From positions 30,058 to 94,057 of the forward strand of contig JAKSTZ010000004.1 of assembly GCA_024402335.1 (NCBI GenBank): a stretch of 64,000 nucleotides of DNA. Direction: 5' to 3'. Below, one piece after another: positions 1-64,000 of the stretch (positions within the stretch are counted from its first letter, which is position 1; every line of letters starts with the position of its first letter). The notes under the pieces are model-generated. The model had not been told where the DNA came from. It did not search any database and saw nothing but the letters and a program-made list of their open reading frames with translations. Origin of the DNA: Bacteroidales bacterium (GTDB lineage Bacteria > Bacteroidota > Bacteroidia > Bacteroidales > UBA1715). The position numbers were made by a program, and so were the translations under genes.

Positions 1-92
1 TTCAATGTAAAATTCAGGATTTAGAAATTAGAGGAGTAAAGAGAAAGACATTTTTCCACTTTTGAATTTACCTTTCTTTACTCAACTCTTAT

Positions 93-100
93 TATTTTTG
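93..100 (+). promoter_or_regulatory. Bacteroidota -7 box (TATTTTTG)
   Basis: Matches TAnnTTTG, 18 nt upstream of the ATG at 118. Confidence 0.45.
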
Positions 101-117
101 TAACAAATTCAAGCAAG

Positions 118-2031
118 ATGAAAAGACCTCAGATAAATCATTATCTTCTCTTTATATACCGAATAATCGTTGTTTACGTTCTTCTTAGCATAACTCGCAT
201 TGCTTTTTACGCATACAACTCTAGTCTGTTTCCAGAAGTAACTTTTGGAGAACTATTAACCATATTCAAAGGCGGACTAAAATTTGACACAACTACAATC
301 ATCTATCTAAACATCGTATTTATTGTAATGAACATTCTTCCTTTTCGGTTCATCTACAATACGTTATATCAAAAAATAGCAAAGATAATTTACATTGTCA
401 CAAACAGCATCGGACTATTAGGGAACGTTGCCGACACTATTTATTATCAATTCACTCTAAAACGGACAACTTCGCTTGTCATTTCTCAGTTCTCAAACGA
501 AGAAAACCTTCTCTCTTTATTCGGACAATTTATTATTCAATGGTGGTACGCTACCCTATTTTTCATCGTTCTTGTTGCTCTACTAATTTTTTTATATGAC
601 AGATTCTGCGAAAAGCAACCATCGGTAAACAATCTTGCATTCTACGGAACCGCTATTCCTGCTCTTTGCATTGTTTTATTTTTATGTTTTGGCGGCGTAC
701 GTGGCGGATTCCGACATAGCACACGGCCTATATCTCCATCTGATGCCGGAGAATATGTTACAGAACCAAGTCAAATGGCAATAGTTCAAAACACTCCATT
801 TACTTTTCTTCGAACAATCGGCAAATCTGGACTAAAACCAATAAAATACTTTGACGGAAACGAGACAGAAAAATATTTCTCACCATATCACCTTGTTTCT
901 TCAAAAGAGAATATGAAGAACTGTAACGTCGTTATTATAATTCTTGAAAGCTGGGGACGGGAATATGTAGGTTTTCTTAACAAAGACATCCCTAACTACA
1001 ATGGTTACACTCCATTTATGGATTCTCTAATGGAACATAGCCTTGTATTTAAATACGCATACGCCAACGGTAGAAAATCAATAGACGCTATACCGTCTGT
1101 TGTTGCAGGTATTCCGTACGTAAAAGTTCCATATGTTCTTTCACATTACTCAAGCAATAAAACTTGTAGTTTGGCAAAATATTTAGGTGAACAGGGGTAC
1201 TACACTGCTTTTTTCCATGGAGCTCCAAATGGATCAATGGGATTTCAATCATTTGCCAATCTTGTTGGATATGACGACTATTTCGGCAAAAACGAATATA
1301 ACAATGACGCCGATTTTGATGGAACTTGGGGTATTTGGGATGAAGAATTTTTCCACTTTTTTGCCGAAAAAATGAATTCTTTCAAACAACCATTCTTCAC
1401 AAGCATATTTTCACTCTCATCGCATCATCCATTTAAAGTACCTGAAAGATACGAAGGTGTTTTCCCTGAAGGTCCACTTCCGGTACATAAATGTATCGGC
1501 TACACCGACAATGCTTTACGACAGTTTTTTAACTATGCGAAAACTATGCCTTGGTATGACAACACATTATTTGTTATTTCTGCGGATCATGCTTCTGTTG
1601 CACATTTAGAAGAATACAAAAACACACCTGGAGCATTTGCTATTCCTATTGTTTTCTACAAGCCTGACAATTCCCTACAAAAACTTGATACAACCACAAT
1701 AGCGCAACAAACAGACATTTTACCATCTGTTTTGTCATATTTAAATTATCCGCAAGATTATTTTGCCTTTGGCAAGAATGTATTCGACACGACTAAACAA
1801 CAAATGGCTATCAACTATACGAATGAAAACTTCCAATGTTTCTACAAAGATTTCGTAATACAGTTTGACGAAAAGAAATCCATAAACCTTTATAACTTCA
1901 AGAAAGACAGACTATTCAAGACAAATCTTTTAGACACTGGACTTCCTGAACAAGAAGAAATGGAAAACTACACAAAAGCATTTATACAAGAATACACCAA
2001 CAGAATGATTAACGATAAAATGTGTGAGTAG
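118..2031 (+). CDS. LTA synthase / sulfatase-superfamily membrane protein (phosphoglycerol-transferase-like)
   Basis: 637-aa ORF. The N-terminal third has several hydrophobic helices, followed by a soluble alkaline-phosphatase/sulfatase-like domain (VIIILESWGREY, SADHAS). A TAnnTTTG box lies at 93-100. Confidence 0.75.
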   Translation: MKRPQINHYLLFIYRIIVVYVLLSITRIAFYAYNSSLFPEVTFGELLTIFKGGLKFDTTTIIYLNIVFIVMNILPFRFIYNTLYQKIAKIIYIVTNSIGLLGNVADTIYYQFTLKRTTSLVISQFSNEENLLSLFGQFIIQWWYATLFFIVLVALLIFLYDRFCEKQPSVNNLAFYGTAIPALCIVLFLCFGGVRGGFRHSTRPISPSDAGEYVTEPSQMAIVQNTPFTFLRTIGKSGLKPIKYFDGNETEKYFSPYHLVSSKENMKNCNVVIIILESWGREYVGFLNKDIPNYNGYTPFMDSLMEHSLVFKYAYANGRKSIDAIPSVVAGIPYVKVPYVLSHYSSNKTCSLAKYLGEQGYYTAFFHGAPNGSMGFQSFANLVGYDDYFGKNEYNNDADFDGTWGIWDEEFFHFFAEKMNSFKQPFFTSIFSLSSHHPFKVPERYEGVFPEGPLPVHKCIGYTDNALRQFFNYAKTMPWYDNTLFVISADHASVAHLEEYKNTPGAFAIPIVFYKPDNSLQKLDTTTIAQQTDILPSVLSYLNYPQDYFAFGKNVFDTTKQQMAINYTNENFQCFYKDFVIQFDEKKSINLYNFKKDRLFKTNLLDTGLPEQEEMENYTKAFIQEYTNRMINDKMCE

Positions 2032-2053
2032 TTTAATAACAACAACATTTGAT

Positions 2054-2061
2054 TACTTTTG
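2054..2061 (+). promoter_or_regulatory. Bacteroidota -7 box (TACTTTTG) for metH
   Basis: Matches TAnnTTTG, 16 nt upstream of the ATG at 2077. Confidence 0.45.
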
Positions 2062-2076
2062 CGCAAAACTAAAACT

Positions 2077-5000
2077 ATGATTACAAAACAAGCTTTCAAA
2101 GATATTCTAGCAAAACGTATCCTCGTACTTGACGGTGCTACAGGAACCATGATACAACGATTTAATCTTCAAGAAGATGACTATCGAGGAACTCGTTTTG
2201 CCGATCATCCATTCCTATTGAAAGGGAACAACGACCTTCTTTGTCTTACCAAACCTGAAGTCGTTCGCGAAATTCATACTAAATATCTTGAAGCAGGAGC
2301 CGATATAATCGAAACTAATACTTTTAATGCAAATAGAATCTCGCAAGCTGACTACAATCTGCAAGATCTAGTTGTAGAAATGAATACCGCAGCCGTTTCT
2401 ATTGCACGTAAAGTTGCCGACGAATTCACGGCTAAGAATCCTGAAAAACCTCGTTTTGTTTGTGCTTCTATAGGACCAACGAATAAAACTGCCTCAATGT
2501 CTCCTGATGTAAATAATCCTGCATTTCGGGCAGTTACATTCGACTATCTTGTAGAGATTTACGGAGAACAAGTTGAAGCAATGCTTAAAGCTGGCGCAGA
2601 CCTACTTTTAGTTGAAACCTCATTTGATACATTGAATGTAAAAGCATGTCTATATGCTATAGAAAACATACAAACAAAATTAGGAACAGATGCGCCTGTA
2701 TTAGTTTCCTTCACTATTGCCGACGCAAGTGGTCGTATACTTGCCGGACAAACTATAGAAGCTTGCATACGTTCTATCACTCATTCAAACATTCTAAGTA
2801 TCGGTTTGAACTGTTCTCTTGGAGCAAAAGAATTAACTCCTTTCGTAAAAGAACTTGCCGAAAAATCGCCTGTACTCGTTACGGCGCACCCTAATGCCGG
2901 CTTACCTAACCAATTTGGCAAATACGATCAAACGCCAGAGATTATGGTGGAAATGGTTCGACCATATCTGGAAAATTCGTATTTGAATATTATCGGAGGA
3001 TGCTGCGGAACAACTGACGATCACATACGTGAGATTGCAAAAATCGTTGGGAACTACGAACCTCGTCCTATTCCAAAGCCTACGCATACAATGTACCTTA
3101 GTGGTTTAGAACCACTTACCGTAGAAAAAGACAAGAACTTCATAAATATTGGAGAACGTACAAATGTTGCCGGTTCTGCAAAATTTGCCCGTTTAATTCG
3201 TGAGAAAAACTACGAAGAAGCTCTATCTATTGCACGTACACAGGTAGAAAACGGTGCACAAATCATAGACGTGAATCTTGACGACGCCATGCTTGATTCA
3301 AAAGAAGAGATGATTCACTTCTTAAACCTACTTGCTTCAGAACCAGAGATTTCCCGCGTACCAATTATGATTGATTCATCGAAATGGGAAGTTTTGGAAG
3401 CCGGACTAAAATGTGTACAAGGAAAGTGCTTGATAAACTCTCTTAGTTTGAAAGAGGGAGAAGAAATCTTCCTGACTAAAGCAGCAAAAGTAAAACGATA
3501 TGGTGCTGCTCTTGTCGTTATGGCCTTTGACGAAACTGGACAAGCTGATACATACGAAAGAAAAATTTCTGTCTGCAAAAGAGCATACGATTTACTACTT
3601 TCCATTGGTTTCCCTCCAGAAGATATCGTATTCGACACCAACGTGTTAACAATTGCCACTGGTATTGCCGAACATGACAATTATGCTAAGGATTTCATAG
3701 AATCCGTACGCTGGATAAAGCAAAATTTACCATACGCCAAAACAAGTGGTGGTATTAGTAATGTGTCATTCTCTTTCCGCGGAAACAATACCGTTCGCGA
3801 AGCAATGCACTCTATATTTTTATACCACGCTATTAAAGCAGGACTTGATATGGGAATCGTAAACCCTGGACTACTACAAGTTTACGATGAAATTGAGCCA
3901 GAGCTTCGTGATAAAATAGAAAAGGTTGTACTAAATACTAGTTCAACTGCAGCAGAGGAATTGGTTGAATATGCGAGCACCATCAAACAAAACGAAACCA
4001 CAACAGTTAAACACGATGATTGGAGAAACGCTCCTGTTGAACGTCGACTGGCTTATGCACTATTAAAAGGCTTGCCTGAACATCTTGAAGAAGATTTAGA
4101 AGAAGCTCGTCAAAAATATCCTTCTTCGCTAACAATTATAGAAGGTCCACTTATGGGCGGTATGAGTGAAATAGGTACACTTTTCGGACAAGGAAAGATG
4201 TTTCTACCTCAAGTTGTGAAGTCAGCTCGTACGATGAAAAAAGCTGTTTCCATACTCGAGCCATACATTGAACAAGAAAAGCAACAATCTAAAGCTGCTT
4301 CTGCCGGAAAAATATTATTGGCAACAGTAAAAGGCGATGTTCACGATATCGGTAAAAATATTGTCGGTGTTGTACTTGCCTGCAACAATTTCGAAGTAAT
4401 AGATTTAGGCGTTATGTGCCCAACGGAACAAATCATTGATGCAGCAGTAGAAAATAATGTGGATTTCATTGGATTAAGCGGTTTAATTACACCATCACTT
4501 GAAGAGATGCAAAATGTTGCCGCAGAATTAGAACGCCGTCATTTACAAATACCGCTACTTATTGGCGGGGCAACAACATCAAAAGTACATACTGCGGTAA
4601 AAATCGCTCCATTGTATTCTGCCCCAGTCGTTTACGTTAGTGACGCATCAAAAGATGCTGGAGTATGTGCCGCTCTTTTATCAAAAAACAGACAAACATA
4701 TATCAACGAATTAAATCGTGAATATGAATTAATTAGAAGACTTTATCTAAATAGAAACGTTAATGATATTCTTCCACTTTCCGATGCTCGTGAAAATAAA
4801 TTTGTCTTCGAACTCGACAAAGCTGATATTGTAAAGCCTACATTTATTGGTAATAAAACCATTACAGATATTACAGTAGAAGAAATTTCCAACTATATAG
4901 ATTGGTCATTTTTCTTTAGCGCCTGGGGTATGAACGGTATTGCCTACCCTGCAATTTTAACAGATGAAAAACGTGGCGCCGAAGCCACTGTACTATTTGA

Positions 5001-5694
5001 AGACGCACAAAAAATGTTACAGAAAATCATCTCCGAAAAACTTCTTTCTCCAAAAGCAGTAATAGGATTCTATCCTGCAAATTCAATTGGAGACGATATA
5101 GAGATATATAACAACGACCATACACAAAATATAGGAACTGTGTATAATTACCGCCAGCAGACTCTACAACCTAACGGCAACCCAAATCTTTGTCTTTCAG
5201 ACTTTATAGCACCTAAAGGCACTAAAATAGATTTTATCGGATTGTTTGCCTTAACCGCAGGACTTGAAGTTGATGCACTTGCAGAGAAATACAAAACCAA
5301 CGGTGACGATTATTCTTCTATGCTTGTACGCACATTAGCCGACAGAATTGCCGAAGCATTTTGCGAAAAACTACATTATACTGTAAGACAATCACTTTGG
5401 GGATATGCGCCTAATGAAACTGAAAATGTGGAACAAATTCTTAAAACAAACTACCGCGGACGTCGTATGGCAATTGGATACCCTTCTTGTCCGGACCATT
5501 CACAAAAACAAACAATATTCAACATATTGAATGCTACAAAAGAAATTGGCGTTACAATGACAGAATCTTATATGATGCGCCCTGTTTCATCTGTCTGCGG
5601 GCTATTCTTTGCACACCCAGAAATACAATATTTCGGAGTTGGTGAAATTAGCAAGGAACAAGAAAAAAATTATTCAGAAAGGAAGAGCCACTAA
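2077..5694 (+). CDS. metH: Cobalamin-dependent methionine synthase
   Basis: About 1205 aa with Hcy-binding, pterin-binding, B12-binding (GDVHDIGKNIVG = DxHxxG) and AdoMet-activation regions. The ATG at 2077 is preferred over the track's TTG at 2059 because 2054-2061 is a TAnnTTTG promoter box. Confidence 0.95.
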   Translation: MITKQAFKDILAKRILVLDGATGTMIQRFNLQEDDYRGTRFADHPFLLKGNNDLLCLTKPEVVREIHTKYLEAGADIIETNTFNANRISQADYNLQDLVVEMNTAAVSIARKVADEFTAKNPEKPRFVCASIGPTNKTASMSPDVNNPAFRAVTFDYLVEIYGEQVEAMLKAGADLLLVETSFDTLNVKACLYAIENIQTKLGTDAPVLVSFTIADASGRILAGQTIEACIRSITHSNILSIGLNCSLGAKELTPFVKELAEKSPVLVTAHPNAGLPNQFGKYDQTPEIMVEMVRPYLENSYLNIIGGCCGTTDDHIREIAKIVGNYEPRPIPKPTHTMYLSGLEPLTVEKDKNFINIGERTNVAGSAKFARLIREKNYEEALSIARTQVENGAQIIDVNLDDAMLDSKEEMIHFLNLLASEPEISRVPIMIDSSKWEVLEAGLKCVQGKCLINSLSLKEGEEIFLTKAAKVKRYGAALVVMAFDETGQADTYERKISVCKRAYDLLLSIGFPPEDIVFDTNVLTIATGIAEHDNYAKDFIESVRWIKQNLPYAKTSGGISNVSFSFRGNNTVREAMHSIFLYHAIKAGLDMGIVNPGLLQVYDEIEPELRDKIEKVVLNTSSTAAEELVEYASTIKQNETTTVKHDDWRNAPVERRLAYALLKGLPEHLEEDLEEARQKYPSSLTIIEGPLMGGMSEIGTLFGQGKMFLPQVVKSARTMKKAVSILEPYIEQEKQQSKAASAGKILLATVKGDVHDIGKNIVGVVLACNNFEVIDLGVMCPTEQIIDAAVENNVDFIGLSGLITPSLEEMQNVAAELERRHLQIPLLIGGATTSKVHTAVKIAPLYSAPVVYVSDASKDAGVCAALLSKNRQTYINELNREYELIRRLYLNRNVNDILPLSDARENKFVFELDKADIVKPTFIGNKTITDITVEEISNYIDWSFFFSAWGMNGIAYPAILTDEKRGAEATVLFEDAQKMLQKIISEKLLSPKAVIGFYPANSIGDDIEIYNNDHTQNIGTVYNYRQQTLQPNGNPNLCLSDFIAPKGTKIDFIGLFALTAGLEVDALAEKYKTNGDDYSSMLVRTLADRIAEAFCEKLHYTVRQSLWGYAPNETENVEQILKTNYRGRRMAIGYPSCPDHSQKQTIFNILNATKEIGVTMTESYMMRPVSSVCGLFFAHPEIQYFGVGEISKEQEKNYSERKSH

Positions 5695-5720
5695 TAGAGA
5701 CGCGATTAATCGCGTCTCTA
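5695..5720. terminator. Bidirectional hairpin between convergent metH and the deacetylase gene (perfect 26-nt palindrome TAGAGACGCGATTAATCGCGTCTCTA)
   Basis: 13-nt arms. It starts immediately after the metH TAA, and the deacetylase stop is at 5729. Confidence 0.7.
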
Positions 5721-5728
5721 CATATAAA

Positions 5729-6859
5729 TTATTTTTCCAATCGTATTACTCCAGCATTCGGAATTGCATCAAACATTATATATGTATCTGTTTGATTAGC
5801 AATTGGTAATTCCATTCCATTTTGAGTAATGCTTTTATAGTTATCTAATGCTGATTTAAAAACTACAACGGAGATTGGAATTAAATCTTTTTGGAGTACA
5901 ATATGAAGCAACGATGTATCTGTAACTTGCAATGACAAATCAACGTATTTCTTTGTTGATTTTTTTATTTTCAATGTTGCATTGTTTGCCTCACGATGAT
6001 ACAAGATTGCATTTCTAAAAGTTGTTACCCAAACCTTTTTTTGCTCTTTCAACTTCTGCAAATAAGCCAATTGATCGCAAAACGACTGTAGTTTCACTTG
6101 AGCATACCAATTGTCATTATAAGAATTTTGTTCGTCATCAATACTGTGATACAAAAGCGTCAACAGACCTCCACCAGAGGCTATTTTATCGAACTCAGAA
6201 CACACTTCTTCGGTAGTTGTTTGTTCGGTTAAGGCAAACATCTGAATTCTATAATAATCGTCTTCAGAATTTGCGAAGGAGTACCCATAATTTGAAATTC
6301 TCCATACACTTCGTGCTGCAATATGTCCACCGGCACGAAGATAATCTCGTACACGCTTGTCGTCTTCTGTATCGCCAGCACCCGCGCCATACGGATACGC
6401 GAGTGTATTCACATTTGTTCCGACATGCTCCCGTATTACCTCTTGTGGCTCTGTTGTTTCACGAGCAAGTTCTCCTATAGGCAATTTTGTTAAATCCGGA
6501 TGACTAATAGTATGATTGCCTATCTCATTTCCCTGTTCCAATGTTTTTTGTATTGCTGCCCACGAATAATCATAGCGTTCAATATTGTTCAGAATAGGGA
6601 AAAAAGTTCCTACCAGACCATATTTCTGCAATGCAGGAACCACAAGTGGATATTGCCCAGGAGACCAATCATCAAATGTTAAAGCTACCGCAGAATTTCG
6701 TCCATCTTTCCAACAACAAATACCGGCCCTAATTTCATTGTTTTGTTGTTCTAAAGCAGTTTGATTTTCGAACAAAACTGTACCGAATCTATTCGATTGT
6801 GCGTGTATCATACAAGTAAACAGTATAAATATCAAAAACAAGAAAAGTCTTTTAGTCAT
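5729..6859 (-). CDS. Polysaccharide deacetylase (NodB/CE4 family), secreted
   Basis: NodB motifs TFDDW and HTISHP, plus a signal peptide (KRLFLFLIFILFTCMIHAQ). The start was chosen at MTKRL; the upstream in-frame ATGs lie inside the acidic tail coding of the preceding gene. Confidence 0.8.
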   Translation of the reverse strand: MTKRLFLFLIFILFTCMIHAQSNRFGTVLFENQTALEQQNNEIRAGICCWKDGRNSAVALTFDDWSPGQYPLVVPALQKYGLVGTFFPILNNIERYDYSWAAIQKTLEQGNEIGNHTISHPDLTKLPIGELARETTEPQEVIREHVGTNVNTLAYPYGAGAGDTEDDKRVRDYLRAGGHIAARSVWRISNYGYSFANSEDDYYRIQMFALTEQTTTEEVCSEFDKIASGGGLLTLLYHSIDDEQNSYNDNWYAQVKLQSFCDQLAYLQKLKEQKKVWVTTFRNAILYHREANNATLKIKKSTKKYVDLSLQVTDTSLLHIVLQKDLIPISVVVFKSALDNYKSITQNGMELPIANQTDTYIMFDAIPNAGVIRLEK

Positions 6860-7880
6860 CGTAGTCGTCATAGTCATCGTCATCAGAATCTTTTGATTTC
6901 TTTTCCTTTTTAGGTTTTGCTGTTTTTTCCTTCTTTGTTTTTTCAGACTTAGCCTTCACTTCTTCGTCATCATAATCATCGTCGTAGGATTCTTCAGATT
7001 TCTTTACAGATTCTTTCTTCTTTTTATCTTTAGAATCTTCTTTCATAACAGGTTTCGCAACCTCGTCATGATCAGCACTTTCCGAATCCGCTTCATATTC
7101 ATCGGCAAAATCATCTACATTCTCTTTATGTTTTTTCTTTTCCTTTTCGGCAAGAGCAGCGGCTGCGGCAGCCTTTTCTGCTTCAATATCCTCGGGATCT
7201 TTATTGTAATCGGCATATTTGCCTTCAGTATCCTTTAATAAATAATTTTCCAATTTCAAATATTCACTCGGATCGTAAGGTTTTGCTGTAGGTGGAGCTT
7301 TTATCTCTTCCTGTACTTTGAATGTTCGTTTTCGTATTAAAGTACTTGGAATCATTCGTTTAGCTCGAGTTTTTGTTTCATAAACCGACCAAGCCTTCAT
7401 ATCTGCCCACACAGCATTACACCAATCTTCCACTTCCATGCACTTTCCAGAAGGAACCTTATCATAATCCATAATACGACCAAACGAATTGGTACCATAT
7501 TCCGAAAATCGTGCTTCATGTAGAAAATTTGTAAATTTTGTCACGATTATAGAATCCTGAATGCTAACTTCAATGCTAAAAACAATACTTCCCTTTGTTT
7601 TTTCAGCTGCATGTGAAGACAAATATATATCAGGAATCTGCACATGATTGGAATACGGAAAATAACCTTTTCCTTTGAATATCATCTCCTTACGATTTTT
7701 CGCAACCAATCGTTGACCTTTTTCATCCTTAAACCAATGGTCGATATTTCGCATCAAACGAATTCGACTTGTTCCATGACGAATAGGAATCGTATCATAC
7801 ACCATAAAAGCCTGGGAGAAAGCACTATACGAAAGGCTACAAAGCCACAACAATATGCATATAACCAAACTCTTTCGCAT
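6852..7880 (-). CDS. Secreted hypothetical protein with a ~140-aa Lys/Asp/Glu-rich disordered C-terminal tail (N-terminal domain possibly DUF4468-like)
   Basis: Signal peptide MRKSLVICILLWLCSLSYSAFSQ. The tail contains KKKESVKKSEESYDDDYDDEE...DDDDYDDYDD. The start was moved to the ATG at 7880. Confidence 0.7.
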   Translation of the reverse strand: MRKSLVICILLWLCSLSYSAFSQAFMVYDTIPIRHGTSRIRLMRNIDHWFKDEKGQRLVAKNRKEMIFKGKGYFPYSNHVQIPDIYLSSHAAEKTKGSIVFSIEVSIQDSIIVTKFTNFLHEARFSEYGTNSFGRIMDYDKVPSGKCMEVEDWCNAVWADMKAWSVYETKTRAKRMIPSTLIRKRTFKVQEEIKAPPTAKPYDPSEYLKLENYLLKDTEGKYADYNKDPEDIEAEKAAAAAALAEKEKKKHKENVDDFADEYEADSESADHDEVAKPVMKEDSKDKKKKESVKKSEESYDDDYDDEEVKAKSEKTKKEKTAKPKKEKKSKDSDDDDYDDYDD

Positions 7881-7909
7881 AGCTTTTATTTTACAAAACG
7901 AATGCAATA

Positions 7910-8605
7910 CTATTTTATTGAACAATCAACAAGTTTATATGTTGTAATTGTTCCTTTTGTGATTCTTTCCTCTATCGGATCATTCAAATCTATAGGAGCA
8001 TGATTCGGTTGAGACTCTACATCTATATTTTTACGATAAACCAAACCAATATTTTTTGCATATCGTTCCTCTGCATGCTGGTAAGAATACAACGACTTAA
8101 AATCTTGCTGCAAAACAAAAAGAACAGAATCTGTTTCCGTTATTGCATCGTATTCATTTATACCAACATAATATATTTCTTGTTTTAATAAAGAATTATA
8201 AGCATTCAAATCCCAAGTAAAAGTTGTTTTTGGAGGAAATTTTAGCACAAGATATGGAACATTATCTTCTACCCGGACTATTTGATGATCATATTGTTGG
8301 ACACTTCCTGAAGTATAAGGACGCCACACACCATCGTTTGCATCTTTTTTTTCAGTTTGAATCGCATACACTTTACAAGAATTTGTATCTGCAATACATT
8401 CCATAACTGTTTCACGAAGTTGAAAATATGCAGTATCCTGTATGCCTGTAGGTATATCTATTCGTATAGAAACACAATCGTATGTACGTGTACTACCAAT
8501 AGTTAACGGATAATAGTCCGTCCATTGCACAAATGGCTGTACATCAGTCTTCTTACAAGACAAAACAAGACAAAACAGCAAACAATATACAAGAATTCGT
8601 TTCAT
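7910..8605 (-). CDS. Hypothetical lipoprotein
   Basis: Lipobox-like N-terminus MKRILVYCLLFCLVLSC. No recognisable catalytic motif. Confidence 0.7.
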   Translation of the reverse strand: MKRILVYCLLFCLVLSCKKTDVQPFVQWTDYYPLTIGSTRTYDCVSIRIDIPTGIQDTAYFQLRETVMECIADTNSCKVYAIQTEKKDANDGVWRPYTSGSVQQYDHQIVRVEDNVPYLVLKFPPKTTFTWDLNAYNSLLKQEIYYVGINEYDAITETDSVLFVLQQDFKSLYSYQHAEERYAKNIGLVYRKNIDVESQPNHAPIDLNDPIEERITKGTITTYKLVDCSIK

Positions 8606-8651
8606 AATCTTTAGAAGAAATCAAATGTACAAAATTCCCCAAAAATGACAT

Positions 8652-9896
8652 TTATTTCTTTGTCATAAACGACAAATCATCCCAGAAACCTGGATATGAT
8701 TTTGCAACACATTCTGGATTCTCAACCTCTACCGGTTCTGTTGCCAACAACGCAGCAACAGCACCTGCCATAGCAATTCTATGATCATTATTAGCGTGCA
8801 TCATTCCTCCACGTAGTGTACCGCCATACACAAACATTTCGTCGTCTGTACATTCTATACGAGTACCCAATTTCGCAAATTCTTTTTGAAGAACCAATGC
8901 ACGGTTACTTTCCTTATGGGCAAGACGGGAAACACCCTTTATTTTAGTAACACCGTTACAATGGGCTGCAAGAGACACTAATGGTGGGAATAAATCCGGA
9001 CACTCTGTAGCATCAAATTCAAATGCATTTAATGCATTTGAACTAACAGATATCTCATTGTCACCCAAAACAATATTAGCACCTACTTTTTGTAATGCTT
9101 CAACTATAGCTTTATCAGCTTGACAGGAAGACATTGAAATATTTTTTACCGTAACATTTCCTCGTAAAGCTCCTGCTACAAGCAAAAAAGAAGCACCACT
9201 CCAATCACCTTCCACCACAAAATCCTGAGCTTTATACGTCTGTCCGGCAGGAATTCGGAAAGTCACATATTCCTCTCGTTCCACTTTTACTCCAAACTTA
9301 CGCATCATATCTACAGTGATATCGATATATGGTTTGCTTTTTAAGTCTTTTACCTGAAGAACGACATCTTTTTTTGCATACGGAGCAGCTATCAACAAAC
9401 CGGTTAGAATTTGCGAGCTCAAAGAACCATCTACTTCGGCATTTCCACCAACCATAGGTCCACAAACTTGTACTGGAACAAAACCGTTATTCGTTTCTAT
9501 TTTCACACCCAACTGACGTAATGGAGCTTCTAAAACAGAAACAGGACGAGTTTTCAAAGAACCTTCACCTTGCAATGTTATAGGTTCTTTCCACAAAGAA
9601 GCGACCGGCGTGAACATACGAATTCCTAACCCTGCCTCGCCACAATTCAATTCGTTTGTTTTTGGATTTAGACCACCATCTATTGTTACATCTTCACCTA
9701 AAACAGTTACTGTAGAGCCAAGATTATCAGCGATTTTCAACGCTGCATCACTATCATTACTTGAAGAATAGCCATGCAAATGTGAAACACCTTGAGCCAA
9801 TGCAGCAATCGCAATTGCACGCTGCATAACACTCTTTGACGCAGGAGGAATTATTGTCCCCTGTACTTCGGTTGGATATATTATTTTGTTCCCCAT
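8652..9896 (-). CDS. aroA: 3-phosphoshikimate 1-carboxyvinyltransferase (EPSP synthase)
   Basis: 414 aa with typical EPSPS sequence (PPASKSVMQRAIAIAAL, LKTRP, HNDHRIAMA). The start overlaps the stop of the upstream gene by 16 nt. Confidence 0.95.
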   Translation of the reverse strand: MGNKIIYPTEVQGTIIPPASKSVMQRAIAIAALAQGVSHLHGYSSSNDSDAALKIADNLGSTVTVLGEDVTIDGGLNPKTNELNCGEAGLGIRMFTPVASLWKEPITLQGEGSLKTRPVSVLEAPLRQLGVKIETNNGFVPVQVCGPMVGGNAEVDGSLSSQILTGLLIAAPYAKKDVVLQVKDLKSKPYIDITVDMMRKFGVKVEREEYVTFRIPAGQTYKAQDFVVEGDWSGASFLLVAGALRGNVTVKNISMSSCQADKAIVEALQKVGANIVLGDNEISVSSNALNAFEFDATECPDLFPPLVSLAAHCNGVTKIKGVSRLAHKESNRALVLQKEFAKLGTRIECTDDEMFVYGGTLRGGMMHANNDHRIAMAGAVAALLATEPVEVENPECVAKSYPGFWDDLSFMTKK

Positions 9897-11194
9897 ATTC
9901 GTTCAAATTCATTTTTTATGCGTTCGGCAGTATGAACTTTTGACGCCGCCTCTGTACAAAAAACAACATGCGCCGTGTGAGCATATAAATCATGACGATC
10001 ACGTAACAACGTACGTAAGATTTCTGTTGGATTTCCCTTTTGCAACAAAGGTCGCTTTCCTATATTAACTCTTTGGGAGATTGTTTCCGGTGTCGCATAA
10101 AACCATACAACAACAGTATTCTGTTTCAACAAATCACGGTTAGGCTTATTCAACACTATACCTCCACCACAGGAAAGAACACTTGATTCAGAAGAATCAA
10201 ACTTCTCTGACAAAACATTTTTTTCCAACTCACGAAAATATGCTTCTCCATCTTGTGCAAATATGTCTGTGATTGTGCGTCCTTCCTTCTCTACGATTTC
10301 ATCGTCAATATCGTAGAATTTATAGCCCATTTTTTCTGCAACAAGCTTTCCATGTGAAGTTTTTCCCGCACCCATAATTCCGATAGTGGAGATAATATGA
10401 TTTCTTTGTGCCAACGTCGGCATTGACAAACCGGAACGCATCACTTCTTTGTCGGGATTTTCTCCTAAAAACAAAGAATAGGAAACAACAGCCTGATTCA
10501 AAAGCCAATCTTCCGCTGAGACAATGGTACACCCCTTACGGCGTGCCATATCTACGAGCAAAGAGCCTTTGTAGTTAGCATCAAATACAATATGCTTTGA
10601 AGAAAGCCAATCTTCTTTTATAGGATTTACATTTTGTTGTAAAGCAGAAATAATGATTTCACTTTCTGCCACCAATTGTTCCAAATCTTTCAACTCTGCC
10701 GCACCGCAGCCAATTATTTTTGCCGCATCTTGTGCCTTGCTAAAAGTTCTATTTACAATAACGACTTCAGAACCTTGAGAATGAAGACCATAAGCTGCTG
10801 CCTTTCCGGCACCACCAGCACCAATCACAATACATTTTTTCCCTTTTACCGTAATTCCCGAGTCGATAAAACTCTGCGTTACACCGCAAAAATCAGTATT
10901 GTAGCCATGTAAAATTCCATTTTTGTTTACCACCGTGTTCACACTACCCAAGATCTTTGCTTCGTCGTGAACAACATCCAATAAACTTGCAATTGTTTCC
11001 TTAAAAGGCGAAGTGACATTCATACCTACGATGTCCATCTTCTTAAAAAGAAACATTGCTTCTTCGGCTGTTTCTGCAGCTATATAAATATATTCTGCAT
11101 CAAGGCCATTATGTGCGAACATAGCATTGAACATATTAGGGCTCTTGCTATGCAAGATTGGATTACCCGTAACTGCCAATAACTTTGTCGCCAT
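9881..11194 (-). CDS. Bifunctional shikimate dehydrogenase / shikimate kinase fusion
   Basis: The N-terminal ~260 aa are AroE-like (GNPILHSKSPNMFNA, GAGGAGKAAAYGL). The C-terminal ~170 aa are AroK-like (GIMGAGKTSHGKLVAEKMGYKFYDIDD, GGGIV). Confidence 0.9.
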   Translation of the reverse strand: MATKLLAVTGNPILHSKSPNMFNAMFAHNGLDAEYIYIAAETAEEAMFLFKKMDIVGMNVTSPFKETIASLLDVVHDEAKILGSVNTVVNKNGILHGYNTDFCGVTQSFIDSGITVKGKKCIVIGAGGAGKAAAYGLHSQGSEVVIVNRTFSKAQDAAKIIGCGAAELKDLEQLVAESEIIISALQQNVNPIKEDWLSSKHIVFDANYKGSLLVDMARRKGCTIVSAEDWLLNQAVVSYSLFLGENPDKEVMRSGLSMPTLAQRNHIISTIGIMGAGKTSHGKLVAEKMGYKFYDIDDEIVEKEGRTITDIFAQDGEAYFRELEKNVLSEKFDSSESSVLSCGGGIVLNKPNRDLLKQNTVVVWFYATPETISQRVNIGKRPLLQKGNPTEILRTLLRDRHDLYAHTAHVVFCTEAASKVHTAERIKNEFERIWGTK

Positions 11195-11216
11195 AGTATA
11201 AAGAGTAAAGGTGTGA

Positions 11217-12275
11217 TTATTTCACCACACCTTCTTTAATCAAATATTCACCAATTTGAACTGCATTCAAGGCAGCACCTTTCTTAATTTGGTCACCTGA
11301 CAACCAGAATGTTAGACCATTATCGTTTGCCAAATCCTTACGAACACGACCAACATATACATTATCCTTTCCACCAGTGTACAATGGCATTGGATAAGGT
11401 AATTTTTCAAGTGTTTCAGCAGCTGGATTTGCGTTAGCTTTTGTTCCAACAGCTTTTGGATTATCTACCAATGTTACACCTTCTGCAGAAGCAAGCGCTT
11501 TTCTTGCATCTTCTTCGCTAATTGGTTTTTCTGTTTCAATCCAAACAGCTTCAGAGTGAGCACGAAGTGAAGAAATACGAACACACATTGCAGAGCAACG
11601 AGCATCAGTATGCATAATCTTACGTGTTTCGTTAAACATCTTCATTTCTTCTTTTGTATAACCATTGTCTGTGAACACATCAATTTGTGGAATCACATTG
11701 TATGCCAACTGATAAGCAAATTTGTTTACAGTTGGTTGTTGGTCATTAGCAAGTTCTTTATATTGTTGTTGCAATTCTGCCATTGCAGCAGCACCTGCAC
11801 CAGAAGCACTTTGATAAGAAGCAATATGAATTGACTTGATATGAGAAATCTTTTCAAGTGGTTGTAAGCAAACAACCATCATGATAGTTGTACAGTTTGG
11901 ATTTGCAATAATACCACGTGGACGAACCAATGCATCTTTTGCATTACATTCAGGAACAACAAGAGGCACATCCTCATCCATACGGAACGCACTTGAGTTA
12001 TCAATCATAATTGCGCCATATTTCGTAATATCTTCTGCAAATTCTTTAGAAACGCCTGCACCAGCTGATGTAAACGCAATGTCGACACCTTTGAAATCAT
12101 CACCGTGTTTCAACAATTGAACTGTGTATTCTTTACCTTTGAAGGTATATTTCTTTCCTGCACTACGTTCTGAACCGAACAACACTAATTCATCCATTGG
12201 GAAGTTTCTTTCCTCCAAAACACGAAGGAATTCTTGACCTACCGCACCACTTGCGCCTACAATTGCAACTTTCAT
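11217..12275 (-). CDS. asd: Aspartate-semialdehyde dehydrogenase
   Basis: 352 aa with [16 protein letters not shown] at the N-terminus, the active-site region NPNCTT, and conservation throughout. Confidence 0.95.
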
Positions 12276-12284
12276 AAAAATTCG

Positions 12285-12292
12285 TATTTTTG
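12285..12292 (+). promoter_or_regulatory. -7 box (TATTTTTG) for the LTD protein gene
   Basis: Matches TAnnTTTG, 37 nt upstream of the ATG at 12329. Confidence 0.45.
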
Positions 12293-12313
12293 TTTCGTTA
12301 TTTTTTAACGCCG

Positions 12314-12321
12314 CAAATATA
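12314..12321 (-). promoter_or_regulatory. -7 box (TATATTTG on the minus strand) for the asd-aroEK-aroA operon
   Basis: The plus strand reads CAAATATA. The two divergent promoters at 12285 and 12314 cross each other face to face. Confidence 0.45.
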
Positions 12322-12328
12322 CTGATTT

Positions 12329-14665
12329 ATGAAAAAAATTTTTACTGTCTGCGCATTTTTATGTGCACCTTTCTGCATGCATGCACAAGTATTTGAACAA
12401 TTTGACAATTTAGACGCAGGTTCGACCTATTCATCCGGTATGTTTACCGGAAATCACAGCATTACTTGGAATTATTGTAATGCACGTGGTAATCAGAAAC
12501 TTACTCAAAACGGAGACAAGGCAATTAGTTTCAACAAAGCTGAAAATGCATCACTCATTTCCGACAGTATTCCAAATGGAATAAAGTCAATTTCTTTCCT
12601 CTATGAACAAACACTTACCACCAACTGCGACATGCTTGTATTTGTCAATGATTCCTGCATCGGAAGAATTTACACAAATGACGAAAAAGGAGTCACTAAG
12701 TCTTTTTCCAGCGACATATACACCGAAGGAAACTTTGTAATAAAATTACAACAAACCAATAGTAATTCCGGACAAATTACCATCGACGACATAACCATCA
12801 CTTTTGCAAAAATTCCCTTCACTTACATATCCCATGAATTTACAGACTCCACATTCACCATCACTTATTCACTTCCCATACAAACAATTACAATAGAAGA
12901 TACCTATAACGGCATAACAAAAGAAACTTATATCTTTGACAACAGGGTAATTACGCATCTGAATACAAATTATTGCGGAGAAGCATCTTTTGAAGTTTCA
13001 CAATGCACAAGTACGACTAACGATTTGCTCCAAGACACTATCTTCACACATAATTTTTATGCAAAACCTACCATTAATGACATCATAATTACCGAAATCA
13101 TGGCTGATCCTTCACCTATAGTTGGCTTGCCTGAGGTCGAATATATTGAACTATTCAACAGAACAAATTGTCCTATACAATGTAAAAATCTATCATTACA
13201 CATAGGAAATTCTATTGTTTCGCTACCCAATACTATTTTAGCTCCGCAAAAATTCATCTGTCTCGTACCAAATAAAACAGCCAATCTATTTCCTCAAATC
13301 AGTAACTGCATCGAAATTTCTTTGCCTGCTATTACCAATAGTGGTACAACCATCACACTTTATTATCTTGACAACATCATCTCCTCCGTATCATTCACAA
13401 GCAATTGGTACAAAGATAGTTTCAAAGAAAACGGTGGCTGGTCTTTGGAGAAAATAGACTTCGAAAATTTTTCCGAAACCATGGACAATTGGACTGCCGC
13501 CAACAACAAATTAGGGGGAACCCCCGGTTACAACAATTCTATTGAGAACATACATACCGACACAACTTCTCCCTACATTGAAAACATTCAAGTACAAAAC
13601 GATTCTACGTTAATCATTAGTTTCTCCGAAAATATTGATTTTAATATGTTTATGAATAACATTTCATGGTATCCCGAACTACAAATATCCACTTGGAGAA
13701 ACACCCAAAACTCCCTTTCTCAATACGAAATAACCACAAAAGAACCATGTGACTTTTCTAAACCATACACCATTCTTCTCAACGAAAATTGTACAGACTA
13801 CAACGGAAACTCTTTCAAAAAAAGCAACTATACTTTTGCCAAAACAGACTCCATTATCAATTCTAATTCCATTACTATCAACGAGATACTATTCAATCCA
13901 ACAAAAAACCAAAATGATTTCATAGAACTATACAATACAAGTTCTTCTTATTTCGACTTATCGGAATTATTTATTTCCAATGGAGACAAATACCTCAGAG
14001 TAACCGACCAATTTACCTTATTTCCACCTCATTCTTATGCTGTGCTTTCGTCGGATTGCAGTATTTATACCAACAAATGCAGCGCCATATTCATAACAAC
14101 CAACCTTATCACCATGCCCGACGATGCAGGAACTATCTTATTGGTAAACAAATGGAAAGAGACCATAGATTCGCTCACATACAACAAATCATGGCATGCA
14201 CAATATCTAAAAGACGTCGAAGGCGTTTCATTAGAAAAGTTCTCACCGGAACTTTCATCACATCTTGCTTCGTCATGGGGTTCGGCATCTGAGTCAATAG
14301 GATTTTCCACTCCTGGTTGCGAAAATTCTCAACTGAAAATCAGAGAAAAAACAAAATATATCGCACTCCTCTCCGAAGTAGTCACACCGAACAACGACGG
14401 CGAAAACGACCAAATGATTCTTTCATTCAACAACATTGAATATGGCACATACCTTAATGCCAAAGTTTACGCAACTAACGGCAAATTAATAAACCATTTT
14501 GCAAACAATGAATTATTAGGAGCGAACAACACCATTAAATGGGACTGTACAGACTCACGAGGAATTTTAGTCAATTCAGGCATCTATATAATACATGCCG
14601 AATTACTGAGAAACGGGAAGAAAATCTCGTCAGAAAAAATCTGTTGTACAATTTTATGGGAATAA
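12329..14665 (+). CDS. Lamin-tail-domain (LTD) surface protein with T9SS type B (gliding-motility-associated) C-terminal sorting domain
   Basis: Signal peptide. Two LTD-like segments (IIITEIMADPSP...VEYIELFN and ITINEILFNPTKNQNDFIELYN). The C-terminus has VVTPNNDGENDQMILSF, typical of the type B CTD. Confidence 0.8.
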   Translation: MKKIFTVCAFLCAPFCMHAQVFEQFDNLDAGSTYSSGMFTGNHSITWNYCNARGNQKLTQNGDKAISFNKAENASLISDSIPNGIKSISFLYEQTLTTNCDMLVFVNDSCIGRIYTNDEKGVTKSFSSDIYTEGNFVIKLQQTNSNSGQITIDDITITFAKIPFTYISHEFTDSTFTITYSLPIQTITIEDTYNGITKETYIFDNRVITHLNTNYCGEASFEVSQCTSTTNDLLQDTIFTHNFYAKPTINDIIITEIMADPSPIVGLPEVEYIELFNRTNCPIQCKNLSLHIGNSIVSLPNTILAPQKFICLVPNKTANLFPQISNCIEISLPAITNSGTTITLYYLDNIISSVSFTSNWYKDSFKENGGWSLEKIDFENFSETMDNWTAANNKLGGTPGYNNSIENIHTDTTSPYIENIQVQNDSTLIISFSENIDFNMFMNNISWYPELQISTWRNTQNSLSQYEITTKEPCDFSKPYTILLNENCTDYNGNSFKKSNYTFAKTDSIINSNSITINEILFNPTKNQNDFIELYNTSSSYFDLSELFISNGDKYLRVTDQFTLFPPHSYAVLSSDCSIYTNKCSAIFITTNLITMPDDAGTILLVNKWKETIDSLTYNKSWHAQYLKDVEGVSLEKFSPELSSHLASSWGSASESIGFSTPGCENSQLKIREKTKYIALLSEVVTPNNDGENDQMILSFNNIEYGTYLNAKVYATNGKLINHFANNELLGANNTIKWDCTDSRGILVNSGIYIIHAELLRNGKKISSEKICCTILWE

Positions 14666-14669
14666 AATA

Positions 14670-14699
14670 AATAGAGACGCAAAAATTTGCGTCTCTATT
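14670..14699. terminator. Bidirectional hairpin between the convergent LTD gene and MscS gene (AATAGAGACGCAAA-AA-TTTGCGTCTCTATT)
   Basis: 14-bp perfect stem. It shares the ATAGAGACGC arm with the hairpin at 5695. Confidence 0.7.
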
Positions 14700-14705
14700 C
14701 ACACA

Positions 14706-15749
14706 TTATTGTTTTGTATAAATAGTTTGCGTTGGGAATGCAAACTCAAGGCCATGTGCATTAAATTGACGAAGAATTTCCATATTAACCTCAGATTGAG
14801 TAAGGAAATAATCGCCAGATTTCTTTATGAAATATGCAAACATTATCTGCAACGAGAAGTCACCATATTGCATAAAACTTACAACAGTAGTGTCTTCAAT
14901 ATTTGGAATCGCCTTTGGTATATTACGCAATAATTCCATCGCCAAATCCATTTGTTCAGGAGTTGTATCGTATGTTAAGCCAAGCGTTAAAGTAATTTTT
15001 GTTGAAGGCTCAGAATTCACATTTTCTATAGCACTATCTACAACCATAGAGTTTGGAATAGTCACCATTCTATTATTCAATGTTTGAATTCTAAGACTAC
15101 GTAAGCCTATATGCATTACAAAACCTTCTATTCCATTAAAACGAATTCTGTCACCTAAATTAAACGGACGGTCAAACACAAGCATGATACCGCCAAAAAG
15201 GTTTTTAATGGTATCTTGTGCAGCCAACGCAACTGCCATACCACCAATACCAAGACCGGCGATAAGAGTACCGATTTCTATGCCGATGTTATTCATCGCA
15301 ACGAGAATACCCAAAGCCCAAATAATATACTTTACAATTCTTAGTATAAGATTTGACACAGCCTCATTTAATTTGGCATCTTTCTTTTCAGTAAATCGTG
15401 TCAACACATCTTGCAACACTGCAGAAACCACACGAGAGATAGCCCACGTGAAGTTCACAACAATTAGTACAGTGTAGGCTTTTTCTATTGAAGAAGCCAC
15501 AAAAGCAGACAATGCCAATCGCTTCAACGCGTACCAAATTGATGCGATAATTGCCGCAAACATAAATGGAGCACGGAAATTCTCAACTAAAATATCATCT
15601 ACAGTCGATTCTGTTTTAGCAGCGATTTTTCCAAATACTTTAGTGAAAATCAAATAAATTAATTTTGCCAAGAAAAATCCACCAATGGCAATAGCAAGTG
15701 AAATTAAAAGATTGAGGATAGTATTCCCCCATAAAACCTGTTCTAACAT
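14706..15749 (-). CDS. Mechanosensitive ion channel family protein (MscS-like)
   Basis: N-terminal TM helices followed by the conserved MscS core (NLFGGIMLVFDRPFNLGDRI...). Confidence 0.85.
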   Translation of the reverse strand: MLEQVLWGNTILNLLISLAIAIGGFFLAKLIYLIFTKVFGKIAAKTESTVDDILVENFRAPFMFAAIIASIWYALKRLALSAFVASSIEKAYTVLIVVNFTWAISRVVSAVLQDVLTRFTEKKDAKLNEAVSNLILRIVKYIIWALGILVAMNNIGIEIGTLIAGLGIGGMAVALAAQDTIKNLFGGIMLVFDRPFNLGDRIRFNGIEGFVMHIGLRSLRIQTLNNRMVTIPNSMVVDSAIENVNSEPSTKITLTLGLTYDTTPEQMDLAMELLRNIPKAIPNIEDTTVVSFMQYGDFSLQIMFAYFIKKSGDYFLTQSEVNMEILRQFNAHGLEFAFPTQTIYTKQ

Positions 15750-15833
15750 GTGTATATAATTTTTGCGGCAAAAGTAATTATTTCATCATTCATCTCTACA
15801 TAAAAACGGCCAAATCCGCTTATATATAGACAT

Positions 15834-15866
15834 AAAAAAACCTCGATTCTCACGAACCGAGGTTTT
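15834..15866 (-). terminator. Rho-independent terminator of the lipoprotein gene
   Basis: AAAACCTCG / CGAGGTTTT stem with a T-run on the minus strand. Confidence 0.6.
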
Positions 15867-15887
15867 ATATTTACTGTTTAGTATTAA

Positions 15888-16409
15888 CTATTCAGCATCT
15901 TTTTCAGTTGCGATCCAGATGTTCAATGTTAAATCTTCAGTTGCTTCTTCATAGTTAACAACTTCGAAGAAACCTTGACATTTAGCATTTTTGAAAGCAA
16001 CAGCTTTTTTACCGTTTTCTAATTTACGGCTGATTTCAACTGCAGTTTGTGCGAAATCATTTTCAGTTAATTTTTCGAATTTGCTAGATTTTGCATCACC
16101 GATAACAGCGAATTTAGTTTCAGAAGCTTGAGCTTTAACGATTTCGTTTTGAGCTTCAGTACCAGAGATGAATTGGAAAGCTTCATCAAGTGTTTGGAAG
16201 CAGAATACTACATTACCTGCTTGGTCACCAAGTTGAGTTTTTGTTTGAACACCTTTATCAGATGTGTAGAAAGAACCATTAGCAGATTTTGCACCACCCA
16301 TTACGATAGTTGTTTCTGAATAGTTGTAAAGGCTATCTTCTTCATCACCACAAGATGCCATTCCGAATGCTGCTACAAGAGCAAGAGCGAAAAATTTTAA
16401 TTTTTTCAT
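15888..16409 (-). CDS. Hypothetical lipoprotein
   Basis: MKKLKFFALALVAAFGMASC lipobox. It has its own -7 box (16453-16460) and terminator (15834-15866). Confidence 0.7.
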   Translation of the reverse strand: MKKLKFFALALVAAFGMASCGDEEDSLYNYSETTIVMGGAKSANGSFYTSDKGVQTKTQLGDQAGNVVFCFQTLDEAFQFISGTEAQNEIVKAQASETKFAVIGDAKSSKFEKLTENDFAQTAVEISRKLENGKKAVAFKNAKCQGFFEVVNYEEATEDLTLNIWIATEKDAE

Positions 16410-16452
16410 AACTTTGTTTGTTTAATTAGTTAATAATATATTTTAGACATGG

Positions 16453-16460
16453 CAAAAATA
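16453..16460 (-). promoter_or_regulatory. -7 box (TATTTTTG) for the lipoprotein gene at 16409
   Basis: The plus strand reads CAAAAATA. Confidence 0.4.
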
Positions 16461-16493
16461 CGATTTTTTTAGAAATACTGAAACAATTACAAA

Positions 16494-16527
16494 TAAAAAA
16501 AGCAGAACCTCAATGCTGAAATTCTGC
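16494..16527 (-). terminator. Terminator after atpG
   Basis: GCAGAA...TTCTGC stem followed on the minus strand by T8. The loop is long, so the structure is weaker. Confidence 0.5.
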
Positions 16528-16551
16528 CTGTTAAATATTGTTTAGAATTTT

Positions 16552-17433
16552 CTATCCTTGTAATGCATTAGCACCACTCACAATTTCGTTCAATTCGTTT
16601 GTAATTGCTGCCTGACGAGCTTTGTTATATTCAATCTTAAGATCTTTCAAAAGTGTACCAGCATTATCTGTAGCCTTATGCATTGCTGTCATTCGAGCGC
16701 CATGTTCCGAAGCATACGAATCTAACAATATGCTATAGAATTGTGTCTTTAATGACTTTGGAATCAATTCATTAACTATATATTCCTTATTAGGTTCAAA
16801 TATATAATCATAATTGAAAGAAGCAGAGTTTTCAGATTCTTCTTGTACTATTGGCAAATATTGAGTTGTAGTTATGATTTGTGTAGCCGCATTTTTGAAT
16901 TTGTTGTACACAACCACAACCTTATCGTATGTTCCCGCAACAAAATCAGCCATAATTTCTTCCGAAATTTTCGAAGTTTCCGCATAAGTAAGTTTATCGA
17001 AAATTTCTACAAATGATTTTGAAGCGATTATACCTTTGCTTTTCAAAGAATCACAGACTTTTTTACCAATCGCATACACAGTAACATTACCTGCAGCATT
17101 TTGGCTTGCATAATCCGTTTTCACCAAAGCAGCTACTGTCTTACCAATATTTGTATTGAAGCCACCACACAAACCGCTGTTTGAAGCAACTGCAATAATC
17201 AATATTTTATTTTCCGGACGAGCAACAGCATATACATTACCCTCGCTCGACTCCAAGCCACTACTTACATTACGCAAGATTTCTTGCAATTTCTCTGAAT
17301 AAGGACGCATTTGCAATACAGACTGCTGAGCCTTACGCAACTTTGCCGCAGACACCATTTTCATAGCGCTCGTGATTTTTTGCGTACTGCTTACAGAAGC
17401 GATTCTATTGCGTATTTCCTTAATACCTGCCAT
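16552..17433 (-). CDS. atpG: F0F1 ATP synthase subunit gamma
   Basis: 293 aa with a conserved N-terminus (IKEIRNRIASVSSTQKITSAMKMVSAAKL) and C-terminus (ITNELNEIVSGA). Confidence 0.95.
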   Translation of the reverse strand: MAGIKEIRNRIASVSSTQKITSAMKMVSAAKLRKAQQSVLQMRPYSEKLQEILRNVSSGLESSEGNVYAVARPENKILIIAVASNSGLCGGFNTNIGKTVAALVKTDYASQNAAGNVTVYAIGKKVCDSLKSKGIIASKSFVEIFDKLTYAETSKISEEIMADFVAGTYDKVVVVYNKFKNAATQIITTTQYLPIVQEESENSASFNYDYIFEPNKEYIVNELIPKSLKTQFYSILLDSYASEHGARMTAMHKATDNAGTLLKDLKIEYNKARQAAITNELNEIVSGANALQG

Positions 17434-17536
17434 TTTATTAGTTATTAGAGTTTAGAGATTAGTTATTGGTATTTAGCGATAACGATAAGTGAAAAGGAAA
17501 CCTTATCACTTATCACTAATCACTATCCGTTAATCA

Positions 17537-19117
17537 CTATTCTTTGTATTTTGCTGAAACCTCTTTAGCTGCCGCTGCTAAAACTGCCTTAATGTCGTCG
17601 TCGATTGCACCACCAGCAATTTTATCAAGCGTATCTTTATGTTTCAAGTCAAGATATTCCAAATATTCTTTTTCGAAATCAAGAACCTTGTCGATTGGAA
17701 CATCGCCCAACAAACCTTGAGTACCACAATAAATGATTGCAACTTGATGTTGAACCTTCATTGGAGAATATTGTCCTTGTTTCAAAATTTGAACGTTTCT
17801 ACGACCTTTTGCCAACACTGCCATTGTTGCAGCATCCAAGTCTGAACCGAATTTAGAGAATGCCTCCAATTCACGGAATTGAGCTTGATCCACACGCAAT
17901 GTACCAGCAACTTTCTTCATAGCCTTGATTTGAGCGTTACCACCTACACGAGATACCGAAATACCTACGTTGATTGCAGGACGGATACCTGCGTGGAACA
18001 AACTAGATTCAAGGTAAATCTGACCATCTGTAATAGAGATCACATTTGTTGGAATATATGCAGAAACGTCACCTTCTTGAGTTTCAATAATTGGAAGAGC
18101 AGTCAAAGAACCGCCACCTTTAATTCTGCCTTTCAACGAAGCAGGTACGTCGTTCATATTTTGAGCAACTTCATCATTTGCAATAATCTTAGCTGCACGT
18201 TCTAGCAAACGAGAGTGCAAATAGAACACATCACCTGGATAAGCTTCACGTCCTGGTGGACGACGAAGAAGCAAAGACACTTCACGATAAGCCACAGCTT
18301 GTTTTGACAAATCATCATAGATAATCAAAGCTGGACGACCAGTATCACGGAAGTACTCACCAATTGCACAACCTGCGAATGGAGCATAGTATTGTAAAGC
18401 TGCAGGATCCGAAGCCGTTGACGATACGATAGTCGTATAAGCCATTGCGCCATGAGCTTCCAATGTTTTTGCTATACTAGCCACAGTAGAACCTTTTTGA
18501 CCAACTGCTACATAGATACAGTAAACAGGTTCACCTTTTTCGTAGAATTCTTTTTGGTTAATGATAGTATCGATTGCGATTGCAGTCTTACCTGTTTGAC
18601 GGTCACCAATAATCAACTCACGTTGACCACGACCAACAGGAATCATCGCATCGATAGGTTTGATACCTGTTTGCAAAGGTTCAGTTACCGGTTGACGATA
18701 CAAAATACCTGGAGCCTTTCTTTCAAGTGGCATTTCCAACAAGTCTCCTGTAATATCACCTTTACCATCAATAGCTTCACCCAATGTATTTACAACACGG
18801 CCAAGAAGACCTTCGCCCACCATAACAGAAGCGATTTTCTGCGTTCTTTTTACCGTATCACCTTCGCTAATACCATCTGACTCACCAAGAAGAACGGCAC
18901 CAACATTGTCCTCTTCAAGGTTAAGCACGATACCTTTTGTTCCATTTGAGAACTCTATCATTTCATTGGCTTGTACATTTGTCAAACCATGAATACGGGC
19001 AATACTATCACCTACCGACAGTACTGTTCCCACTTCTTCTAGTTCTGTTTCGGTCTTATAGCCTTCAAGCTGTTTTTTTAAGATTTCCGAAACCTCTGCT
19101 GGTTTTATATCTGCCAT
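17537..19117 (-). CDS. atpA: F0F1 ATP synthase subunit alpha
   Basis: 526 aa with the Walker A motif GDRQTGKT and full-length alpha-subunit conservation. Confidence 0.97.
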
Positions 19118-19128
19118 AATAACTTATT

Positions 19129-19671
19129 TTACTTATTTGTCATCAATTCATTTTTAACTTGTTTCAATCGTGTTTTCACACTTGCATCATATTGCATGTC
19201 TTCGATTCGAAGCACAAAACCACCCAACAAAGAAGAATCAACATTAGTCTGTAATTCCACTTCTGTATTCTTGCCCTTCTTAACAAGATCAACAATAGAC
19301 GATTGTTGTTCAGCCGACAATGGAGCCGCAGATGTAAGAGTCACTGCAGTGATACCGGCCTTCTTTCTATAAATATCAAGCACATTACGTAGAATGTCTT
19401 GTATATAGATTTCACGATTGTTTGCAATTACAAGATTGAGAAAATCTATAGTCTCCTTGCATACCTTTCCAGTTAACAAGGCAGATACAAAAGATTTTTT
19501 CTTGCTTGGTTTCACAATTGGATTTTGGAAAACCTCAGCAAGTTCAGCAATCTCGACCAAACTCTTCGAAAGTAGCTTCACATCAGCAATAACTGTTTCA
19601 AGCACACCTCTTTCCAAAGCGAACTCAAACAATGCCTTTGCGTAGCGTACCGAGATTTTACTTTGATTCAT
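19129..19671 (-). CDS. atpH: F0F1 ATP synthase subunit delta (OSCP)
   Basis: 180 aa, begins ISVRYAKALFEFALE, and sits between atpF and atpA. Confidence 0.9.
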   Translation of the reverse strand: MNQSKISVRYAKALFEFALERGVLETVIADVKLLSKSLVEIAELAEVFQNPIVKPSKKKSFVSALLTGKVCKETIDFLNLVIANNREIYIQDILRNVLDIYRKKAGITAVTLTSAAPLSAEQQSSIVDLVKKGKNTEVELQTNVDSSLLGGFVLRIEDMQYDASVKTRLKQVKNELMTNK

Positions 19672-19689
19672 AGATATTTTTTTTGAATC

Positions 19690-20184
19690 CTAATTTAATT
19701 TCAAATTATTGATAGACTCAGAAATAATAGTATCTGAAGCTGCTTTGTTTTCCAATTCCTTACCAATAACCTTTTCTGCAATTTCAAAAGAAAGAGCTGC
19801 CACTTGAGTTTTCAACTCTTGCATAGCTTGGTTCTTTTCGTTTTCTATTGCTTGTTTTGCAGCAGCCATAATCTTATTTGCTTCCTCTGAAGCATCAACT
19901 TTTGCCTGCGCAATCATTTGTTCACGAAGTTCACGTGCTTCTTTCAATAAAGTATCGCGTTCTTTACGTGCTTCTGCAACAATTTTTTCGTTATCGGCTT
20001 GAAGAGCTTTCATTTCTGCTTTTGTTGTTTCTGCAAGTTTCAAAGCATCTTCAATAGATTTGTTACGCTCGTTTATCATTCCCAACACTGGCTTCCATGC
20101 GAACTTAATCAAAAGGAACACAACAAGTAAGAATGTAATCGTCGTCCAAAAAACTAAACCTATACCGGGAGTTACTAAATCCAT
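19690..20184 (-). CDS. atpF: F0F1 ATP synthase subunit b
   Basis: 164 aa with a single N-terminal TM helix and a long charged coiled coil, in the expected operon position. Confidence 0.9.
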   Translation of the reverse strand: MDLVTPGIGLVFWTTITFLLVVFLLIKFAWKPVLGMINERNKSIEDALKLAETTKAEMKALQADNEKIVAEARKERDTLLKEARELREQMIAQAKVDASEEANKIMAAAKQAIENEKNQAMQELKTQVAALSFEIAEKVIGKELENKAASDTIISESINNLKLN

Positions 20185-20265
20185 ATTATATTGTTTGTTA
20201 AATTTTCTGTTTCAAAAAGGGGGCTTTCGAAGCCAACCGCTTCAAAAGCTTCCCTCGTTTGTTTT

Positions 20266-20484
<219 letters not shown>

Positions 20485-20514
20485 TTAAGTTAAACAATAA
20501 ATAATTTTCAATTT

Positions 20515-21606
20515 CTAATGTTGTTCGTGGCCTTCTGGCATTGCAAGACCAATAAACAATGCAGATAACATTGTGAATATATAAGCCTGCAAAGCAGCAA
20601 CGAACAATTCAAGGACATCCATAAACATCACGAAGAACACAGAAACTGGAGCTATTGCCAATGTTCCGAATATGAAAATCAATGATGTAAGACTTAATAC
20701 AATAATGTGACCAGCTGTGATGTTTGCGAACAAACGTATCATCAAAGCGAATGGTTTTGTAAAGATACCAATTACTTCTACCACAGCCATAATTGGCAAC
20801 AATGGCCAAGGCAAACCTGGCATAGCGAATATATCTTTCCAATATTCTTTGTTACCGCTTACATTTGTTATTATTAATGTAAACACAGCCAAAACGAATG
20901 TAAATGCAATATTACCAGAAACGTTTGCACTACCTGGGAAGAATGGAATCAAGCCCATCATATTTGTAATCCAAATAAAGAAAAATACTGTCAATAAATA
21001 TGGTAGATATTTATCGGTATGTTTTCCCAAATTTGGTTCAACAACATCTTCCTTAATGAACAAAATCACAGGTTCCAACCATGCTTGCAAGCCTTTTGGT
21101 GCTTGTCCAGGACGACGTTTGTATGCTCTTGCCAAGCTGATGAACAATACCAACATAATAATTGCAACCAAGAACAAAGTAAACACATTCTTTGTTATAG
21201 AAAAGTCAAGAGGACCATTTTCTGTAGCATTGCCATTCTCATCTACATACACAATATCTTGACCACCCATTGCTTTTGCAACCATTTTATATGTATGGTC
21301 TCCTTTTGTTACTGTTTTATGCCCATGTTCGAATTCGCTTGACATAAAACAATCTATAGAGAAAGGGTTCGTATTTACTAAGATTACAGGAAGAGGGAAA
21401 CCTACTGCGTGTTCAGTTCCGTCTTCATTTGTAATATCAAACATGTGCCAATCGTGGTTATCGCCGATATGACCAAAGATTGTTGAGTTTATATCAAATC
21501 CTGATTCAGCCTTTGCAGAATCACTTTCTTGAGCAAAAGATATACAAGAAAAAAGAAGCGCAGCACAAAATGCTAAAAGTTTTCTTTTTGTAGGTTTAAA
21601 AAACAT
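20515..21606 (-). CDS. atpB: F0F1 ATP synthase subunit a (long Bacteroidota-type N-terminal extension)
   Basis: C-terminal conserved a-subunit core (LMIRLFANITAGHI). The ATG at 21606 is preferred to the track's TTG at 21633. A -7 box lies at 21646-21653. Confidence 0.9.
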   Translation of the reverse strand: MFFKPTKRKLLAFCAALLFSCISFAQESDSAKAESGFDINSTIFGHIGDNHDWHMFDITNEDGTEHAVGFPLPVILVNTNPFSIDCFMSSEFEHGHKTVTKGDHTYKMVAKAMGGQDIVYVDENGNATENGPLDFSITKNVFTLFLVAIIMLVLFISLARAYKRRPGQAPKGLQAWLEPVILFIKEDVVEPNLGKHTDKYLPYLLTVFFFIWITNMMGLIPFFPGSANVSGNIAFTFVLAVFTLIITNVSGNKEYWKDIFAMPGLPWPLLPIMAVVEVIGIFTKPFALMIRLFANITAGHIIVLSLTSLIFIFGTLAIAPVSVFFVMFMDVLELFVAALQAYIFTMLSALFIGLAMPEGHEQH

Positions 21607-21645
21607 AATTCTAAAATTTTTTACCTCGTACAATTTACAATCCTA

Positions 21646-21653
21646 CAAATGTA
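21646..21653 (-). promoter_or_regulatory. -7 box (TACATTTG) for the atp operon
   Basis: The plus strand reads CAAATGTA, 40 nt upstream of the atpB ATG at 21606. Confidence 0.5.
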
Positions 21654-21752
21654 AAAAATTTTTCTAAAGTCTTTAACAAATCGTGTTTTTTTTGAAAGAA
21701 ATATTTTCAGATTTGTAAGTAAATAGACTTCTATCAGCAAATATTAAAACCT

Positions 21753-22547
21753 TTACTGTACAGAATAATGGAAAACAAACTCTCCGTTTACATTTTCGAC
21801 ACAACACACATTTTTCGAAAACACATTGGAAAACAAGTTTTTTTCAACTAATTCTTGCGGAGTTCCAGTTATTACACCTCCACCCTTTTGCATTAACCAT
21901 ATAGTATCGGCTATTTGAAAAGCCAATTCCAATTCATGAGTTGACAGCACTACAGCCTTGCCTGTTTCGTGCGCCAAGACACGTAACAAGCGCATGGTTT
22001 CTATACGATTTGGCAGATCCAAATGTGCCGTTGGCTCGTCTAACACTATAAATGGTGTATCTTGCGCCAACGACTTTGCTATCATAGTGCGTTGTTTTTC
22101 TCCATCACTTAAGCAACTAAAATCTTTATCTGCAATCTCCTTCAGATTAAGCATTTCTATAGCTTTTGCTACAATTTGTTCGTCTTTTTCAGTTAATGTA
22201 CCATACCACGAAGTGTATGGGAAACGCCCTAATGCAACGATAGATTTCACCGACATATTCGCAACAGAAACGGTATCAGTAAACACAACGCTCATCATTT
22301 TTGCCCGTTGTTCTATTGTTACAGAAGACATATCGTTGCCGTCCACAAGGATAGTTCCTTCCAACAAAGGTTGCATTCCCGAAATACTACGTATCAATGT
22401 TGATTTTCCACAACCATTTTCTCCCAACAAACACACCATTTCTCCTTTATTAACTTGCAAAGTGACATTTTCTGCAACAATATGATTTGTCTTTTTTGAA
22501 CTATATCCTATCGTTGCATTAGAAATGGAGACTATTGGATTACTCAT
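21753..22547 (-). CDS. ABC transporter ATP-binding protein (FepC/BtuD-like), with no adjacent permease or binding protein
   Basis: Walker A GENGCGKST, signature LSDGEKQR, and Walker B FIVLDEPTAHLD. Confidence 0.85.
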   Translation of the reverse strand: MSNPIVSISNATIGYSSKKTNHIVAENVTLQVNKGEMVCLLGENGCGKSTLIRSISGMQPLLEGTILVDGNDMSSVTIEQRAKMMSVVFTDTVSVANMSVKSIVALGRFPYTSWYGTLTEKDEQIVAKAIEMLNLKEIADKDFSCLSDGEKQRTMIAKSLAQDTPFIVLDEPTAHLDLPNRIETMRLLRVLAHETGKAVVLSTHELELAFQIADTIWLMQKGGGVITGTPQELVEKNLFSNVFSKNVCCVENVNGEFVFHYSVQ

Positions 22548-22550
22548 AGT

Positions 22551-23108
22551 TTATTCTTTAGAACCCCAACGTTTACAATCAACTGGCAAACCTACCAAAT
22601 CAAGTACTCTATCAACCACAGTATCACAAACCTCAGCAATACTTGACGGTTTAGAATAGAAAGACGGACTTGCCGGGCAAATAATACCTCCAGCAAGCGT
22701 TATCGTTTCCATATTCTTTATATGTATAAGATTATATGGTGTTTCTCGAAGTACCAAAATTAATCTACGACGTTCTTTTAACATAACATCTGCTGCCCGC
22801 GCAATAAGATTATCAGCCGTACCATTTGCAATTCGTCCCATAGTTCCCGCACTACAAGGACAGACTATCATTGCATCATATTGAGCAGAACCAGAAGCTA
22901 CAGGAGAAAAGAAATCATTATTTGCATATTCCACGAATCCGGGACCAACAAGATTTTCTCCTATTTCATATTTCCAAACTTCTTTTGCCGTATCAGAAAA
23001 AATTACTGCAATCTCTTCTATACAAAATGTTTGTTGCTGAAGCTTTTCAAGCAATCGTTGTGCATATATAGCACCAGAAGCACCTGTAACAGCAACAATG
23101 ATTTTCAT
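22551..23108 (-). CDS. ubiX: UbiX-family flavin prenyltransferase
   Basis: 185 aa, MKIIVAVTGASGAIYAQRLLEKL, with conserved flavoprotein-fold motifs. Confidence 0.9.
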   Translation of the reverse strand: MKIIVAVTGASGAIYAQRLLEKLQQQTFCIEEIAVIFSDTAKEVWKYEIGENLVGPGFVEYANNDFFSPVASGSAQYDAMIVCPCSAGTMGRIANGTADNLIARAADVMLKERRRLILVLRETPYNLIHIKNMETITLAGGIICPASPSFYSKPSSIAEVCDTVVDRVLDLVGLPVDCKRWGSKE

Positions 23109-23156
23109 CGTATTTTATATCGGCACAGTCAATAGGAATATTGACTGCAAACAAAT

Positions 23157-23801
23157 TTATTTCTTTGCCTGTGAAGCATTATAACGAGCATTCATCACTT
23201 TTAGAATGTCGTTAGTAATATTCAATTGTTCTTCAGCATACAAAACGCTACTTTGATATGCGTTGTTCAAAATAATTTTGTATTTGCCATCAGCATTGTA
23301 GAAGCGAATACAAGCATTTACGCTATCGATCAACTGTTCTTGTAATTTTTGTTCTTTTGTAGCCAATTCCTGCTGTTTTTGTTGTTGTTCCATGTACAAG
23401 TTTTGCTGACGTTTTTCCAACTCTGCTTGCTTTGCCTGTGCATCGGCAGTCGTAATGATTCTATTTTCTACTTGATATTGAAAATCTTGTACGTCTTTTT
23501 GGAATGCATCAGCTTTTTTTTGCAATTTGCTTTCCTCTGCAGAAACCAAATTTTGCAATTGTTTTTCTAATTTCTTAAAAAACAAATAGTTCTGCATAAC
23601 TGAATCAACTACAACATAGGCAATTGGGAAATTTGCTTCCACCATTTCTTCATCAGCAAAAATAGTATCCAAAACAGCTGCAGTTTCTTGTGCTACAGTT
23701 TCCTTTTTGTTTTCGGTAGAAGGTTTTTGAACATACAATACAAATAGAATAAGGATTGCGATTCCAAAAATAATGTTTACAATAATGTTTCCGTTTTTCA
23801 T
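23157..23801 (-). CDS. OmpH/Skp-like periplasmic chaperone family protein
   Basis: An N-terminal hydrophobic anchor followed by a Q/E/K-rich coiled coil, which is typical Bacteroidota OmpH-like architecture. Confidence 0.6.
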   Translation of the reverse strand: MKNGNIIVNIIFGIAILILFVLYVQKPSTENKKETVAQETAAVLDTIFADEEMVEANFPIAYVVVDSVMQNYLFFKKLEKQLQNLVSAEESKLQKKADAFQKDVQDFQYQVENRIITTADAQAKQAELEKRQQNLYMEQQQKQQELATKEQKLQEQLIDSVNACIRFYNADGKYKIILNNAYQSSVLYAEEQLNITNDILKVMNARYNASQAKK

Positions 23802-23812
23802 GATTTTAAGTT

Positions 23813-24256
23813 TTATCGTTTTTCTTTAAAAAAATTCTGCATCAATTCTTCACATTGTTCTTTTAATACACCACCCACAACAATTGTTTTTGGATGTAAA
23901 ATTCTGCTATGTAATTCCGACACGCCACGTTTCACATCCGATGCACCATATACAATTTTACCAAGTTGTTCCCAATACGATGCGCCACAGCACATTACAC
24001 AAGGTTCTACAGTAACGTACAGCGTGCATTTCTGAAGACTTTTGCCTCCTAAATAATCGGTAGCCATAGTAAATGCCTGCATTTCGGAATGGGCAGTAGG
24101 ATCATTCAATGTTTCCGACAGATTGTGAGCACGAGCTATTATTTGGTCCTCGCAAACAATCACGCAACCAATAGGAACCTCATCCTTCTCGTAGGCAAGT
24201 TTTGCCTGCGCCAAAGCCTGTTCCATATAATATTCGTCGGTCTTTTTTTCTGCCAT
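23813..24256 (-). CDS. tadA: tRNA adenosine(34) deaminase
   Basis: 147 aa with CDA zinc motifs HSEMQA and PCVMCCGA. Confidence 0.9.
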   Translation of the reverse strand: MAEKKTDEYYMEQALAQAKLAYEKDEVPIGCVIVCEDQIIARAHNLSETLNDPTAHSEMQAFTMATDYLGGKSLQKCTLYVTVEPCVMCCGASYWEQLGKIVYGASDVKRGVSELHSRILHPKTIVVGGVLKEQCEELMQNFFKEKR

Positions 24257-24261
24257 AATAT

Positions 24262-24289
24262 AAAAAAATGGGGCGTATGCTATACGCCC
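24262..24289 (-). terminator. Terminator after aspS
   Basis: GGGCGTAT-GCT-ATACGCCC hairpin followed on the minus strand by T7. Confidence 0.65.
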
Positions 24290-24294
24290 TTACA

Positions 24295-26052
24295 TTATTC
24301 TATCGGTTTAATATCCAAGAACAATTCATCCAATTGTTTTTGATCGATAACTGATGGTGCATCAAGCATAACATCACGACCGGAATTGTTTTTAGGGAAA
24401 GCAATACAGTCACGAATACTATCCAAACCTGCGAACAAACTTACCCAACGGTCAAGACCGTATGCCAAACCTCCGTGAGGTGGTGCTCCATACTTGAATG
24501 CATTCATTAAGAAACCAAATTGTTCTTGTGCCTTTTCTGGAGTAAAGCCTAAAATCTTGAAGATTTTTGCCTGCAATTGACTATCGTGGATACGAATTGA
24601 ACCACCGCCAACTTCAACACCATTGATAACCATATCGTATGCATTAGCACGAACCGATGCAGGATCTGTATCCAACAATGGAACATCTTCCGGTTTTGGA
24701 CTTGTAAATGGATGGTGCATTGCCATTAAACGGCCTTCTTCTTCGCTCCATTCATACATTGGGAAATCAACAACCCACAAGCATGCAAATTTATCTTTAT
24801 CGCGAAGACCAAGCTGATTAGCAACTTCAAGACGAAGTTCACACAACTGTTTGCGTGTCTTCATTGCATCGTCACCACTTAAAATCAAAATTAAATCACC
24901 TGCTTCGGCAGCAAATGCTTCTTTCATTTTTTGAAGCACATCTTGTGAGTAAAATTTATCAACACTTGATTTTACAGTACCGTCTGCTTCAACACGAGCA
25001 TAAACCATACCTTTTGCACCAATTTGAGGACGTTTCACAAACTCTGTCAATTGGTCTAATTGTTTACGAGTGTATGTTGCCGCACCTTTAGCACAAATAC
25101 CGCCAATATATGCAGCATTGTCGAATACGCCAAAGCCATATCCTTTTAAAACATCCATAAGTTCCACGAACTTCATATCGAAACGAAGATCTGGTTTATC
25201 GCTTCCATAGTATTTCATAGCATCGTGCCATGTCATACGTGGGAATGCTTCTTGTATGTCGATATTACGGATAGTCTTGAACAAGTGTTTCGCCATACCT
25301 TCGAAAAGAGTAATAATATCCTCTTGTTCAACAAAACTCATTTCACAGTCGATTTGAGTAAATTCTGGCTGACGGTCAGCACGAAGGTCTTCATCACGGA
25401 AACATTTCACAATCTGGAAATAACGGTCAAAACCGGCAACCATAAGTAATTGTTTCAATGTTTGTGGGCTTTGTGGCAATGCATAGAATTGACCAGGATT
25501 CATACGAGAAGGAACGACAAAGTCGCGGGCTCCTTCAGGAGTTGAGCCAATCAACACAGGAGTTTCAACTTCCAAAAATCCTTGTTTGTCAAGATAACTA
25601 CGAACCTCGAATGCCATCTTATGACGAAGTTCAAGATTTTTTCTCACTGCGGCACGACGTAAATCCAAATAACGATATTTCATACGAAGATCGTCACCGC
25701 CATCAGTATCGTCTTGAATAGTAAAAGGAGGAACTTCCGATGAATTAAGAAGAGTAAGCTTGTTCACGATGATTTCGATATCACCGGTATCCATTTTTGG
25801 ATTTTTGCTTGAACGTTCTACAACTTTACCTTCAATCTGAATTACAAATTCACGACCAAGTTTTTTCGCTTCCTGACAAACTTCAGCATTTTGATTTTCA
25901 TCAAAAACCAATTGCGTAATACCGTAACGGTCACGCAAATCAACAAATGTCATTCCACCCAATTCACGAGTTTTTTGAACCCAACCGCTCAAAGTAACGG
26001 TTTCTCCAATATTTGCAGCACGCAATTCGCCGCAGGTATGAGATCTATACAT
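24295..26052 (-). CDS. aspS: Aspartate--tRNA ligase
   Basis: 585 aa starting [11 protein letters not shown], with class II motifs ([26 protein letters not shown]). Confidence 0.97.
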
Positions 26053-26079
26053 TTTCTAACCTTATTTTACAAACGATTG

Positions 26080-26087
26080 CAAATATA
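26080..26087 (-). promoter_or_regulatory. -7 box (TATATTTG) for aspS
   Basis: The plus strand reads CAAATATA, 28 nt upstream of the ATG at 26052. Confidence 0.5.
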
Positions 26088-26162
26088 TCATTTTATATTC
26101 AACATTTTGCCACTCAAAACTTGTTTAATTTCAAGGAGGAATAACATATCCACAAAAAATCA

Positions 26163-26170
26163 TATTTTTG
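26163..26170 (+). promoter_or_regulatory. -7 box (TATTTTTG) for the TolB-like gene
   Basis: 17 nt upstream of the ATG at 26187. Confidence 0.45.
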
Positions 26171-26186
26171 TAGAAAACAACATACA

Positions 26187-27068
26187 ATGAACGTATTAAC
26201 TACCAAACGAGAAGTTGAAGAAAGAAATGTTATTTCTGTTCTTGAAACATTCGACATTACAACTCAAAAACGCGAAGTCATTGCCGAATTTGACGAGCTA
26301 ATTGAAGCACCAAACTGGTTGAAAGGTGGCAAGACTTTGATTTTTAACGGACATGGAAATTTGTATTCTTTTAATTTAGAGACAAAAGAACGTAAGCAAA
26401 TTGATTTAGGATATTGTGTTCAATGCAACAACGACCATGTACTTTCGCCTAACCACGACAAAGTAGCGGTAAGTCATCACACAAGCGAAGACGGACAAAG
26501 CCGTGTGTATGTCATTCCTTTCGAAACCGGAGTACCAGAATTGATTACTCCTATTGCACCAAGTTATTTGCACGGTTGGTCTCCCGACGGAAAAGAACTT
26601 GCATATTGTGCTGAAAGAAACGGTGAATACGACATTTATACTATTCCAGCCAAAGGCGGCTTAGAAAAACGACTAACCGACGCTCCGGGTCTTAACGATG
26701 GTTGCGAATATTCTCCTTGCGGAAACTATATATGGTTCAATAGCGTTCGTACAGGCTTAATGCAAATATGGAGAATGAAAACCGACGGTAGCGAACAAAC
26801 ACAAATGACCTTCGACGAAGACCGTGACAGTTGGTTTGCCCATGTTTCTCCGGACGGAAAGCAAGTTGTATATATTGCATATAATAAAGACGATATAAAC
26901 CCAGGTGACCATCCGGCAAACAAAAACGTGGAAATCAGAACGATGTCACCTAACGGCGGCGAATGCAAAACACTAATCAAACTATTTGGAGGACAAGGAA
27001 CAATAAACGTAAACAGCTGGTCTCCAGACAGTAAGAAATTTGCTTTTGTTAGTTATAAATTGAAATAA
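26187..27068 (+). CDS. TolB-like beta-propeller (PD40 repeat) protein, with no obvious signal peptide
   Basis: Repeated WSPDGKELAY / VSPDGKQVVY / WSPDSKKFAF motifs. Confidence 0.7.
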   Translation: MNVLTTKREVEERNVISVLETFDITTQKREVIAEFDELIEAPNWLKGGKTLIFNGHGNLYSFNLETKERKQIDLGYCVQCNNDHVLSPNHDKVAVSHHTSEDGQSRVYVIPFETGVPELITPIAPSYLHGWSPDGKELAYCAERNGEYDIYTIPAKGGLEKRLTDAPGLNDGCEYSPCGNYIWFNSVRTGLMQIWRMKTDGSEQTQMTFDEDRDSWFAHVSPDGKQVVYIAYNKDDINPGDHPANKNVEIRTMSPNGGECKTLIKLFGGQGTINVNSWSPDSKKFAFVSYKLK

Positions 27069-27074
27069 CATTAT

Positions 27075-27102
27075 AGAGAGATTATGTATGTATAATCTCT
27101 CT
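27075..27102 (+). terminator. Hairpin after the TolB-like gene
   Basis: 11-bp perfect stem AGAGAGATTAT / ATAATCTCTCT with a 6-nt loop. The T-tract is weak. Confidence 0.45.
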
Positions 27103-27117
27103 TAAAACATTTTGACT

Positions 27118-28398
27118 ATGCGTTATTCAAGAATCCCAACCACTCTTTTTGAAAAAAATAGAGAAAAAATCTTTGCAAAATTGCCAGCTTCTAGCTCTGC
27201 AATAATCTTTGCAAATCCACAAATGCCAAGAAACGGAGATTTATTTTTCCCATACAGGCAAAATTCCGATTTGTTTTATGTAACGGGAATTACGCAAGAG
27301 AAGTCAATTGTTATACTAACAAACTATAAATCAGAGAACAAAGCTATTCTTTTCATACTAAACCCACGTCCGGAATTAGAACAATGGGAAGGTAAGAAGT
27401 TACGCATTGAGGAAGCAAAAGAAATCTCTGGAATAGCAGAAATCCACTACGTAGAAGAATTCCAAGACATTTGGGAAGAAATTGCATGCAACAGCGACCA
27501 TCTATATTACGGTCAAAACTGTAATCCACGTTTGAAAACAGAATTAAACCTTCCCGACAAAATATTTGGAGAACAACTGCAATCCAAATGGACAAACAAA
27601 GATGTAGCTTGTCTTTCACCTATTCTTACAGCATGTAGAATAGTAAAAGAACCTGAAGAAATTGAGCTCATCAAGAAAGCGTGTTCAATCACAAGCGAAG
27701 CATTTTACGAAATTGCAAAAGCGACCCGTGCCGGCATGTATGAATATGAATTAGAGGCTATTATGTCCAACGTCTTTTTGCGGAATGGCGCAAACGGTCA
27801 TGCTTTTGATCCTATTATTGCAAATGGCCGAAATACTTGTTATTTGCACTACGTAAAGAACGACCAAATATTACAAGACGGCAATTTAATTTTAATGGAT
27901 TTTGGTTCTGAATATGCCAACTATTCCAGCGACTGCACACGAGTTTTTCCGGTAAACGGAACATTCACAAAACGTCAAAAAGAGATTCACACTGCTGTTT
28001 ACAAAGTTTTCACTACTATAAAAAACGAAATAGCTCCAGGGAAAACCATTAGTGAATTACAGAAACTCACCTGTAGATTAATACAAGAAGAATTACTTTC
28101 TCTTGGAATATTATCAAAACAAGATATTGAGGTGAGAGGAGAACATCCTGCATATTTTAAATACTATATGCATGGAGTATCACATTTCATCGGGCTTGAC
28201 ACACACGATGTTGGGGAGAAAGACGAAATATTAAAACCAGGAATGGTACTTAGTTGTGAACCTGGCATCTACACATTCGACGAGGAAATAGGCATTAGAT
28301 TAGAAGACACCATGCTTGTCACCCAAGAAGGTTGCCAAGACCTAATGGACAATCTACCAATGAGTGCAGAAGAGATAGAAGAACTAATGAATTCCTAA
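27118..28398 (+). CDS. Xaa-Pro aminopeptidase (M24B, aminopeptidase P family)
   Basis: Creatinase-like N-domain plus an M24 core (LMDFGSEY, HGVSHFIGLDTHD, CEPGIY, RLEDT). The ATG at 27118 is preferred over the TTG at 27112. Confidence 0.85.
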   Translation: MRYSRIPTTLFEKNREKIFAKLPASSSAIIFANPQMPRNGDLFFPYRQNSDLFYVTGITQEKSIVILTNYKSENKAILFILNPRPELEQWEGKKLRIEEAKEISGIAEIHYVEEFQDIWEEIACNSDHLYYGQNCNPRLKTELNLPDKIFGEQLQSKWTNKDVACLSPILTACRIVKEPEEIELIKKACSITSEAFYEIAKATRAGMYEYELEAIMSNVFLRNGANGHAFDPIIANGRNTCYLHYVKNDQILQDGNLILMDFGSEYANYSSDCTRVFPVNGTFTKRQKEIHTAVYKVFTTIKNEIAPGKTISELQKLTCRLIQEELLSLGILSKQDIEVRGEHPAYFKYYMHGVSHFIGLDTHDVGEKDEILKPGMVLSCEPGIYTFDEEIGIRLEDTMLVTQEGCQDLMDNLPMSAEEIEELMNS

Positions 28399-29090
28399 TC
28401 AAGGAAATTCATTTTTCTCTTAAATTCCTCCTTAAATGTTAATCCAATAGGAATATCCTTACCTGCAAGCGAGATAATACGACCTTTCACGGAGTCAATT
28501 TTATCGATTGCCACGATATACGATTTGTGTACACGGACAAAACGATCTTCCGGAAGTTTTTCCAAAATGCCCTTAATATTTGTAAGAGTTATGATTTTCT
28601 TTGTTGGTAAGACTATACGTACATAGTCTTTCAAGCCCTCAATATATAATATATCAGAATACTTAACCTTAACATCTTGGTAATCGGCACGTACATAAAA
28701 GAAATCGTCAGTTTCTTGTTCACCTTTTTTCTCAAGCTGCATAAGGTGTTCAACCTTTTCTATAGCTTGTTTGAATCGTGCAGGAGAAATTGGTTTCATT
28801 AAATAATCGACGGCATTTACCTCAAAACCTTCAACAGCATATTGGTCGTAGGCAGTTGTAAACACAATCATTGGCGGATTCTTCAATGATTTCGCCAAAT
28901 TCATTCCCGATAAGTCTGGCATTTGAATGTCCAAAAACAACAAATCTATGGTTTCTTTATCCAACAATTCGATTGCTTGTTTTGCATTCTTACATGTTGC
29001 AACTAATTGCAAATTAGAATAATTCGAAACATATCCTTCCAACACATCTCGTGCTAAAGGTTCGTCATCAACAATTGCACAACGTATCAT
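28395..29090 (-). CDS. LytR/AlgR-family response regulator (REC + LytTR)
   Basis: Receiver domain (IVDDEPLA, LLFLDIQMP) plus a C-terminal LytTR domain (RVHKSYIV). Confidence 0.9.
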   Translation of the reverse strand: MIRCAIVDDEPLARDVLEGYVSNYSNLQLVATCKNAKQAIELLDKETIDLLFLDIQMPDLSGMNLAKSLKNPPMIVFTTAYDQYAVEGFEVNAVDYLMKPISPARFKQAIEKVEHLMQLEKKGEQETDDFFYVRADYQDVKVKYSDILYIEGLKDYVRIVLPTKKIITLTNIKGILEKLPEDRFVRVHKSYIVAIDKIDSVKGRIISLAGKDIPIGLTFKEEFKRKMNFLD

Positions 29091-30124
29091 AACTTTATCT
29101 TTAAATTCACCACATACATTTCACCGGCATCATCAATGTCGAGGTTGCATTTAGATCCATAAACCAAATACAATCTGTTCTTAACATTTTGAATACCTAT
29201 ACCACAAACTTTATCTTTTTGATTTCCAGTATATTTCTTGTTTTCTATATGGAATTCTATAAGTTTACTTGTTACAGTTATATGACAATCAATATTTACA
29301 ATACCCTCTGTGTCAGCCCCATGTTTAAATGCATTTTCCAAGAATGGGACCAAAATCATAGGAGCAATTTCTGCTTGTTCATTTTGATTATCAACAACAA
29401 AATTCACCTTACTTTCCGACGAAAATCGAAGTTCTTGCAACTTGATAAAATCCTGCATATAATTGATTTCCTTTTGTATGTTAACCATATTTTCATTCGA
29501 ATCGTATGTTACATACCGAAGTAAATCCGACATGGTTAAAATTATTTCCGGAAGTTTATCTGATTTTTTCAACGACAATGAATACAAGCTATTTATTGCA
29601 TTAAACAAGAAATGCGGACTTAATTGCGATTTTAGCAATTGCATATTCGAAGTAATCTGCTGTCTTTCCAATTCCCGCAACAATTTTTCTCTCTTCTCGT
29701 GACGAATATTTGCCCCATACACCAAACTCGCGGCAAGAGTAACCATAAACGACATATATAGATGAGGCGGTATAAAATCATTTCGAACAACCGTTGGTCG
29801 TGGACGCGGAGAGTCTAACGTAAGTTCTCTTAAAAGATTCAGGAAATCAGTACGAACCGGTTTCATACATTTGAACAAACAAATATATAACAGCGCAAGC
29901 AGCACAAGCGAGATGAAGTACAAAAGATATTTTTTCTTATAAAACAAATGTGGCATAATCAACAATGCATGAGAATAAAACACGACAAATGTTCCTGTCA
30001 GTGCAACAAACTCATATCCTATCAACTTGATAGAAAATGGAACAGAAAAGAAAATATGCGGAATCATTAACAAAATCATCCAACCGCATACATGTTTTAA
30101 GATTCTTTCCGCACCTGCTTGCAT
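29087..30124 (-). CDS. Sensor histidine kinase (LytS/YehU-type, His_kinase PF06580-like)
   Basis: Multi-TM N-terminus, then LKSQLSPHFLFNAINSL (H-box) and an ATPase-like C-terminus. It overlaps the RR gene by 4 nt. Confidence 0.85.
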   Translation of the reverse strand: MQAGAERILKHVCGWMILLMIPHIFFSVPFSIKLIGYEFVALTGTFVVFYSHALLIMPHLFYKKKYLLYFISLVLLALLYICLFKCMKPVRTDFLNLLRELTLDSPRPRPTVVRNDFIPPHLYMSFMVTLAASLVYGANIRHEKREKLLRELERQQITSNMQLLKSQLSPHFLFNAINSLYSLSLKKSDKLPEIILTMSDLLRYVTYDSNENMVNIQKEINYMQDFIKLQELRFSSESKVNFVVDNQNEQAEIAPMILVPFLENAFKHGADTEGIVNIDCHITVTSKLIEFHIENKKYTGNQKDKVCGIGIQNVKNRLYLVYGSKCNLDIDDAGEMYVVNLKIKL

Positions 30125-30252
30125 ATCAAAAAATTATATAGTCAAATATAAAACAATCATTTTCTTTTTATCGAAAATATAGACTAAAACATCGAAATAC
30201 CTCCCGAACGTAATTTTATTTTCAAATAATAGTTACAAAAAGATAAAAAGTG

Positions 30253-30260
30253 TACTTTTG
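30253..30260 (+). promoter_or_regulatory. -7 box (TACTTTTG) for the coiled-coil protein gene
   Basis: 22 nt upstream of the ATG at 30282. Confidence 0.45.
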
Positions 30261-30281
30261 TAAAAATTAAATCAAAACAAA

Positions 30282-31163
30282 ATGAATTCTAAATCAAGTA
30301 TTATCTTTTTAGTCATTGCGGTGCTTCTCGCTTTAGGACTTGGTTATTTTGTATGGCAAAACCAACAACTGAAAGCCGAAATCGAAACTCTACAAGACAC
30401 AGTATCAAGTGTACACATCGAAAAGGCAAAACTTTTGAACAACCTTGACTCTCTTGAAGTAGAGATAAAGAAACAAGTGGCTGCAAATGATGAAATGGAT
30501 TCTGTTCTTGCAGAACGTTTGGCAGAAATCGAGGAAACACGTGCAGAATTGGCAGTTGCCCAAGCTGACGCTGCTTTAGTTGCAAAATACAAAAAACAAA
30601 TTGAAGCGTTGAAAGCAACAGCACAACAATTCATCCGCGAAAACGACATGCTTAAACATAGAGTTGACTCATTGAAGTTCGAAGATAGTTTGAAAAAACA
30701 AAAAATCGACACAATGACTATTTTGGATTACCAAAAGACTCAACAAATCGAACAATTAAGCGAAAAAGTCGAAATGGGTTCTCAACTTCGTATTAGCGAT
30801 ATTGTGGCAAGAGGCTACAACCAAAGCGGCAAAGTTGCCACAAAAGCACGTAGAACTGCGAAAATCGGCGTTAGCGGAACATTGTTGAAAAACACATTAG
30901 CAGAATCTGGTTCAAAATTATTGTTCATCCGTATAATTGCTCCAAACGGAACAGTTTTGACATCAAGTAATGCAAACCAATTCGATTTCGACGGAAAAAC
31001 TATCATGTACACCGAAAAGAAAGAAGTTGGCTACGACAACGAAGATGTTAAGTTCGAAATCTTCTACAATGCAGAAAACGAACTTCTAGAAATTGGTACA
31101 TACCAAATCTCTATTTTCTGCGACGGCAAGGAAATCGGACGTTCATCTTTAGGTTTGCAATAA
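30282..31163 (+). CDS. Membrane-anchored coiled-coil hypothetical protein
   Basis: One N-terminal TM helix, about 150 aa of heptad-like coiled coil, then a beta-rich C-terminal domain. Promoter box at 30253-30260 and terminator at 31193-31215. Confidence 0.6.
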   Translation: MNSKSSIIFLVIAVLLALGLGYFVWQNQQLKAEIETLQDTVSSVHIEKAKLLNNLDSLEVEIKKQVAANDEMDSVLAERLAEIEETRAELAVAQADAALVAKYKKQIEALKATAQQFIRENDMLKHRVDSLKFEDSLKKQKIDTMTILDYQKTQQIEQLSEKVEMGSQLRISDIVARGYNQSGKVATKARRTAKIGVSGTLLKNTLAESGSKLLFIRIIAPNGTVLTSSNANQFDFDGKTIMYTEKKEVGYDNEDVKFEIFYNAENELLEIGTYQISIFCDGKEIGRSSLGLQ

Positions 31164-31192
31164 AATTTATTATATTTGCAATAAAGAAAATG

Positions 31193-31220
31193 GGAATCCT
31201 GGGAAACAGGATTCCTTTTG
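31193..31220 (+). terminator. Rho-independent terminator upstream of greA
   Basis: GGAATCCT-GGGAAAC-AGGATTCC followed by TTTTGTTTT. Confidence 0.7.
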
Positions 31221-31253
31221 TTTTATTTTATACCAAGAAAAAAATTATCACTT

Positions 31254-31724
31254 ATGGCTATTTCTTATGTAACAGAAGAAGGCTTGCGTAAACTACAGCA
31301 AGAACTAGAACAATTGACAACTGTTGAGCGAAAGAAAATCTCTCAACAAATTGCAGAGGCTCGTGACAAAGGAGACTTGTCGGAAAACGCAGAATACGAT
31401 GCTGCACGAGAAGCACAAGGATTATTGGAATTACGTATTTCTAAACTGCAACAAACAATTATGAATTCTCGTATTCTCGACGAATCAAAATTGGACTTGT
31501 CCACAGTTCAGATTTTATCGAAAGTAAAACTACGCAATACCAAGACAAATAAAGAAATGCAATACACAATTGTTGCAGAATCCGAAGCAGATTTAAAAAC
31601 TGGTAAAATTGCTATCAGCACACCTATTGCCAAAGGTTTGCTAGGTAAAAAAGTTGGTGACATTGCAGAAGTTCAAGTTCCTGCAGGAACTATTCCTTTT
31701 GAAATAATTGAAATATCTCGTTAA
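31254..31724 (+). CDS. greA: Transcription elongation factor GreA
   Basis: About 156 aa from MAISYVTEEGLRKLQQELE, with the DLSENAEYDAAREAQ motif. Confidence 0.95.
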   Translation: MAISYVTEEGLRKLQQELEQLTTVERKKISQQIAEARDKGDLSENAEYDAAREAQGLLELRISKLQQTIMNSRILDESKLDLSTVQILSKVKLRNTKTNKEMQYTIVAESEADLKTGKIAISTPIAKGLLGKKVGDIAEVQVPAGTIPFEIIEISR

Positions 31725-31728
31725 TACT

Positions 31729-32124
31729 ATGGCTTCTATTTTCTCTAAAATTGTTGCTGGCGAAATTCCAGCACACAAAGTTGCCGAAAACGATGAATTT
31801 TTGGCTTTCCTTGACATCAATCCTATGACAATGGGACACACATTAGTGATTCCAAAAAAAGAAATCTCATACATCTTCGATGTTGATGATGATCTTCTTG
31901 GAAGAATGATGGTTTTTGCAAAACAAGTAGCAAAAGCTATCGAAAAAAGTGTTGAATGTGCTCGTATCGGTGTTGGTGTTGTTGGATTAGAAGTACCTCA
32001 CTGCCACATTCACTTAATTCCTCTACACAACTCTGTTGGAGAAATGAACTTTGGCGGTCCAAAACTTTCTCCTTCTAACGAGGAATTGGCTGAAATGGCT
32101 GCAAAGATTAAATCTAATCTATAA
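31729..32124 (+). CDS. HIT-family (histidine triad) nucleotide hydrolase
   Basis: MASIFSKIVAGEIPA at the N-terminus and the histidine triad HCHIHLIP. Confidence 0.9.
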   Translation: MASIFSKIVAGEIPAHKVAENDEFLAFLDINPMTMGHTLVIPKKEISYIFDVDDDLLGRMMVFAKQVAKAIEKSVECARIGVGVVGLEVPHCHIHLIPLHNSVGEMNFGGPKLSPSNEELAEMAAKIKSNL

Positions 32125-32136
32125 ATCTCTTTCCTC

Positions 32137-33447
32137 ATGGAAAAGATTGCTATTTATACAGAATCAAAGTTTTTACCTGAGAAGAATTATGTCTTCAAAG
32201 TAATATTTGAGGAAATTCTTGGCATACAATACGATGTACACGATACTTCCGTAAGCCAAGTGTATAAAATAGTATTACCTAACGGGAAATTTATTGAGTT
32301 CGCCGACGATTTTTTTACATATATTCCTGAATCTATAGGATATTGCAAAAAAGCATACTTGCCTCAACAAGTGTGGGAACTAAAAAACAGCTTCGGCGAA
32401 CCAATTCCTTTTTTCTATGGTTCAAATCGTTTTACCGACCATGGAAAATCAATATACTGCGGTCTTGACATCATTGGCAATTCGTTCTTTATGCTCAGCC
32501 GTTGGGAGGAAATAATAGCCGACAAAAAAGACACATACGGCAGATTTCCAGAAGACCAAGCATGCGCGGTGAAATTCGGGTTAATACAAAAACCACTGGT
32601 ACACATTTACGCTGAATTCCTACGTAAACTATTTCAGAAATTCGATTACGACATTCCTGTTAGACAAACCTATAAAAAAGTTCTTACCCACGATATTGAC
32701 TATTTGTACAAATGGGGTACCCGTTTCGACTACGTAAAAAATTGCGTAGGAGATATCTGTAAACGATTATCCATCAAGTCGTTGAAAACGACCATGAATA
32801 CATATAAGAACGGGAATGACCCATACGATACCTATCAATATCTTATGGATTTAAGTGAACAAAACGGACAAAAATCCTTGTTTTATTTTCTGAAAACGAA
32901 GAAAAACGATTTTGAAATAATAACAGAACGCGGTCAAAAGATAATACAATCTATCATTGCCAGAAATCACGACATCGCTATACATTCAAACTATTTTCTT
33001 GAAGGAGAATGGCGTGAAATTCAAGCTGACAAAGAATACTACGAACGTATTTTCAGCAAGAAAATTGAGAAAAACCGACAACATTACCTAAAAGTAAATT
33101 TCCCACAAACATTTCGTTTATTGGAAGAAAACGGCATTTCACAAGACAGTAGCTTGTACTATCCTCATCATTTAGGATTTCGTACCGGCATGTGCATAGA
33201 ACATTCCCTTTTCGACTGCGAAAGACGAAGAATCATGAAAATCAAGGAACTTCCATTGACACTTATGGATATCACCTTGCAAAAAGCACGAAAATACGAT
33301 GAAGCCATAGAAATGGTTGACTCACTGATAGAAACAGTAAAAAAATATAACGGTACTTTTGTATGTCTATGGCATAACAGTAGTTTCAATTCTCCAGAAT
33401 GGAGATATTTAGATGGAATTTACGAGCACATAGTGAAAGCAAAATAA
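32137..33447 (+). CDS. Hypothetical protein, possibly with a polysaccharide-deacetylase-like fold
   Basis: 436-aa ORF with coding-like composition. The THDIDY and HSNYF segments weakly resemble deacetylase-type metal ligands. The assignment is weak. Confidence 0.5.
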   Translation: MEKIAIYTESKFLPEKNYVFKVIFEEILGIQYDVHDTSVSQVYKIVLPNGKFIEFADDFFTYIPESIGYCKKAYLPQQVWELKNSFGEPIPFFYGSNRFTDHGKSIYCGLDIIGNSFFMLSRWEEIIADKKDTYGRFPEDQACAVKFGLIQKPLVHIYAEFLRKLFQKFDYDIPVRQTYKKVLTHDIDYLYKWGTRFDYVKNCVGDICKRLSIKSLKTTMNTYKNGNDPYDTYQYLMDLSEQNGQKSLFYFLKTKKNDFEIITERGQKIIQSIIARNHDIAIHSNYFLEGEWREIQADKEYYERIFSKKIEKNRQHYLKVNFPQTFRLLEENGISQDSSLYYPHHLGFRTGMCIEHSLFDCERRRIMKIKELPLTLMDITLQKARKYDEAIEMVDSLIETVKKYNGTFVCLWHNSSFNSPEWRYLDGIYEHIVKAK

Positions 33448-33472
33448 TCCTACATTTACCAAAAATTATACA

Positions 33473-34453
33473 ATGAAGAACATATTTGGAGACATATTTA
33501 AAGTTGTGATTTTCGGAGAAAGTCATGGAGATAAAGTTGGCGTTGTTGTTGATGGTTGTCCTGTTGGCATAGATTTATGCGAGGCAGACTTCGACACCGA
33601 CATTCAACGTCGTCGTTCTGGGAAATTAGGTTCTACTCCACGCATCGAAGCCGATATTCCACATATTGTAAGCGGCGTGTTCAACGGGAAAACGAACGGT
33701 TCTCCAATTACTATTCTTTTTGAAAACACCAACACAAAATCTGGAGATTACTCAAACTTGGTAAATCATCCAAGACCAGGACATGCAGATTTCACAGCAA
33801 AAGAAAAATTTAAGGGATTTAACGACCCACGTGGTGGCGGACACTTTTCTGGAAGAATCACACTTGGACTTGTAGCTGCTGGTGTGATTGCAAAGAAAAT
33901 TGTTGCACCAATTCAGATAGAAGCAACCTTAACTGAAGTTGGCGGCAGTACAAATATTGAAGAAACTATTAAAGAAGCTATTCGCCGACAAGATTCAATC
34001 GGCGGCATGGTTTCTTGTACATGTACAAACGTTCCAGTTGGTCTTGGAGAACCATTTTTCGGTTCTGTAGAATCCGAAATCGCACACATAATGTTCTCAA
34101 TTCCAGCAATAAAAAGTATAGATTTTGGTTGCGGACGTGAGGCAGCAAAAATGTACGGAAGCGAACATAACGATATGATTATCGAAGCTTCAGGAAAAAC
34201 TGCAACAAATAATGCAGGAGGAATAAACGGCGGAATCACAAATGGCAATGATATAACGTTCTCTGTGGCCGTTAAACCAACCGCAAGCATTTCTCTACCA
34301 CAAGACACTTATAACTTCGCAGACGGCAAAATAGAGCCACTTACAATAGTGGGAAGACATGATGCATGTATTGCAGTACGTGTGCCAGTAATTGTTGAAT
34401 GTGCAGCTGCAATTGTTCTTGCTGATTTAACATTAAAAGCAAAAGCACAGTAA
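33473..34453 (+). CDS. aroC: Chorismate synthase
   Basis: 326 aa with FGESHG, RPGHAD and GRHDAC motifs. Confidence 0.9.
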   Translation: MKNIFGDIFKVVIFGESHGDKVGVVVDGCPVGIDLCEADFDTDIQRRRSGKLGSTPRIEADIPHIVSGVFNGKTNGSPITILFENTNTKSGDYSNLVNHPRPGHADFTAKEKFKGFNDPRGGGHFSGRITLGLVAAGVIAKKIVAPIQIEATLTEVGGSTNIEETIKEAIRRQDSIGGMVSCTCTNVPVGLGEPFFGSVESEIAHIMFSIPAIKSIDFGCGREAAKMYGSEHNDMIIEASGKTATNNAGGINGGITNGNDITFSVAVKPTASISLPQDTYNFADGKIEPLTIVGRHDACIAVRVPVIVECAAAIVLADLTLKAKAQ

Positions 34454-34473
34454 CAAACAATTGATTACAACAT

Positions 34474-34509
34474 AAAAAAAGCAGAACCTCATTGAGATTC
34501 TGCTTTTTT
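34474..34509. terminator. Bidirectional terminator between aroC and the lysA-like gene
   Basis: A7-GCAGAACCTCATTGAGATTCTGC-T6. Confidence 0.7.
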
Positions 34510-34529
34510 ATATATCCACACAACTTCTA

Positions 34530-35789
34530 TTACTTAAAATCTTTCAAGCCTGTAAAGTCAAGAGTTGCAAATAAATCTTCGACCGTTTCTGCACGGCGAA
34601 TCATTTTAACACTACCGTCAGTTCGTAACAAAAGTTCTGCCGAACGAAGTTTTCCATTATAGTTGAATCCCATTGCATGACCATGAGCGCCTGCATCGTG
34701 GATTGCAATAATATCACCAACTTCTACTTCTGGGAGATTACGGTTAATTGCAAATTTATCGTTGTTTTCGCATAGCGAACCTGTCACATCATAAACATGA
34801 TCGCAAGGAGCATTTTCCTTACCTAAAACTGTAATATGATGATAAGCGCCATACATACCTGGACGCATCAAGTTGTTCATACTTGCATCAACGCCAACAT
34901 ATTCACGGAACGTGTGTTTCAAGTGACGAACTGTTGTTACCAAATATCCGTAAGGTCCTGTAATAAAACGTCCTGACTCTAAATACAATTTTACAGGAGC
35001 CATACCATTAGGAACTAAGATAGACTCATATTCCTTACGAATACCTTCGCTAATCTTGAATACGTCAAGTTTCTTTTGTTCTGGACGGTAAGGAATACCA
35101 AGACCACCACCAAGATTGATAAAATCGAATTTTATGCCTAATTGTTTATTGATTTTCACAACAAGATTGAAAAGAATACGAGCAGTTTCAACAAAATACT
35201 CTTCATTCAATTCATTTGAAGCAACCATAGTATGAATACCAAAGCGTTTTACGCCTTTGTCCATCAACATTTTATAGCCGTCGAACAATTGGTTTTCCAT
35301 ACAACCATATTTTGCTTCTTCCGGATTACCGATAATATCGTTACCAGACTTCAAACTTCCTGGATTATAACGAAAAGAAACTAACTCAGGAATACCTGCA
35401 CACTTTTCTAAGAAAGCAACATGCGAAATATCGTCAAGATTGATGATAGCACCCAATTCTTTTGCTTTCTTGAATTCGTAATCGCCAGTATCGTTCGAAG
35501 TGAACATAATGTTTTCGCCAACATTGCCAACTTGTTCTGAAATTAATAGCTCAGGATAAGAACTACAATCACAGCCGAAACCATGTTGAGCCAACAACTT
35601 TGCCAAATATGGATTTGGAGCAGCTTTTACTGCAAAATATTCATGAAAACCTTCATTCCAAGCAAATGCTTTTTTTAATTCTTCTGCATTTTCCAAAATT
35701 GCTTTTTCATCATAAATATGAAAAGGCGTTGGGAACTGTTTTATAATTTCTTGTATTTTTTCTTTTGAAAAAGGAAGTGTTTTTGCCAT
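34530..35789 (-). CDS. lysA: PLP-dependent Orn/DAP/Arg decarboxylase family 2 enzyme, probably diaminopimelate decarboxylase
   Basis: PTPFHIYDE, a PLP-lysine context (YFAVKAAPNP), GGGLGIPY and CENND motifs. The ATG at 35789 (MAKTLPF) is preferred. A -7 box lies at 35810-35817. Confidence 0.7.
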   Translation of the reverse strand: MAKTLPFSKEKIQEIIKQFPTPFHIYDEKAILENAEELKKAFAWNEGFHEYFAVKAAPNPYLAKLLAQHGFGCDCSSYPELLISEQVGNVGENIMFTSNDTGDYEFKKAKELGAIINLDDISHVAFLEKCAGIPELVSFRYNPGSLKSGNDIIGNPEEAKYGCMENQLFDGYKMLMDKGVKRFGIHTMVASNELNEEYFVETARILFNLVVKINKQLGIKFDFINLGGGLGIPYRPEQKKLDVFKISEGIRKEYESILVPNGMAPVKLYLESGRFITGPYGYLVTTVRHLKHTFREYVGVDASMNNLMRPGMYGAYHHITVLGKENAPCDHVYDVTGSLCENNDKFAINRNLPEVEVGDIIAIHDAGAHGHAMGFNYNGKLRSAELLLRTDGSVKMIRRAETVEDLFATLDFTGLKDFK

Positions 35790-35809
35790 AATTCCAATTA
35801 TTAGTAATG

Positions 35810-35817
35810 CAAAATTA
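35810..35817 (-). promoter_or_regulatory. -7 box (TAATTTTG) for the lysA-like gene
   Basis: The plus strand reads CAAAATTA, 21 nt upstream of the ATG at 35789. Confidence 0.45.
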
Positions 35818-35966
35818 CAATTTCTCGTTCGAAATACAACCATTTCACATGATTTATCTTAAAGTATTTAATGTATGTCAAACGACTTGTTCGAAAAGAA
35901 ATTTACCTTAGAAAAAAAAGATTGAAATATTTTTCACATTTCTATTGGAAATATAAAAAATAGAGT

Positions 35967-35974
35967 TACTTTTG
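35967..35974 (+). promoter_or_regulatory. -7 box (TACTTTTG) for tRNA-Pro
   Basis: 13 nt upstream of the mature tRNA 5' end at 35987. Confidence 0.5.
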
Positions 35975-35986
35975 CATCGTTAAAAA

Positions 35987-36061
35987 CGGGGTATAGTACA
36001 GTCCGGTTAGTATGCTTGGTTTGGGACCAAGAGGTCGCAGGTTCGAATCCTGCTACCCCGA
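35987..36061 (+). tRNA. tRNA-Pro (anticodon UGG)
   Basis: Cloverleaf read by eye: acceptor CGGGGTA/TACCCCG, anticodon arm CTTGG-TTTGGGA-CCAAG, and a T-arm GGTTCGAATCC. CCA is not encoded. Promoter box at 35967-35974 and terminator at 36067-36093. Confidence 0.9.
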
Positions 36062-36066
36062 CACAA

Positions 36067-36093
36067 AAAGGAACAAGAAATTGTTCCTTTTTT
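36067..36093 (+). terminator. Terminator after tRNA-Pro
   Basis: AAAGGAACAA-GAAA-TTGTTCCTTT followed by a T-run. Confidence 0.75.
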
Positions 36094-36590
36094 GTTTTTA
36101 TAACCACCATGTCATTTTTGCCAAACAACAGTAAAGTGCAACCAATTAATGGATTCAAACGATAATCTATTGACGTTAAAGCCCTACGGGCTATGTTTAC
36201 GTTCGCTCATTTCGTAAGACAAATAACCCCATACTTTTCTTTCTACAGCGAAAGAAAAGTATGCAAAAGAACGCCGTCGACCCACGCCTTCGCTAAAAAA
36301 CGACTGCATTCCGCTAAAGGATTTGGAATGCCGCGTGGTTAGATTTACCAATGGCATTGCCGGAGGCATCAAATCCTTTTTTACGCTTCATTCCGTCGTT
36401 TTTCTTAACGCTCATTCGTGAAGTCGAAAGATTCAATCTTTGGATGTTTATTGTATGCGACAGGCAATAGATTTTATTTTTAGTTTTCCATCCATGTAAG
36501 AACAACCTTACTACCAAGATGTATATAATTTCCAATAAAAAAGGCCACCGTTTCCGATAGCCTTTTATTCTATTTGGAATAGAGAAATTT
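36094..36590. other. ~500-bp ORF-poor, hairpin-rich non-coding region next to tRNA-Pro (candidate ncRNA or decayed element)
   Basis: Perfect 14-bp stem at 36230-36263. Several mutually exclusive helices at 36306-36379. An imperfect direct repeat CGCTCATT(T)CGT(A/G)AAG at 36204 and 36409. Confidence 0.3.
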
Positions 36591-37718
36591 CTATTTATAC
36601 GAAATCTCACGACTCATTGTTTTCGTTTTTCCGTTCTCCGTAACTGTTAAAGAAGTCCAGTTACCTTGTTCATCAAATTCGTAGGTATATTGGCAAAGTG
36701 AACGACCGTTTACGCTTTTCACAACACAATCTTTATCGTTATATTCACATTGGAACATTGGAGTCATTTCACCACTTTCTTGTTTTTTCTGAACCTTAAC
36801 AATACGATTTTTGCTGTCGCGATTCATCACGCAATAATCATAGCGGTAACCGTCGTAGCTTGAATATTCCGCCAAATTTCCTACTGAATCATACACCATA
36901 GTATTCGTTTCAGAACTAATTAGCGGAGGATTTCTCTTTGCACGTTTAAAGTAACCTTTATTCACTTTCGAAAGCTTACCATTTTCGTAAAAATACATTG
37001 AGCTCTCAACCATAGGACTGTTAGTATATGACTTAATTTGTTGTTGTAGAACTTTCTTTTTATAAGTAAAATCAAGTACTGCATCACGAGAATTGTTACT
37101 TGCAGTAATAATCTTTTCTTTCATTAAGCCATTGCCTTTGTAATCGTACAAATACATAGCATCTATAGCCCATTCTCGTACCTGAGAACCTAATATTTCC
37201 AATAAATAAATTCGAGGTGAGGTAAGTGTTTTGCTCCAGCCGTCAAGGAAAATATAGTCGTCTGTAACAATTAACTTAGAAGAACTATAATAACTTAACA
37301 TAGCCTTTTGTTCTGAACAAGGATACAAACTTGCTTCACTCGCTACACGACCTTTTTTATCGTATGTGATTGCAATAATTTTATCTACAAGATGTACAAC
37401 TTCTACTTGACCATTTTCATTATAAGTCAACTTGCAAAGTACCTTACCGTCATTTGTAATTTCTTGTAATTTACCAAGCTCATTATACGTACATACATAT
37501 TGAACGCCATCTTTTTGAACAGTGATTTTTCCAATAGAACCTGTCGCCAATGCAAATTCAAAATTAGATTGAATCAATGAAGACAAAGAATATTCAGGAC
37601 GATTAGCCATTAAATTCTTTGGAGAAAAGGTTGTAGAGACTTCATCTGCCGTCATCATTTGAGCAAATGAACAAAGAGAGAAAAATGTCAATACAAATAC
37701 ACTAACTAAATGTTTCAT
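36591..37718 (-). CDS. Secreted hypothetical protein with YD/RHS-like short repeats
   Basis: Signal peptide MKHLVSVFVLTFFSLCSFAQ. Recurring TYNELGKL..., TYNENGQV..., TYDKKGRV..., VYDSVGNL... and YEFDEQGNW segments. Confidence 0.6.
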   Translation of the reverse strand: MKHLVSVFVLTFFSLCSFAQMMTADEVSTTFSPKNLMANRPEYSLSSLIQSNFEFALATGSIGKITVQKDGVQYVCTYNELGKLQEITNDGKVLCKLTYNENGQVEVVHLVDKIIAITYDKKGRVASEASLYPCSEQKAMLSYYSSSKLIVTDDYIFLDGWSKTLTSPRIYLLEILGSQVREWAIDAMYLYDYKGNGLMKEKIITASNNSRDAVLDFTYKKKVLQQQIKSYTNSPMVESSMYFYENGKLSKVNKGYFKRAKRNPPLISSETNTMVYDSVGNLAEYSSYDGYRYDYCVMNRDSKNRIVKVQKKQESGEMTPMFQCEYNDKDCVVKSVNGRSLCQYTYEFDEQGNWTSLTVTENGKTKTMSREISYK

Positions 37719-37734
37719 TACGGTTATATTTTAT

Positions 37735-37767
37735 AAAAACAGAAGGCTATCCTAAGGACAGCCTTCT
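37735..37767 (-). terminator. Terminator after the giant T9SS protein gene
   Basis: AGAAGGCT...AGCCTTCT stem followed on the minus strand by GTTTTTAT. Confidence 0.6.
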
Positions 37768-37782
37768 ATCTTACAATAGTAT

Positions 37783-40700
37783 TTATTTCTTTATAAAACT
37801 TGCTTTTGCTTTAACTTTATGGTTATTCGAAACAACGACATAATACAAGCCAGCTTTCAAGTTATTTACAGACACTTCCTGATTTTCAGAGTCTGCGACA
37901 AGAGTCATTGCCGTTTTACCTGAAGATGCAACAATTTGAATCATATCGCCTTCAGAAACACCCGCGATAGTTATTTCTGAACTTGCAACAGAAGGATAAG
38001 CAAGAATAGATGTCGCAGCTATATCGTCAACTGCTGTAGTTGCCATGTGATATTCAAAATTAGGAACAGCAGCGCCATACAATGAACTCAATGAATTTCC
38101 TTTATATTCAATAACGATATCGTTAGGATCGTCGATAAATGAGCCAAGAGAAATTACAATTCGATTTGGATTCAATGGCCACAAAGAAACATCTTTTACA
38201 TTGTACATAGGAATTTCTTTTCCATAAACGTACAATTCTGAATATACTGTAGGAGCAGGAGCACTCATACTTTCTGCGAAGTCAAGATACAACTGGTCGC
38301 CTTTCAAACTCATTTCTACAGAAAGAATTTCAGGAACTTTAGTTACAACTACAACCATTCTATCACTTAAAGCAGTATTGTTTGTATATGAAACCGAAAT
38401 TGCTGTACTACCAGCTTGTTTTGCTTCTATCATACCTGATCCATACACTTGAGCGACAGAATTATTCGAAGAAGTCCATGTGAAATTAGTATAGTCTGAA
38501 GTAGCACCAACTGGATTAAGTATCAAGTTTGGAGTATATTTCTGACCTTCTACCAAGTAAATCTTATCAGATTCAAATGCAACTTTTGTCAATTCATTCT
38601 TAATCTCAGAGTTCAAGAAGGCATCGATAGCATTTTGTAAAGATGAAACAGCTGAATTTACAATAGCTTGGTTTGTTGGATTGCTATTTAAAACGCTATT
38701 TGCAGCAGCGATTTCATTTTGCAACATATTGAAGCTTTCAGCAGGAATATTACCTACCGAAGTTCCCTTCTTAGATTCATTTATAGAAGCTGTTGTGATA
38801 GCCTCTTGAATCTTTTGTTGTAAGTTCGACAAATCTACACCATCGATTTTGCTTGCCAAGAATGTATCCATTGCAGCTTTCAAAGCAGCAACTTGTTTAT
38901 CCAATTCAGCTTGAGTATAAGACAAGTAATCATCGTAATAACTTTGTGCTACTCGTATTGCTTGAGTTAAGATAATTTTTGCAGAAGATGGATACAAATT
39001 GTCGTTTGCATACATAGTAGAGATGTTATTTGCAAGAGTGATTGTTTGTCCAAGTTCTGTTCTATCAACTGTGATACCTTTAGTAACGGTAACCTTTGTT
39101 GTTGCAGTATTTGAACATCCATTCAAATCTTCATACGTGTATGAAATTGTATAAACGCCTACACCTACAGTAGGATCAAACTTAGAACCTGTAACACCTT
39201 CTCCACTCAATACGCCACCAGCAGGAGAAGCAGAGATTGAAACAGGAGCATCATTAGTTGTCAAAGCATCTACTGATGAAACTGAAACAACTGGCAAATC
39301 ATATACATGTAAAGTGACTTTCGTTGCTGGACTTTGACAAGTTGTTTTTTGAGCTACATAATAATAATATGTACCCGCAGCTGCAACATTTGGAGTAAAC
39401 GTCTTTGTAGTAGCTACCGACTTAGTTAAAGCGGCGTCTGAATACCAAGTCACAGAATTTGCAGCACTTGTAGTAAACGATGGAGTAGTTGCTTCCACAC
39501 ACATTGATTGGTCATCTTTAGCAACAACCGGAGCTGTCAAATCGCAATCAGATATTTGTAAACTTACAGGTGTTTTTTCAGAAGCACATCCTGTTGATTT
39601 ATTTGAGACTACTACATAATATATATATGTACCAACTTCAGTTTGTTTAGTAGACAAACTACTGCCTGTTCCAACAGATGCATTATTGTAATACCAAGTC
39701 ACTGTATTGGCAGTACTTGTTGTGACTTTTAGATCAGGGATTGTTGATCCATACATTGCATTCACATCAGTTGCTGTAAATTCAGGAGCTTCATTGATAG
39801 AATAAGTTACTGTTGTAGCTTGGCTATAACAACCATCAACATATTGTTTTACTGAATAAGTGCCAGCAGTTGCTGGAGAATATGTATTTCCTTTTGCAAG
39901 TTCTTCTCCTGTAGCAGAGTACCAGATTGAAACAACATCAGCACTGAATGTTCCCTTTTCACCTTCACAAACCGAAACATTAGCGACAACTGGTTTTGCA
40001 GGAATTGCATTTTCTATCAATGTCACTGGAATCTTAGTGCTTTCACAACCACCCTTTTCTTGGTAAACAAAATACTTTCCAGCTGTAGATGTCACGAACG
40101 AGCTTGTAGAACTAACTGTTTTGCCACTTTCATCTTCCCATATCCAAGAAGCAGTAGCATCACCTGTTGCTGTAAATGTAACCTTTTCCGTACTTCCGGC
40201 ACACAATGACTGAGTTGCATTTGCAACCTTTGGAGCCGATAAATCACAACCATTAACAATAGTCAACGTAACTTCGGCAGACTTGCTTGTACCATCTTCC
40301 GTGGTAACTGTCACAGTAATAGTCACATCAGTATTTACTTCCACATCCGAAGCAGAAACGACGCCATCAACTACAGAAACAAGAGGAGAAGAAGCCGCCC
40401 AAACAATTGATTCAACTGAAGCATCAGAAGGATTTATCACTACCATAGTTGACAAATCAATAGAACTACCTTCCGATACCATTAAATCTTTTGTGTTATT
40501 GAAAGCAACAGATTCTACTGGTGCAACTACAGAAATTTCGCAACTAACAGATTTTGTAGCCGTATAAGTTGAAGTAGCTGTAATTGTTGCCTTACCGGCG
40601 CCAATAGCTGTAATCTTTCCATTTGCATCAACAGAAACAACTTTTGGATCTGAAGAAGACCAAGACACAGTTGTTGGTGCAGTAGCTGGAGTAATTGTTA

Positions 40701-42930
40701 CCACAAATCCTTCATACACGTCACCCTTTTCCAAAGAAAGACTTTCCGTATTCAATGTGATGGTTTCTACTGCAGGAGCTTCACAATTATCAACAGAGAA
40801 AGTTACTTTTGATTCACCATAACAACCATTCTTGTCTTCATAAGCATACGCTACAGTGTGAGATCCTACTGATAAAGCAGAAGGTATGAAATCCTCAGCA
40901 ATAATATCATCTATAGTAAAATCACCACCAACTAAATCAGCAGTAAGAACTACTCTTGTATCCGAATTAGAACAGTACGATTTTTCAACTGCAACTACCG
41001 GTTCTGGCAAAGCATTAACCGTCAACGTTGCAGTAGCTTTTTCACTCACACAACCATTTACGATTTGTTCTACACTATACGTATATTCTTTTGCTGTTGT
41101 TACAGCAACTGCTTGAATTGACTCAGTGCCTTTTGCCACACCATTTTCATCATACCATTGAAGTGTTGCACCGGCAGCAAGGCTACCAGACATTCTCACA
41201 ATATAGTCTGCAGTTGAGTTCAAGCAAGCCTTTGTAGCATCTGTTTTTGGAGTTGCAGGTTTTGGAGCAACAGCCACTACGACAGAAGCACGTGGTCCTT
41301 CGCAGCCAGGATTTTGAGAAGCATAATACGTTCCTGCAGCAGTAGGGTTATATGTAGCACCTGTTCCAAGTTTCTTACCACCTGTTACCGCATCATACCA
41401 AACTATATTTTTACCTGTTGCTGTCAATGTTGGGAAATCCGTAGAACCTTCACAAACCGCATCAACATCAGCAATAGAAGGAGCCTCTGTTGAACAAGCA
41501 GTTACCGAAAGAGTAACAGCAACTGGTTCACTTTCACAAGATTTTTCTGTATTTGTCACATAGAATGTGTACACCTTTTCTGCAGCGGTAGAAACTGTCG
41601 GTGTAAATGTCACACCTGTTCCTAATTTTGCATTTGTTTCGCTATACCAAGTGATTGTTCCCGTACCTGTAGCAGACAATTCAGGAACTGCACCATTCAA
41701 TTCTACTGTTGCAGGAGTTGTTGTTGGAATTGCAGGAGTTGTAACAACAATATCAACGTCTTCACTTGCAGAGCACAAGTCCGTTTCAACAGTGTATGTA
41801 ATTGTACTTGATCCTTTTTCTGGAGAGAAAGAAGAGCCAACAACACCTATACCAGACCAAACACCACCAGCAGGAGTTGCTGTTAATACTTGTGCTGCAT
41901 CGCCAGCACACATTGCAGTTTTCACCGAAGCCACATCAATTACAGAAGCGTCTTCTATAGTCAATGTAACTTTTAGACGGTCGGTACTTTCGCAAGTTCC
42001 ATCATTTTTTGCAACAAAGAAAGTATATTTTCCGGCAGCAGTTTTTCCATGTTTAAAAGCATTACCAGAATACAAAGCTTCTTTTTCAGTTTCCGTAGCA
42101 TACCAAACAGCCACATCAGATTTACCTGCAAACGAAGCAGAAAGAGTTGCTGTAATATCGCTAGAGCAATAAGCAGCATCGGAAATTTCCGTTGCTGTTG
42201 GAGCAACAGCCGTACAAGCCTCTTGTACAAATGTTACCATATATTTTGTTTTTGTTCCATCTTCTGCAGTTACTGTTATTGTTGTTACAGCCTTACCATC
42301 TTTATCAAATGTTGTAGCTGCATCAACTGTTGCCTCTGCTCTAGAATCCAAAGCAGTTGCGGTATAAGCACCGGCAGCTGGCAATGTTGCGCCAAAAGGA
42401 ACCGAGATTTCATATTCAGTTATAGCAGGAGAAAAACTTGGAGTCAATGTTTGGGAAGTTATTGCCAATGACTCTAATTCACTGTTAGTATTAGGTTTAC
42501 CAATGATATAATCGAAGATTTCTCCAGCAGATTGTGTCATCAATGTACCTTTAACCGTATGATTAACCAACTTGCTAGCAGAGTTATCCCATACTTTAAA
42601 TTCAACTTCTTCTGGTTCCGAAGTTGAACCTGTCATATCAGAAGCGTCACCACCATGGATAACAGAAGACACATACAACTTTCCATCGTATGCAAAAACC
42701 TGAGCGACCATTCTACATTCGTCACCGACAAAAGCACCGATATAATCGCCTTCTTCTACCGTGATAGGGAATGTTGCATCATACTCGTTAATCTTAACTG
42801 TACCAATAAAAGCTGTAGAGCTTGTATAGTTAACACGAGTCCATGTTGGATCCGACGCAAAAATTGAAACAGAAAACAAAATAGCAAATGCTACTGAAAA
42901 TGTTTTTTTAAATATCTGCAATAACTTCAT
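37783..42930 (-). CDS. Giant (1715 aa) cell-surface adhesin-like protein with T9SS type A C-terminal sorting domain
   Basis: Signal peptide. A cadherin-like beta-sandwich segment (LESLAITSQTLTPSFSPAITEYEISV). Eight Cys-framed Ig-like modules (C...WY...G.Y.Y.V...C.S). Big_2-like segments (SSSDPKVVSVDANGKITAIGAGKATITA), FIVAR-like helices, and a Por_Secre_tail-like end (...LKAGLYYVVVSNNHKVKAKASFIKK). Confidence 0.85.
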   Translation of the reverse strand: MKLLQIFKKTFSVAFAILFSVSIFASDPTWTRVNYTSSTAFIGTVKINEYDATFPITVEEGDYIGAFVGDECRMVAQVFAYDGKLYVSSVIHGGDASDMTGSTSEPEEVEFKVWDNSASKLVNHTVKGTLMTQSAGEIFDYIIGKPNTNSELESLAITSQTLTPSFSPAITEYEISVPFGATLPAAGAYTATALDSRAEATVDAATTFDKDGKAVTTITVTAEDGTKTKYMVTFVQEACTAVAPTATEISDAAYCSSDITATLSASFAGKSDVAVWYATETEKEALYSGNAFKHGKTAAGKYTFFVAKNDGTCESTDRLKVTLTIEDASVIDVASVKTAMCAGDAAQVLTATPAGGVWSGIGVVGSSFSPEKGSSTITYTVETDLCSASEDVDIVVTTPAIPTTTPATVELNGAVPELSATGTGTITWYSETNAKLGTGVTFTPTVSTAAEKVYTFYVTNTEKSCESEPVAVTLSVTACSTEAPSIADVDAVCEGSTDFPTLTATGKNIVWYDAVTGGKKLGTGATYNPTAAGTYYASQNPGCEGPRASVVVAVAPKPATPKTDATKACLNSTADYIVRMSGSLAAGATLQWYDENGVAKGTESIQAVAVTTAKEYTYSVEQIVNGCVSEKATATLTVNALPEPVVAVEKSYCSNSDTRVVLTADLVGGDFTIDDIIAEDFIPSALSVGSHTVAYAYEDKNGCYGESKVTFSVDNCEAPAVETITLNTESLSLEKGDVYEGFVVTITPATAPTTVSWSSSDPKVVSVDANGKITAIGAGKATITATSTYTATKSVSCEISVVAPVESVAFNNTKDLMVSEGSSIDLSTMVVINPSDASVESIVWAASSPLVSVVDGVVSASDVEVNTDVTITVTVTTEDGTSKSAEVTLTIVNGCDLSAPKVANATQSLCAGSTEKVTFTATGDATASWIWEDESGKTVSSTSSFVTSTAGKYFVYQEKGGCESTKIPVTLIENAIPAKPVVANVSVCEGEKGTFSADVVSIWYSATGEELAKGNTYSPATAGTYSVKQYVDGCYSQATTVTYSINEAPEFTATDVNAMYGSTIPDLKVTTSTANTVTWYYNNASVGTGSSLSTKQTEVGTYIYYVVVSNKSTGCASEKTPVSLQISDCDLTAPVVAKDDQSMCVEATTPSFTTSAANSVTWYSDAALTKSVATTKTFTPNVAAAGTYYYYVAQKTTCQSPATKVTLHVYDLPVVSVSSVDALTTNDAPVSISASPAGGVLSGEGVTGSKFDPTVGVGVYTISYTYEDLNGCSNTATTKVTVTKGITVDRTELGQTITLANNISTMYANDNLYPSSAKIILTQAIRVAQSYYDDYLSYTQAELDKQVAALKAAMDTFLASKIDGVDLSNLQQKIQEAITTASINESKKGTSVGNIPAESFNMLQNEIAAANSVLNSNPTNQAIVNSAVSSLQNAIDAFLNSEIKNELTKVAFESDKIYLVEGQKYTPNLILNPVGATSDYTNFTWTSSNNSVAQVYGSGMIEAKQAGSTAISVSYTNNTALSDRMVVVVTKVPEILSVEMSLKGDQLYLDFAESMSAPAPTVYSELYVYGKEIPMYNVKDVSLWPLNPNRIVISLGSFIDDPNDIVIEYKGNSLSSLYGAAVPNFEYHMATTAVDDIAATSILAYPSVASSEITIAGVSEGDMIQIVASSGKTAMTLVADSENQEVSVNNLKAGLYYVVVSNNHKVKAKASFIKK

Positions 42931-43076
42931 ACCTTTTAAAATATAAGTTTGTAAAAGTAAAAAAAATCAAAATCCACTCCAAATACGTATCCTACAAAAA
43001 ATACATTCTAAGAGAAATTTCAACTCTTTACAAATACTATGACAACCGAGATGCGAAAATCCCTATTGTTTGCACC

Positions 43077-43108
43077 AACAAAAAAGGCAGGTTTTTATCG
43101 CCTGCCTT
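43077..43108 (-). terminator. Rho-independent terminator downstream of the 43264-43818 gene
   Basis: AAGGCAGG-N9-CCTGCCTT followed on the minus strand by T6. Confidence 0.65.
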
Positions 43109-43263
43109 CAATTTATTTCTATCATACACTTTCTTTGACTTATGTATCCGCTGATGTTGCAACGGATGCCCAAACATGGAAATTTCCATTTCCCTGCTTG
43201 CCTTACGATTAGCACGAAGATAATCTTCCTTCGTAATTGTTTGTTTCCGTTTCATATCAAAAA

Positions 43264-43818
43264 TTATTTCAAACTCGAATATTGATTTTGCCAATTTGGG
43301 TCCTGCATATCCTTTATCAACTTCCACATGTCTTCGCCATAGAAAAATTGGTCAAGACCGTTATAATGGTAGTTACGTTTCAAAAACGAAAGTTGTGCGT
43401 CGCTTGGCATAAAATCCTTTCCGGCCCAACCCTTTTCATTGCTGCCCTCGTATGGATATTCCGCATAACGAAGTTTCCACAAATTATCGAATGTAGAAGC
43501 AGAAATCTTTTTCTCTTCCAACAAATTCTTTTTCTCCGGATTTGCCTTAGAAACCATTTCACCCGCAACTTGATGCATAAATTGATCTTTCGACAACCAT
43601 GTGATTTTTTGTTCGCCAGTCGATTTTATTTGAATAAAGCCATAGCGGACAAAACCCATGTGGGTCGTAATCAAACTTATTCCAAAATAACCATTCACCG
43701 TCACCTTAAGTTCAGGATTGTTTTCTTTTTGGATAAAGATATTGTTATTTTGGGCATAGCCTGACGAGACAAGCAGGGCAAATAAAGCGACTAATATGTA
43801 ACGAGTTGTAGTTTTCAT
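43264..43818 (-). CDS. Secreted hypothetical protein
   Basis: Signal peptide MKTTTRYILVALFALLVSSGYAQ. No recognisable motif. The ATG at 43818 is preferred over the GTG at 43830. Confidence 0.6.
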   Translation of the reverse strand: MKTTTRYILVALFALLVSSGYAQNNNIFIQKENNPELKVTVNGYFGISLITTHMGFVRYGFIQIKSTGEQKITWLSKDQFMHQVAGEMVSKANPEKKNLLEEKKISASTFDNLWKLRYAEYPYEGSNEKGWAGKDFMPSDAQLSFLKRNYHYNGLDQFFYGEDMWKLIKDMQDPNWQNQYSSLK

Positions 43819-43886
43819 AAAATTTTGCACGAAAATATCTAAAAATCAGCGAGTAAGCAAATTTCAGGCCAAATTCCTACAAAAAT

Positions 43887-44654
43887 TTATTTCCAGCACT
43901 CTGCACAATACGATTTTTCCGTTTCTTTTTCCAACTTACCAGGAAGAGTTGAAAAGAAATCTATCCCTGTCATTTGTTCTATTGTATCGACAGGAACCAT
44001 ATATGAAGACAGCGGTTTATGTCCTGCCTGATTAGGGAAAATGAATCCTATAGTTTCTACTCCAGAATCAGTAACTCGCAAAAGCACTTTAAAGAATGCG
44101 GAAGGAACCGCTATATTTTTGGTTCCTATCACCTTAGGATTCTTATCAACCAACGGTCCACAAACCACGTAAATTGATTTATAATAGCCTGCCCAGGTTC
44201 TGATTTTTTCTTCCAAAATTCTCCAATCACCACTATTTAGATTTGGATTTTGTGGACAAATATTAGACAAATAAAAACTTTCCTGCATTGCCTGCACACT
44301 CCATTTCATATCACCTGCAGGAGCCATGTGTCCGCGGTCATAACCCGAACCAGAATAATCGGATGACATAATTTCCACTCCACTTACAAGAGGATCGGGG
44401 ATAAAATTCCCATTTCCCTTACGAGGAACGGTTCCTTGCACTTCTTCGTCGGTAAGTTCATACGCAACCCAATTCGGAATATGCCACTGCTCATTATAGC
44501 TAACCGTATAGCCAACATGTTCAATAATCTGACTCGACTTTTTTGTCTGCAATGTAGCCAAATTAGTCGGTTGCAAATTATATGTCTGTGCAACAGTTAC
44601 ATTAGAGACAACCATTACAGACAAGACAAGCAACATGCGAGTAAATATTCTCAT
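43887..44654 (-). CDS. Secreted DNA/RNA non-specific endonuclease (NucA/EndoG beta-beta-alpha-Me family)
   Basis: Active-site motif YDRGHMAPAGD, the NLNSG region, and a signal peptide from MRIFTRMLLVLSVMVVSNVTVAQ. Confidence 0.85.
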   Translation of the reverse strand: MRIFTRMLLVLSVMVVSNVTVAQTYNLQPTNLATLQTKKSSQIIEHVGYTVSYNEQWHIPNWVAYELTDEEVQGTVPRKGNGNFIPDPLVSGVEIMSSDYSGSGYDRGHMAPAGDMKWSVQAMQESFYLSNICPQNPNLNSGDWRILEEKIRTWAGYYKSIYVVCGPLVDKNPKVIGTKNIAVPSAFFKVLLRVTDSGVETIGFIFPNQAGHKPLSSYMVPVDTIEQMTGIDFFSTLPGKLEKETEKSYCAECWK

Positions 44655-44870
44655 ATCAAAAAGAGAGGACAATTTTGCTACCAAACCAATCGATAGTTTT
44701 GAATCATGTGCAACGTATAAATCTTTTTTTCGTGTAAACATAGCTTGGGGTTTTGTACAAAAATAACGTTTTCGTCTATAATTAACAACGAGCCACAGAT
44801 ATTTTTCCGCTTGTTCTGTGTAAATCCATGGTTAATTTATATCTTTACCATAAAATTAAAATTACTCGTT

Positions 44871-46100
44871 ATGAAGAAACTTATTATTTTGGGATTAGGC
44901 CTACTTTCTCTTGCTACTTTAGTAACAGGATGTGGCGGCAAAGACGACAGCAAGCCAGTATTTACTATTGTGTTTGACGGCCAAGGGAAAGTCGAGAATG
45001 ACACTATCTTTGCTGAAGGGAAAGTTACAATTGCCGAACCAACTGAACCAAAAACTGACTATTTCAACTTTGCTGGTTGGTACAAAGAAAAAGAATGTAT
45101 TAATCAGTGGAATTTCAATACTGAAAAAGTGGATGAGCCAATTACACTTTACGCAAAATGGGTTAACATAGGAAACTTTACAGTTACATTCGACACAAAA
45201 GGCCGTGGCGAAGCTCCGGAAAGCATTACAGTAGAATGTGGTTCAAAAATCGAAAAACCTGAAAACCCTACCGACGAAGATTTTTATTTATATGGTTGGT
45301 ACAAAGACGCTAACTACATGACAGAATGGAATTTCGAAAATGATAGAATAACAGAAAATACAACTTTGTATGCTCGTTGGAAATCAAAAATCAGTGGTTA
45401 CAAATACTACGGAGCAGAATTATATTCTAAACAATCATTCATGTACGGCCGTTACGAAGCAAGAATGAAGATGGCGTTTGCACCAGGTTGCATCAGTTCT
45501 ATGTTTTTGTACTACAACAACTCTGACACATACAACGACACACTTTGGAACGAAATTGATATTGAAGTTATAGGAAAAGACTCAACTAAATTCCAGTCAA
45601 ACATAATTACAGGAAAGAAAAACGCACAGATCACAACTGAGCAAATGCACACAAGCACAGATAAGCCATACAATACAGACTATCATACATTTGTGATAGA
45701 ATGGACTCCTGAATATATTTCATGGTCGGTTGATGGTGTTGAAATGAGAAGAACCGATGCTACTAACGATGTAAAAGATCAACTAAAAACTATGATTCGT
45801 ACCGAAAGCCTACGTTTCAACTTATGGTCAAGTCAATCAACGAGTTGGGTTGGAAAGTTTGACAACAAAAGATTACCAATCGCTCAGTACATTGATTACA
45901 TAAAAGTATCAAAATACGATACTGAAACTAAGGAATTCACAGAACTTTGGACAGACGATTTCGACACATTCAATTCTACTCGCTGGGGAAAAGGAAACTG
46001 GACTATAGGACAAGTTACTCTAAATCCAACAAATGTTACTGTCGAAGAAGGCAATTTAGTTCTACGATTAACTAAAGAACCTATTTACGCTAAATATTAA
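44871..46100 (+). CDS. Lipoprotein: two Listeria-Bacteroides (Flg_new) repeats plus a glycoside hydrolase family 16 domain
   Basis: Lipobox LATLVTGC. Repeats FAGWYKEKEC...ITLYAKW and LYGWYKDANY...TTLYARW. GH16 catalytic motif NEIDIEV (ExDxxE). Confidence 0.85.
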   Translation: MKKLIILGLGLLSLATLVTGCGGKDDSKPVFTIVFDGQGKVENDTIFAEGKVTIAEPTEPKTDYFNFAGWYKEKECINQWNFNTEKVDEPITLYAKWVNIGNFTVTFDTKGRGEAPESITVECGSKIEKPENPTDEDFYLYGWYKDANYMTEWNFENDRITENTTLYARWKSKISGYKYYGAELYSKQSFMYGRYEARMKMAFAPGCISSMFLYYNNSDTYNDTLWNEIDIEVIGKDSTKFQSNIITGKKNAQITTEQMHTSTDKPYNTDYHTFVIEWTPEYISWSVDGVEMRRTDATNDVKDQLKTMIRTESLRFNLWSSQSTSWVGKFDNKRLPIAQYIDYIKVSKYDTETKEFTELWTDDFDTFNSTRWGKGNWTIGQVTLNPTNVTVEEGNLVLRLTKEPIYAKY

Positions 46101-46120
46101 AACAAGAACAAATAAAAAGA

Positions 46121-46156
46121 AACGGGGCAGATTGTAAAGTCTGTCCCGTTTTTTTT
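46121..46156. terminator. Bidirectional terminator between the GH16 gene and the nucleotidyltransferase gene
   Basis: AACGGGGCAG-N10-CTGTCCCGTT (one G-U pair) followed by T8. Confidence 0.7.
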
Positions 46157-46856
46157 AGAATTCCACCTGTGCTCTCATATAGTCTTCAGGCACACCAATA
46201 TCTATAAAATAGCCATCGGAAACATACGCATAAAACGGTTGCGAAGCATACATTTTTTCCATAATGTCTTTTTCAAAGGAAAACTTCTGACCAACAGAAA
46301 ACTTAGAGAACAATTGTTTGTTCAATAAATATATTCCACCATTGATCGTTCCTATTCCTGAAGCATTCTTTTTTTCGACAAAGCCAATAATTTTTCCATT
46401 TTCATCAATAGACACACGTCCATAACGAGAAGTATCTTCAACTGTTCTAAGAATAATGGAAAGCATGGTTTCTTTTTGAGCAAACAAATTCTCCAATGCA
46501 TGGAAATCAACACGAAACAAGGTGTCACCATTAAGAACAACCACATTTTCGGTATGACATTGCTGTAATGCGTTAAGAATTCCGCCCCCAGTTCCAAGAG
46601 GAGAATCTTCATAAGCGTATGAAATTTTCATTCCACTATAAGAACCACCAAAATATGATTCAATTTTTTCGTGCAAATAACCAGTAGAAAGCACAACATG
46701 TGTGAATCCAAAACCTTGCAAATAGTCCAATAAATAAGTAAGAAATGGTTTTCCTTTTACCGGAGCCATAGGTTTGGGCACATCGTTTACCACACTTTGT
46801 AAACGTGTACCAAATCCACCTGCCAATACAATAGCCTCTTTCTCTATATTGACCAT
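46155..46856 (-). CDS. Sugar-1-phosphate nucleotidyltransferase (HddC-like)
   Basis: N-terminal AIVLAGGFGTRL signature of NTP_transferase. It overlaps the upstream kinase gene by 13 nt. Confidence 0.85.
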   Translation of the reverse strand: MVNIEKEAIVLAGGFGTRLQSVVNDVPKPMAPVKGKPFLTYLLDYLQGFGFTHVVLSTGYLHEKIESYFGGSYSGMKISYAYEDSPLGTGGGILNALQQCHTENVVVLNGDTLFRVDFHALENLFAQKETMLSIILRTVEDTSRYGRVSIDENGKIIGFVEKKNASGIGTINGGIYLLNKQLFSKFSVGQKFSFEKDIMEKMYASQPFYAYVSDGYFIDIGVPEDYMRAQVEF

Positions 46857-47863
46857 GTTTTTAAACCTTCAGTTGTAAATTCATATCGTTTCACCTGGCC
46901 GCCAAATCGTTCCAAAGCTTCAACAACAGCATAACGCTCATTTTCAGGACAATAGAAAAACATAAATCCGCCACCGCCTGCTCCAGATATTTTACCTCCC
47001 GTTGCGCCAGCATTCATTGCTGCAGAATACAAATCATCTATACGCTGATTCGTAATACTTTTGGCCATTTGTTTTTTATGTTGCCAGCCAAAGTCAAGTA
47101 TTCTACCTACCGCATCGATATCGCCTTTTAGCAAAACTTCCTTCATAAGAATTGCCTGTTCTTTCACTTTGTGCATAGACTCCACCGAGGTCGTTTTTTT
47201 TGCCGCAACATTCTGTTGTTGTTCCTTAATAATATCGGCAGAAACATGGCTTGTACCAGTATAATACAAAACAAGATTATGATTCAACTCATCAATATTA
47301 CGCTGACGAATGCGAAGAGGATTTACGATTACATTGTTTTCTTTGAATTCCATAAAATTAAATCCACCGAATGTAGCAGCATACTGGTCTTGTTTTCCGC
47401 CTGCAAGGCCTAAATCTATACGTTCTATTTCGTAAGCTAACTGAGCAATATCGTATTCTCCTAAAGGAAGTTTCAACCATTCTACAAAAGCGCCCAAAAT
47501 ACTCACCACCAATGTAGATGAAGTACCTAAGCCAGAACCGGCAGGCACATCAACATACGAAGATATACGAAAAGACAAAGGTTTATGAGTAAATTGTTTT
47601 ACTATTCTATTGTACACACCTTTATGTAGAATAAAATATCCGTCGGTATCTGTTTCCATTGCCTGAATATATTCTTCACGTAAATGTTTTTCTTGCGATT
47701 CAAACACAACTTTTCCATCATCGGTGGGAATAATTGTGGTGTGTGCATACATATTTATCGTCGCATTTAGAATTGCGCCACCATAAATATCGGAATATGG
47801 AGAAACATCGGAACCGCCACCCGCAAGTCCTAAACGTAATGGTGCTTTACTTCTTATTATCAT
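46844..47863 (-). CDS. GHMP-family sugar kinase (HddA / fucokinase-like)
   Basis: IRSKAPLRLGLAGGGSD, the GHMP motif PAGSGLGTSS, and C-terminal GKISGAGGGGF. Confidence 0.85.
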   Translation of the reverse strand: MIIRSKAPLRLGLAGGGSDVSPYSDIYGGAILNATINMYAHTTIIPTDDGKVVFESQEKHLREEYIQAMETDTDGYFILHKGVYNRIVKQFTHKPLSFRISSYVDVPAGSGLGTSSTLVVSILGAFVEWLKLPLGEYDIAQLAYEIERIDLGLAGGKQDQYAATFGGFNFMEFKENNVIVNPLRIRQRNIDELNHNLVLYYTGTSHVSADIIKEQQQNVAAKKTTSVESMHKVKEQAILMKEVLLKGDIDAVGRILDFGWQHKKQMAKSITNQRIDDLYSAAMNAGATGGKISGAGGGGFMFFYCPENERYAVVEALERFGGQVKRYEFTTEGLKTWSI

Positions 47864-48998
47864 CTAAATCAATTTCTTGCATTAATTCATACAATGCATT
47901 TGTCATATTTGACCATGCATATTTTTGTTTTTCTATCTTGATATTCTCAATAAATTCTTGTTCTTTTTCGTCCGTATAAAATTTCGCCAACGCATCAGCA
48001 ACTTGTTTCGCTTCTGGTTCTACAACATAACCTATCTTTCCATTAGGAACAATTTCCGCCAATCCGCCTACATTAGTAACAAGCATAGGTTTTTCGAAAT
48101 GAAAAGCAATTTGCGTCACCCCACTCTGCGTTGCCGTTTTATATGGTTGAGCAACGATATCACAAGCACTAAAGTACAGATTCACTTCACTATCAGGGAT
48201 AAAATCGGTACACAATTTCACTTGATCGGCAATACCCAACGAGTCAATTAAATTTAAATACTTTTCTGAATTACTATAAAATTCACCTGCAACTATCAGC
48301 GTAATTTTCTCATCCCGTAGTTTCTGATCAGCCATTGCTTCCAACAAAATATCAAGCCCTTTATAGTCACGAATAAATCCGAAGAAAAGCACATATTTTC
48401 CGTCAACAGGGAGTTGTAATTTTTCTCGAGCAGTCTTTTTATCTAAAAGCGTTCCATAATGGTCATACAATGGATGTGGACAAAACTTACGAGGCTTCTT
48501 CTCATCAAAAAGAGACAAATCAGCAAGAACAGACTTCGACATCGCCACAAAACCTTGCGTTACATTTACAAAATATTTTGAGAAGATTTTATCGCCTATT
48601 CTATGTTCATGCGGAATAATATTATCTAAAATTGACAAAATCTTAGTATGTCCATTACAAGCAACCATTCGAGCAATAGAACCAAAACAAGGAGACATGA
48701 ACGGCAACCAATACTTCGTAATTAACATATCTGGTTTGTTCTTTTGCAACTCCCTACCAACCGAAAACCAATTAAATGGATTACAAGAATTAACTCTGCG
48801 TTTTATGTTCAAATGAGCAGGAGCAGGTTCCGAGCTATATTGTGTTTTGCCAGGAAACAACAATGATGGATATTGAAGAGTAAATGTATATATCTCCACT
48901 TCGTGGCCTTCGTTCTGTAGTTCTGTAGCAAGTCGTTCGTTAAAAGCGGACAAGCCACCACGATACGGATATGCGGTACCCAAAATCACTATTCTCAT
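47847..48998 (-). CDS. Glycosyltransferase family 4 (GT-B)
   Basis: 383 aa with a C-terminal E-x7-E-like region (ATQSGVTQIAFHFEKPMLVTNVGGLAEIV). Confidence 0.85.
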   Translation of the reverse strand: MRIVILGTAYPYRGGLSAFNERLATELQNEGHEVEIYTFTLQYPSLLFPGKTQYSSEPAPAHLNIKRRVNSCNPFNWFSVGRELQKNKPDMLITKYWLPFMSPCFGSIARMVACNGHTKILSILDNIIPHEHRIGDKIFSKYFVNVTQGFVAMSKSVLADLSLFDEKKPRKFCPHPLYDHYGTLLDKKTAREKLQLPVDGKYVLFFGFIRDYKGLDILLEAMADQKLRDEKITLIVAGEFYSNSEKYLNLIDSLGIADQVKLCTDFIPDSEVNLYFSACDIVAQPYKTATQSGVTQIAFHFEKPMLVTNVGGLAEIVPNGKIGYVVEPEAKQVADALAKFYTDEKEQEFIENIKIEKQKYAWSNMTNALYELMQEIDLDDNKK

Positions 48999-49537
48999 TT
49001 TGTTTCCTCCTTTTTCCTTGTATTCATACTAAACTCACACGCACAATAACATTGACGATACAAATCCAGTTCTTTACTTAATTCTATGCTACGTTTATAA
49101 CCATCTTTTTTCTTAAAATCGTAGTGCGTATATGTTGTATATTGTTCACCAAATTCTTTTATTACCGCCGAATTCTTATGAGGACTTATTGTCAATGTTG
49201 TAGCAAAATGTTCAAAACCAAGTTCTTCAGTTTTCTTGGCTGTGGCAGCAAGCAATGTTTTGAAACAAGAATGGCAACGAATACCACCTTCTTTTTCTGC
49301 TTCAAGTCCTTTTACTTGTTCACGCCAGAAATCATGTTCATATTCACCGACAAGCAATTGAACACCAAAATGTTGTGCTAATTTCTCAATATAGAATTTT
49401 CGTTTTTCCCACTCTTCAAGAGGATAGATATTTGGCATATAATAATACAAAGTAACCCGCCAATCTTCCGAAAGAAGACGTTCTACCGAAGCCGATCCAC
49501 ACGGTGCACAACAAATATGAAGTAAGATATCTTTCAT
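48995..49537 (-). CDS. queH: Epoxyqueuosine reductase QueH (DUF208)
   Basis: 180 aa with LLHICCAPCGS and later Cys motifs (CHSCF, CYCACEF) typical of QueH. Confidence 0.8.
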   Translation of the reverse strand: MKDILLHICCAPCGSASVERLLSEDWRVTLYYYMPNIYPLEEWEKRKFYIEKLAQHFGVQLLVGEYEHDFWREQVKGLEAEKEGGIRCHSCFKTLLAATAKKTEELGFEHFATTLTISPHKNSAVIKEFGEQYTTYTHYDFKKKDGYKRSIELSKELDLYRQCYCACEFSMNTRKKEETK

Positions 49538-51246
49538 TCTTCGTGCATCATTTTATAAATAAATGGCGACAATGCGAACAGCAGCAAACTCGCAAAAAAA
49601 GCAATTACGCCCACTGTTAAGAATACCTTGGTGTATCGCAATAGATTCAGCAATGAATATTTTTCCTCGCCCGACATTTGATCTAACTGTTCTTCGGAGA
49701 TATAGCCATAATCTACAGCACTCTGAATAGAATTTTCCGCTTTCTCTGAAGAAACTATCTCGTCGTATGAAAAAGCCTCCAAGTCGGCAGTTTCTGACGT
49801 TTCTGTATTTTCTATATGGGCCGAAACATAAGAATCATCCTCTGTCGTAAGATTTGCAATCCATCCACCTACTTGGAAAGCAAGCGACGACGATAAATAC
49901 CATGCACCAATAACCATACCCACAATCTTTGCCGGAGCAAGTCGAGTTACCATAGAAAGTCCTATAGGCGACAGACATAATTCTCCCAAAGTTTGGAACA
50001 TATAACTCAGAATCAAGAAAATAGCCGGCACTGCAACTATTCTCATTACTGAATCACCTTCGGCTATTGTTTGTAAGGAAAGAAATTGCGGTGCTAAGCC
50101 TAAAATCAAAAAGCCTACACTAAGCAACAATATTCCAAGCGCAAACTTAAATGGAGTTGTCGGTTCTTTCTTGCGTTGTGCCAACTGCATCCAAAGAACA
50201 GAAAGCGGCGACGCAAAAATCAAGATAAACATAGGATTGACCGACTGAAACAATGAAGCTGGTATTACACTATCAAAGAAATTTCTATTCACATTTTCAC
50301 TTGCATACAATGTCAATGATGAACCAGCTTGTTCAAAAAACGACCAAAACAATGTCGTAAACAACAGCAATATCAAAATCACAAACAATCTATCACGTTC
50401 TATTTTTGAGCTACGTAAAGCTATCACGAAAATCAGTCCTAATATACCTATTGACAACGGAAAGATTACATAGGACATTAATTCATAATGTTTTACCAAC
50501 AAAGAAACGCCTAAAACACTTGCGACACAAAGTACATATATCCAAACTTCTTTAGTAAAGCCAAAGATTTTTTGAGCAAGATTTTCCTTATCAGGAACAC
50601 CACCAAGCGGACGATATTCCAATGTTTTTTCACCAGTTTCCGGATTTATTGTTTCGTGATAATCAATAATATTTCCAAACTTCAGGAATATAAACAATCC
50701 GGCAATCATACCAATTCCAGCTATTGTAAAGCCATAATGCCAACCGTATGTTTCACCTATTATTCCGCATAAAATTGGAGAGAAAAACGCACCTAAGTTC
50801 ACACTCATGTAATAAATGGTAAAACCACCATCTCGACGAGGGTCTTTCTCCTCATACAAACCACTCAATATTGTAGGCATATTCGGTTTGAAAAAGCCAT
50901 TTCCTATAATCAAAAACGACAAGGCAATGTACAAGAAAGTCTCGTTTTCTATTGCCATCACAAAATGGCCAATTGACATCAGTATAGCACCCCAGACAAC
51001 AGCCTTTCGGTGACCAAGAAATTTATCGGCAATAAATCCACCTATAAAAGGCGACATATACACCAATGAACCATACGCAGCGAAAATACCGTAAGCAACT
51101 GTCTTTGAGCCCTCAAAATCAAACAATTGTTGTATAAGATACAATACAAGCAAAGCTCGCATTCCATAATAACTAAAGCGTTCCCACATTTCTGTGAAAA
51201 AAAGAACGACAAGCGCTCGCGGTTGTTTCATCTCAACTGTTTTCAT
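49534..51246 (-). CDS. Proton-dependent oligopeptide transporter (POT/PTR2 family MFS)
   Basis: ERFSYYGMRALLVLYL signature and a multi-TM protein of 570 aa. Confidence 0.9.
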   Translation of the reverse strand: MKTVEMKQPRALVVLFFTEMWERFSYYGMRALLVLYLIQQLFDFEGSKTVAYGIFAAYGSLVYMSPFIGGFIADKFLGHRKAVVWGAILMSIGHFVMAIENETFLYIALSFLIIGNGFFKPNMPTILSGLYEEKDPRRDGGFTIYYMSVNLGAFFSPILCGIIGETYGWHYGFTIAGIGMIAGLFIFLKFGNIIDYHETINPETGEKTLEYRPLGGVPDKENLAQKIFGFTKEVWIYVLCVASVLGVSLLVKHYELMSYVIFPLSIGILGLIFVIALRSSKIERDRLFVILILLLFTTLFWSFFEQAGSSLTLYASENVNRNFFDSVIPASLFQSVNPMFILIFASPLSVLWMQLAQRKKEPTTPFKFALGILLLSVGFLILGLAPQFLSLQTIAEGDSVMRIVAVPAIFLILSYMFQTLGELCLSPIGLSMVTRLAPAKIVGMVIGAWYLSSSLAFQVGGWIANLTTEDDSYVSAHIENTETSETADLEAFSYDEIVSSEKAENSIQSAVDYGYISEEQLDQMSGEEKYSLLNLLRYTKVFLTVGVIAFFASLLLFALSPFIYKMMHEE

Positions 51247-51263
51247 ATCAACAAAGACTCTTG

Positions 51264-51271
51264 CAAATGTA
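51264..51271 (-). promoter_or_regulatory. -7 box (TACATTTG) for the POT-queH-GT4-kinase-NTP-transferase operon
   Basis: The plus strand reads CAAATGTA, 18 nt upstream of the ATG at 51246. Confidence 0.45.
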
Positions 51272-51340
51272 ATAAAAACAATGAGTGTTTCCTGATTTCA
51301 TGAAAAGAGATTTTTATTCTAAATGAGTTCAAATAAATTC

Positions 51341-51348
51341 TACTTTTG
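51341..51348 (+). promoter_or_regulatory. -7 box (TACTTTTG) for the oxidoreductase gene
   Basis: 19 nt upstream of the ATG at 51367. Confidence 0.45.
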
Positions 51349-51366
51349 TGTTCTAAAATATAACAA

Positions 51367-52347
51367 ATGGACAACGTTTTCAAAATTGGTATAATTGGAG
51401 CAGGTTGGATTGCCGAGAAAATGGCAGAAACTATAGCACCATTACAAGGTTACGAAGTAGCAGCTATAGCCTCTCGATCTATAGAAAAAGCAACAGCATT
51501 TGCAAACAAATACAATATTGCTAAAGCATACGGTTCCTACGAAGAGCTTGTAAAGGACAATGAAATTGACTTAGTCTATATTGCCACTCCGCATTCTCAC
51601 CATTTTCAACATACAAAACTGGCTATTGAACAGGGGAAACATTGTCTTGTAGAAAAAGCATTCACGGCAAATGCTCGTGAGGCCAAAGAATTGTTGCAAT
51701 TAGCAAAAAACAAAAACGTATTTGTAACCGAGGCGATTTGGACTCGTTATATGCCTATGTCTCAAAAAATTACCGAGATAATAGCAAGTGGAGTAATTGG
51801 AGAACCTCGCCTACTTTCGGCAACACTTTGTTATCCATTAGAAGACAAAGAACGAATTACCAACCCAGCACTATGCGGTGGGGCTTTACTTGACGTAGGC
51901 GTGTATGTGCTCAATTTTGCCCGAATGTATTTTGGTACCGACATTGTAAAAACTGTCACGAATTGCCAACTTGGTCCTACGGGAATGGATATGCAAGAAG
52001 CCATATCATTAAGCTATGCCGATGGCAAAATGGCAAACCTACAAACAGGAGCACTTTGTTTAAACGACAGGCAAGGAATTATCAGTGGTACAGAAGGTTA
52101 CATCCGTGTTGACAATGTGAATTGTCCAGAACTTATAGAAGTATATCGTAATTACGCGAAGGTTGCCACCTACGAAAAACCAGCAGATATGATTACTGGC
52201 TATGAATATCAAGTAATTGAAAGCCGTCGTTGCATCGAGGCTGGTTTATTGGAATCACCAATGATGCCACATGCAGAAACAATCTCGGTTATGCAACAAA
52301 TGGACGACTTACGCAAAGAATGGGGCGTGAAATATCCGATGGATTAA
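51367..52347 (+). CDS. Gfo/Idh/MocA-family oxidoreductase
   Basis: N-terminal Rossmann motif IGIIGAGWIA and an EKAF motif, 326 aa. Confidence 0.9.
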   Translation: MDNVFKIGIIGAGWIAEKMAETIAPLQGYEVAAIASRSIEKATAFANKYNIAKAYGSYEELVKDNEIDLVYIATPHSHHFQHTKLAIEQGKHCLVEKAFTANAREAKELLQLAKNKNVFVTEAIWTRYMPMSQKITEIIASGVIGEPRLLSATLCYPLEDKERITNPALCGGALLDVGVYVLNFARMYFGTDIVKTVTNCQLGPTGMDMQEAISLSYADGKMANLQTGALCLNDRQGIISGTEGYIRVDNVNCPELIEVYRNYAKVATYEKPADMITGYEYQVIESRRCIEAGLLESPMMPHAETISVMQQMDDLRKEWGVKYPMD

Positions 52348-52351
52348 TAAA

Positions 52352-52375
52352 AAGGCGAACCCCTCGATTCGCCTT
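52352..52375. terminator. Hairpin between the oxidoreductase gene and the island (left island boundary)
   Basis: AAGGCGAA-CCCCTCGA-TTCGCCTT. The T-run lies on the minus-strand side. Confidence 0.6.
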
Positions 52376-52391
52376 AGAATGTTTATGAACA

Positions 52392-53723
52392 TTATAAATC
52401 CTTACGAAATTTCTTGTCTAAAACACGAATTTTAGACAAACATTCTTCTTTAGTAAGGTTTTTATAGCATAATCGAGAGCCGTTTTTTTCTCCTTGGTCT
52501 AAACCATATTTATTTATGAAATCAGACAAATTAAAACCATCGGTATTACTATATCTGGATGATGTTTGAATTTCATAGCTATTTTTATTGAGTATAACAT
52601 CTATAAAAGGACGATCTTCAATTACAGTAGAATTATTTTTCCCATCATAATCAATAGCAAGACATCTTTCAAAATATGGCCAAGAATGAACAGGTAATTG
52701 TCTAATTTCAGAATGGATCTCATCTAGTAACTGTATTAAACTATCCATATAAGTTGCTATTGCTGTCAACATTGACAAAACATAATTGGAGAAATCTTTA
52801 TTTTCTCCATTTTGTAAATCCTCCATCAAGTTTGGTCGTTTGATGAAGTTATCTTTTTTAGGAAAATAAATCCACCAACAATTTTCTTGACTATACTTTC
52901 CACCAAATTTCCATTTAAGATGTTGATATACATCGTGTTGTAAGCCGTTGTGATCTTTAATATCAGCCCAAAAATACCATCCCTCTTCATAATCAACTCC
53001 AAAATGGGCAAATTCCTTTTTGTAACGTATAGGGGAGTTTTTACCAAGATCCTCTTCAACAGATTTCCAACCTAACTTTTCAATATTATAAACAAAGCTA
53101 TTCCAATCTGATGTCTTTATTTCAGCAATTTCTTTTGCTTTTGTCGCTTCAAGATTTTCACAGAAATTCTTTATAGCTTGTTTTATATTTTCATCGTCAT
53201 TGTATGGTAAATCTATATTTTTTTCTTCTTTCGAATATAGTTCCTCTTTCATACACTGAACTATACCGAATAAATTCTCTAAAATAGTTTCTGATTTTGA
53301 TTTGTTATTTTCCTGTTTAACATCGTCCGCAGCCATAATGTTTTTCACGCATTCGCTAATTTGCTTAATATGTTCACTTGAGGTGTGAATCATAGCTAAA
53401 TGCGAAATACTAAATTGAAGATGGATAGCCTCCTCTGTTGTTATTTCTCCATCTTCAAGAGAATCGCATAGTTTCTCTAAGAATGATTTATATACAGAAA
53501 GCTTCTCTTCAAAAACTTTAGTATTCCTTTCTTTCACCTCTTCGGTTGCAGTTTGCCCTTGAAGGAGTAACATAGTAATAATTGCAGCGATAATTGCACC
53601 AGCTATTGCCGCAAACAACTGCGATGCGATTTCTAAACCCATCCACGCTCCGCAAAGCCAAGCCAATAGGATGAAGAAAATCATTAAGACTGTTCCTAGT
53701 GTGTAAATTTTTTTGTTTTCCAT
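52392..53723 (-). CDS. Uncharacterised membrane protein (2 N-terminal TM helices plus a ~370-aa soluble region), translationally coupled to the DUF262/DUF1524 gene
   Basis: The start at MENKK (ATG 53721-53723) overlaps the upstream TAA as TAATG. The TM helices are IYTLGTVLMIFFILLAWLCGAWMGL and LFAAIAGAIIAAIITMLLL. I recognise no motif in the remainder. Confidence 0.7.
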   Translation of the reverse strand: MENKKIYTLGTVLMIFFILLAWLCGAWMGLEIASQLFAAIAGAIIAAIITMLLLQGQTATEEVKERNTKVFEEKLSVYKSFLEKLCDSLEDGEITTEEAIHLQFSISHLAMIHTSSEHIKQISECVKNIMAADDVKQENNKSKSETILENLFGIVQCMKEELYSKEEKNIDLPYNDDENIKQAIKNFCENLEATKAKEIAEIKTSDWNSFVYNIEKLGWKSVEEDLGKNSPIRYKKEFAHFGVDYEEGWYFWADIKDHNGLQHDVYQHLKWKFGGKYSQENCWWIYFPKKDNFIKRPNLMEDLQNGENKDFSNYVLSMLTAIATYMDSLIQLLDEIHSEIRQLPVHSWPYFERCLAIDYDGKNNSTVIEDRPFIDVILNKNSYEIQTSSRYSNTDGFNLSDFINKYGLDQGEKNGSRLCYKNLTKEECLSKIRVLDKKFRKDL

Positions 53724-55456
53724 TATATCAAATTTAAATTCCAAATTTCTAATACAGCTTCTTTAATTTTATTATGACGTCGTTCAATAGCATCTTTGTT
53801 CCAGACCGGATTATTCTTGTCGCTAACAAATTCAATGATTTCTTTCTGTTGGTTTAAAAGATTGTCTTTCCCATAGGACGCCAATTTGTTGGCAAAAGGT
53901 TTGTTGCCAATAGAACTGTTGTGTGGTTGTGAAATCAACATTAAATTGCCAACACAATTCAACCAATGACCTGACTCAATTCCATTTTCAGGAATTTCTT
54001 TATCTGTATATATACCATATCCATTTGCAAGTGGGTCGCCATTGGTTGGTGTTTGTGGGGCAATATGTTCGATACTTTCGTTGCGAATTAAATCACTGAA
54101 CTTAACTTTGTGTGGCATAGGATGGTTCTCGTTGCACAAATACAACTCATATTTCCATAGAAGATAATTATCAACACGATTTTTGTAGAACCTATCCGAA
54201 TCAACCCAACGTATCATTTCGTTGTCGCTCCAATAGCCCCACCGCCAATCATTTTTGATTCTATCTATCATCCAATTGATACTGTCGTTTAAAGATTTGT
54301 CATCTTTAATGTTCAAATTGTTGAGAACACAATTGAAACGACGTTCAACATCGGCACGTCCAACACGCAGCAAACTACGGAAGGTAATGTTTTCAAGGAA
54401 ACGAGCCATGCGGTTGAACGTATTTTCACTTGCCTTGCATCTATCGGCTTTGATGAAGAACGGATATGCCAAAGCCATATTATTGAGATAGAAAAGGTCG
54501 GTGATGTAACTATATTTGCTTTGTTTTACCTTGTAAACAGTTTCAAATGCCTGCGAGATACCCGCAACGAAATCTTTAATCCAATCAATCTTCTCCAATT
54601 GGTTTGCGATAGCAGTCTTTACGCCATCAACCACATCATCGCTATAAAAGCCTTTTCCACTGACAGCACGCCAATAATGGTTCAGCACCTCGTCTTCTTT
54701 TTCATCAACCATCACAATGCGTTGATAAATTGTTTCAAACTCACTTTCAAGGTACTTAATATTTTCGTTGATAAGGTCATCGTTTCCGGAAAGGAGATAA
54801 ACCTGAAGCATAAAGTACGACTTGATTTTGTCTAATTTTGATAATGCCTTGCCACGGTCGTTTTGGAAGGCGAAAATCTGTGCGGCCTCTGCTTTGTCGG
54901 ACACTACGAATTGCGTGATGGTGGCATTTTGAACTAAATTATACCATTGCTCAAGCGTTTCTGTCGGGATTTTTGCAAATTCCTCATCAAACAAGGTTTT
55001 TGCCTCGCGAATGTGCTTTTGTGAAAGCGTTGAGGGCTCTTGAGCGTTCTTCTTTTGATTGATTACTTCGTCCACAAAAAAGTTGTTATCGTACTCAACG
55101 GTTCTGAATTTTTGCGTCTGCTTGCGTATGTCGCGTATGTAATAATCCTTGATGTCGTCTAAATCAACAACGATAACTTCTCCTTGTTGTTTTCTATTGC
55201 TCAATTCATTGTACATCGAACTGAAAAAGATGACGCAAGTGGTAAGTCGTTGCTGACCATCAATTATTTGCAAGGTATTTTCGTTGGGCTGTTCAAACAA
55301 GAAATGCCCCAAGTAGTATTTGTTTGATGCATTTTTCAAATCTTCAATGAATTGCATAATTTGTTTTTCACCCCAACTATACGAACGTTGATAAGCAGGT
55401 ATTTCAAACTTCCGATTTTTTGCATCGAAAAGTTTTTGAATAGTAAGTGTTTCCAT
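53723..55456 (-). CDS. DUF262 (ParB-like NTPase) + DUF1524 (His-Me finger) protein, GmrSD-like putative type IV restriction / defence nuclease
   Basis: N-terminus has IPAYQRSYSW, IDGQQRLTT and FAFQNDRGKAL. C-terminus has ESIEHIAPQ and GNLMLISQPHNSSIGNKPF. Confidence 0.85.
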   Translation of the reverse strand: METLTIQKLFDAKNRKFEIPAYQRSYSWGEKQIMQFIEDLKNASNKYYLGHFLFEQPNENTLQIIDGQQRLTTCVIFFSSMYNELSNRKQQGEVIVVDLDDIKDYYIRDIRKQTQKFRTVEYDNNFFVDEVINQKKNAQEPSTLSQKHIREAKTLFDEEFAKIPTETLEQWYNLVQNATITQFVVSDKAEAAQIFAFQNDRGKALSKLDKIKSYFMLQVYLLSGNDDLINENIKYLESEFETIYQRIVMVDEKEDEVLNHYWRAVSGKGFYSDDVVDGVKTAIANQLEKIDWIKDFVAGISQAFETVYKVKQSKYSYITDLFYLNNMALAYPFFIKADRCKASENTFNRMARFLENITFRSLLRVGRADVERRFNCVLNNLNIKDDKSLNDSINWMIDRIKNDWRWGYWSDNEMIRWVDSDRFYKNRVDNYLLWKYELYLCNENHPMPHKVKFSDLIRNESIEHIAPQTPTNGDPLANGYGIYTDKEIPENGIESGHWLNCVGNLMLISQPHNSSIGNKPFANKLASYGKDNLLNQQKEIIEFVSDKNNPVWNKDAIERRHNKIKEAVLEIWNLNLI

Positions 55457-55544
55457 GATTTATTGTCTTAAATTTACTGTACTATTAAAAAAATAAGTAG
55501 AAGCCATTTACCGAAAAACGACTTATACTTTTAATTGAGACACC

Positions 55545-55853
55545 TTATCTATTAGGTCGTTCATTTGTTTTTTTGAACATTACATCATAGGTTGCTATCC
55601 ATGAACCTTTTACAAATGTCATTGTTTGCCCTGCGGCGTTCTTAAACATACCTACAGAAGAAGCTGGAACTTCTTTGATTTTTTTGAAGTTCATATCGTA
55701 TGTTGCTACCCACGAGCCTTTTTGACACACAACAAAAGTTCCTGTGAATCCTAATAATTCTCCTATGGAAGAAACAGGAACTTCCTTGATTTTTTTACCT
55801 TGTTCATTGATTGTAGCAATCCATGAACCTTTGATTTCTACATCTGCTATCAT
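55545..55853 (-). CDS. Small (102 aa) protein built from 2.5 tandem ~38-aa repeats (KGSW[IV]AT...KKIKEVP.SS.G)
   Basis: The internal repeat is visible directly in the translation. The ATG at 55853 is preferred over the TTG at 55883. A -7 box lies at 55913-55920. Confidence 0.55.
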   Translation of the reverse strand: MIADVEIKGSWIATINEQGKKIKEVPVSSIGELLGFTGTFVVCQKGSWVATYDMNFKKIKEVPASSVGMFKNAAGQTMTFVKGSWIATYDVMFKKTNERPNR

Positions 55854-55912
55854 TTCTTTATCCCTTATCCGTGACGGGCGCAACTTTTATTAAATGTTAA
55901 ATTTATTTTCAG

Positions 55913-55920
55913 CAAACATA
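55913..55920 (-). promoter_or_regulatory. -7 box (TATGTTTG) for the small repeat-protein gene (possibly also the DUF262 operon)
   Basis: The plus strand reads CAAACATA, 60 nt upstream of the ATG at 55853. Confidence 0.4.
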
Positions 55921-55980
55921 TTTTTCTACTGTGCAAAAATCTAGAACACAACAAAAAATTTTTGTTTTCAAATTTTTTCC

Positions 55981-55996
55981 GTAACATATATGTTAC
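55981..55996. promoter_or_regulatory. Perfect palindromic operator GTAACATATATGTTAC (GTAACA-N4-TGTTAC), site 1 in the divergent promoter region
   Basis: A 16-bp perfect inverted repeat between the divergent genes at 55853(-) and 56053(+). Confidence 0.7.
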
Positions 55997-56027
55997 GCAT
56001 TAGGCAAATATAAAAAGAAATCTTTGC

Positions 56028-56043
56028 GTAGCAAATATGTTAC
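56028..56043. promoter_or_regulatory. Operator site 2, GTAGCAAATATGTTAC (one mismatch to GTAACA-N4-TGTTAC)
   Basis: Lies 10-25 nt upstream of the XRE ATG, over the likely transcription start, 47 bp centre-to-centre from site 1. Confidence 0.6.
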
Positions 56044-56052
56044 GCAAAATAA

Positions 56053-56262
56053 ATGGAGTATCAGGAAGAGATTCAGTTAATTGCCTCCAAAATAAGAGCT
56101 TATCGAATAGAAAAGAATCTTTCGGTACAAGACTTGGCGTATCTCTGCGATATGGAGCGTTCAAGTATGAGCAGAATTGAATCTGGCCGAGTGAACATTA
56201 CAATAAAAACTCTTTTTACAATTAGTAAAGCACTTGGTGTTGATATGAAAGACTTAATATAG
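56053..56262 (+). CDS. XRE-family helix-turn-helix transcriptional regulator (69 aa)
   Basis: HTH_3-like sequence IRAYRIEKNLSVQDLAYLCDMERSSMSRIESGRVNITIKTLFTISKALGV. Two palindromic operators lie immediately upstream. Confidence 0.85.
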   Translation: MEYQEEIQLIASKIRAYRIEKNLSVQDLAYLCDMERSSMSRIESGRVNITIKTLFTISKALGVDMKDLI

Positions 56263-56263
56263 T

Positions 56264-57397
56264 CTATTCTTTAAAGAATGAATTCAAATTCTTTTGAACC
56301 CAACGACCAAAAATGGGATCAGACAACTCAACTTTTTTGCCCGTTACTTCTACAATTTCTTTTGATTCTAATGCTTGTATTACGCGAGCCACGTTAGCCG
56401 TTGAACCCAAATTATACTGCTTTATAACTCCCCCAGTATATAAATCCATCGTATGTCCATCTGCAATTGCACGAACCACATTAACTTGATATGCAGATAG
56501 TTCATTCACATATTTTAAAAACAATACATGATTTTGACGCAATAGATCTTGTTGTGCAAGAATTAAATCTTCTTTCGTTGCCACATTTTCCGTCCGTGCC
56601 CATAACAACCAAGCCAAATGCTGAACATACGAAGAATTACCTTCTACAAATAAACAGATATTCTCACATAAATCCTTCGAAATGTCTTTTTGCGTTTTTC
56701 TAAATTGTTGTTGAATATATTCAACCCAATAGTTTGTAGGAATTTTTTCTAAAAACATTACATCTCCAAATTTGTAAAATGGATGAGAAACCTTCCCAAA
56801 CATATTCATTAAAACATGTCGCTTGCTACCAAATAAACAGTACGAAGTATTCTTTTGTAATTGCCATACCGAACGAAGTTTTTTCTGAAAAGACAAAGAA
56901 TCTATAAATTCTCCAATTTGTTGAAATTCATCAATACACACAACAATCCGTACACCACGCTCAATTGCTATGACCTCTGGCAAATTCAATACCTCTGAAT
57001 CATACTTGTTATTTGTAGTTTCCAACGAAAAGGATATTTCACTATCCTGACCGATACTTATTTTAGGAACTAAATTTGAAAGAAATTTCTTCGTATTAGC
57101 AATTAAGGATTCGGTTTTCGTGCTTATTTGTTTTATTATCTCTGTCGCAAAAAGTCTGTAAAAATCCTCCTCATTTCTGCACGCAAAGGCATCCATTTGA
57201 ACAACCAAAATTTCTTTTCTTTCTTTTAGTTGTGAGGCAACTTTATTTACCAAAGACGTTTTGCCTAATCTTCGAGGTGAGATTAATATAGTGTTTATCT
57301 TGTTTGTTAGATTTAATGTTAGTCGATCGGTTTCTTCCAATCGGTCGGTAAAGTGTTCAACGTCAGTGGCTATTCCATATACAAAAGGATTATTCAT
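56264..57397 (-). CDS. AAA+ ATP-binding protein (archaeal-type ATPase PF01637-like with a DUF234-like C-terminal winged helix)
   Basis: NPFVYGIATDVEHFTDRLEE, Walker A SPRRLGKTSLV, and Walker B VVCIDEFQQI. Confidence 0.8.
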   Translation of the reverse strand: MNNPFVYGIATDVEHFTDRLEETDRLTLNLTNKINTILISPRRLGKTSLVNKVASQLKERKEILVVQMDAFACRNEEDFYRLFATEIIKQISTKTESLIANTKKFLSNLVPKISIGQDSEISFSLETTNNKYDSEVLNLPEVIAIERGVRIVVCIDEFQQIGEFIDSLSFQKKLRSVWQLQKNTSYCLFGSKRHVLMNMFGKVSHPFYKFGDVMFLEKIPTNYWVEYIQQQFRKTQKDISKDLCENICLFVEGNSSYVQHLAWLLWARTENVATKEDLILAQQDLLRQNHVLFLKYVNELSAYQVNVVRAIADGHTMDLYTGGVIKQYNLGSTANVARVIQALESKEIVEVTGKKVELSDPIFGRWVQKNLNSFFKE

Positions 57398-57413
57398 AGT
57401 AATTCATTTTTTG

Positions 57414-57421
57414 CAAAAATA
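57414..57421 (-). promoter_or_regulatory. -7 box (TATTTTTG) for the AAA ATPase gene
   Basis: The plus strand reads CAAAAATA, 17 nt upstream of the ATG at 57397. Confidence 0.45.
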
Positions 57422-57433
57422 ATATTTTTCTGA

Positions 57434-57483
57434 TTAGTAACAAAGTTGTTACTAACAAACTTGTTACTAACAACTTTGTTAGT
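57434..57483. promoter_or_regulatory. Array of three 15-bp-phased GTAACA-N4-TGTTAC-type palindromes upstream of the AAA ATPase gene
   Basis: GTAACAAAGTTGTTAC (57437-57452, perfect half-sites), CTAACAAACTTGTTAC (57452-57467) and CTAACAACTTTGTTAG (57467-57482). The array lies just upstream of the -7 box at 57414-57421. Confidence 0.65.
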
Positions 57484-57740
57484 TAATTAATAAATTATAT
57501 TTCAACAAGTTACTTAAAAACATAAAAGTAATATTGCAAGGCAAAACTTGCAAATAATGATATAAAAATTTCCACCAAACCGAAAGGTAAATTTCTCTAT
57601 CTAATAAATTGTCTAAACTTTTTATTATGTTAATCGCATTATGCGATTTGTATAATGTAAAACAAATAATTATATATTCTTTATTCAAAAAAATTTCTTC
57701 AGATTGTTTTTACTTGAATAGATAAAACAACGAAACCAAG

Positions 57741-57781
57741 AAAAAAAATAAAACCCGATGCTGTTTTTCAACATCGGGTTT
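57741..57781 (-). terminator. Terminator after glnS (right island boundary)
   Basis: AAACCCGATG...CATCGGGTTT stem followed on the minus strand by a T-rich run. Confidence 0.7.
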
Positions 57782-57807
57782 TGTTTACTGATATGTAAGC
57801 TAAAGCC

Positions 57808-59493
57808 TTATCCGTTTATTTTTGCCCAGCTGTCTTTCAATGTACAAGCACGATTGAATACCAAATGGTCTGGAGTAGAATCTTTATCTACGCAGAAGTA
57901 GCCAAGACGTTCAAACTGCATTTTGTCTAAAACTTTGCTGTTCGCCAAATATGGTTCCAATTTACAATTTTGAAGAACTTGCAATGAATTTGGATTCAAG
58001 TTATCCAAGAATGTTTTGCCTTCTTCTACATCTTCTGGAGCTTCCACTGCAAACAATCTGTCGAATAAACGAACCTCAGCATCGATTGCTTTTTCAACTG
58101 AAACCCAATGGATAGTACCTTTCACTTTGCGTCCGTCTGGAGAATTTCCACCCTTAGATGCAGGATCGTATGTACAACGAATTTCTGTTATGTTGCCGTT
58201 TACATCTTTTATAACTTCTTGACAAGTAATAAAATATGCGTAACGAAGACGAACTTCTTGTCCTGGTGCAAGACGGAAATATTTCTTTGGAGGATTTTCC
58301 ATAAAGTCGTCTTGTTCAATATAGATTTCTCTTCCAAATGGAATTTCGCGTGTTCCAGCAGATTCATCTTCTGGGTTGTTCACTGCTGGCAAATATTCGA
58401 TTTGTCCTTCTGGATAGTTTGTAATCACTACTTTTACAGGATGAAGCACTGCCATCATACGAGGAGCAACTTTGTTCAAATGCTCACGAAGGCAGAATTC
58501 CAATACTGAATAATCAATAATATTATCGCGTTTTGCAACGCCTATCTTTTCACAGAAATTTCGGATAGATTCCGGTGTATAACCACGACGACGGAAACCG
58601 CATATCGTCGGCATACGAGGATCGTCCCAACCGCTTACATAGTTTTCTTTTACCAATTGTAAAAGTTTACGTTTGCTCATCACTGTATAGTTAATGTTCA
58701 AACGAGCAAATTCATATTGGTGCGAAGGGAAAATTCCTAATTGTTGAATAAACCAATCATACAATGGACGGTGAATATCGAATTCCAAAGTACAAATTGA
58801 GTGAGTGATATTTTCTATTGAATCGCTTTCGCCATGTGCAAAGTCATACATCGGATAAATGTTCCATTTATCGCCGGTTCTATGATGATGAGCATGCAAA
58901 ATACGATACATAATAGGATCGCGGAACTGCATGTTTTGGTGAGCCATGTCTATTTTTGCACGAAGAACTTTTGAGCCATCAGGGAACTCTCCATTTTTCA
59001 TTCTTTCGAACAAGTCAAGATTTTCTTCCACACTTCGATCTCTCCAAGGACTTGGTGTTCCAGGAGTTTGTACAGTACCACGATTCTTACGGATTTCCTC
59101 CAATGTTTGATCATCGACATACGCCAAGCCTTTCTTAATCAAAACACAAGCCCAATCATATAATTGAGCGAAATAATCAGATGCATAATGAACACTTGCC
59201 CACTCAAATCCTAACCAACGTACATCTTCCATAATAGAATCTACATATTCTGTATCTTCTTTTACTGGATTTGTATCGTCGAAACGAAGGTTGGTCTTTC
59301 CTCCATATTTTTTTGCTAAACCAAAGTTCAAGCAAATAGATTTTGCGTGTCCTATATGTAAATAACCGTTTGGTTCAGGTGGGAAACGAGTCAAAATTGC
59401 TTTGTGTTTTCCACTTGCTAAATCATTTTCAATGATTTCTTCCAAAAAGTTTAAGCTTTTCTTTTCTTCTTGCAAATTTTCTTCCATAATCAT
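57808..59493 (-). CDS. glnS: Glutamine--tRNA ligase
   Basis: 561 aa with the HIGH motif ([18 protein letters not shown]) and KMSKS motif (VMSKRKL). Confidence 0.95.
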
Positions 59494-59504
59494 GAATTAA
59501 TGCT

Positions 59505-59512
59505 CAAAAGTA
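59505..59512 (-). promoter_or_regulatory. -7 box (TACTTTTG) for glnS
   Basis: The plus strand reads CAAAAGTA, 12 nt upstream of the ATG at 59493. Confidence 0.45.
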
Positions 59513-59546
59513 TAAATTAAATAAATTGCTTAGAACAAATTACACA

Positions 59547-60425
59547 TTAAATCTGCTCCATCAATTTCTGGGCAATCTGCTGTGAAATGTGTTCCTGAAG
59601 ATTTTCGTCTGCAATTTTCTGCAAAACATCGTTTGCAAAACCAGCAACCAACAGTTTTGTAGCCATCTGTCGGTTAATTCCACGTGCCTGCATATACCAC
59701 AAAGCTTCAGCATCGATTTGGCCCGTACTACTTCCATGGGTACATACAACATCATCGGCATAGATTTCGAGTTGAGGCTCACTATGAATATGAGCACTTT
59801 TCGACAACAACATATTTCTATTTTGCTGTTTTGCCAATGTTTTTTGTGCATCGCGTGCAACGTAAACCAAACCATAGAAAGAACCTGTACCTTCTTCGTC
59901 GGCAATGCCACGGAACAACTCCTCGGTTTCGCAATTTGCCGTTTGATGATTGACACGAGTTGCTATTGAATACGATTCTTTCTTACTTGGGAAAAATACG
60001 CCATACAAATTTGTATTTGCTTGCTCGCCATTTTTTTCTACGACTAAATCTATAGTATCTTTTTCTCCCGCCAATTGGAACATACCACTTGTATAAGTAC
60101 TATAGGCGTCTTGTTTCACAAGAATCTTCTGAACAGAATCGGTACGTTGCACAATGTAATTCGTACAATTCGCATTTTCACCACAGGAAATAGTCAACTC
60201 CGAATCTGCACTCTGCTCAAAACAAGTATATAACAATACTTGCGCATTCTTTTCTACAACAACTTCAGCAGTTGTTTTTCCCGAAAAGCACAAGCAAATA
60301 CGTTGTGTACCAGAAAAAGAAAGTCTGCCTCCACTACCATCAATTCGATGTACTGCATCGAACACGACCGAAGGGAAGCAATCGTTTACTACAGATGACA
60401 CTATTGGATTTACTTGTTCTCCCAT
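59547..60425 (-). CDS. Short SufD/SufB-family Fe-S cluster scaffold component (292 aa)
   Basis: C-terminal SufBD beta-helix region (LEIYADDVVCTHGSSTGQIDAEALWYMQARGI). About 150 aa shorter than typical SufD or SufB. Overlaps sufC by 16 nt. Confidence 0.8.
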   Translation of the reverse strand: MGEQVNPIVSSVVNDCFPSVVFDAVHRIDGSGGRLSFSGTQRICLCFSGKTTAEVVVEKNAQVLLYTCFEQSADSELTISCGENANCTNYIVQRTDSVQKILVKQDAYSTYTSGMFQLAGEKDTIDLVVEKNGEQANTNLYGVFFPSKKESYSIATRVNHQTANCETEELFRGIADEEGTGSFYGLVYVARDAQKTLAKQQNRNMLLSKSAHIHSEPQLEIYADDVVCTHGSSTGQIDAEALWYMQARGINRQMATKLLVAGFANDVLQKIADENLQEHISQQIAQKLMEQI

Positions 60426-61174
60426 TCCGAGCTATTTTTAGTAATCCATTCGTAACCTTTTTCTTCCAACTCAAGCGCCAACGACTTGTCGCCAGTTTTT
60501 ATAATTCTTCCATCATACAAAATATGTACAACATCAGGAACAATGTAGTCGAGCAAACGCTGATAGTGAGTAATTACTATATATGAGTTTTCCGGCGTTT
60601 TTAGTTTATTTACACCTTCCGACACGATACGTAAGGCATCGATATCCAAACCACTGTCGGTTTCGTCAAGGATGGAAAGTTTTGGTTCCAACATTGCCAT
60701 TTGGAAAATATCGTTTTTCTTTTTCTCACCACCAGAATAGCCTTCGTTTACCGAACGGCCCGACAATTTTGAAGGCAAGCCAACAAGTTCACTGTTTTTC
60801 TTCATCATTTTCAAGAACTCTGTTGGCGATGGAGGCTCAATACCTAAATATTTGCATTTCGATTCAATGGCTGCTTTCATGAAGTTAGTCATTGTAATTC
60901 CTGGTATTTCAACCGGATATTGGAATGCAAGAAATAGACCTTCACAAGCACGTTGATCGGCAGAAAGTTGCAATAAATCTTTTCCATTAAACAAGACTTC
61001 ACCTTCAGTCACTTCATACAAATCGCGACCGGCAAGCACACTCGAAAGGGTACTTTTTCCCGATCCGTTCGGTCCCATAATCGCATGGACTTCACCTGGA
61101 TTAATGGTCAAGTTTATACCTTTTAAGATTTCTTTGCCGTTTATTGAGGCATGGAGATTTTTTATTGTCAACAT
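60410..61174 (-). CDS. sufC: Fe-S cluster assembly ATPase SufC
   Basis: 254 aa with Walker A GPNGSGKST, signature YSGGEKKKN, and Walker B LSILDETDSGLD. Confidence 0.95.
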   Translation of the reverse strand: MLTIKNLHASINGKEILKGINLTINPGEVHAIMGPNGSGKSTLSSVLAGRDLYEVTEGEVLFNGKDLLQLSADQRACEGLFLAFQYPVEIPGITMTNFMKAAIESKCKYLGIEPPSPTEFLKMMKKNSELVGLPSKLSGRSVNEGYSGGEKKKNDIFQMAMLEPKLSILDETDSGLDIDALRIVSEGVNKLKTPENSYIVITHYQRLLDYIVPDVVHILYDGRIIKTGDKSLALELEEKGYEWITKNSSEWENK

Positions 61175-61202
61175 AGTAGGTCTCTATTTTCCAAATACGA
61201 TA

Positions 61203-61210
61203 CAAAAGTA
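61203..61210 (-). promoter_or_regulatory. -7 box (TACTTTTG) for the sufC / sufD-like operon
   Basis: The plus strand reads CAAAAGTA, 29 nt upstream of the ATG at 61174. Confidence 0.45.
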
Positions 61211-61275
61211 TGAATTTTTCTATTTTACCGACATCTTTTTTATTATCTTTGCTTGACTTTGCAAATAATTAAAAA

Positions 61276-62460
61276 GTGGCAGTTTTTACTTTTTCATACT
61301 ATATTCTACTAATTGTACTACTACTTTTTTCCGTTATTTTTTGTTTTGTTCCCGTCCCAAAAGTCGATAGCATTAAGAATTACAAGATTTCACTTCGGCT
61401 TTTCTCTGTTTCATATATTTTTCTTGCCGTTTACTGCTATATAAAAATCAACAAAGAGCCTCAGCTTCTTGGCATCCCATTTTTGATTGCCGCCAGTTTC
61501 CAAGCTATTATTTTGGGACTATCGCACATAAATCTCATTAATTCAGAGAAAATAACAGCGAAACATGTGCTACATCACTTTATTCCATGGTTTATTTTCA
61601 TTTTGTTAGGAATAATAGACTTTATATTTTCTGCACATTATCAATTAGATAGTTATAATAAACTTCTATTTTGGAACGCCGACAACGCATGGCACATGTA
61701 CGACATAATTCTTCGCGAAGTATGGTTTATAGCCTACTGTTTTTCTACTATATATTTTGGTTATCGATATTTCCATGAAGAACATGACTATAAAATCAAA
61801 GCAGAAAACTTTACATCCGAAGACGCTATAGTTAACATTCCTGTTGTTCACCATAGCTTTTTACTTGCCTTAGCTATTGCATGCACCACAGTATTAATTA
61901 CAACCTGTTTAAGCTGGACCGGATGCACTATTTTAAACTATATCATTTTACTACTATACATTGGAATGGGCATACTCTACATACAATATCCAAGGCGTTA
62001 TTTTGAAGTTTCTGCCATCATGCTTGATGAATTACAAAATGTTATTCAACAAAAAGACCAGAAAATCGAACAGAAACAAGAACTTACATGGGACACTATA
62101 CGACAACAAATTATTGAGAAAAAGCTTTACAGACAAAAAGGTGTGACAATTGAAGACATTGCACAAGAAATCGGGATAAACAGAACCAATATTTCCAACA
62201 TGGTAAACACCTACGAAAATGTAAATTTCAATAGTTTTATAAATTCACTCAGAATTGCCGACGCACAAATTCTATTACAAGAAAACAAATTAACTATTGC
62301 AGAAATTTCCGATCAAATTGGTTACACAGAACAAGGAAATTTCAGTCGTCAATTCAAACAAATTGTTGGCTGTTCACCTTCCGCATATAGGAAAGAAAAA
62401 GAAAAGCTACATTTTACCCCCCCCCCGATTCTACACAACATACTGATATTCAATAACTAA
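61276..62460 (+). CDS. Membrane-bound AraC-family transcriptional regulator (multi-TM N-terminus + HTH_18)
   Basis: About 230 aa of hydrophobic helices, then an AraC HTH (IAEISDQIGYTEQGNFSRQFKQIVGCSPSAYR). The start codon is uncertain (GTG at 61276). Confidence 0.75.
   Translation: MAVFTFSYYILLIVLLLFSVIFCFVPVPKVDSIKNYKISLRLFSVSYIFLAVYCYIKINKEPQLLGIPFLIAASFQAIILGLSHINLINSEKITAKHVLHHFIPWFIFILLGIIDFIFSAHYQLDSYNKLLFWNADNAWHMYDIILREVWFIAYCFSTIYFGYRYFHEEHDYKIKAENFTSEDAIVNIPVVHHSFLLALAIACTTVLITTCLSWTGCTILNYIILLLYIGMGILYIQYPRRYFEVSAIMLDELQNVIQQKDQKIEQKQELTWDTIRQQIIEKKLYRQKGVTIEDIAQEIGINRTNISNMVNTYENVNFNSFINSLRIADAQILLQENKLTIAEISDQIGYTEQGNFSRQFKQIVGCSPSAYRKEKEKLHFTPPPILHNILIFNN
62417..62426 (+). repeat. 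Homopolymeric C10 tract
   Basis: Ten consecutive C in an AT-rich genome, inside the last 15 codons of the AraC-family gene (encodes the PPP in ...HFTPPPIL...). Confidence 0.95.
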
Positions 62461-62505
62461 CAGAAATAATCACATAAATTCAACACATTGATTTTTTTGT
62501 AGATT

Positions 62506-62540
62506 TATCAATTTGATTGAAACATTTATACAAATTGATA
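62506..62540. promoter_or_regulatory. 10-bp inverted repeat TATCAATTTG-N15-CAAATTGATA upstream of the repeat-protein gene
   Basis: Perfect arms at 62506-62515 and 62531-62540, about 16 bp upstream of the -7 box at 62556-62563 and downstream of the AraC-family gene. Confidence 0.4.
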
Positions 62541-62555
62541 AACACCCCTGTGAGT

Positions 62556-62563
62556 TAGATTTG
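62556..62563 (+). promoter_or_regulatory. -7 box (TAGATTTG) for the tandem-repeat protein gene
   Basis: 32 nt upstream of the ATG at 62595. Confidence 0.45.
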
Positions 62564-62594
62564 CATTTTTGCTTAAATTTTTAATTCACACAAT

Positions 62595-64000
62595 ATGGAT
62601 AAATATGTACAAAAGAAAACAAAAACGAATTGGTTCAAAACCATATTCGTTTTCGTTCTATTGAGTGTTTTTAGTTTTGCTGCTTTCGCAGGAAATGAAT
62701 GGGAATTGACTGATAATGAAATCGTTATTCCTTACGATGAATATGGAGCAACAAATGCTTCAGGAGAAAGCATAGAATGGCAAGCAGGAAACACAAGTGT
62801 TTTACTAGAAACTGTTGCTGAAACAACAGGAAATACGGCTTGGGTTCCTGAAGTTGGTGAAGTTTTCACCGTTACTGTAGAAGGATTCGCTGACTTTACA
62901 GGCAAGATAGCTATTTCATTGGCTGACCGAAGAGAGGAGGTTGACTATTGGGCTACCTTGGCTAGCGAATACACAATGGATGTCGTTGAAGGAGAGAATT
63001 TCAGCGAAACTGTCACTTGCAAAATCACACATATCGAAAAAGACGGCAACGGACTTTATGCTCCTGAATTAGTGTTTACTGCAAGACCTAACATTACTTC
63101 TACCGACCATTCTTTCTCTAAAGAGGACAAACATTTGTATCTGAACGACTTTATGGTTGAATACGCCCCTGCTAATAAATACGCAGAAGTTGTTGCTATT
63201 CCGTATTTCGTTTACGGACTTAGTTCTGACAGTGATTCTGATTCTGACATGTTCGAAACCAACAATGGAGCGTACCAACAAATTCTTCTAGAAACTGTTG
63301 CTGAAACAACAGGAAATACGGCTTGGATTCCTGAAATCGGTGAAGTATTCAACGTTACTATGGAAGGATTCGCCGATTTTACAGGAAAACTACTGTTTTC
63401 ACTAGCTGACACAAGAGAAGATGTTGGCTATTGGGCTACCTTGGCTAACGACGACACATTTGATGTCGTTGAAGGAGAAAATTTCAGCAAAACTATCACA
63501 TTTAAAATCACACATACAGAGAAGAACGGAATCGGACTTTTTGTTCCTGAAATAGTGTTTACTGCGCTACCTAACATTACTTCTACCGACCATTCTTTCT
63601 CTAAAGAGGACAAACATTTGTATTTGAACGACTTTATGGTTGAATACACCCCTGCTAATAAATACGCAGATGTTGTTGAAATGCCGTATGACATTTTCGG
63701 AGCTAGTTTTGACAGTGACCCTGATTCCGACGAATTCAGAAACAATAATGGAATGTATCAATCTATTCTTTTTGAAATTGTTGATGAAACAACAGGAAAT
63801 ACGGCTTGGGTTCCTGAAGTTGGTGAAGTTTTCACCGTTACTGTAGAAGGATTCGCTGACTTTACAGGCAAGATAGCTATTTCATTGGCTGACCGAAGAG
63901 AGGAGGTTGACTATTGGGCTACCTTGGCTAGCGAATACACAATGGATGTCGTTGAAGGAGAGAATTTCAGCGAAACTGTCACTTGCAAAATCACACATAT
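62595..64000 (+). CDS. Secreted protein made of tandem 161-aa repeats (partial, continues past the window end)
   Basis: My own translation from the ATG at 62595 runs with no stop to 64000, so it is absent from the supplied ORF track. Signal-anchor WFKTIFVFVLLSVFSFAAFA. At least 2.4 repeat units. A -7 box lies at 62556-62563. Confidence 0.75.
   Translation, partial: MDKYVQKKTKTNWFKTIFVFVLLSVFSFAAFAGNEWELTDNEIVIPYDEYGATNASGESIEWQAGNTSVLLETVAETTGNTAWVPEVGEVFTVTVEGFADFTGKIAISLADRREEVDYWATLASEYTMDVVEGENFSETVTCKITHIEKDGNGLYAPELVFTARPNITSTDHSFSKEDKHLYLNDFMVEYAPANKYAEVVAIPYFVYGLSSDSDSDSDMFETNNGAYQQILLETVAETTGNTAWIPEIGEVFNVTMEGFADFTGKLLFSLADTREDVGYWATLANDDTFDVVEGENFSKTITFKITHTEKNGIGLFVPEIVFTALPNITSTDHSFSKEDKHLYLNDFMVEYTPANKYADVVEMPYDIFGASFDSDPDSDEFRNNNGMYQSILFEIVDETTGNTAWVPEVGEVFTVTVEGFADFTGKIAISLADRREEVDYWATLASEYTMDVVEGENFSETVTCKITH
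62821..64000 (+). repeat. Tandem 483-bp coding repeat (units begin ~62821, 63304 and 63787)
   Basis: The string AAACAACAGGAAATACGGCTTGG recurs at 62821, 63304 and 63787. Positions 62820-63034 are identical to 63786-64000 (215 bp). The middle unit is diverged. Confidence 0.9.

What the first reader, a model, noticed from the sequence alone, without database searches (positions are those of the whole stretch)
52392..55456. DUF262/DUF1524 (GmrSD-like) nuclease translationally coupled to an unrecognisable 2-TM protein: candidate two-gene defence system
Seen in sequence: the 577-aa protein carries the DUF262 motifs (IPAYQRSYSW, DGQQRLTT, FQNDRGKAL) and the DUF1524 His-Me finger motifs (EHIAPQ, GNLMLISQPHNSSIGNKPF). 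Its TAA stop shares a nucleotide with the ATG of the next gene (TAATG at 53721-53725), which implies co-translation and matched expression. The partner is 443 aa, with two N-terminal TM helices and a ~370-aa soluble region rich in W, Y, K and E. I can match that region to no family by eye. Established knowledge: DUF262/DUF1524 proteins act as stand-alone type IV restriction enzymes (GmrSD), or as accessory nucleases of BREX (BrxU) and Ssp (SspE). No BREX, Ssp or Dnd partner is present in this window. Inference: the membrane partner could be an abortive-infection effector, a sensor, or a localisation factor, which would make this a pairing I do not recognise as described.
Basis: partly seen in the sequence, partly recalled or inferred. 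Interest (0 to 1): 0.82.

Follow-up and report, generated by a model that had tools for sequence, protein, structure and literature searches.

The report
GmrSD nuclease with unnamed membrane partner
A known kind of phage-defence nuclease that cuts modified DNA sits in one operon with a small repeat protein and a membrane protein from a sizeable, unnamed family that often, but not always, accompanies enzymes attacking modified DNA.

Summary
On the minus strand a 577-aa GmrSD-like gene (53723..55456) ends in TAATG, which overlaps the ATG of a 443-aa 2-TM protein, here called PAR (52392..53723).

The nuclease is ordinary. It matches the validated single-gene defence HEC-06 over its full length.

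PAR is the new part:
- It has no Pfam, NCBIfam, PHROG or PADLOC match and no fold match.
- Its N-terminal module (2 TM plus a helical bundle) defines an unnamed family of about 1,100 clusters at 50% identity, with swappable C-terminal domains.

The linkage to GmrSD is real but facultative:
- 18 of 54 PAR lineages carry a GmrSD gene close by, drawn from 6 clades and in both gene orders.
- All 55 GmrSD ORFs found are co-oriented with PAR.
- PAR's largest lineage has no nuclease.
- Of five closer GmrSD relatives looked up, four (62-73% identical) lack PAR.
- Other PAR partners are UDG-like glycosylases and DEDD exonucleases.

Across six assemblies, PAR DNA is essentially invariant, while the small gene and the GmrSD N-terminal part are swapped alleles.

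Verdict: a modular type IV restriction operon with a new accessory family. It is not an obligate two-gene system, and PAR's mechanism is only inferred.

The parts
53723..55456 (-). GmrSD-like type IV restriction nuclease of the HEC-06 clade, 577 aa: DUF262 with the DGQQR motif plus a DUF1524 His-Me finger with EH
   Evidence: Pfam GmrSD_N 1.3e-33 and GmrSD_C 6.7e-16. PADLOC HEC-06 1.3e-45, covering residues 3-574 against profile positions 9-560 of 562. Motifs are visible in the translation.
52392..53723 (-). PAR: 443-aa inner-membrane protein with 2 TM helices, a conserved cytoplasmic helical bundle (to about residue 170-198) and a lineage-variable alpha/beta C-terminal domain (about 207-442). 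It belongs to an unnamed family.
   Evidence: No hit in Pfam, PADLOC, NCBIfam or PHROGs. The profile of the N-terminal module finds 1,099 clusters at 50% identity. AF2 models have pLDDT 74 and 71. There are no Foldseek hits at E<=1e-3.
53721..53725 (-). TAATG stop/start overlap between the GmrSD and PAR genes
   Evidence: Sequence. The same overlap is called in L135-L137.
55545..55853 (-). S: 102-aa protein made of three 37-aa repeats (3 x 111 nt). It is the first gene of the operon and is hypervariable between strains.
   Evidence: ORF and translation. 111-nt direct repeats (D1). c4-type homologues lie upstream of PAR and/or GmrSD in 7 PAR lineages, all 7 of which carry GmrSD, and upstream of GmrSD without PAR in L138. 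Allelic replacement, 40% aa identity, occurs in otherwise near-identical loci.
56053..56262 (+). Divergently transcribed 69-aa XRE-type HTH, resembling a restriction-modification C-protein (controller)
   Evidence: ORF. PADLOC Control_protein 6.8e-13. HTH_3/HTH_31 called at the same position in L135 and L136.
55975..56049 (.). Two related palindromic boxes (CCGTAACATATATGTTACGCA and TGCGTAGCAAATATGTTACGCA), 47 nt apart, in the divergent promoter region. Candidate operator sites for the HTH protein.
   Evidence: the repeat finder D4 and I2; sequence. The operator function is an inference.
52352..52375 (-). Terminator-like hairpin 17 nt after the PAR stop codon, marking the end of the operon
   Evidence: Scan result: 10-bp stem, 5 GC pairs, T-run.
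56264..57397 (-). 377-aa AAA ATPase (ATPase_2/AAA_14/KAP-like), a recurrent neighbour of this GmrSD clade. It may be part of the same islet; its functional link is unknown.
   Evidence: Pfam. The same family lies next to a 73%-identical GmrSD without PAR (L143-145) and after PAR in L037. 99-100% nt identity across assemblies.
54150..55853 (-). Hypervariable segment: the S gene plus the DUF262 and middle domains of GmrSD. Old alleles are exchanged by recombination.
   Evidence: 61-85% nt identity, against 92-95% for glnS. dS is above 1.2 or saturated, against 0.42 for glnS. L001 is recombinant within the gene.
52400..54100 (-). Invariant block: the last ~125 codons of GmrSD (end of DUF1524) plus all of PAR, 100% identical at the DNA level in the other assemblies compared
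   Evidence: PAR is 1332/1332 nt identical to L001, L002, L135 and L136, with one synonymous difference in L137. Sliding identity profile.

Best explanation
The locus is a small defence islet inserted between glnS and an oxidoreductase gene in a Bacteroidales genome. A C-protein-like HTH regulator faces a three-gene operon, S - GmrSD - PAR.

Shown or strongly supported: GmrSD is a HEC-06-clade type IV restriction nuclease. It is the DNA-cutting effector against phage DNA carrying modified bases, and by analogy with tested relatives it should work on its own.

Shown: PAR belongs to an unnamed family of inner-membrane proteins. A conserved 2-TM plus helical-bundle module is joined to swappable cytoplasmic C-terminal domains. 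The family is a recurrent, co-transcribed but facultative companion of enzymes that attack modified DNA (GmrSD of six clades, UDG-like glycosylases, often a DEDD exonuclease). It is usually found with a small beta-repeat protein.

Inferred: PAR is an add-on membrane module, not a subunit the nuclease needs. Its variable cytoplasmic domain receives a cue linked to the DNA-targeting partner or to infection. Its conserved membrane module then acts at the inner membrane. That action is either a second, abortive layer when restriction is insufficient, or concentration of the response where phage DNA enters.

Inferred: S and the N-terminal sensing part of GmrSD are the arms-race determinants, since these parts are swapped between strains.
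For: Nuclease identity:
- Pfam and a full-length HEC-06 profile match.
- HEC-06 is validated as a single gene, with DGQQR and EH mutants losing defence.
- A Bacteroides HEC-06 homologue alone defends E. coli against T-even phages, less so against T4-GT7.

Operon structure:
- TAATG overlap and a terminator-like hairpin after PAR.
- The same S-GmrSD-PAR arrangement with the HTH gene in L135-137.
- In rumen relatives, S-PAR-GmrSD sits between two consecutive conserved terminator-like hairpins.

PAR family:
- The conserved N-terminal module and variable C-termini.
- 1,099 clusters found by the N-terminal profile.
- Essentially no Pfam domain in 116 members.

Linkage:
- 18 of 54 lineages have GmrSD, from 6 clades.
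- 55 of 55 GmrSD ORFs are co-oriented with PAR.
- UDG-like partners occur in 9 lineages, a DEDD exonuclease in 13 and an S protein in 31.
- C-terminal domains are shared with a UDG-like neighbour and with the PADLOC candidate PDC-S26.

Facultative in both directions.

Arms-race signature: S and the GmrSD N-part are hypervariable, while PAR is invariant.

Control: the HTH hits RM controller proteins, and there are paired palindromes.
Against: - No experiment exists, and no fold or sequence similarity gives PAR an activity. The membrane-effector role rests on architecture and context only.
- Tight spacing and shared orientation also occur between independent systems packed into defence islands.
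- PAR and GmrSD show no co-phylogeny (Mantel r=0.20; 213 of 2000 permutations reach it), so a physical or signalling link is not demonstrated.
- PAR's largest lineage sits between housekeeping genes with only two unknown proteins. The family's function may therefore have nothing to do with DNA-targeting enzymes.
- The AF2 models are of moderate confidence (pLDDT 71-74).
- The locus sample is biased towards Bacteroidales and towards short contigs.
Confidence: 0.5

Rival explanations
1. PAR, with or without S, is an autonomous defence or exclusion module that merely shares a hotspot and a transcript with GmrSD. Two independent systems are packed together with no mechanistic cross-talk.
For: Both genes occur without the other. 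In L004 a terminator-like hairpin separates S-PAR from the GmrSD genes. There is no co-phylogeny. A relative's C-terminal domain occurs in a PADLOC single-gene candidate, PDC-S26. HEC-06 works as a single gene.
Against: The partners found next to PAR are not a random sample of defence genes. They are dominated by enzymes acting on modified DNA: GmrSD in 18 lineages and UDG-like proteins in 9. Stop/start overlap or gaps of 2-18 nt recur in both gene orders and with different GmrSD clades. In several lineages the trio lies inside one hairpin-bounded unit.
Confidence: 0.27
2. PAR is a membrane tether or activator. Its cytoplasmic domain binds GmrSD (or the glycosylase) and holds it at the inner membrane, where phage DNA enters, so that incoming modified DNA is cut during injection.
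For: Both termini and the whole soluble part are predicted cytoplasmic. Translational coupling would give matched amounts of the two proteins. A PAR C-terminal domain type is shared with the UDG-like partner in the same operon, which could mediate pairing. The invariant block joins the DUF1524 end to PAR. Precedents for membrane-associated anti-phage nucleases are from my own knowledge and were not checked here.
Against: A pure tether should not persist without its client, yet many PAR lineages have no nuclease nearby. PAR's C-terminal type does not track the partner type. Close GmrSD relatives do without PAR. The most conserved part of PAR is the membrane-proximal module, not the supposed binding domain.
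Confidence: 0.13
3. PAR is not a defence protein at all. It could be a housekeeping or mobile-element membrane protein, or an antitoxin-like brake on nuclease toxicity, and its adjacency to GmrSD is incidental.
For: The largest lineage lies among housekeeping genes, next to a cation-efflux gene and glycan-related genes. No family or fold hit exists. A C-protein-like controller suggests that something in the operon is toxic on entry.
Against: The linkage to GmrSD, UDG-like, DEDD exonuclease, WYL and RhuM/Fic genes is strong, co-oriented and recurrent. PAR is absent from phage, plasmid and viral-contig collections. It shares a domain with a PADLOC defence candidate. Close GmrSD relatives need no brake.
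Confidence: 0.1

Closest known systems
HEC-06 (PADLOC; GmrSD-like single-gene type IV restriction defence; Payne et al., bioRxiv 10.1101/2024.01.29.577857) and the Bacteroides homologue HEC-06Bact (PMC12366544)
   Same: Same DUF262 - linker - DUF1524 architecture, the DGQQR and EH motifs, about 570 aa, and a full-length profile match at 1.3e-45.
   Different: HEC-06 is described and tested as a single gene. Here it is the middle gene of an S-GmrSD-PAR operon under a C-protein-like regulator. Neither S nor PAR is part of any described HEC-06 system.
BrxU (BREX-associated) and SspE (Ssp-associated) GmrSD-like nucleases
   Same: Same two-domain nuclease superfamily. These are GmrSD-like enzymes that work as accessories of larger systems.
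   Different: No BREX or Ssp genes are in the window. SspE profiles match only in pieces. The companion here is a 2-TM protein of unknown fold, not a modification system.
Two-gene DUF262 systems (GmrS/GmrD as first described; TgvAB of Vibrio cholerae, PMC11411939, listed but not read)
   Same: GmrSD-family defence encoded by more than one gene. Some PAR loci (L003, L004, L028, L051) carry two adjacent GmrSD-like genes.
   Different: In the window the second gene is not a DUF262 or DUF1524 protein.
Type II Metis MisC (bioRxiv 10.1101/2025.11.05.686725)
   Same: A membrane protein without annotated domains, in a small defence operon. Its cytoplasmic pocket senses a modified mononucleotide released by DNA degradation and triggers membrane toxicity. 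It is a working analogy for what PAR could do downstream of a nuclease, glycosylase or exonuclease.
   Different: MisC has three TM helices and pairs with a HAD phosphatase. PAR has two TM helices and a different partner set. This is an analogy, not membership.
Membrane sensor plus cytoplasmic DNA effector systems (Kiwa KwaA/KwaB, Zorya ZorAB with ZorC/D) and guard-type 2-TM effectors (for example retron Ec48). From my own knowledge, not checked here.
   Same: The general logic of pairing a membrane protein with a DNA-targeting protein, or a membrane effector that backs up a first-line system.
   Different: No homology: one ZorA and one ZorB hit at about 3e-4 among 116 family members is noise. 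The TM number and domain content differ.
PADLOC candidate PDC-S26
   Same: Shares the ~160-aa C-terminal domain of type-1 PAR relatives from Pasteurellaceae, Capnocytophaga and some Bacteroidales (E about 1e-19 to 1e-21; profile positions 247-408 of 413).
   Different: Its N-terminal 246 profile positions do not match PAR. The window's PAR has a type-0 C-terminus and gives no PDC-S26 hit.

Membership tests
GmrSD / HEC-06 type IV restriction nucleases | N-terminal DUF262 (GmrSD_N, ParB-like NTPase) domain with the DGQQR motif | tested here: met
   Pfam PF03235 at 1.3e-33, residues 6-216. IDGQQRLTT is in the translation.
GmrSD / HEC-06 type IV restriction nucleases | C-terminal DUF1524 (GmrSD_C) His-Me finger with an acidic-His motif | tested here: met
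   Pfam PF07510 at 6.7e-16, residues 411-565. EHIAPQ and GNLMLISQPHNSSIGNKPF are in the translation.
GmrSD / HEC-06 type IV restriction nucleases | Collinear full-length match to the HEC-06 profiles | tested here: met
   PDLC04155 at 1.3e-45, protein residues 3-574 against profile 9-560 of 562. Two further HEC-06 models match at about 1e-43 to 1e-45.
GmrSD / HEC-06 type IV restriction nucleases | Modification-dependent cleavage and phage defence by the single gene | not testable with these tools
   Shown for HEC-06 and for a Bacteroides homologue in the literature. Relatives 62-73% identical occur without PAR, which fits single-gene function.
BrxU (BREX accessory) / SspE (Ssp accessory) | Encoded within or next to BREX (PglZ, PglX, BrxC) or SspABCD genes | tested here: not met
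   None of the window's eight other ORFs of 450 aa or more hits any PADLOC model at 1e-5. The flanking genes are glnS, an AAA ATPase and an oxidoreductase.
   18 of 54 PAR lineages, or 12 of 31 with usable flanks. 55 of 55 GmrSD ORFs are on PAR's strand. Overlaps or gaps of 2-18 nt occur in several lineages.
   36 of 54 PAR lineages have no GmrSD in the sequence held. Of five GmrSD relatives looked up, the four at 62-73% identity lack PAR. Mantel r=0.20, reached by 213 of 2000 permutations.
   Needs deletion mutants and phage assays.
Described 2-TM / TM effector families of defence systems (SLATT, CBASS/Pycsar TM effectors, Zorya, Abi proteins in PADLOC) | Profile match to a described family | tested here: not met
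   No Pfam, PADLOC, NCBIfam or PHROG hit for PAR. Among 116 family members there are only scattered hits. No Foldseek hit at E<=1e-3 in PDB or BFVD.
Type II Metis (MisC/MisB) | Three-TM MisC next to a HAD phosphatase MisB | tested here: not met
   PAR has two TM segments. No phosphatase is in the operon. Sequence homology to MisC was not tested.
Restriction-modification controller (C) proteins | Small XRE-type HTH next to palindromic boxes upstream of the controlled genes | tested here: met
   PADLOC Control_protein at 6.8e-13. Two related palindromes lie at 55975-55999 and 56025-56049. Regulation itself was not tested.

The most novel reading that the evidence does not exclude
The PAR family is a new class of inner-membrane immune effector-sensors. 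The adjacent nuclease or glycosylase, often with a DEDD exonuclease, destroys modified phage DNA. PAR's variable cytoplasmic domain detects a product of that destruction (a modified base or nucleotide) or the inhibition of the enzyme. The conserved 2-TM module then collapses the membrane. This would turn type IV restriction into a two-layer system that restricts first and then aborts infection, analogous to MisC in type II Metis. The small repeat protein S would be a further specificity or regulatory subunit.
Probability: 0.12. Interest if true: 0.85.

Novelty: new variant of a known kind. Interest (0 to 1): 0.6.

Why it matters
GmrSD-type enzymes are treated as stand-alone type IV restriction enzymes or as accessories of BREX and Ssp. 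This locus and its relatives show a third context. A recurring cassette joins them, or UDG-like glycosylases, to an unnamed membrane protein family of about 1,100 clusters and to small repeat proteins, mostly in gut and rumen Bacteroidales but also in Pasteurellaceae and Neisseria.

If the membrane protein cooperates with the nuclease, it would link recognition of modified DNA to the cell envelope. That could mean action at the DNA entry site or an abortive back-up, and it would add a new gene family to defence-finding tools.

The mosaic pattern gives a clear hypothesis for which parts are in the arms race. The S gene and the nuclease sensing domains are hypervariable, while the flanking PAR block is invariant even at the DNA level.

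If the genes prove independent, the result is still useful. The family becomes a good candidate for a new single-gene or two-gene defence.

Tried and rejected
Identifying PAR:
- Pfam, NCBIfam, PHROGs and PADLOC gave nothing for the window protein.
- A PDB sequence-profile search gave nothing.
- Foldseek with the full-length model against PDB and BFVD, and with a C-terminal-domain model against PDB, gave no hit at E<=1e-3. The best weak hits were helical bundles and tandem RWD/UBC-like folds (Knl1, E 0.03), which I treat only as a hint.
- Pfam at relaxed E-values on nine C-terminal domain types gave only noise, such as TBP-TOTE at 0.036 and PsbP at 0.022. One relative carries Sel1 repeats.

Leads that failed:
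- By eye, the C-termini of P0021 and P0039 looked EVE/PUA-like (modified-base readers). Pfam at E<=1 does not support this.
- Homology between type-0 and type-1 C-terminal domains: hhalign probability 2%.
- Phage or plasmid origin of PAR: no tblastn hits and no viral-contig relatives.
- Co-evolution of PAR with GmrSD: the Mantel test is not significant.
- A homologue search for the window's S protein found only 4 proteins, because the sequence is too divergent for the word index.
- In-situ positive selection as the cause of GmrSD variability: omega is about 0.1 with saturated dS, so these are old alleles exchanged by recombination.

Other notes:
- An early by-eye tally of about 24 of the 54 genome loci with GmrSD counted loci, not lineages. 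The figure used here, 18 of 54 lineages, comes from clustering all 134 loci at 80% identity.
- A metagenome scan with alignment A3 failed for lack of a conserved stretch and was redone with A1.


Full report
OBSERVATION

The 577-aa ORF is 53723..55456. The partner ORF is 52392..53744 from a TTG, or 443 aa from the ATG at 53723. The plus strand at 53721-53725 reads CATTA, which is TAATG on the coding strand, so the stop and start codons share a base. Independent gene calls on three other assemblies show the same overlap.

Pfam assigns GmrSD_N (1.3e-33) and GmrSD_C (6.7e-16) to the nuclease and nothing credible to the partner. Hydropathy and the AF2 model give two N-terminal TM helices with both termini in the cytoplasm. 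None of the eight other ORFs of 450 aa or more in the window hits a PADLOC model, so there is no sign of a BREX, Ssp or Dnd partner.

WHAT ELSE BELONGS TO THE UNIT

A 102-aa ORF lies 89 nt upstream of the nuclease, at 55545..55853 (-). It is made of three 37-aa repeats (3 x 111 nt). I call it S.

Upstream of S, and divergently oriented, is a 69-aa XRE-type HTH gene at 56053..56262 (+). It matches PADLOC's restriction-modification Control_protein models (6.8e-13). Between this gene and S lie two related palindromic boxes at 55975-55999 and 56025-56049.

A terminator-like hairpin follows the PAR stop codon. The unit is therefore HTH <-> S - GmrSD - PAR. It is flanked by an AAA ATPase gene and glnS on one side and a Gfo/Idh/MocA oxidoreductase gene on the other. 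The same arrangement is present in L001, L002 and L135-137, which are Bacteroidales MAGs and metagenome contigs, including horse faeces.

THE NUCLEASE IS A KNOWN KIND

Its best PADLOC matches are three HEC-06 profiles. The match is full-length (residues 3-574 against profile 9-560 of 562) at 1.3e-45. Matches to SspE are weaker or partial.

HEC-06 is a single-gene GmrSD-like defence validated in E. coli. Mutating its DGQQR or EH motifs abolishes defence. A Bacteroides HEC-06 homologue expressed alone protects E. coli from T-even phages in a modification-dependent way.

The clade is large, with more than 1,330 proteins at E<=1e-40.

THE PARTNER (PAR) IS UNRECOGNISED, BUT IT IS NOT AN ORPHAN

A word-indexed search found 53 relatives, none with a Pfam domain. 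Alignments show that only the first ~170 residues are conserved. These comprise two TM helices, a (L)LxGQT motif at the membrane edge, a charged helix (EEKKERNTKVFEEKLRIYQxFL) and a helical bundle with an MHT motif. Invariant or near-invariant residues are L53, Q57, E61, E62, K74, Y78, F81, D91, E98, H113 and Y163.

A profile of this module searched against 1.84 billion representatives finds 1,099 clusters at 50% identity with E<=1e-3, and 755 with E<=1e-10. Of 116 members scanned, essentially none has a Pfam domain.

The C-terminal part falls into at least four unrelated types. The window's type 0 (~280-320 aa) has its own motifs, such as KWxFGG...WW.Y.

AF2 models were of moderate confidence: full length pLDDT 74, C-terminal domain pLDDT 71 with pTM 0.72. 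Neither gave a Foldseek hit at E<=1e-3 in PDB or BFVD. No relatives were found in phage records, plasmid records or viral contigs.

IS THE PAIRING MORE THAN CHANCE?

I fetched 54 genome loci and 80 metagenome loci that encode PAR relatives. I called ORFs, built iterated profiles for GmrSD and PAR, and clustered PAR at 80% identity into 54 lineages.

- 18 lineages have a GmrSD-like gene, 16 of them within about 550 nt of PAR.
- Among the 31 lineages with at least 2.5 kb of flank on both sides, 12 have one.
- All 55 GmrSD ORFs in the 1.36 Mb surveyed lie on PAR's strand.
- Both gene orders occur. GmrSD-PAR is found in the window, L035, L037 and L055. PAR-GmrSD is found in L007-10, L019, L022, L058, L066 and L084.
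- Gaps in the tightest cases run from a one-base overlap (-1) to 18 nt.
- The GmrSD genes belong to 6 clades. Eleven lineages use the HEC-06-like clade, and some loci carry two adjacent GmrSD genes.
- In rumen Bacteroidales, the trio S-PAR-GmrSD sits between two consecutive copies of a conserved terminator-like hairpin, which marks it as one unit.

A GmrSD gene is expected near a random gene far less often than this. I could not measure the background directly. The co-orientation result alone has a probability of 2^-18 if counted by lineage.

BUT THE PAIRING IS FACULTATIVE

The largest PAR lineage (33 loci, Segatella-like, human gut) has the same type-0 C-terminus but no nuclease. It carries two unknown proteins upstream and housekeeping genes around it.

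Nine lineages pair PAR with UDG-superfamily-like proteins. Some of these carry the same C-terminal domain as the adjacent PAR, and some are joined to a nucleoside-deoxyribosyltransferase-like domain (my reading of the sequence) or lie next to an Nmad3 gene. Thirteen lineages have a DEDD (RNase_T) exonuclease, often between PAR and GmrSD. Eleven have a WYL regulator.

In the other direction, five closer relatives of the window's GmrSD were looked up:
- the 79%-identical one has S and PAR;
- one of the two 73%-identical ones has S but no PAR;
- the other 73%-identical one has the AAA ATPase but neither S nor PAR;
- the 64% and 62% ones stand alone, the latter inside an element with RteC and integrases.

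PAR and GmrSD similarities are not correlated (Mantel r=0.20; 213 of 2000 permutations reach it).

In L004 a hairpin separates S-PAR from two GmrSD genes. The most constant neighbour of PAR is a small repeat protein, present in 31 of 54 lineages:
- a BNR/Asp-box type (c3) in 16;
- the window's type (c4) in 7;
- a type found in Pasteurellaceae and Neisseria (c24) in 4;
- a double zinc-ribbon type (c17) in 4.

The c4 type is found only where a GmrSD gene is present: 7 of 7 lineages, plus L138 and L142, which lack PAR.

POPULATION-LEVEL PATTERN

Six assemblies share this locus: the window, L001, L002, L135, L136 and L137.

- The PAR gene is 1332/1332 nt identical in four of the five comparisons with the window, and has one synonymous change in the fifth.
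- The invariant block starts inside the last ~125 codons of GmrSD.
- The AAA gene is also 99-100% identical.
- By contrast, glnS is 92-95% identical (dS about 0.42).
- The DUF262 and middle domains of GmrSD are 61-85% identical, with saturated dS and omega about 0.1.
- S is either identical or replaced by an allele with 40% aa identity.
- L001 is recombinant inside GmrSD.

So S and the N-terminal three-quarters of GmrSD are old alleles exchanged by recombination between recently spread, invariant flanks. This fits an arms-race determinant. Why the PAR block is identical even at synonymous sites is not explained by purifying selection. It points to recent horizontal spread.

MECHANISM

Shown or strongly supported: GmrSD is a HEC-06-type nuclease that should restrict modified phage DNA on its own. 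S, GmrSD and PAR are co-transcribed under a C-protein-like controller. PAR is an inner-membrane protein with a cytoplasmic body.

Inferred: PAR is an add-on module. Its architecture is a conserved membrane-proximal module plus a swappable cytoplasmic domain. Its partner set consists almost entirely of enzymes that attack modified bases, often with an exonuclease. It can also exist alone. Together these fit best with a membrane-acting effector or sensor that cooperates with, but is not needed by, the DNA-targeting enzyme.

A tether at the DNA entry site is a weaker alternative, because a tether should not persist without a client and because the conserved part is not the putative binding domain.

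Full independence of the two genes remains a serious rival. The recently described MisC of type II Metis is a domain-less TM protein triggered by a modified mononucleotide. It shows that the most novel reading, in which PAR senses products of modified-DNA destruction, has a precedent. Nothing here tests that reading.

COMPARISON AND NOVELTY

The nuclease is a member of the GmrSD/HEC-06 family, and every feature I could test was met. The operon is not BrxU-like or SspE-like, since the partner systems are absent. It is not a TgvAB-like double-GmrSD system.

PAR matches no described TM effector family. Only the C-terminal domain of its type-1 relatives is shared with the PADLOC candidate PDC-S26.

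I rate the locus a new variant of a known kind: type IV restriction with a new, modular accessory family and a small repeat protein. The proposal of an obligate two-gene system is not supported. The underlying observation, a real and undescribed association, is supported.

Noticed in passing
window 52400-54100 versus 54150-55853 (also L001, L002, L135-L137): The conservation pattern is a mosaic. PAR plus the end of the GmrSD gene is 100% identical at the DNA level across the six assemblies, and the AAA gene is 99-100% identical. The core gene glnS is only 92-95% identical. S and the GmrSD N-terminal part are old, swapped alleles (dS saturated, omega about 0.1). The synonymous-site invariance of PAR is unexplained.
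   Followed up: partly
L004, L007-L010, L068, L072-L075, L080, L084, L089 (e.g. L009 811 and 4317; L073 has 7 copies): A conserved terminator-like hairpin (AGCCTGTGC-N8-GCACAGGCT followed by a T-run) recurs at gene-cassette borders in rumen Bacteroidales loci, often readable on both strands. It brackets S-PAR-GmrSD as one unit in most of these loci, but separates S-PAR from the GmrSD genes in L004. It is absent from the window. It could be a repeated terminator or a cassette-boundary element.
   Followed up: partly
window 56053-56262 (+) and 55975-56049: The 69-aa HTH matches restriction-modification controller (C) proteins (6.8e-13). It sits next to two related palindromes 47 nt apart. C-protein-style control is unusual for a type IV enzyme, which has no methylase.
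   Followed up: partly
window 56264-57397 (-); L037; L143-L145: An ATPase_2/AAA_14/KAP-like ATPase recurs beside this GmrSD clade, with or without PAR. It gives a weak PADLOC PDC-S01 hit (4e-4). It may be a further component or a separate defence gene.
   Followed up: no
L012, L032, L033, L039 (e.g. L039 5474-8990): Prevotella-type operons combine a nucleoside-deoxyribosyltransferase-like domain (my reading of the sequence), a UDG-superfamily-like protein whose C-terminal extension is homologous to the adjacent PAR's C-terminal domain, a BNR-type small protein, PAR and three further unknown genes (c7, c8, c15). L012 also has an Nmad3 gene.
   Followed up: partly
P0049, P0051; L024, L034, L043: The PADLOC defence candidate PDC-S26 shares only the ~160-aa C-terminal domain of type-1 PAR relatives (profile positions 247-408 of 413).
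   Followed up: partly
L142 527-4837: A 63%-identical homologue of S is followed by several short ORFs with GmrSD_N/GmrSD_C hits, probably a frameshifted GmrSD pseudogene. An NTP_transf_2/HepT-like pair lies upstream.
   Followed up: no
window 57417-57502: A long imperfect inverted repeat (42-nt arms with nested 16-18 nt palindromes) lies just upstream of the AAA ATPase start, in a stretch of 26% GC. It could be a regulatory site or the edge of the islet.
   Followed up: no
L018, L020, L025 and about 30 metagenome loci (e.g. L018 6274-9263): In the largest PAR lineage (Segatella-like, human gut) PAR follows a 201-aa protein and a 339-aa protein with a lipoprotein-like signal and CxxC motifs. 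Neither has a Pfam hit, and no nuclease is nearby.
   Followed up: partly

Follow-up and report, generated by a model that had tools for sequence, protein, structure and literature searches.

Separate palindromic site classes at an XRE regulator gene and at a winged-helix AAA+ ATPase gene in a variable islet of a Bacteroidales genome

Cro/CI-type XRE autoregulators (PF01381) and, among them, restriction-modification controller (C) proteins are small single-domain HTH_3 proteins with dyad-symmetric operators over their own promoters. In C proteins, a compact paired C-box lies directly upstream of the C gene, which itself precedes, in the same orientation, an endonuclease gene paired with a methyltransferase. 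Autoregulation is also known for proteins that bind repeated elements. DnaA boxes in the dnaA promoter lead to autorepression, and in plasmid R1 ParR/parC and in Rep-iteron systems, the repeats overlap the promoter of the gene for their binding protein, which is thereby autoregulated. Another group of relevance here is the PF01637-type Walker ATPases, represented by the structures 2qen (Pyrococcus abyssi) and 2fna (SSO1545, Sulfolobus solfataricus). In the literature searched on these ATPases, neither the function of the family, nor a DNA target, nor arrays are described.

The locus analyzed here is from a Bacteroidales bacterium (UBA1715; GCA_024402335.1, contig JAKSTZ010000004.1, positions 30,058-94,057 of the forward strand), and this whole stretch of 64,000 nt is called the window below. 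A 69-aa XRE/HTH_3 regulator gene (56053..56262, plus strand) and the gene of a 377-aa AAA+ ATPase with a C-terminal winged helix (56264..57397, minus strand) are adjacent and convergent, their stop codons being 1 nt apart, in a variable islet flanked by an oxidoreductase gene and glnS. An earlier note on this sequence reported five palindromic sites, and all of them are present: a distal (GTAACATATATGTTAC, 55981-55996) and a proximal one (GTAGCAAATATGTTAC, 56028-56043) before the XRE gene, and three units (GTAACAAAGTTGTTAC, 57437-57452; CTAACAAACTTGTTAC, 57452-57467; CTAACAACTTTGTTAG, 57467-57482) upstream of the -7 box of the ATPase gene. The gene layout was also described correctly, and the exact 15-bp phasing of the three units is confirmed by Tandem Repeats Finder (period 15, 3.2 copies). 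GTAACA-N4-TGTTAC with at most one mismatch occurs at 4 sites in the 64 kb against 0.23 expected, a count reached in 0 of 100 shuffles, and the core TAACA-N4-TGTTA is matched exactly 4 times where 0.19 matches would be expected. No enrichment is left when 2 mismatches are allowed (7 matches in the window versus 3.8 expected). Since the three array units form one tandem repeat, the independent events number three, namely two XRE sites and one array. Rfam, searched with 55400-57900 at E <= 1, returned nothing but chance matches below threshold, so that an RNA element is not indicated.

The XRE protein is an HTH_3 member (PF01381; 44.5 bits with the cut-off at 23 bits, E-value 1.5e-11) and has 38 homologues at 63-97% identity. 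Two putative operators precede its gene, the distal one at 55979..55998 (CCGTAACATATATGTTACGC, core 55981-55996) and the proximal one at 56026..56045 (GCGTAGCAAATATGTTACGC, core 56028-56043), the latter over the transcription start predicted at about 56031. Between them lies a probable -7-like box (AATCTTTG, 56019..56026, plus strand), which was recognized by comparison with the Bacteroidetes-type -7 consensus TAnnTTTG, and Salinivirgaceae loci have an equivalent box (AATATTTG) at the same place. When scored with a matrix built without the window, the proximal operator ranks 1st (33.2 bits) and the distal operator 2nd (30.8 bits) in the 64 kb. The operator consensus is nnGTARCAWATATGYTACGC, with the centres of the pair 47 bp apart. 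This spacing is found in the window, L001 and L083-L094, and the right half ATATGYTACGC is nearly invariant. The two-operator layout is kept upstream of XRE homologues (72-97% identity) in 9 lineages, with the distal operator at about -74 from the XRE ATG. It is not universal, as L081 and L082 lost the -7 box by deletions between both operators. Dyad-symmetric operators are thus conserved together with the gene at its own promoter, as in the XRE family at large, and the conserved layout, with the proximal site over the predicted start, supports the proposal of the earlier note that XRE is autoregulated by these paired sites. In a metagenome scan, the XRE-type operator GTAACANNNNTGTTACGC was found at no fewer than 120 loci from unrelated environments; none of the 120 loci listed encodes an XRE homologue or an island protein, so that the scan carries no weight here.

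The XRE protein also resembles C proteins in that its gene is divergent from a defence gene set and the PADLOC model that it matches best is the R-M 'Control_protein' (6.8e-13). However, its two palindromes are separated by 31 bp with the -7-like box in between, unlike the compact paired C-box, and the nuclease gene is divergent from XRE rather than co-transcribed with it. Moreover, the nuclease is a type IV GmrSD enzyme, no methyltransferase is found among the island ORFs, and the cargo of XRE loci differs between close relatives. The candidate divergent operon (52392..55883, minus strand) encodes a 112-aa repeat protein (55545-55883), a GmrSD-type type IV restriction enzyme (53723-55456; GmrSD_N and GmrSD_C domains, HEC-06/Orf5 models of PADLOC), and a 450-aa membrane protein (52392-53744). 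NCBIfam has no family for any of these three proteins or for the ATPase. The likely -7 box of this operon (TATGTTTG, 55913..55920, minus strand) belongs to a stretch conserved in L081, where it stands before different cargo; the start of transcription is predicted at about 55906. Two parts of the cargo, a 45-aa peptide and the N-terminal portion of the membrane protein, are found again beside XRE homologues. In L083, for example, a protein encoded in the operon divergent from XRE shares 46% identity with the membrane protein over residues 8-178 of the latter. Given this recurrence and the persistence of the divergent arrangement, control of the minus-strand genes by XRE, as suggested in the earlier note, is plausible, and XRE probably governs this operon in addition to its own gene.

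The ATPase falls below the Pfam cut-off for PF01637 (ATPase_2; 28.9 bits versus 33.2), and precomputed annotation assigns PF01637 to most of the homologues listed (53-99% identity), including the 99%-identical cluster P0039. Its Walker A (GKTS, residues 45-48) and Walker B (CIDEF, 154-158) motifs are invariant in 34 sequences. A PDB sequence search returned only 2qen with an E-value of 0.03, and a fold search was needed to place the protein. The AlphaFold2 model is of moderate confidence overall (pLDDT 76, pTM 0.56), and its winged helix (H302-312, H322-327, H333-345 plus wing) is predicted with pLDDT of about 90. Foldseek ranked 2qen 1st (4.2e-12) and 2fna 2nd (7.4e-10), followed by Orc1/Cdc6 proteins (2qby_A, 1w5t, 1fnn, 2v1u) at 1e-7 to 1e-8, of which 2qby and 2v1u are DNA complexes. 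TM-scores were low (0.3-0.4) because the domain orientations differ. The modeled fold is an AAA+ core, lid and winged helix in the same order as in 2qen and 2fna, its nearest relatives, to which the ATPase is only 16-19% identical. On this model, the ATPase could read DNA via its C-terminal winged helix. Matches to PADLOC PDC-S01 (E about 4e-4) are confined to the N-terminal P-loop region and were set aside. The family is very large: among 8000 candidates scored, at least 7993 sequence clusters match at E <= 1e-10. Its genes are located at varied ordinary chromosomal loci in hundreds of species. It is essentially absent from plasmid and phage collections, which contain only paralogues of 23-37% identity; a plasmid or phage origin was therefore rejected.

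Upstream of the ATPase gene, the three-unit array (57437..57482) is joined to the -7 box (TATTTTTG, 57414..57421, minus strand) by what appears, from its register, to be a degenerate fourth unit (TAATCAGAAAAATAT on the minus strand, 57422..57436). Each 15-bp unit consists of a 14-bp palindrome, TAACAA-NN-TTGTTA, and one separator base. The promoter-proximal unit (57437-57452) holds the -33 TTTG (57444->57441), 19 nt from the -7 box, and the start of transcription is predicted at about 57408. With an array matrix from other genomes, the units score 27-29 bits and rank 1-3 in the window. The same arrangement recurs among ATPase homologues (49-99% identity) of 80 Bacteroidales species, obtained from a search of genome contigs; a B. 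thetaiotaomicron copy is represented by L023. The unit pattern, searched as 5+4+5 bases, occurs at 11.2 per kb in the 250 bp upstream of these 80 homologues, in comparison with 0.18 per kb in 815 kb of flanks. At least two units at exactly 15 bp are present at 61 of the 80 loci (93 spacings equal 15), and 61-71 loci have homologous arrays. The homologues thus almost always have 2-4 phased palindromic units by a Bacteroidetes-type promoter. Their -7 box lies 2, 17 or 31-32 nt past the last recognizable unit, that is, in steps of 15, and this fixed register is a property of the promoter. Half-sites differ among clades (TAACAA/TTGTTA, TAATAA/TTATTA and AAACAA/TTGTTT), with both half-sites switching together, and distant paralogues have other palindromes at the same promoter position. 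As judged from these comparisons, the array is a hallmark of this large, uncharacterized Bacteroidales ATPase family.

The half-sites vary together with the protein. The 377 alignment columns of the ATPase were ranked against the base fractions of the half-sites, and for the fraction of C at position 4 of the half-site, column 338 came 1st of 377 (adjusted R2 0.89). On average, this fraction amounts to 0.97 in arrays of Arg338 proteins, 0.40 with Thr, 0.16 with Ile and 0 with Ser; Arg338 goes with TAACAA and Ile338 with TAATAA. Column 337 likewise ranked 1st of 377 for the A-fraction at position 1 (adjusted R2 0.81). These columns are adjacent and both are inside the predicted recognition helix, and the chance that both top columns land in this 13-residue helix is about 0.001. 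Thr338 arose at least three times, each time with mixed C/T half-sites, and in two Ile338 variants within the Thr338 clade, the arrays show 5 T to 1 C. The repeats of L103, a Lys338 variant, are different and more complex, with TGTTAG recurring every 10 bp and CTAAC-N6-GTTAG in addition.

With this pairing, a cognate DNA array appears assignable from the sequences, which distinguishes the ATPase from 2qen and 2fna. The ATPase shares with Orc1/Cdc6 the predicted architecture of an AAA+ module plus winged helix, and with both Orc1/Cdc6 and DnaA the repeated elements beside its own gene. Unlike Orc1/Cdc6 origins, however, the array is made of short promoter-registered 15-bp palindromes and not of elements on either side of a DNA-unwinding region. 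The GC-skew profile shows no sign change at the ATPase locus, and a replication-origin role, with one or a few such sites per replicon, does not fit a very large family at ordinary chromosomal loci in hundreds of species. As in iteron systems (R1 ParR/parC and Rep-iterons), short tandem repeats cover the promoter of the gene of the presumed binder, and some loci have array copies at both ends of the ATPase gene. On the other hand, iterons are direct repeats of 11 bp or 17-22 bp, whereas the units here are palindromic with a 15-bp period. The ATPase has an AAA+ fold and not that of ParR (ribbon-helix-helix) or Rep (WH1-WH2), its loci are chromosomal, and unlike ParR-parC they contain no partner ATPase or partition genes.

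We consider it probable that the XRE gene and the ATPase gene each have an autoregulatory module of their own, and that these two modules, independent of each other, happen to be adjacent in the islet. The 69-aa XRE protein, presumably as a dimer, would bind two 18-20-bp operators, the proximal one over the predicted start and the distal one at about the -33 region. Because these operators bracket the XRE promoter, XRE is proposed to repress its own synthesis, and it would probably also set the output of the divergent promoter for the repeat-protein, GmrSD and membrane-protein genes. The distance of 60 bp between the distal operator and the divergent -7 box is beyond simple occlusion and counts against this interpretation. 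In the other module, the Orc1/Cdc6-like winged helix of the ATPase would read TAACAA/TTGTTA in the head-to-tail 15-bp palindromes. The array reaches the -7 box and takes in the -33 TTTG of the ATPase's own promoter. ATPase bound there, possibly in a cooperative and nucleotide-dependent manner, would be in competition with RNA polymerase and so repress its own gene.

The earlier note instead proposed one operator architecture, in which XRE binds its own operators and the triple array and controls the ATPase and all five island genes as one regulon. The two genes are indeed adjacent, the first array unit is a perfect GTAACA-N4-TGTTAC, and the core TAACA-N4-TGTTA with the same 4-bp spacer, expected only about 0.2 times per 64 kb, is present in both places. 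Such identity is an unlikely coincidence, and independent modules leave it unexplained. However, this core is all that the two site classes share, and matrices from other genomes separate them cleanly: under XRE matrices built without the window, the array units receive -8 to -19 bits and rank 20-346 in the window, and the XRE sites have about -1 bit under the array model from other genomes. The array units lack every invariant flank position of the XRE operators (ATATGTTACGC versus nTTGTTA[CG]TA), and their half-site bases vary with residues in the winged helix of the ATPase itself. The inheritance of the two classes is also separate. Among the 80 ATPase loci, tblastn and a family HMM detected an XRE-family gene within 2.5 kb only in L001, of the same species, and the same half-sites occur in arrays of the XRE-less lineages L003, L004, L019-L023 and L047. 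Conversely, L083-L094 keep the XRE two-site layout without the ATPase, as does the close relative L081 its XRE gene (91% identity, same chromosomal slot), while L082 has the ATPase with an intact array and only one operator left in a collapsed XRE promoter region. Each site class occurs without the other gene, so that the similarity is older than the juxtaposition. The single regulon therefore finds no support here and seems quite improbable, and because each palindrome class is co-inherited with its own gene, two separate self-regulating switches are most likely. Incidental binding of XRE to the shared core in the array may nevertheless occur.

It is also conceivable, though unlikely, that another host factor reads the array, or that the array is a structural promoter element, the ATPase not binding and the covariation being a phylogenetic artefact. 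The array overlaps the -33 region, and in Ile338-class arrays the sole G-containing half-site (TTGTTA) coincides with the expected place of the -33 TTTG; the conservation of the array is thus partly that of promoter sequence. In addition, the Arg338/TAACAA sequences are grouped in the NJ ordering, apparently as one clade, and their share of the covariation may therefore represent a single evolutionary event. Against this, the units are dyad-symmetric and both half-sites change jointly between clades, which suggests that the reader is a dimer with specificity evolving separately at each locus, and not one global factor. The repeated origin of Thr338 with mixed half-sites, the position of the two top columns in the recognition helix, and the different palindromes of distant paralogues argue in the same direction. 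A comparably doubtful proposal, which may coexist with two independent modules, is that the arrays serve mainly as recombination or cassette-boundary sites mobilizing or duplicating the ATPase gene. Direct repeats flank the ATPase gene in about 10 of 64 loci. In L003, L006-L009 and L018, it is the array that is repeated, with a copy just 3' of the ATPase stop codon that sometimes includes 40-60 bp of upstream flank; in L037, L052 and L068, array and ATPase are bracketed by 100-460 bp of locus-specific sequence. The ATPase with its array is also an insertion/deletion difference between near-identical loci. However, no recombinase is linked to the ATPase genes, most loci lack the flanking repeat, plasmid and phage collections hold only the distant paralogues, and the fixed register with the -7 box is that of a promoter. 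A broader speculation, to which we give little credence, is that Bacteroidales PF01637-type ATPases are nucleotide-controlled DNA-binding switches on iteron-like 15-bp arrays at their own promoters, with specificity set by two recognition-helix residues and with arrays that also act as cassette boundaries, and that here they cross-talk with the XRE operators via the shared core. If so, the state of the ATPase would bear on the GmrSD defence islet through such cross-talk.

The single regulon would have tied a defence islet to an uncharacterized ATPase, and the evidence opposes this link. It also cautions that a short palindromic core common to neighbouring genes is by itself weak evidence of co-regulation and calls for a check of the extended consensus and of co-inheritance. 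The pairing of ATPase and array, for which no earlier description was found in the literature searched, is the more interesting result. It gives a first handle on a very large ATPase family of gut and rumen Bacteroidales, in which the array sequence appears predictable from two winged-helix residues. Such a predicted protein-array pairing makes the family experimentally tractable, and the ATPases with their arrays may offer orthogonal protein-operator pairs that are ready for use in Bacteroides.

The XRE regulator, an HTH_3 protein (56053-56262, plus strand), and the ATPase (56264-57397, minus strand) are encoded by convergent genes, with the array of palindromic units lying upstream of the ATPase start. 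The genes divergent from XRE encode a repeat protein of 112 aa, a type IV restriction enzyme (GmrSD) and a membrane protein of 450 aa. The five palindromic sites described in the earlier note, two upstream of XRE and three in the array, were all found in the window sequence where it had placed them. With at most one mismatch, GTAACA-N4-TGTTAC has 4 matches in the window where 0.23 would be expected, a count reached by none of the shuffles; for the core TAACA-N4-TGTTA the figures are 4 found and 0.19 expected. At 2 mismatches the full motif shows no enrichment (7 against 3.8). The three array units form a single tandem repeat (57434-57481; period 15, 3.2 copies by Tandem Repeats Finder), and therefore the independent events number only three.

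These sites fall into two classes with one core in common. Every window position was scored with position matrices built from other genomes only. The XRE matrix gave 30.8 and 33.2 bits to the window XRE sites (ranks 2 and 1) and -7.6, -15.8 and -18.9 bits to the array units (ranks 20, 165 and 346), whereas the array matrix gave 29.4, 29.3 and 27.2 bits to the array units (ranks 1-3) and -1.4 and -1.1 bits to the XRE sites. The classes are set apart by invariant flanks, ATATGTTACGC in the XRE sites versus nTTGTTA[CG]TA in the array. TAACAA arrays are present at XRE-free ATPase loci (L003, L004, L019-L023 and L047), and Salinivirgaceae have GTAACA operators with no ATPase next to them. Each class thus had its half-sites before the two became neighbors, and adjacency is not the source of their similarity.

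The array goes with the ATPase family. Scanning for ATPase homologues, with one genome per species, yielded 80 loci of 49-99% identity from Bacteroides, Prevotella, Alistipes, Parabacteroides, Paludibacteraceae, Salinivirgaceae and others. Within 160 bp upstream of the ATPase start, nearly all carry 2-4 head-to-tail 15-bp units, each composed of a 14-bp palindrome, TAAYAA-NN-TTRTTA, and one separator base. Over the 250 bp upstream of the ATPase, the unit pattern has a density of 11.2 per kb, versus 0.18 per kb in 815 kb of flanks. At least two units spaced exactly 15 bp apart were found in 61 of the 80 loci (93 spacings equal 15), and away from ATPase promoters phased chains occur only directly 3' of the same ATPase genes. 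By tblastn, an XRE homologue lies near the ATPase in only one of the 80 loci, L001 from the same species (97% XRE identity), and an XRE-family HMM run against all ORF segments within 2.5 kb of these loci again returned only L001; at least 64 loci have at least 1 kb of sequence on each side. Since the array is family-wide without XRE and the matrices separate the site classes, control of the ATPase by XRE, as the earlier note proposed, is quite improbable.

The two XRE operators, on the other hand, go with XRE, homologues of which were found at 63-97% identity. Lineages of 72-97% identity have in common two sites 47 bp apart, the distal one at about -74 and the proximal one at about -27 relative to the ATG, with the consensus nnGTARCAWATATGYTACGC. 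A -7-like box lies between them, so that the predicted start is covered by the proximal operator. This two-site layout makes the proposed autoregulation likely: XRE would bind both operators and repress its own promoter. No such sites were found upstream of P0038, the cluster of the most distant homologue checked (63%; L095/L096). The ATPase is absent from L083-L085 (XRE 75%) and L086-L094 (XRE 72-75%). In L081 (XRE 91%), XRE occupies the same slot, between an oxidoreductase gene and glnS, without the ATPase, and alignment reveals the 1.5-kb ATPase and array segment as an insertion/deletion difference from the window; the divergent cargo of L081 also differs (a 333-aa protein, a UDG-like protein and HicAB). 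L082 (XRE 90%) has the ATPase as well as XRE, and in addition a divergent second paralogue of PF01637 type. Deletions between the XRE repeats, of 31 bp in L081 (5950-6000) and 47 bp in L082 (5970-6000), fuse or merge the sites and take out the -7-like box. Judging from sequence, XRE in these two loci must be expressed by other means, or its expression has been lost.

XRE may also modulate the divergent promoter; the -7 box of this promoter, TATGTTTG (55920->55913, minus strand), and the distal operator are 60 bp apart. Control of the operon here, another part of the proposed regulon, is plausible on indirect support: the divergent arrangement is conserved and parts of the cargo recur beside XRE homologues. 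Taken together, the interpretation in the earlier note has partial support. As to the cargo, the transmembrane and helical N-terminal part of the membrane protein (52392-53744, minus strand), residues 8-178, has 46% identity with a 368-aa protein in the XRE-divergent operon of L083 (4469-5575), and a 45-aa peptide (MY.LNFPNGNVQTY...) is common to the XRE-divergent positions of L082 (5708-5845) and L083 (5627-5764) at 78% identity. By such comparisons the XRE-adjacent cargo is apparently modular. The 112-aa protein (55545-55883, minus strand) is built of an internally repeated unit of about 37 aa, KGSW[IV]AT...KKIKEVP.SS.G, in about 2.5 copies; its start is likely the ATG at 55853, and Pfam, NCBIfam and PADLOC gave no family for it. 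The ORFs of GmrSD and the membrane protein overlap by 22 nt (53723-53744). GmrSD (53723-55456) is only 80% identical to its counterpart in L001 (7941-9671), versus 92-100% for its neighbors (membrane protein 100%, ATPase 99.5%, XRE 97%), a contrast suggestive of allele exchange at this gene or of diversifying selection on it.

By fold and by annotation of its relatives, the ATPase is a PF01637-type AAA+ protein. The AlphaFold2 model, from a 34-sequence alignment (pLDDT 76 overall, about 90 for residues 220-370), has an AAA+ core, a helical lid and a C-terminal winged helix (helices 302-312, 322-327 and 333-345, wing 349-358). Its Foldseek neighbors are the archaeal Walker ATPases 2qen and 2fna, then Orc1/Cdc6 and ORC subunits, including DNA complexes. 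The half-sites vary by clade, both halves in step (TAACAA, TAATAA or AAACAA), and a simple filter for specificity-determining positions kept 4 of 377 columns (295, 332, 338 and 339). In an unbiased ranking over 62 dereplicated loci, column 337 came first for the A-fraction at half-site position 1 (adjusted R2 0.81) and column 338 for the C-fraction at position 4 (adjusted R2 0.89), a covariation limited by the grouping of Arg338 sequences in the NJ tree ordering, apparently as one clade. The mean C-fraction is 0.97 for Arg338 (n=14), 0.40 for Thr (n=7), 0.16 for Ile (n=32) and 0 for Ser (n=3). Thr338 has at least three origins, and for two Ile338 proteins nested within the Thr338 clade the array count is 5 T to 1 C, in weak agreement with the trend. 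Residues 337 and 338 both belong to helix 3 of the winged helix, the canonical recognition helix, and pairing Arg with G:C and Ile or Val with T:A is chemically sensible. Distant paralogues (23-27% identity) have different palindromes at the same promoter position, for example TTGCATTATG-N7-CATAATGCAA in L082 and ATAATCAT-TTT-ATGATTAT on a Bacteroides plasmid. A Lys338 variant of the ATPase in L103 departs from the usual upstream pattern (1-290), with three copies of TTGGTGTTAG at a 10-bp period and CTAAC-N6-GTTAG; behind the variant come a convergent HTH gene of 53 aa, unrelated, and a gene of 109 aa (1466-1953).

We infer that the ATPase binds its own array via the winged helix. In the window, the -7 box of the ATPase promoter is TATTTTTG (57421->57414, minus strand); 19 nt away, the promoter-proximal perfect unit contains the -33 TTTG (57444->57441). 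Among the homologues, the Bacteroidetes -7 box (TAnnTTTG) is 2, 17 or 31-32 nt past the last recognizable unit; these steps of 15 suggest that the array, with degenerate proximal units, stays in register up to the -7 box. Because the array covers the -33 element and extends to the -7 box, its occupancy should repress ATPase transcription. AAA+ proteins undergo nucleotide-linked oligomerization, so that assembly on the 2-4 units would likely be cooperative and nucleotide-dependent. In TAATAA-type arrays (Ile338-class loci including L029, L051, L052, L057 and L062), the sole conserved G-containing half-site, TAATAAAGTTGTTA in the middle unit, is at the position expected for the -33 TTTG, and it seems to double as operator and promoter element.

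Direct repeats bracket the ATPase gene in about 10 of 64 loci (listed for L003, L006-L009, L018, L037, L047, L052, L068, L073 and L076). Either a second copy of the array, in some cases together with 40-60 bp from its upstream flank, closely follows the ATPase stop codon, or a locus-specific sequence of 100-460 bp (93-97% identity) is on both sides; such repeats look like a signature of cassette insertion or duplication. In L018, a second array directly precedes the ruvB start. The window itself keeps, at 57600-57690, the palindrome-bearing upstream region of the second PF01637 paralogue, aligning with the palindrome and promoter (7540-7613) of the L082 gene 7611-8738, and the gene is gone, which implies a deletion in the lineage of the window.

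XRE is like a Cro/CI-type autoregulator of the ordinary kind. Its best PADLOC match is the model of restriction-modification controller (C) proteins; unlike these, however, it has no compact C-box and is not co-oriented with a methyltransferase-paired endonuclease gene. The XRE module is an ordinary case of a known kind. In architecture the ATPase resembles Orc1/Cdc6, but nothing here indicates a replication origin. In function, the nearest parallels are the DnaA boxes of the dnaA promoter, and the iteron or parC arrays found over the promoter of the gene for their own binding protein. A literature search found neither the function of this ATPase family nor its arrays described. As far as these searches show, the pairing of ATPase and array is a variant, not previously described, of autoregulation through a DNA-binding ATPase. 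With its predictable code of protein-DNA specificity, which spans a very large family, this pairing is the finding that merits follow-up.
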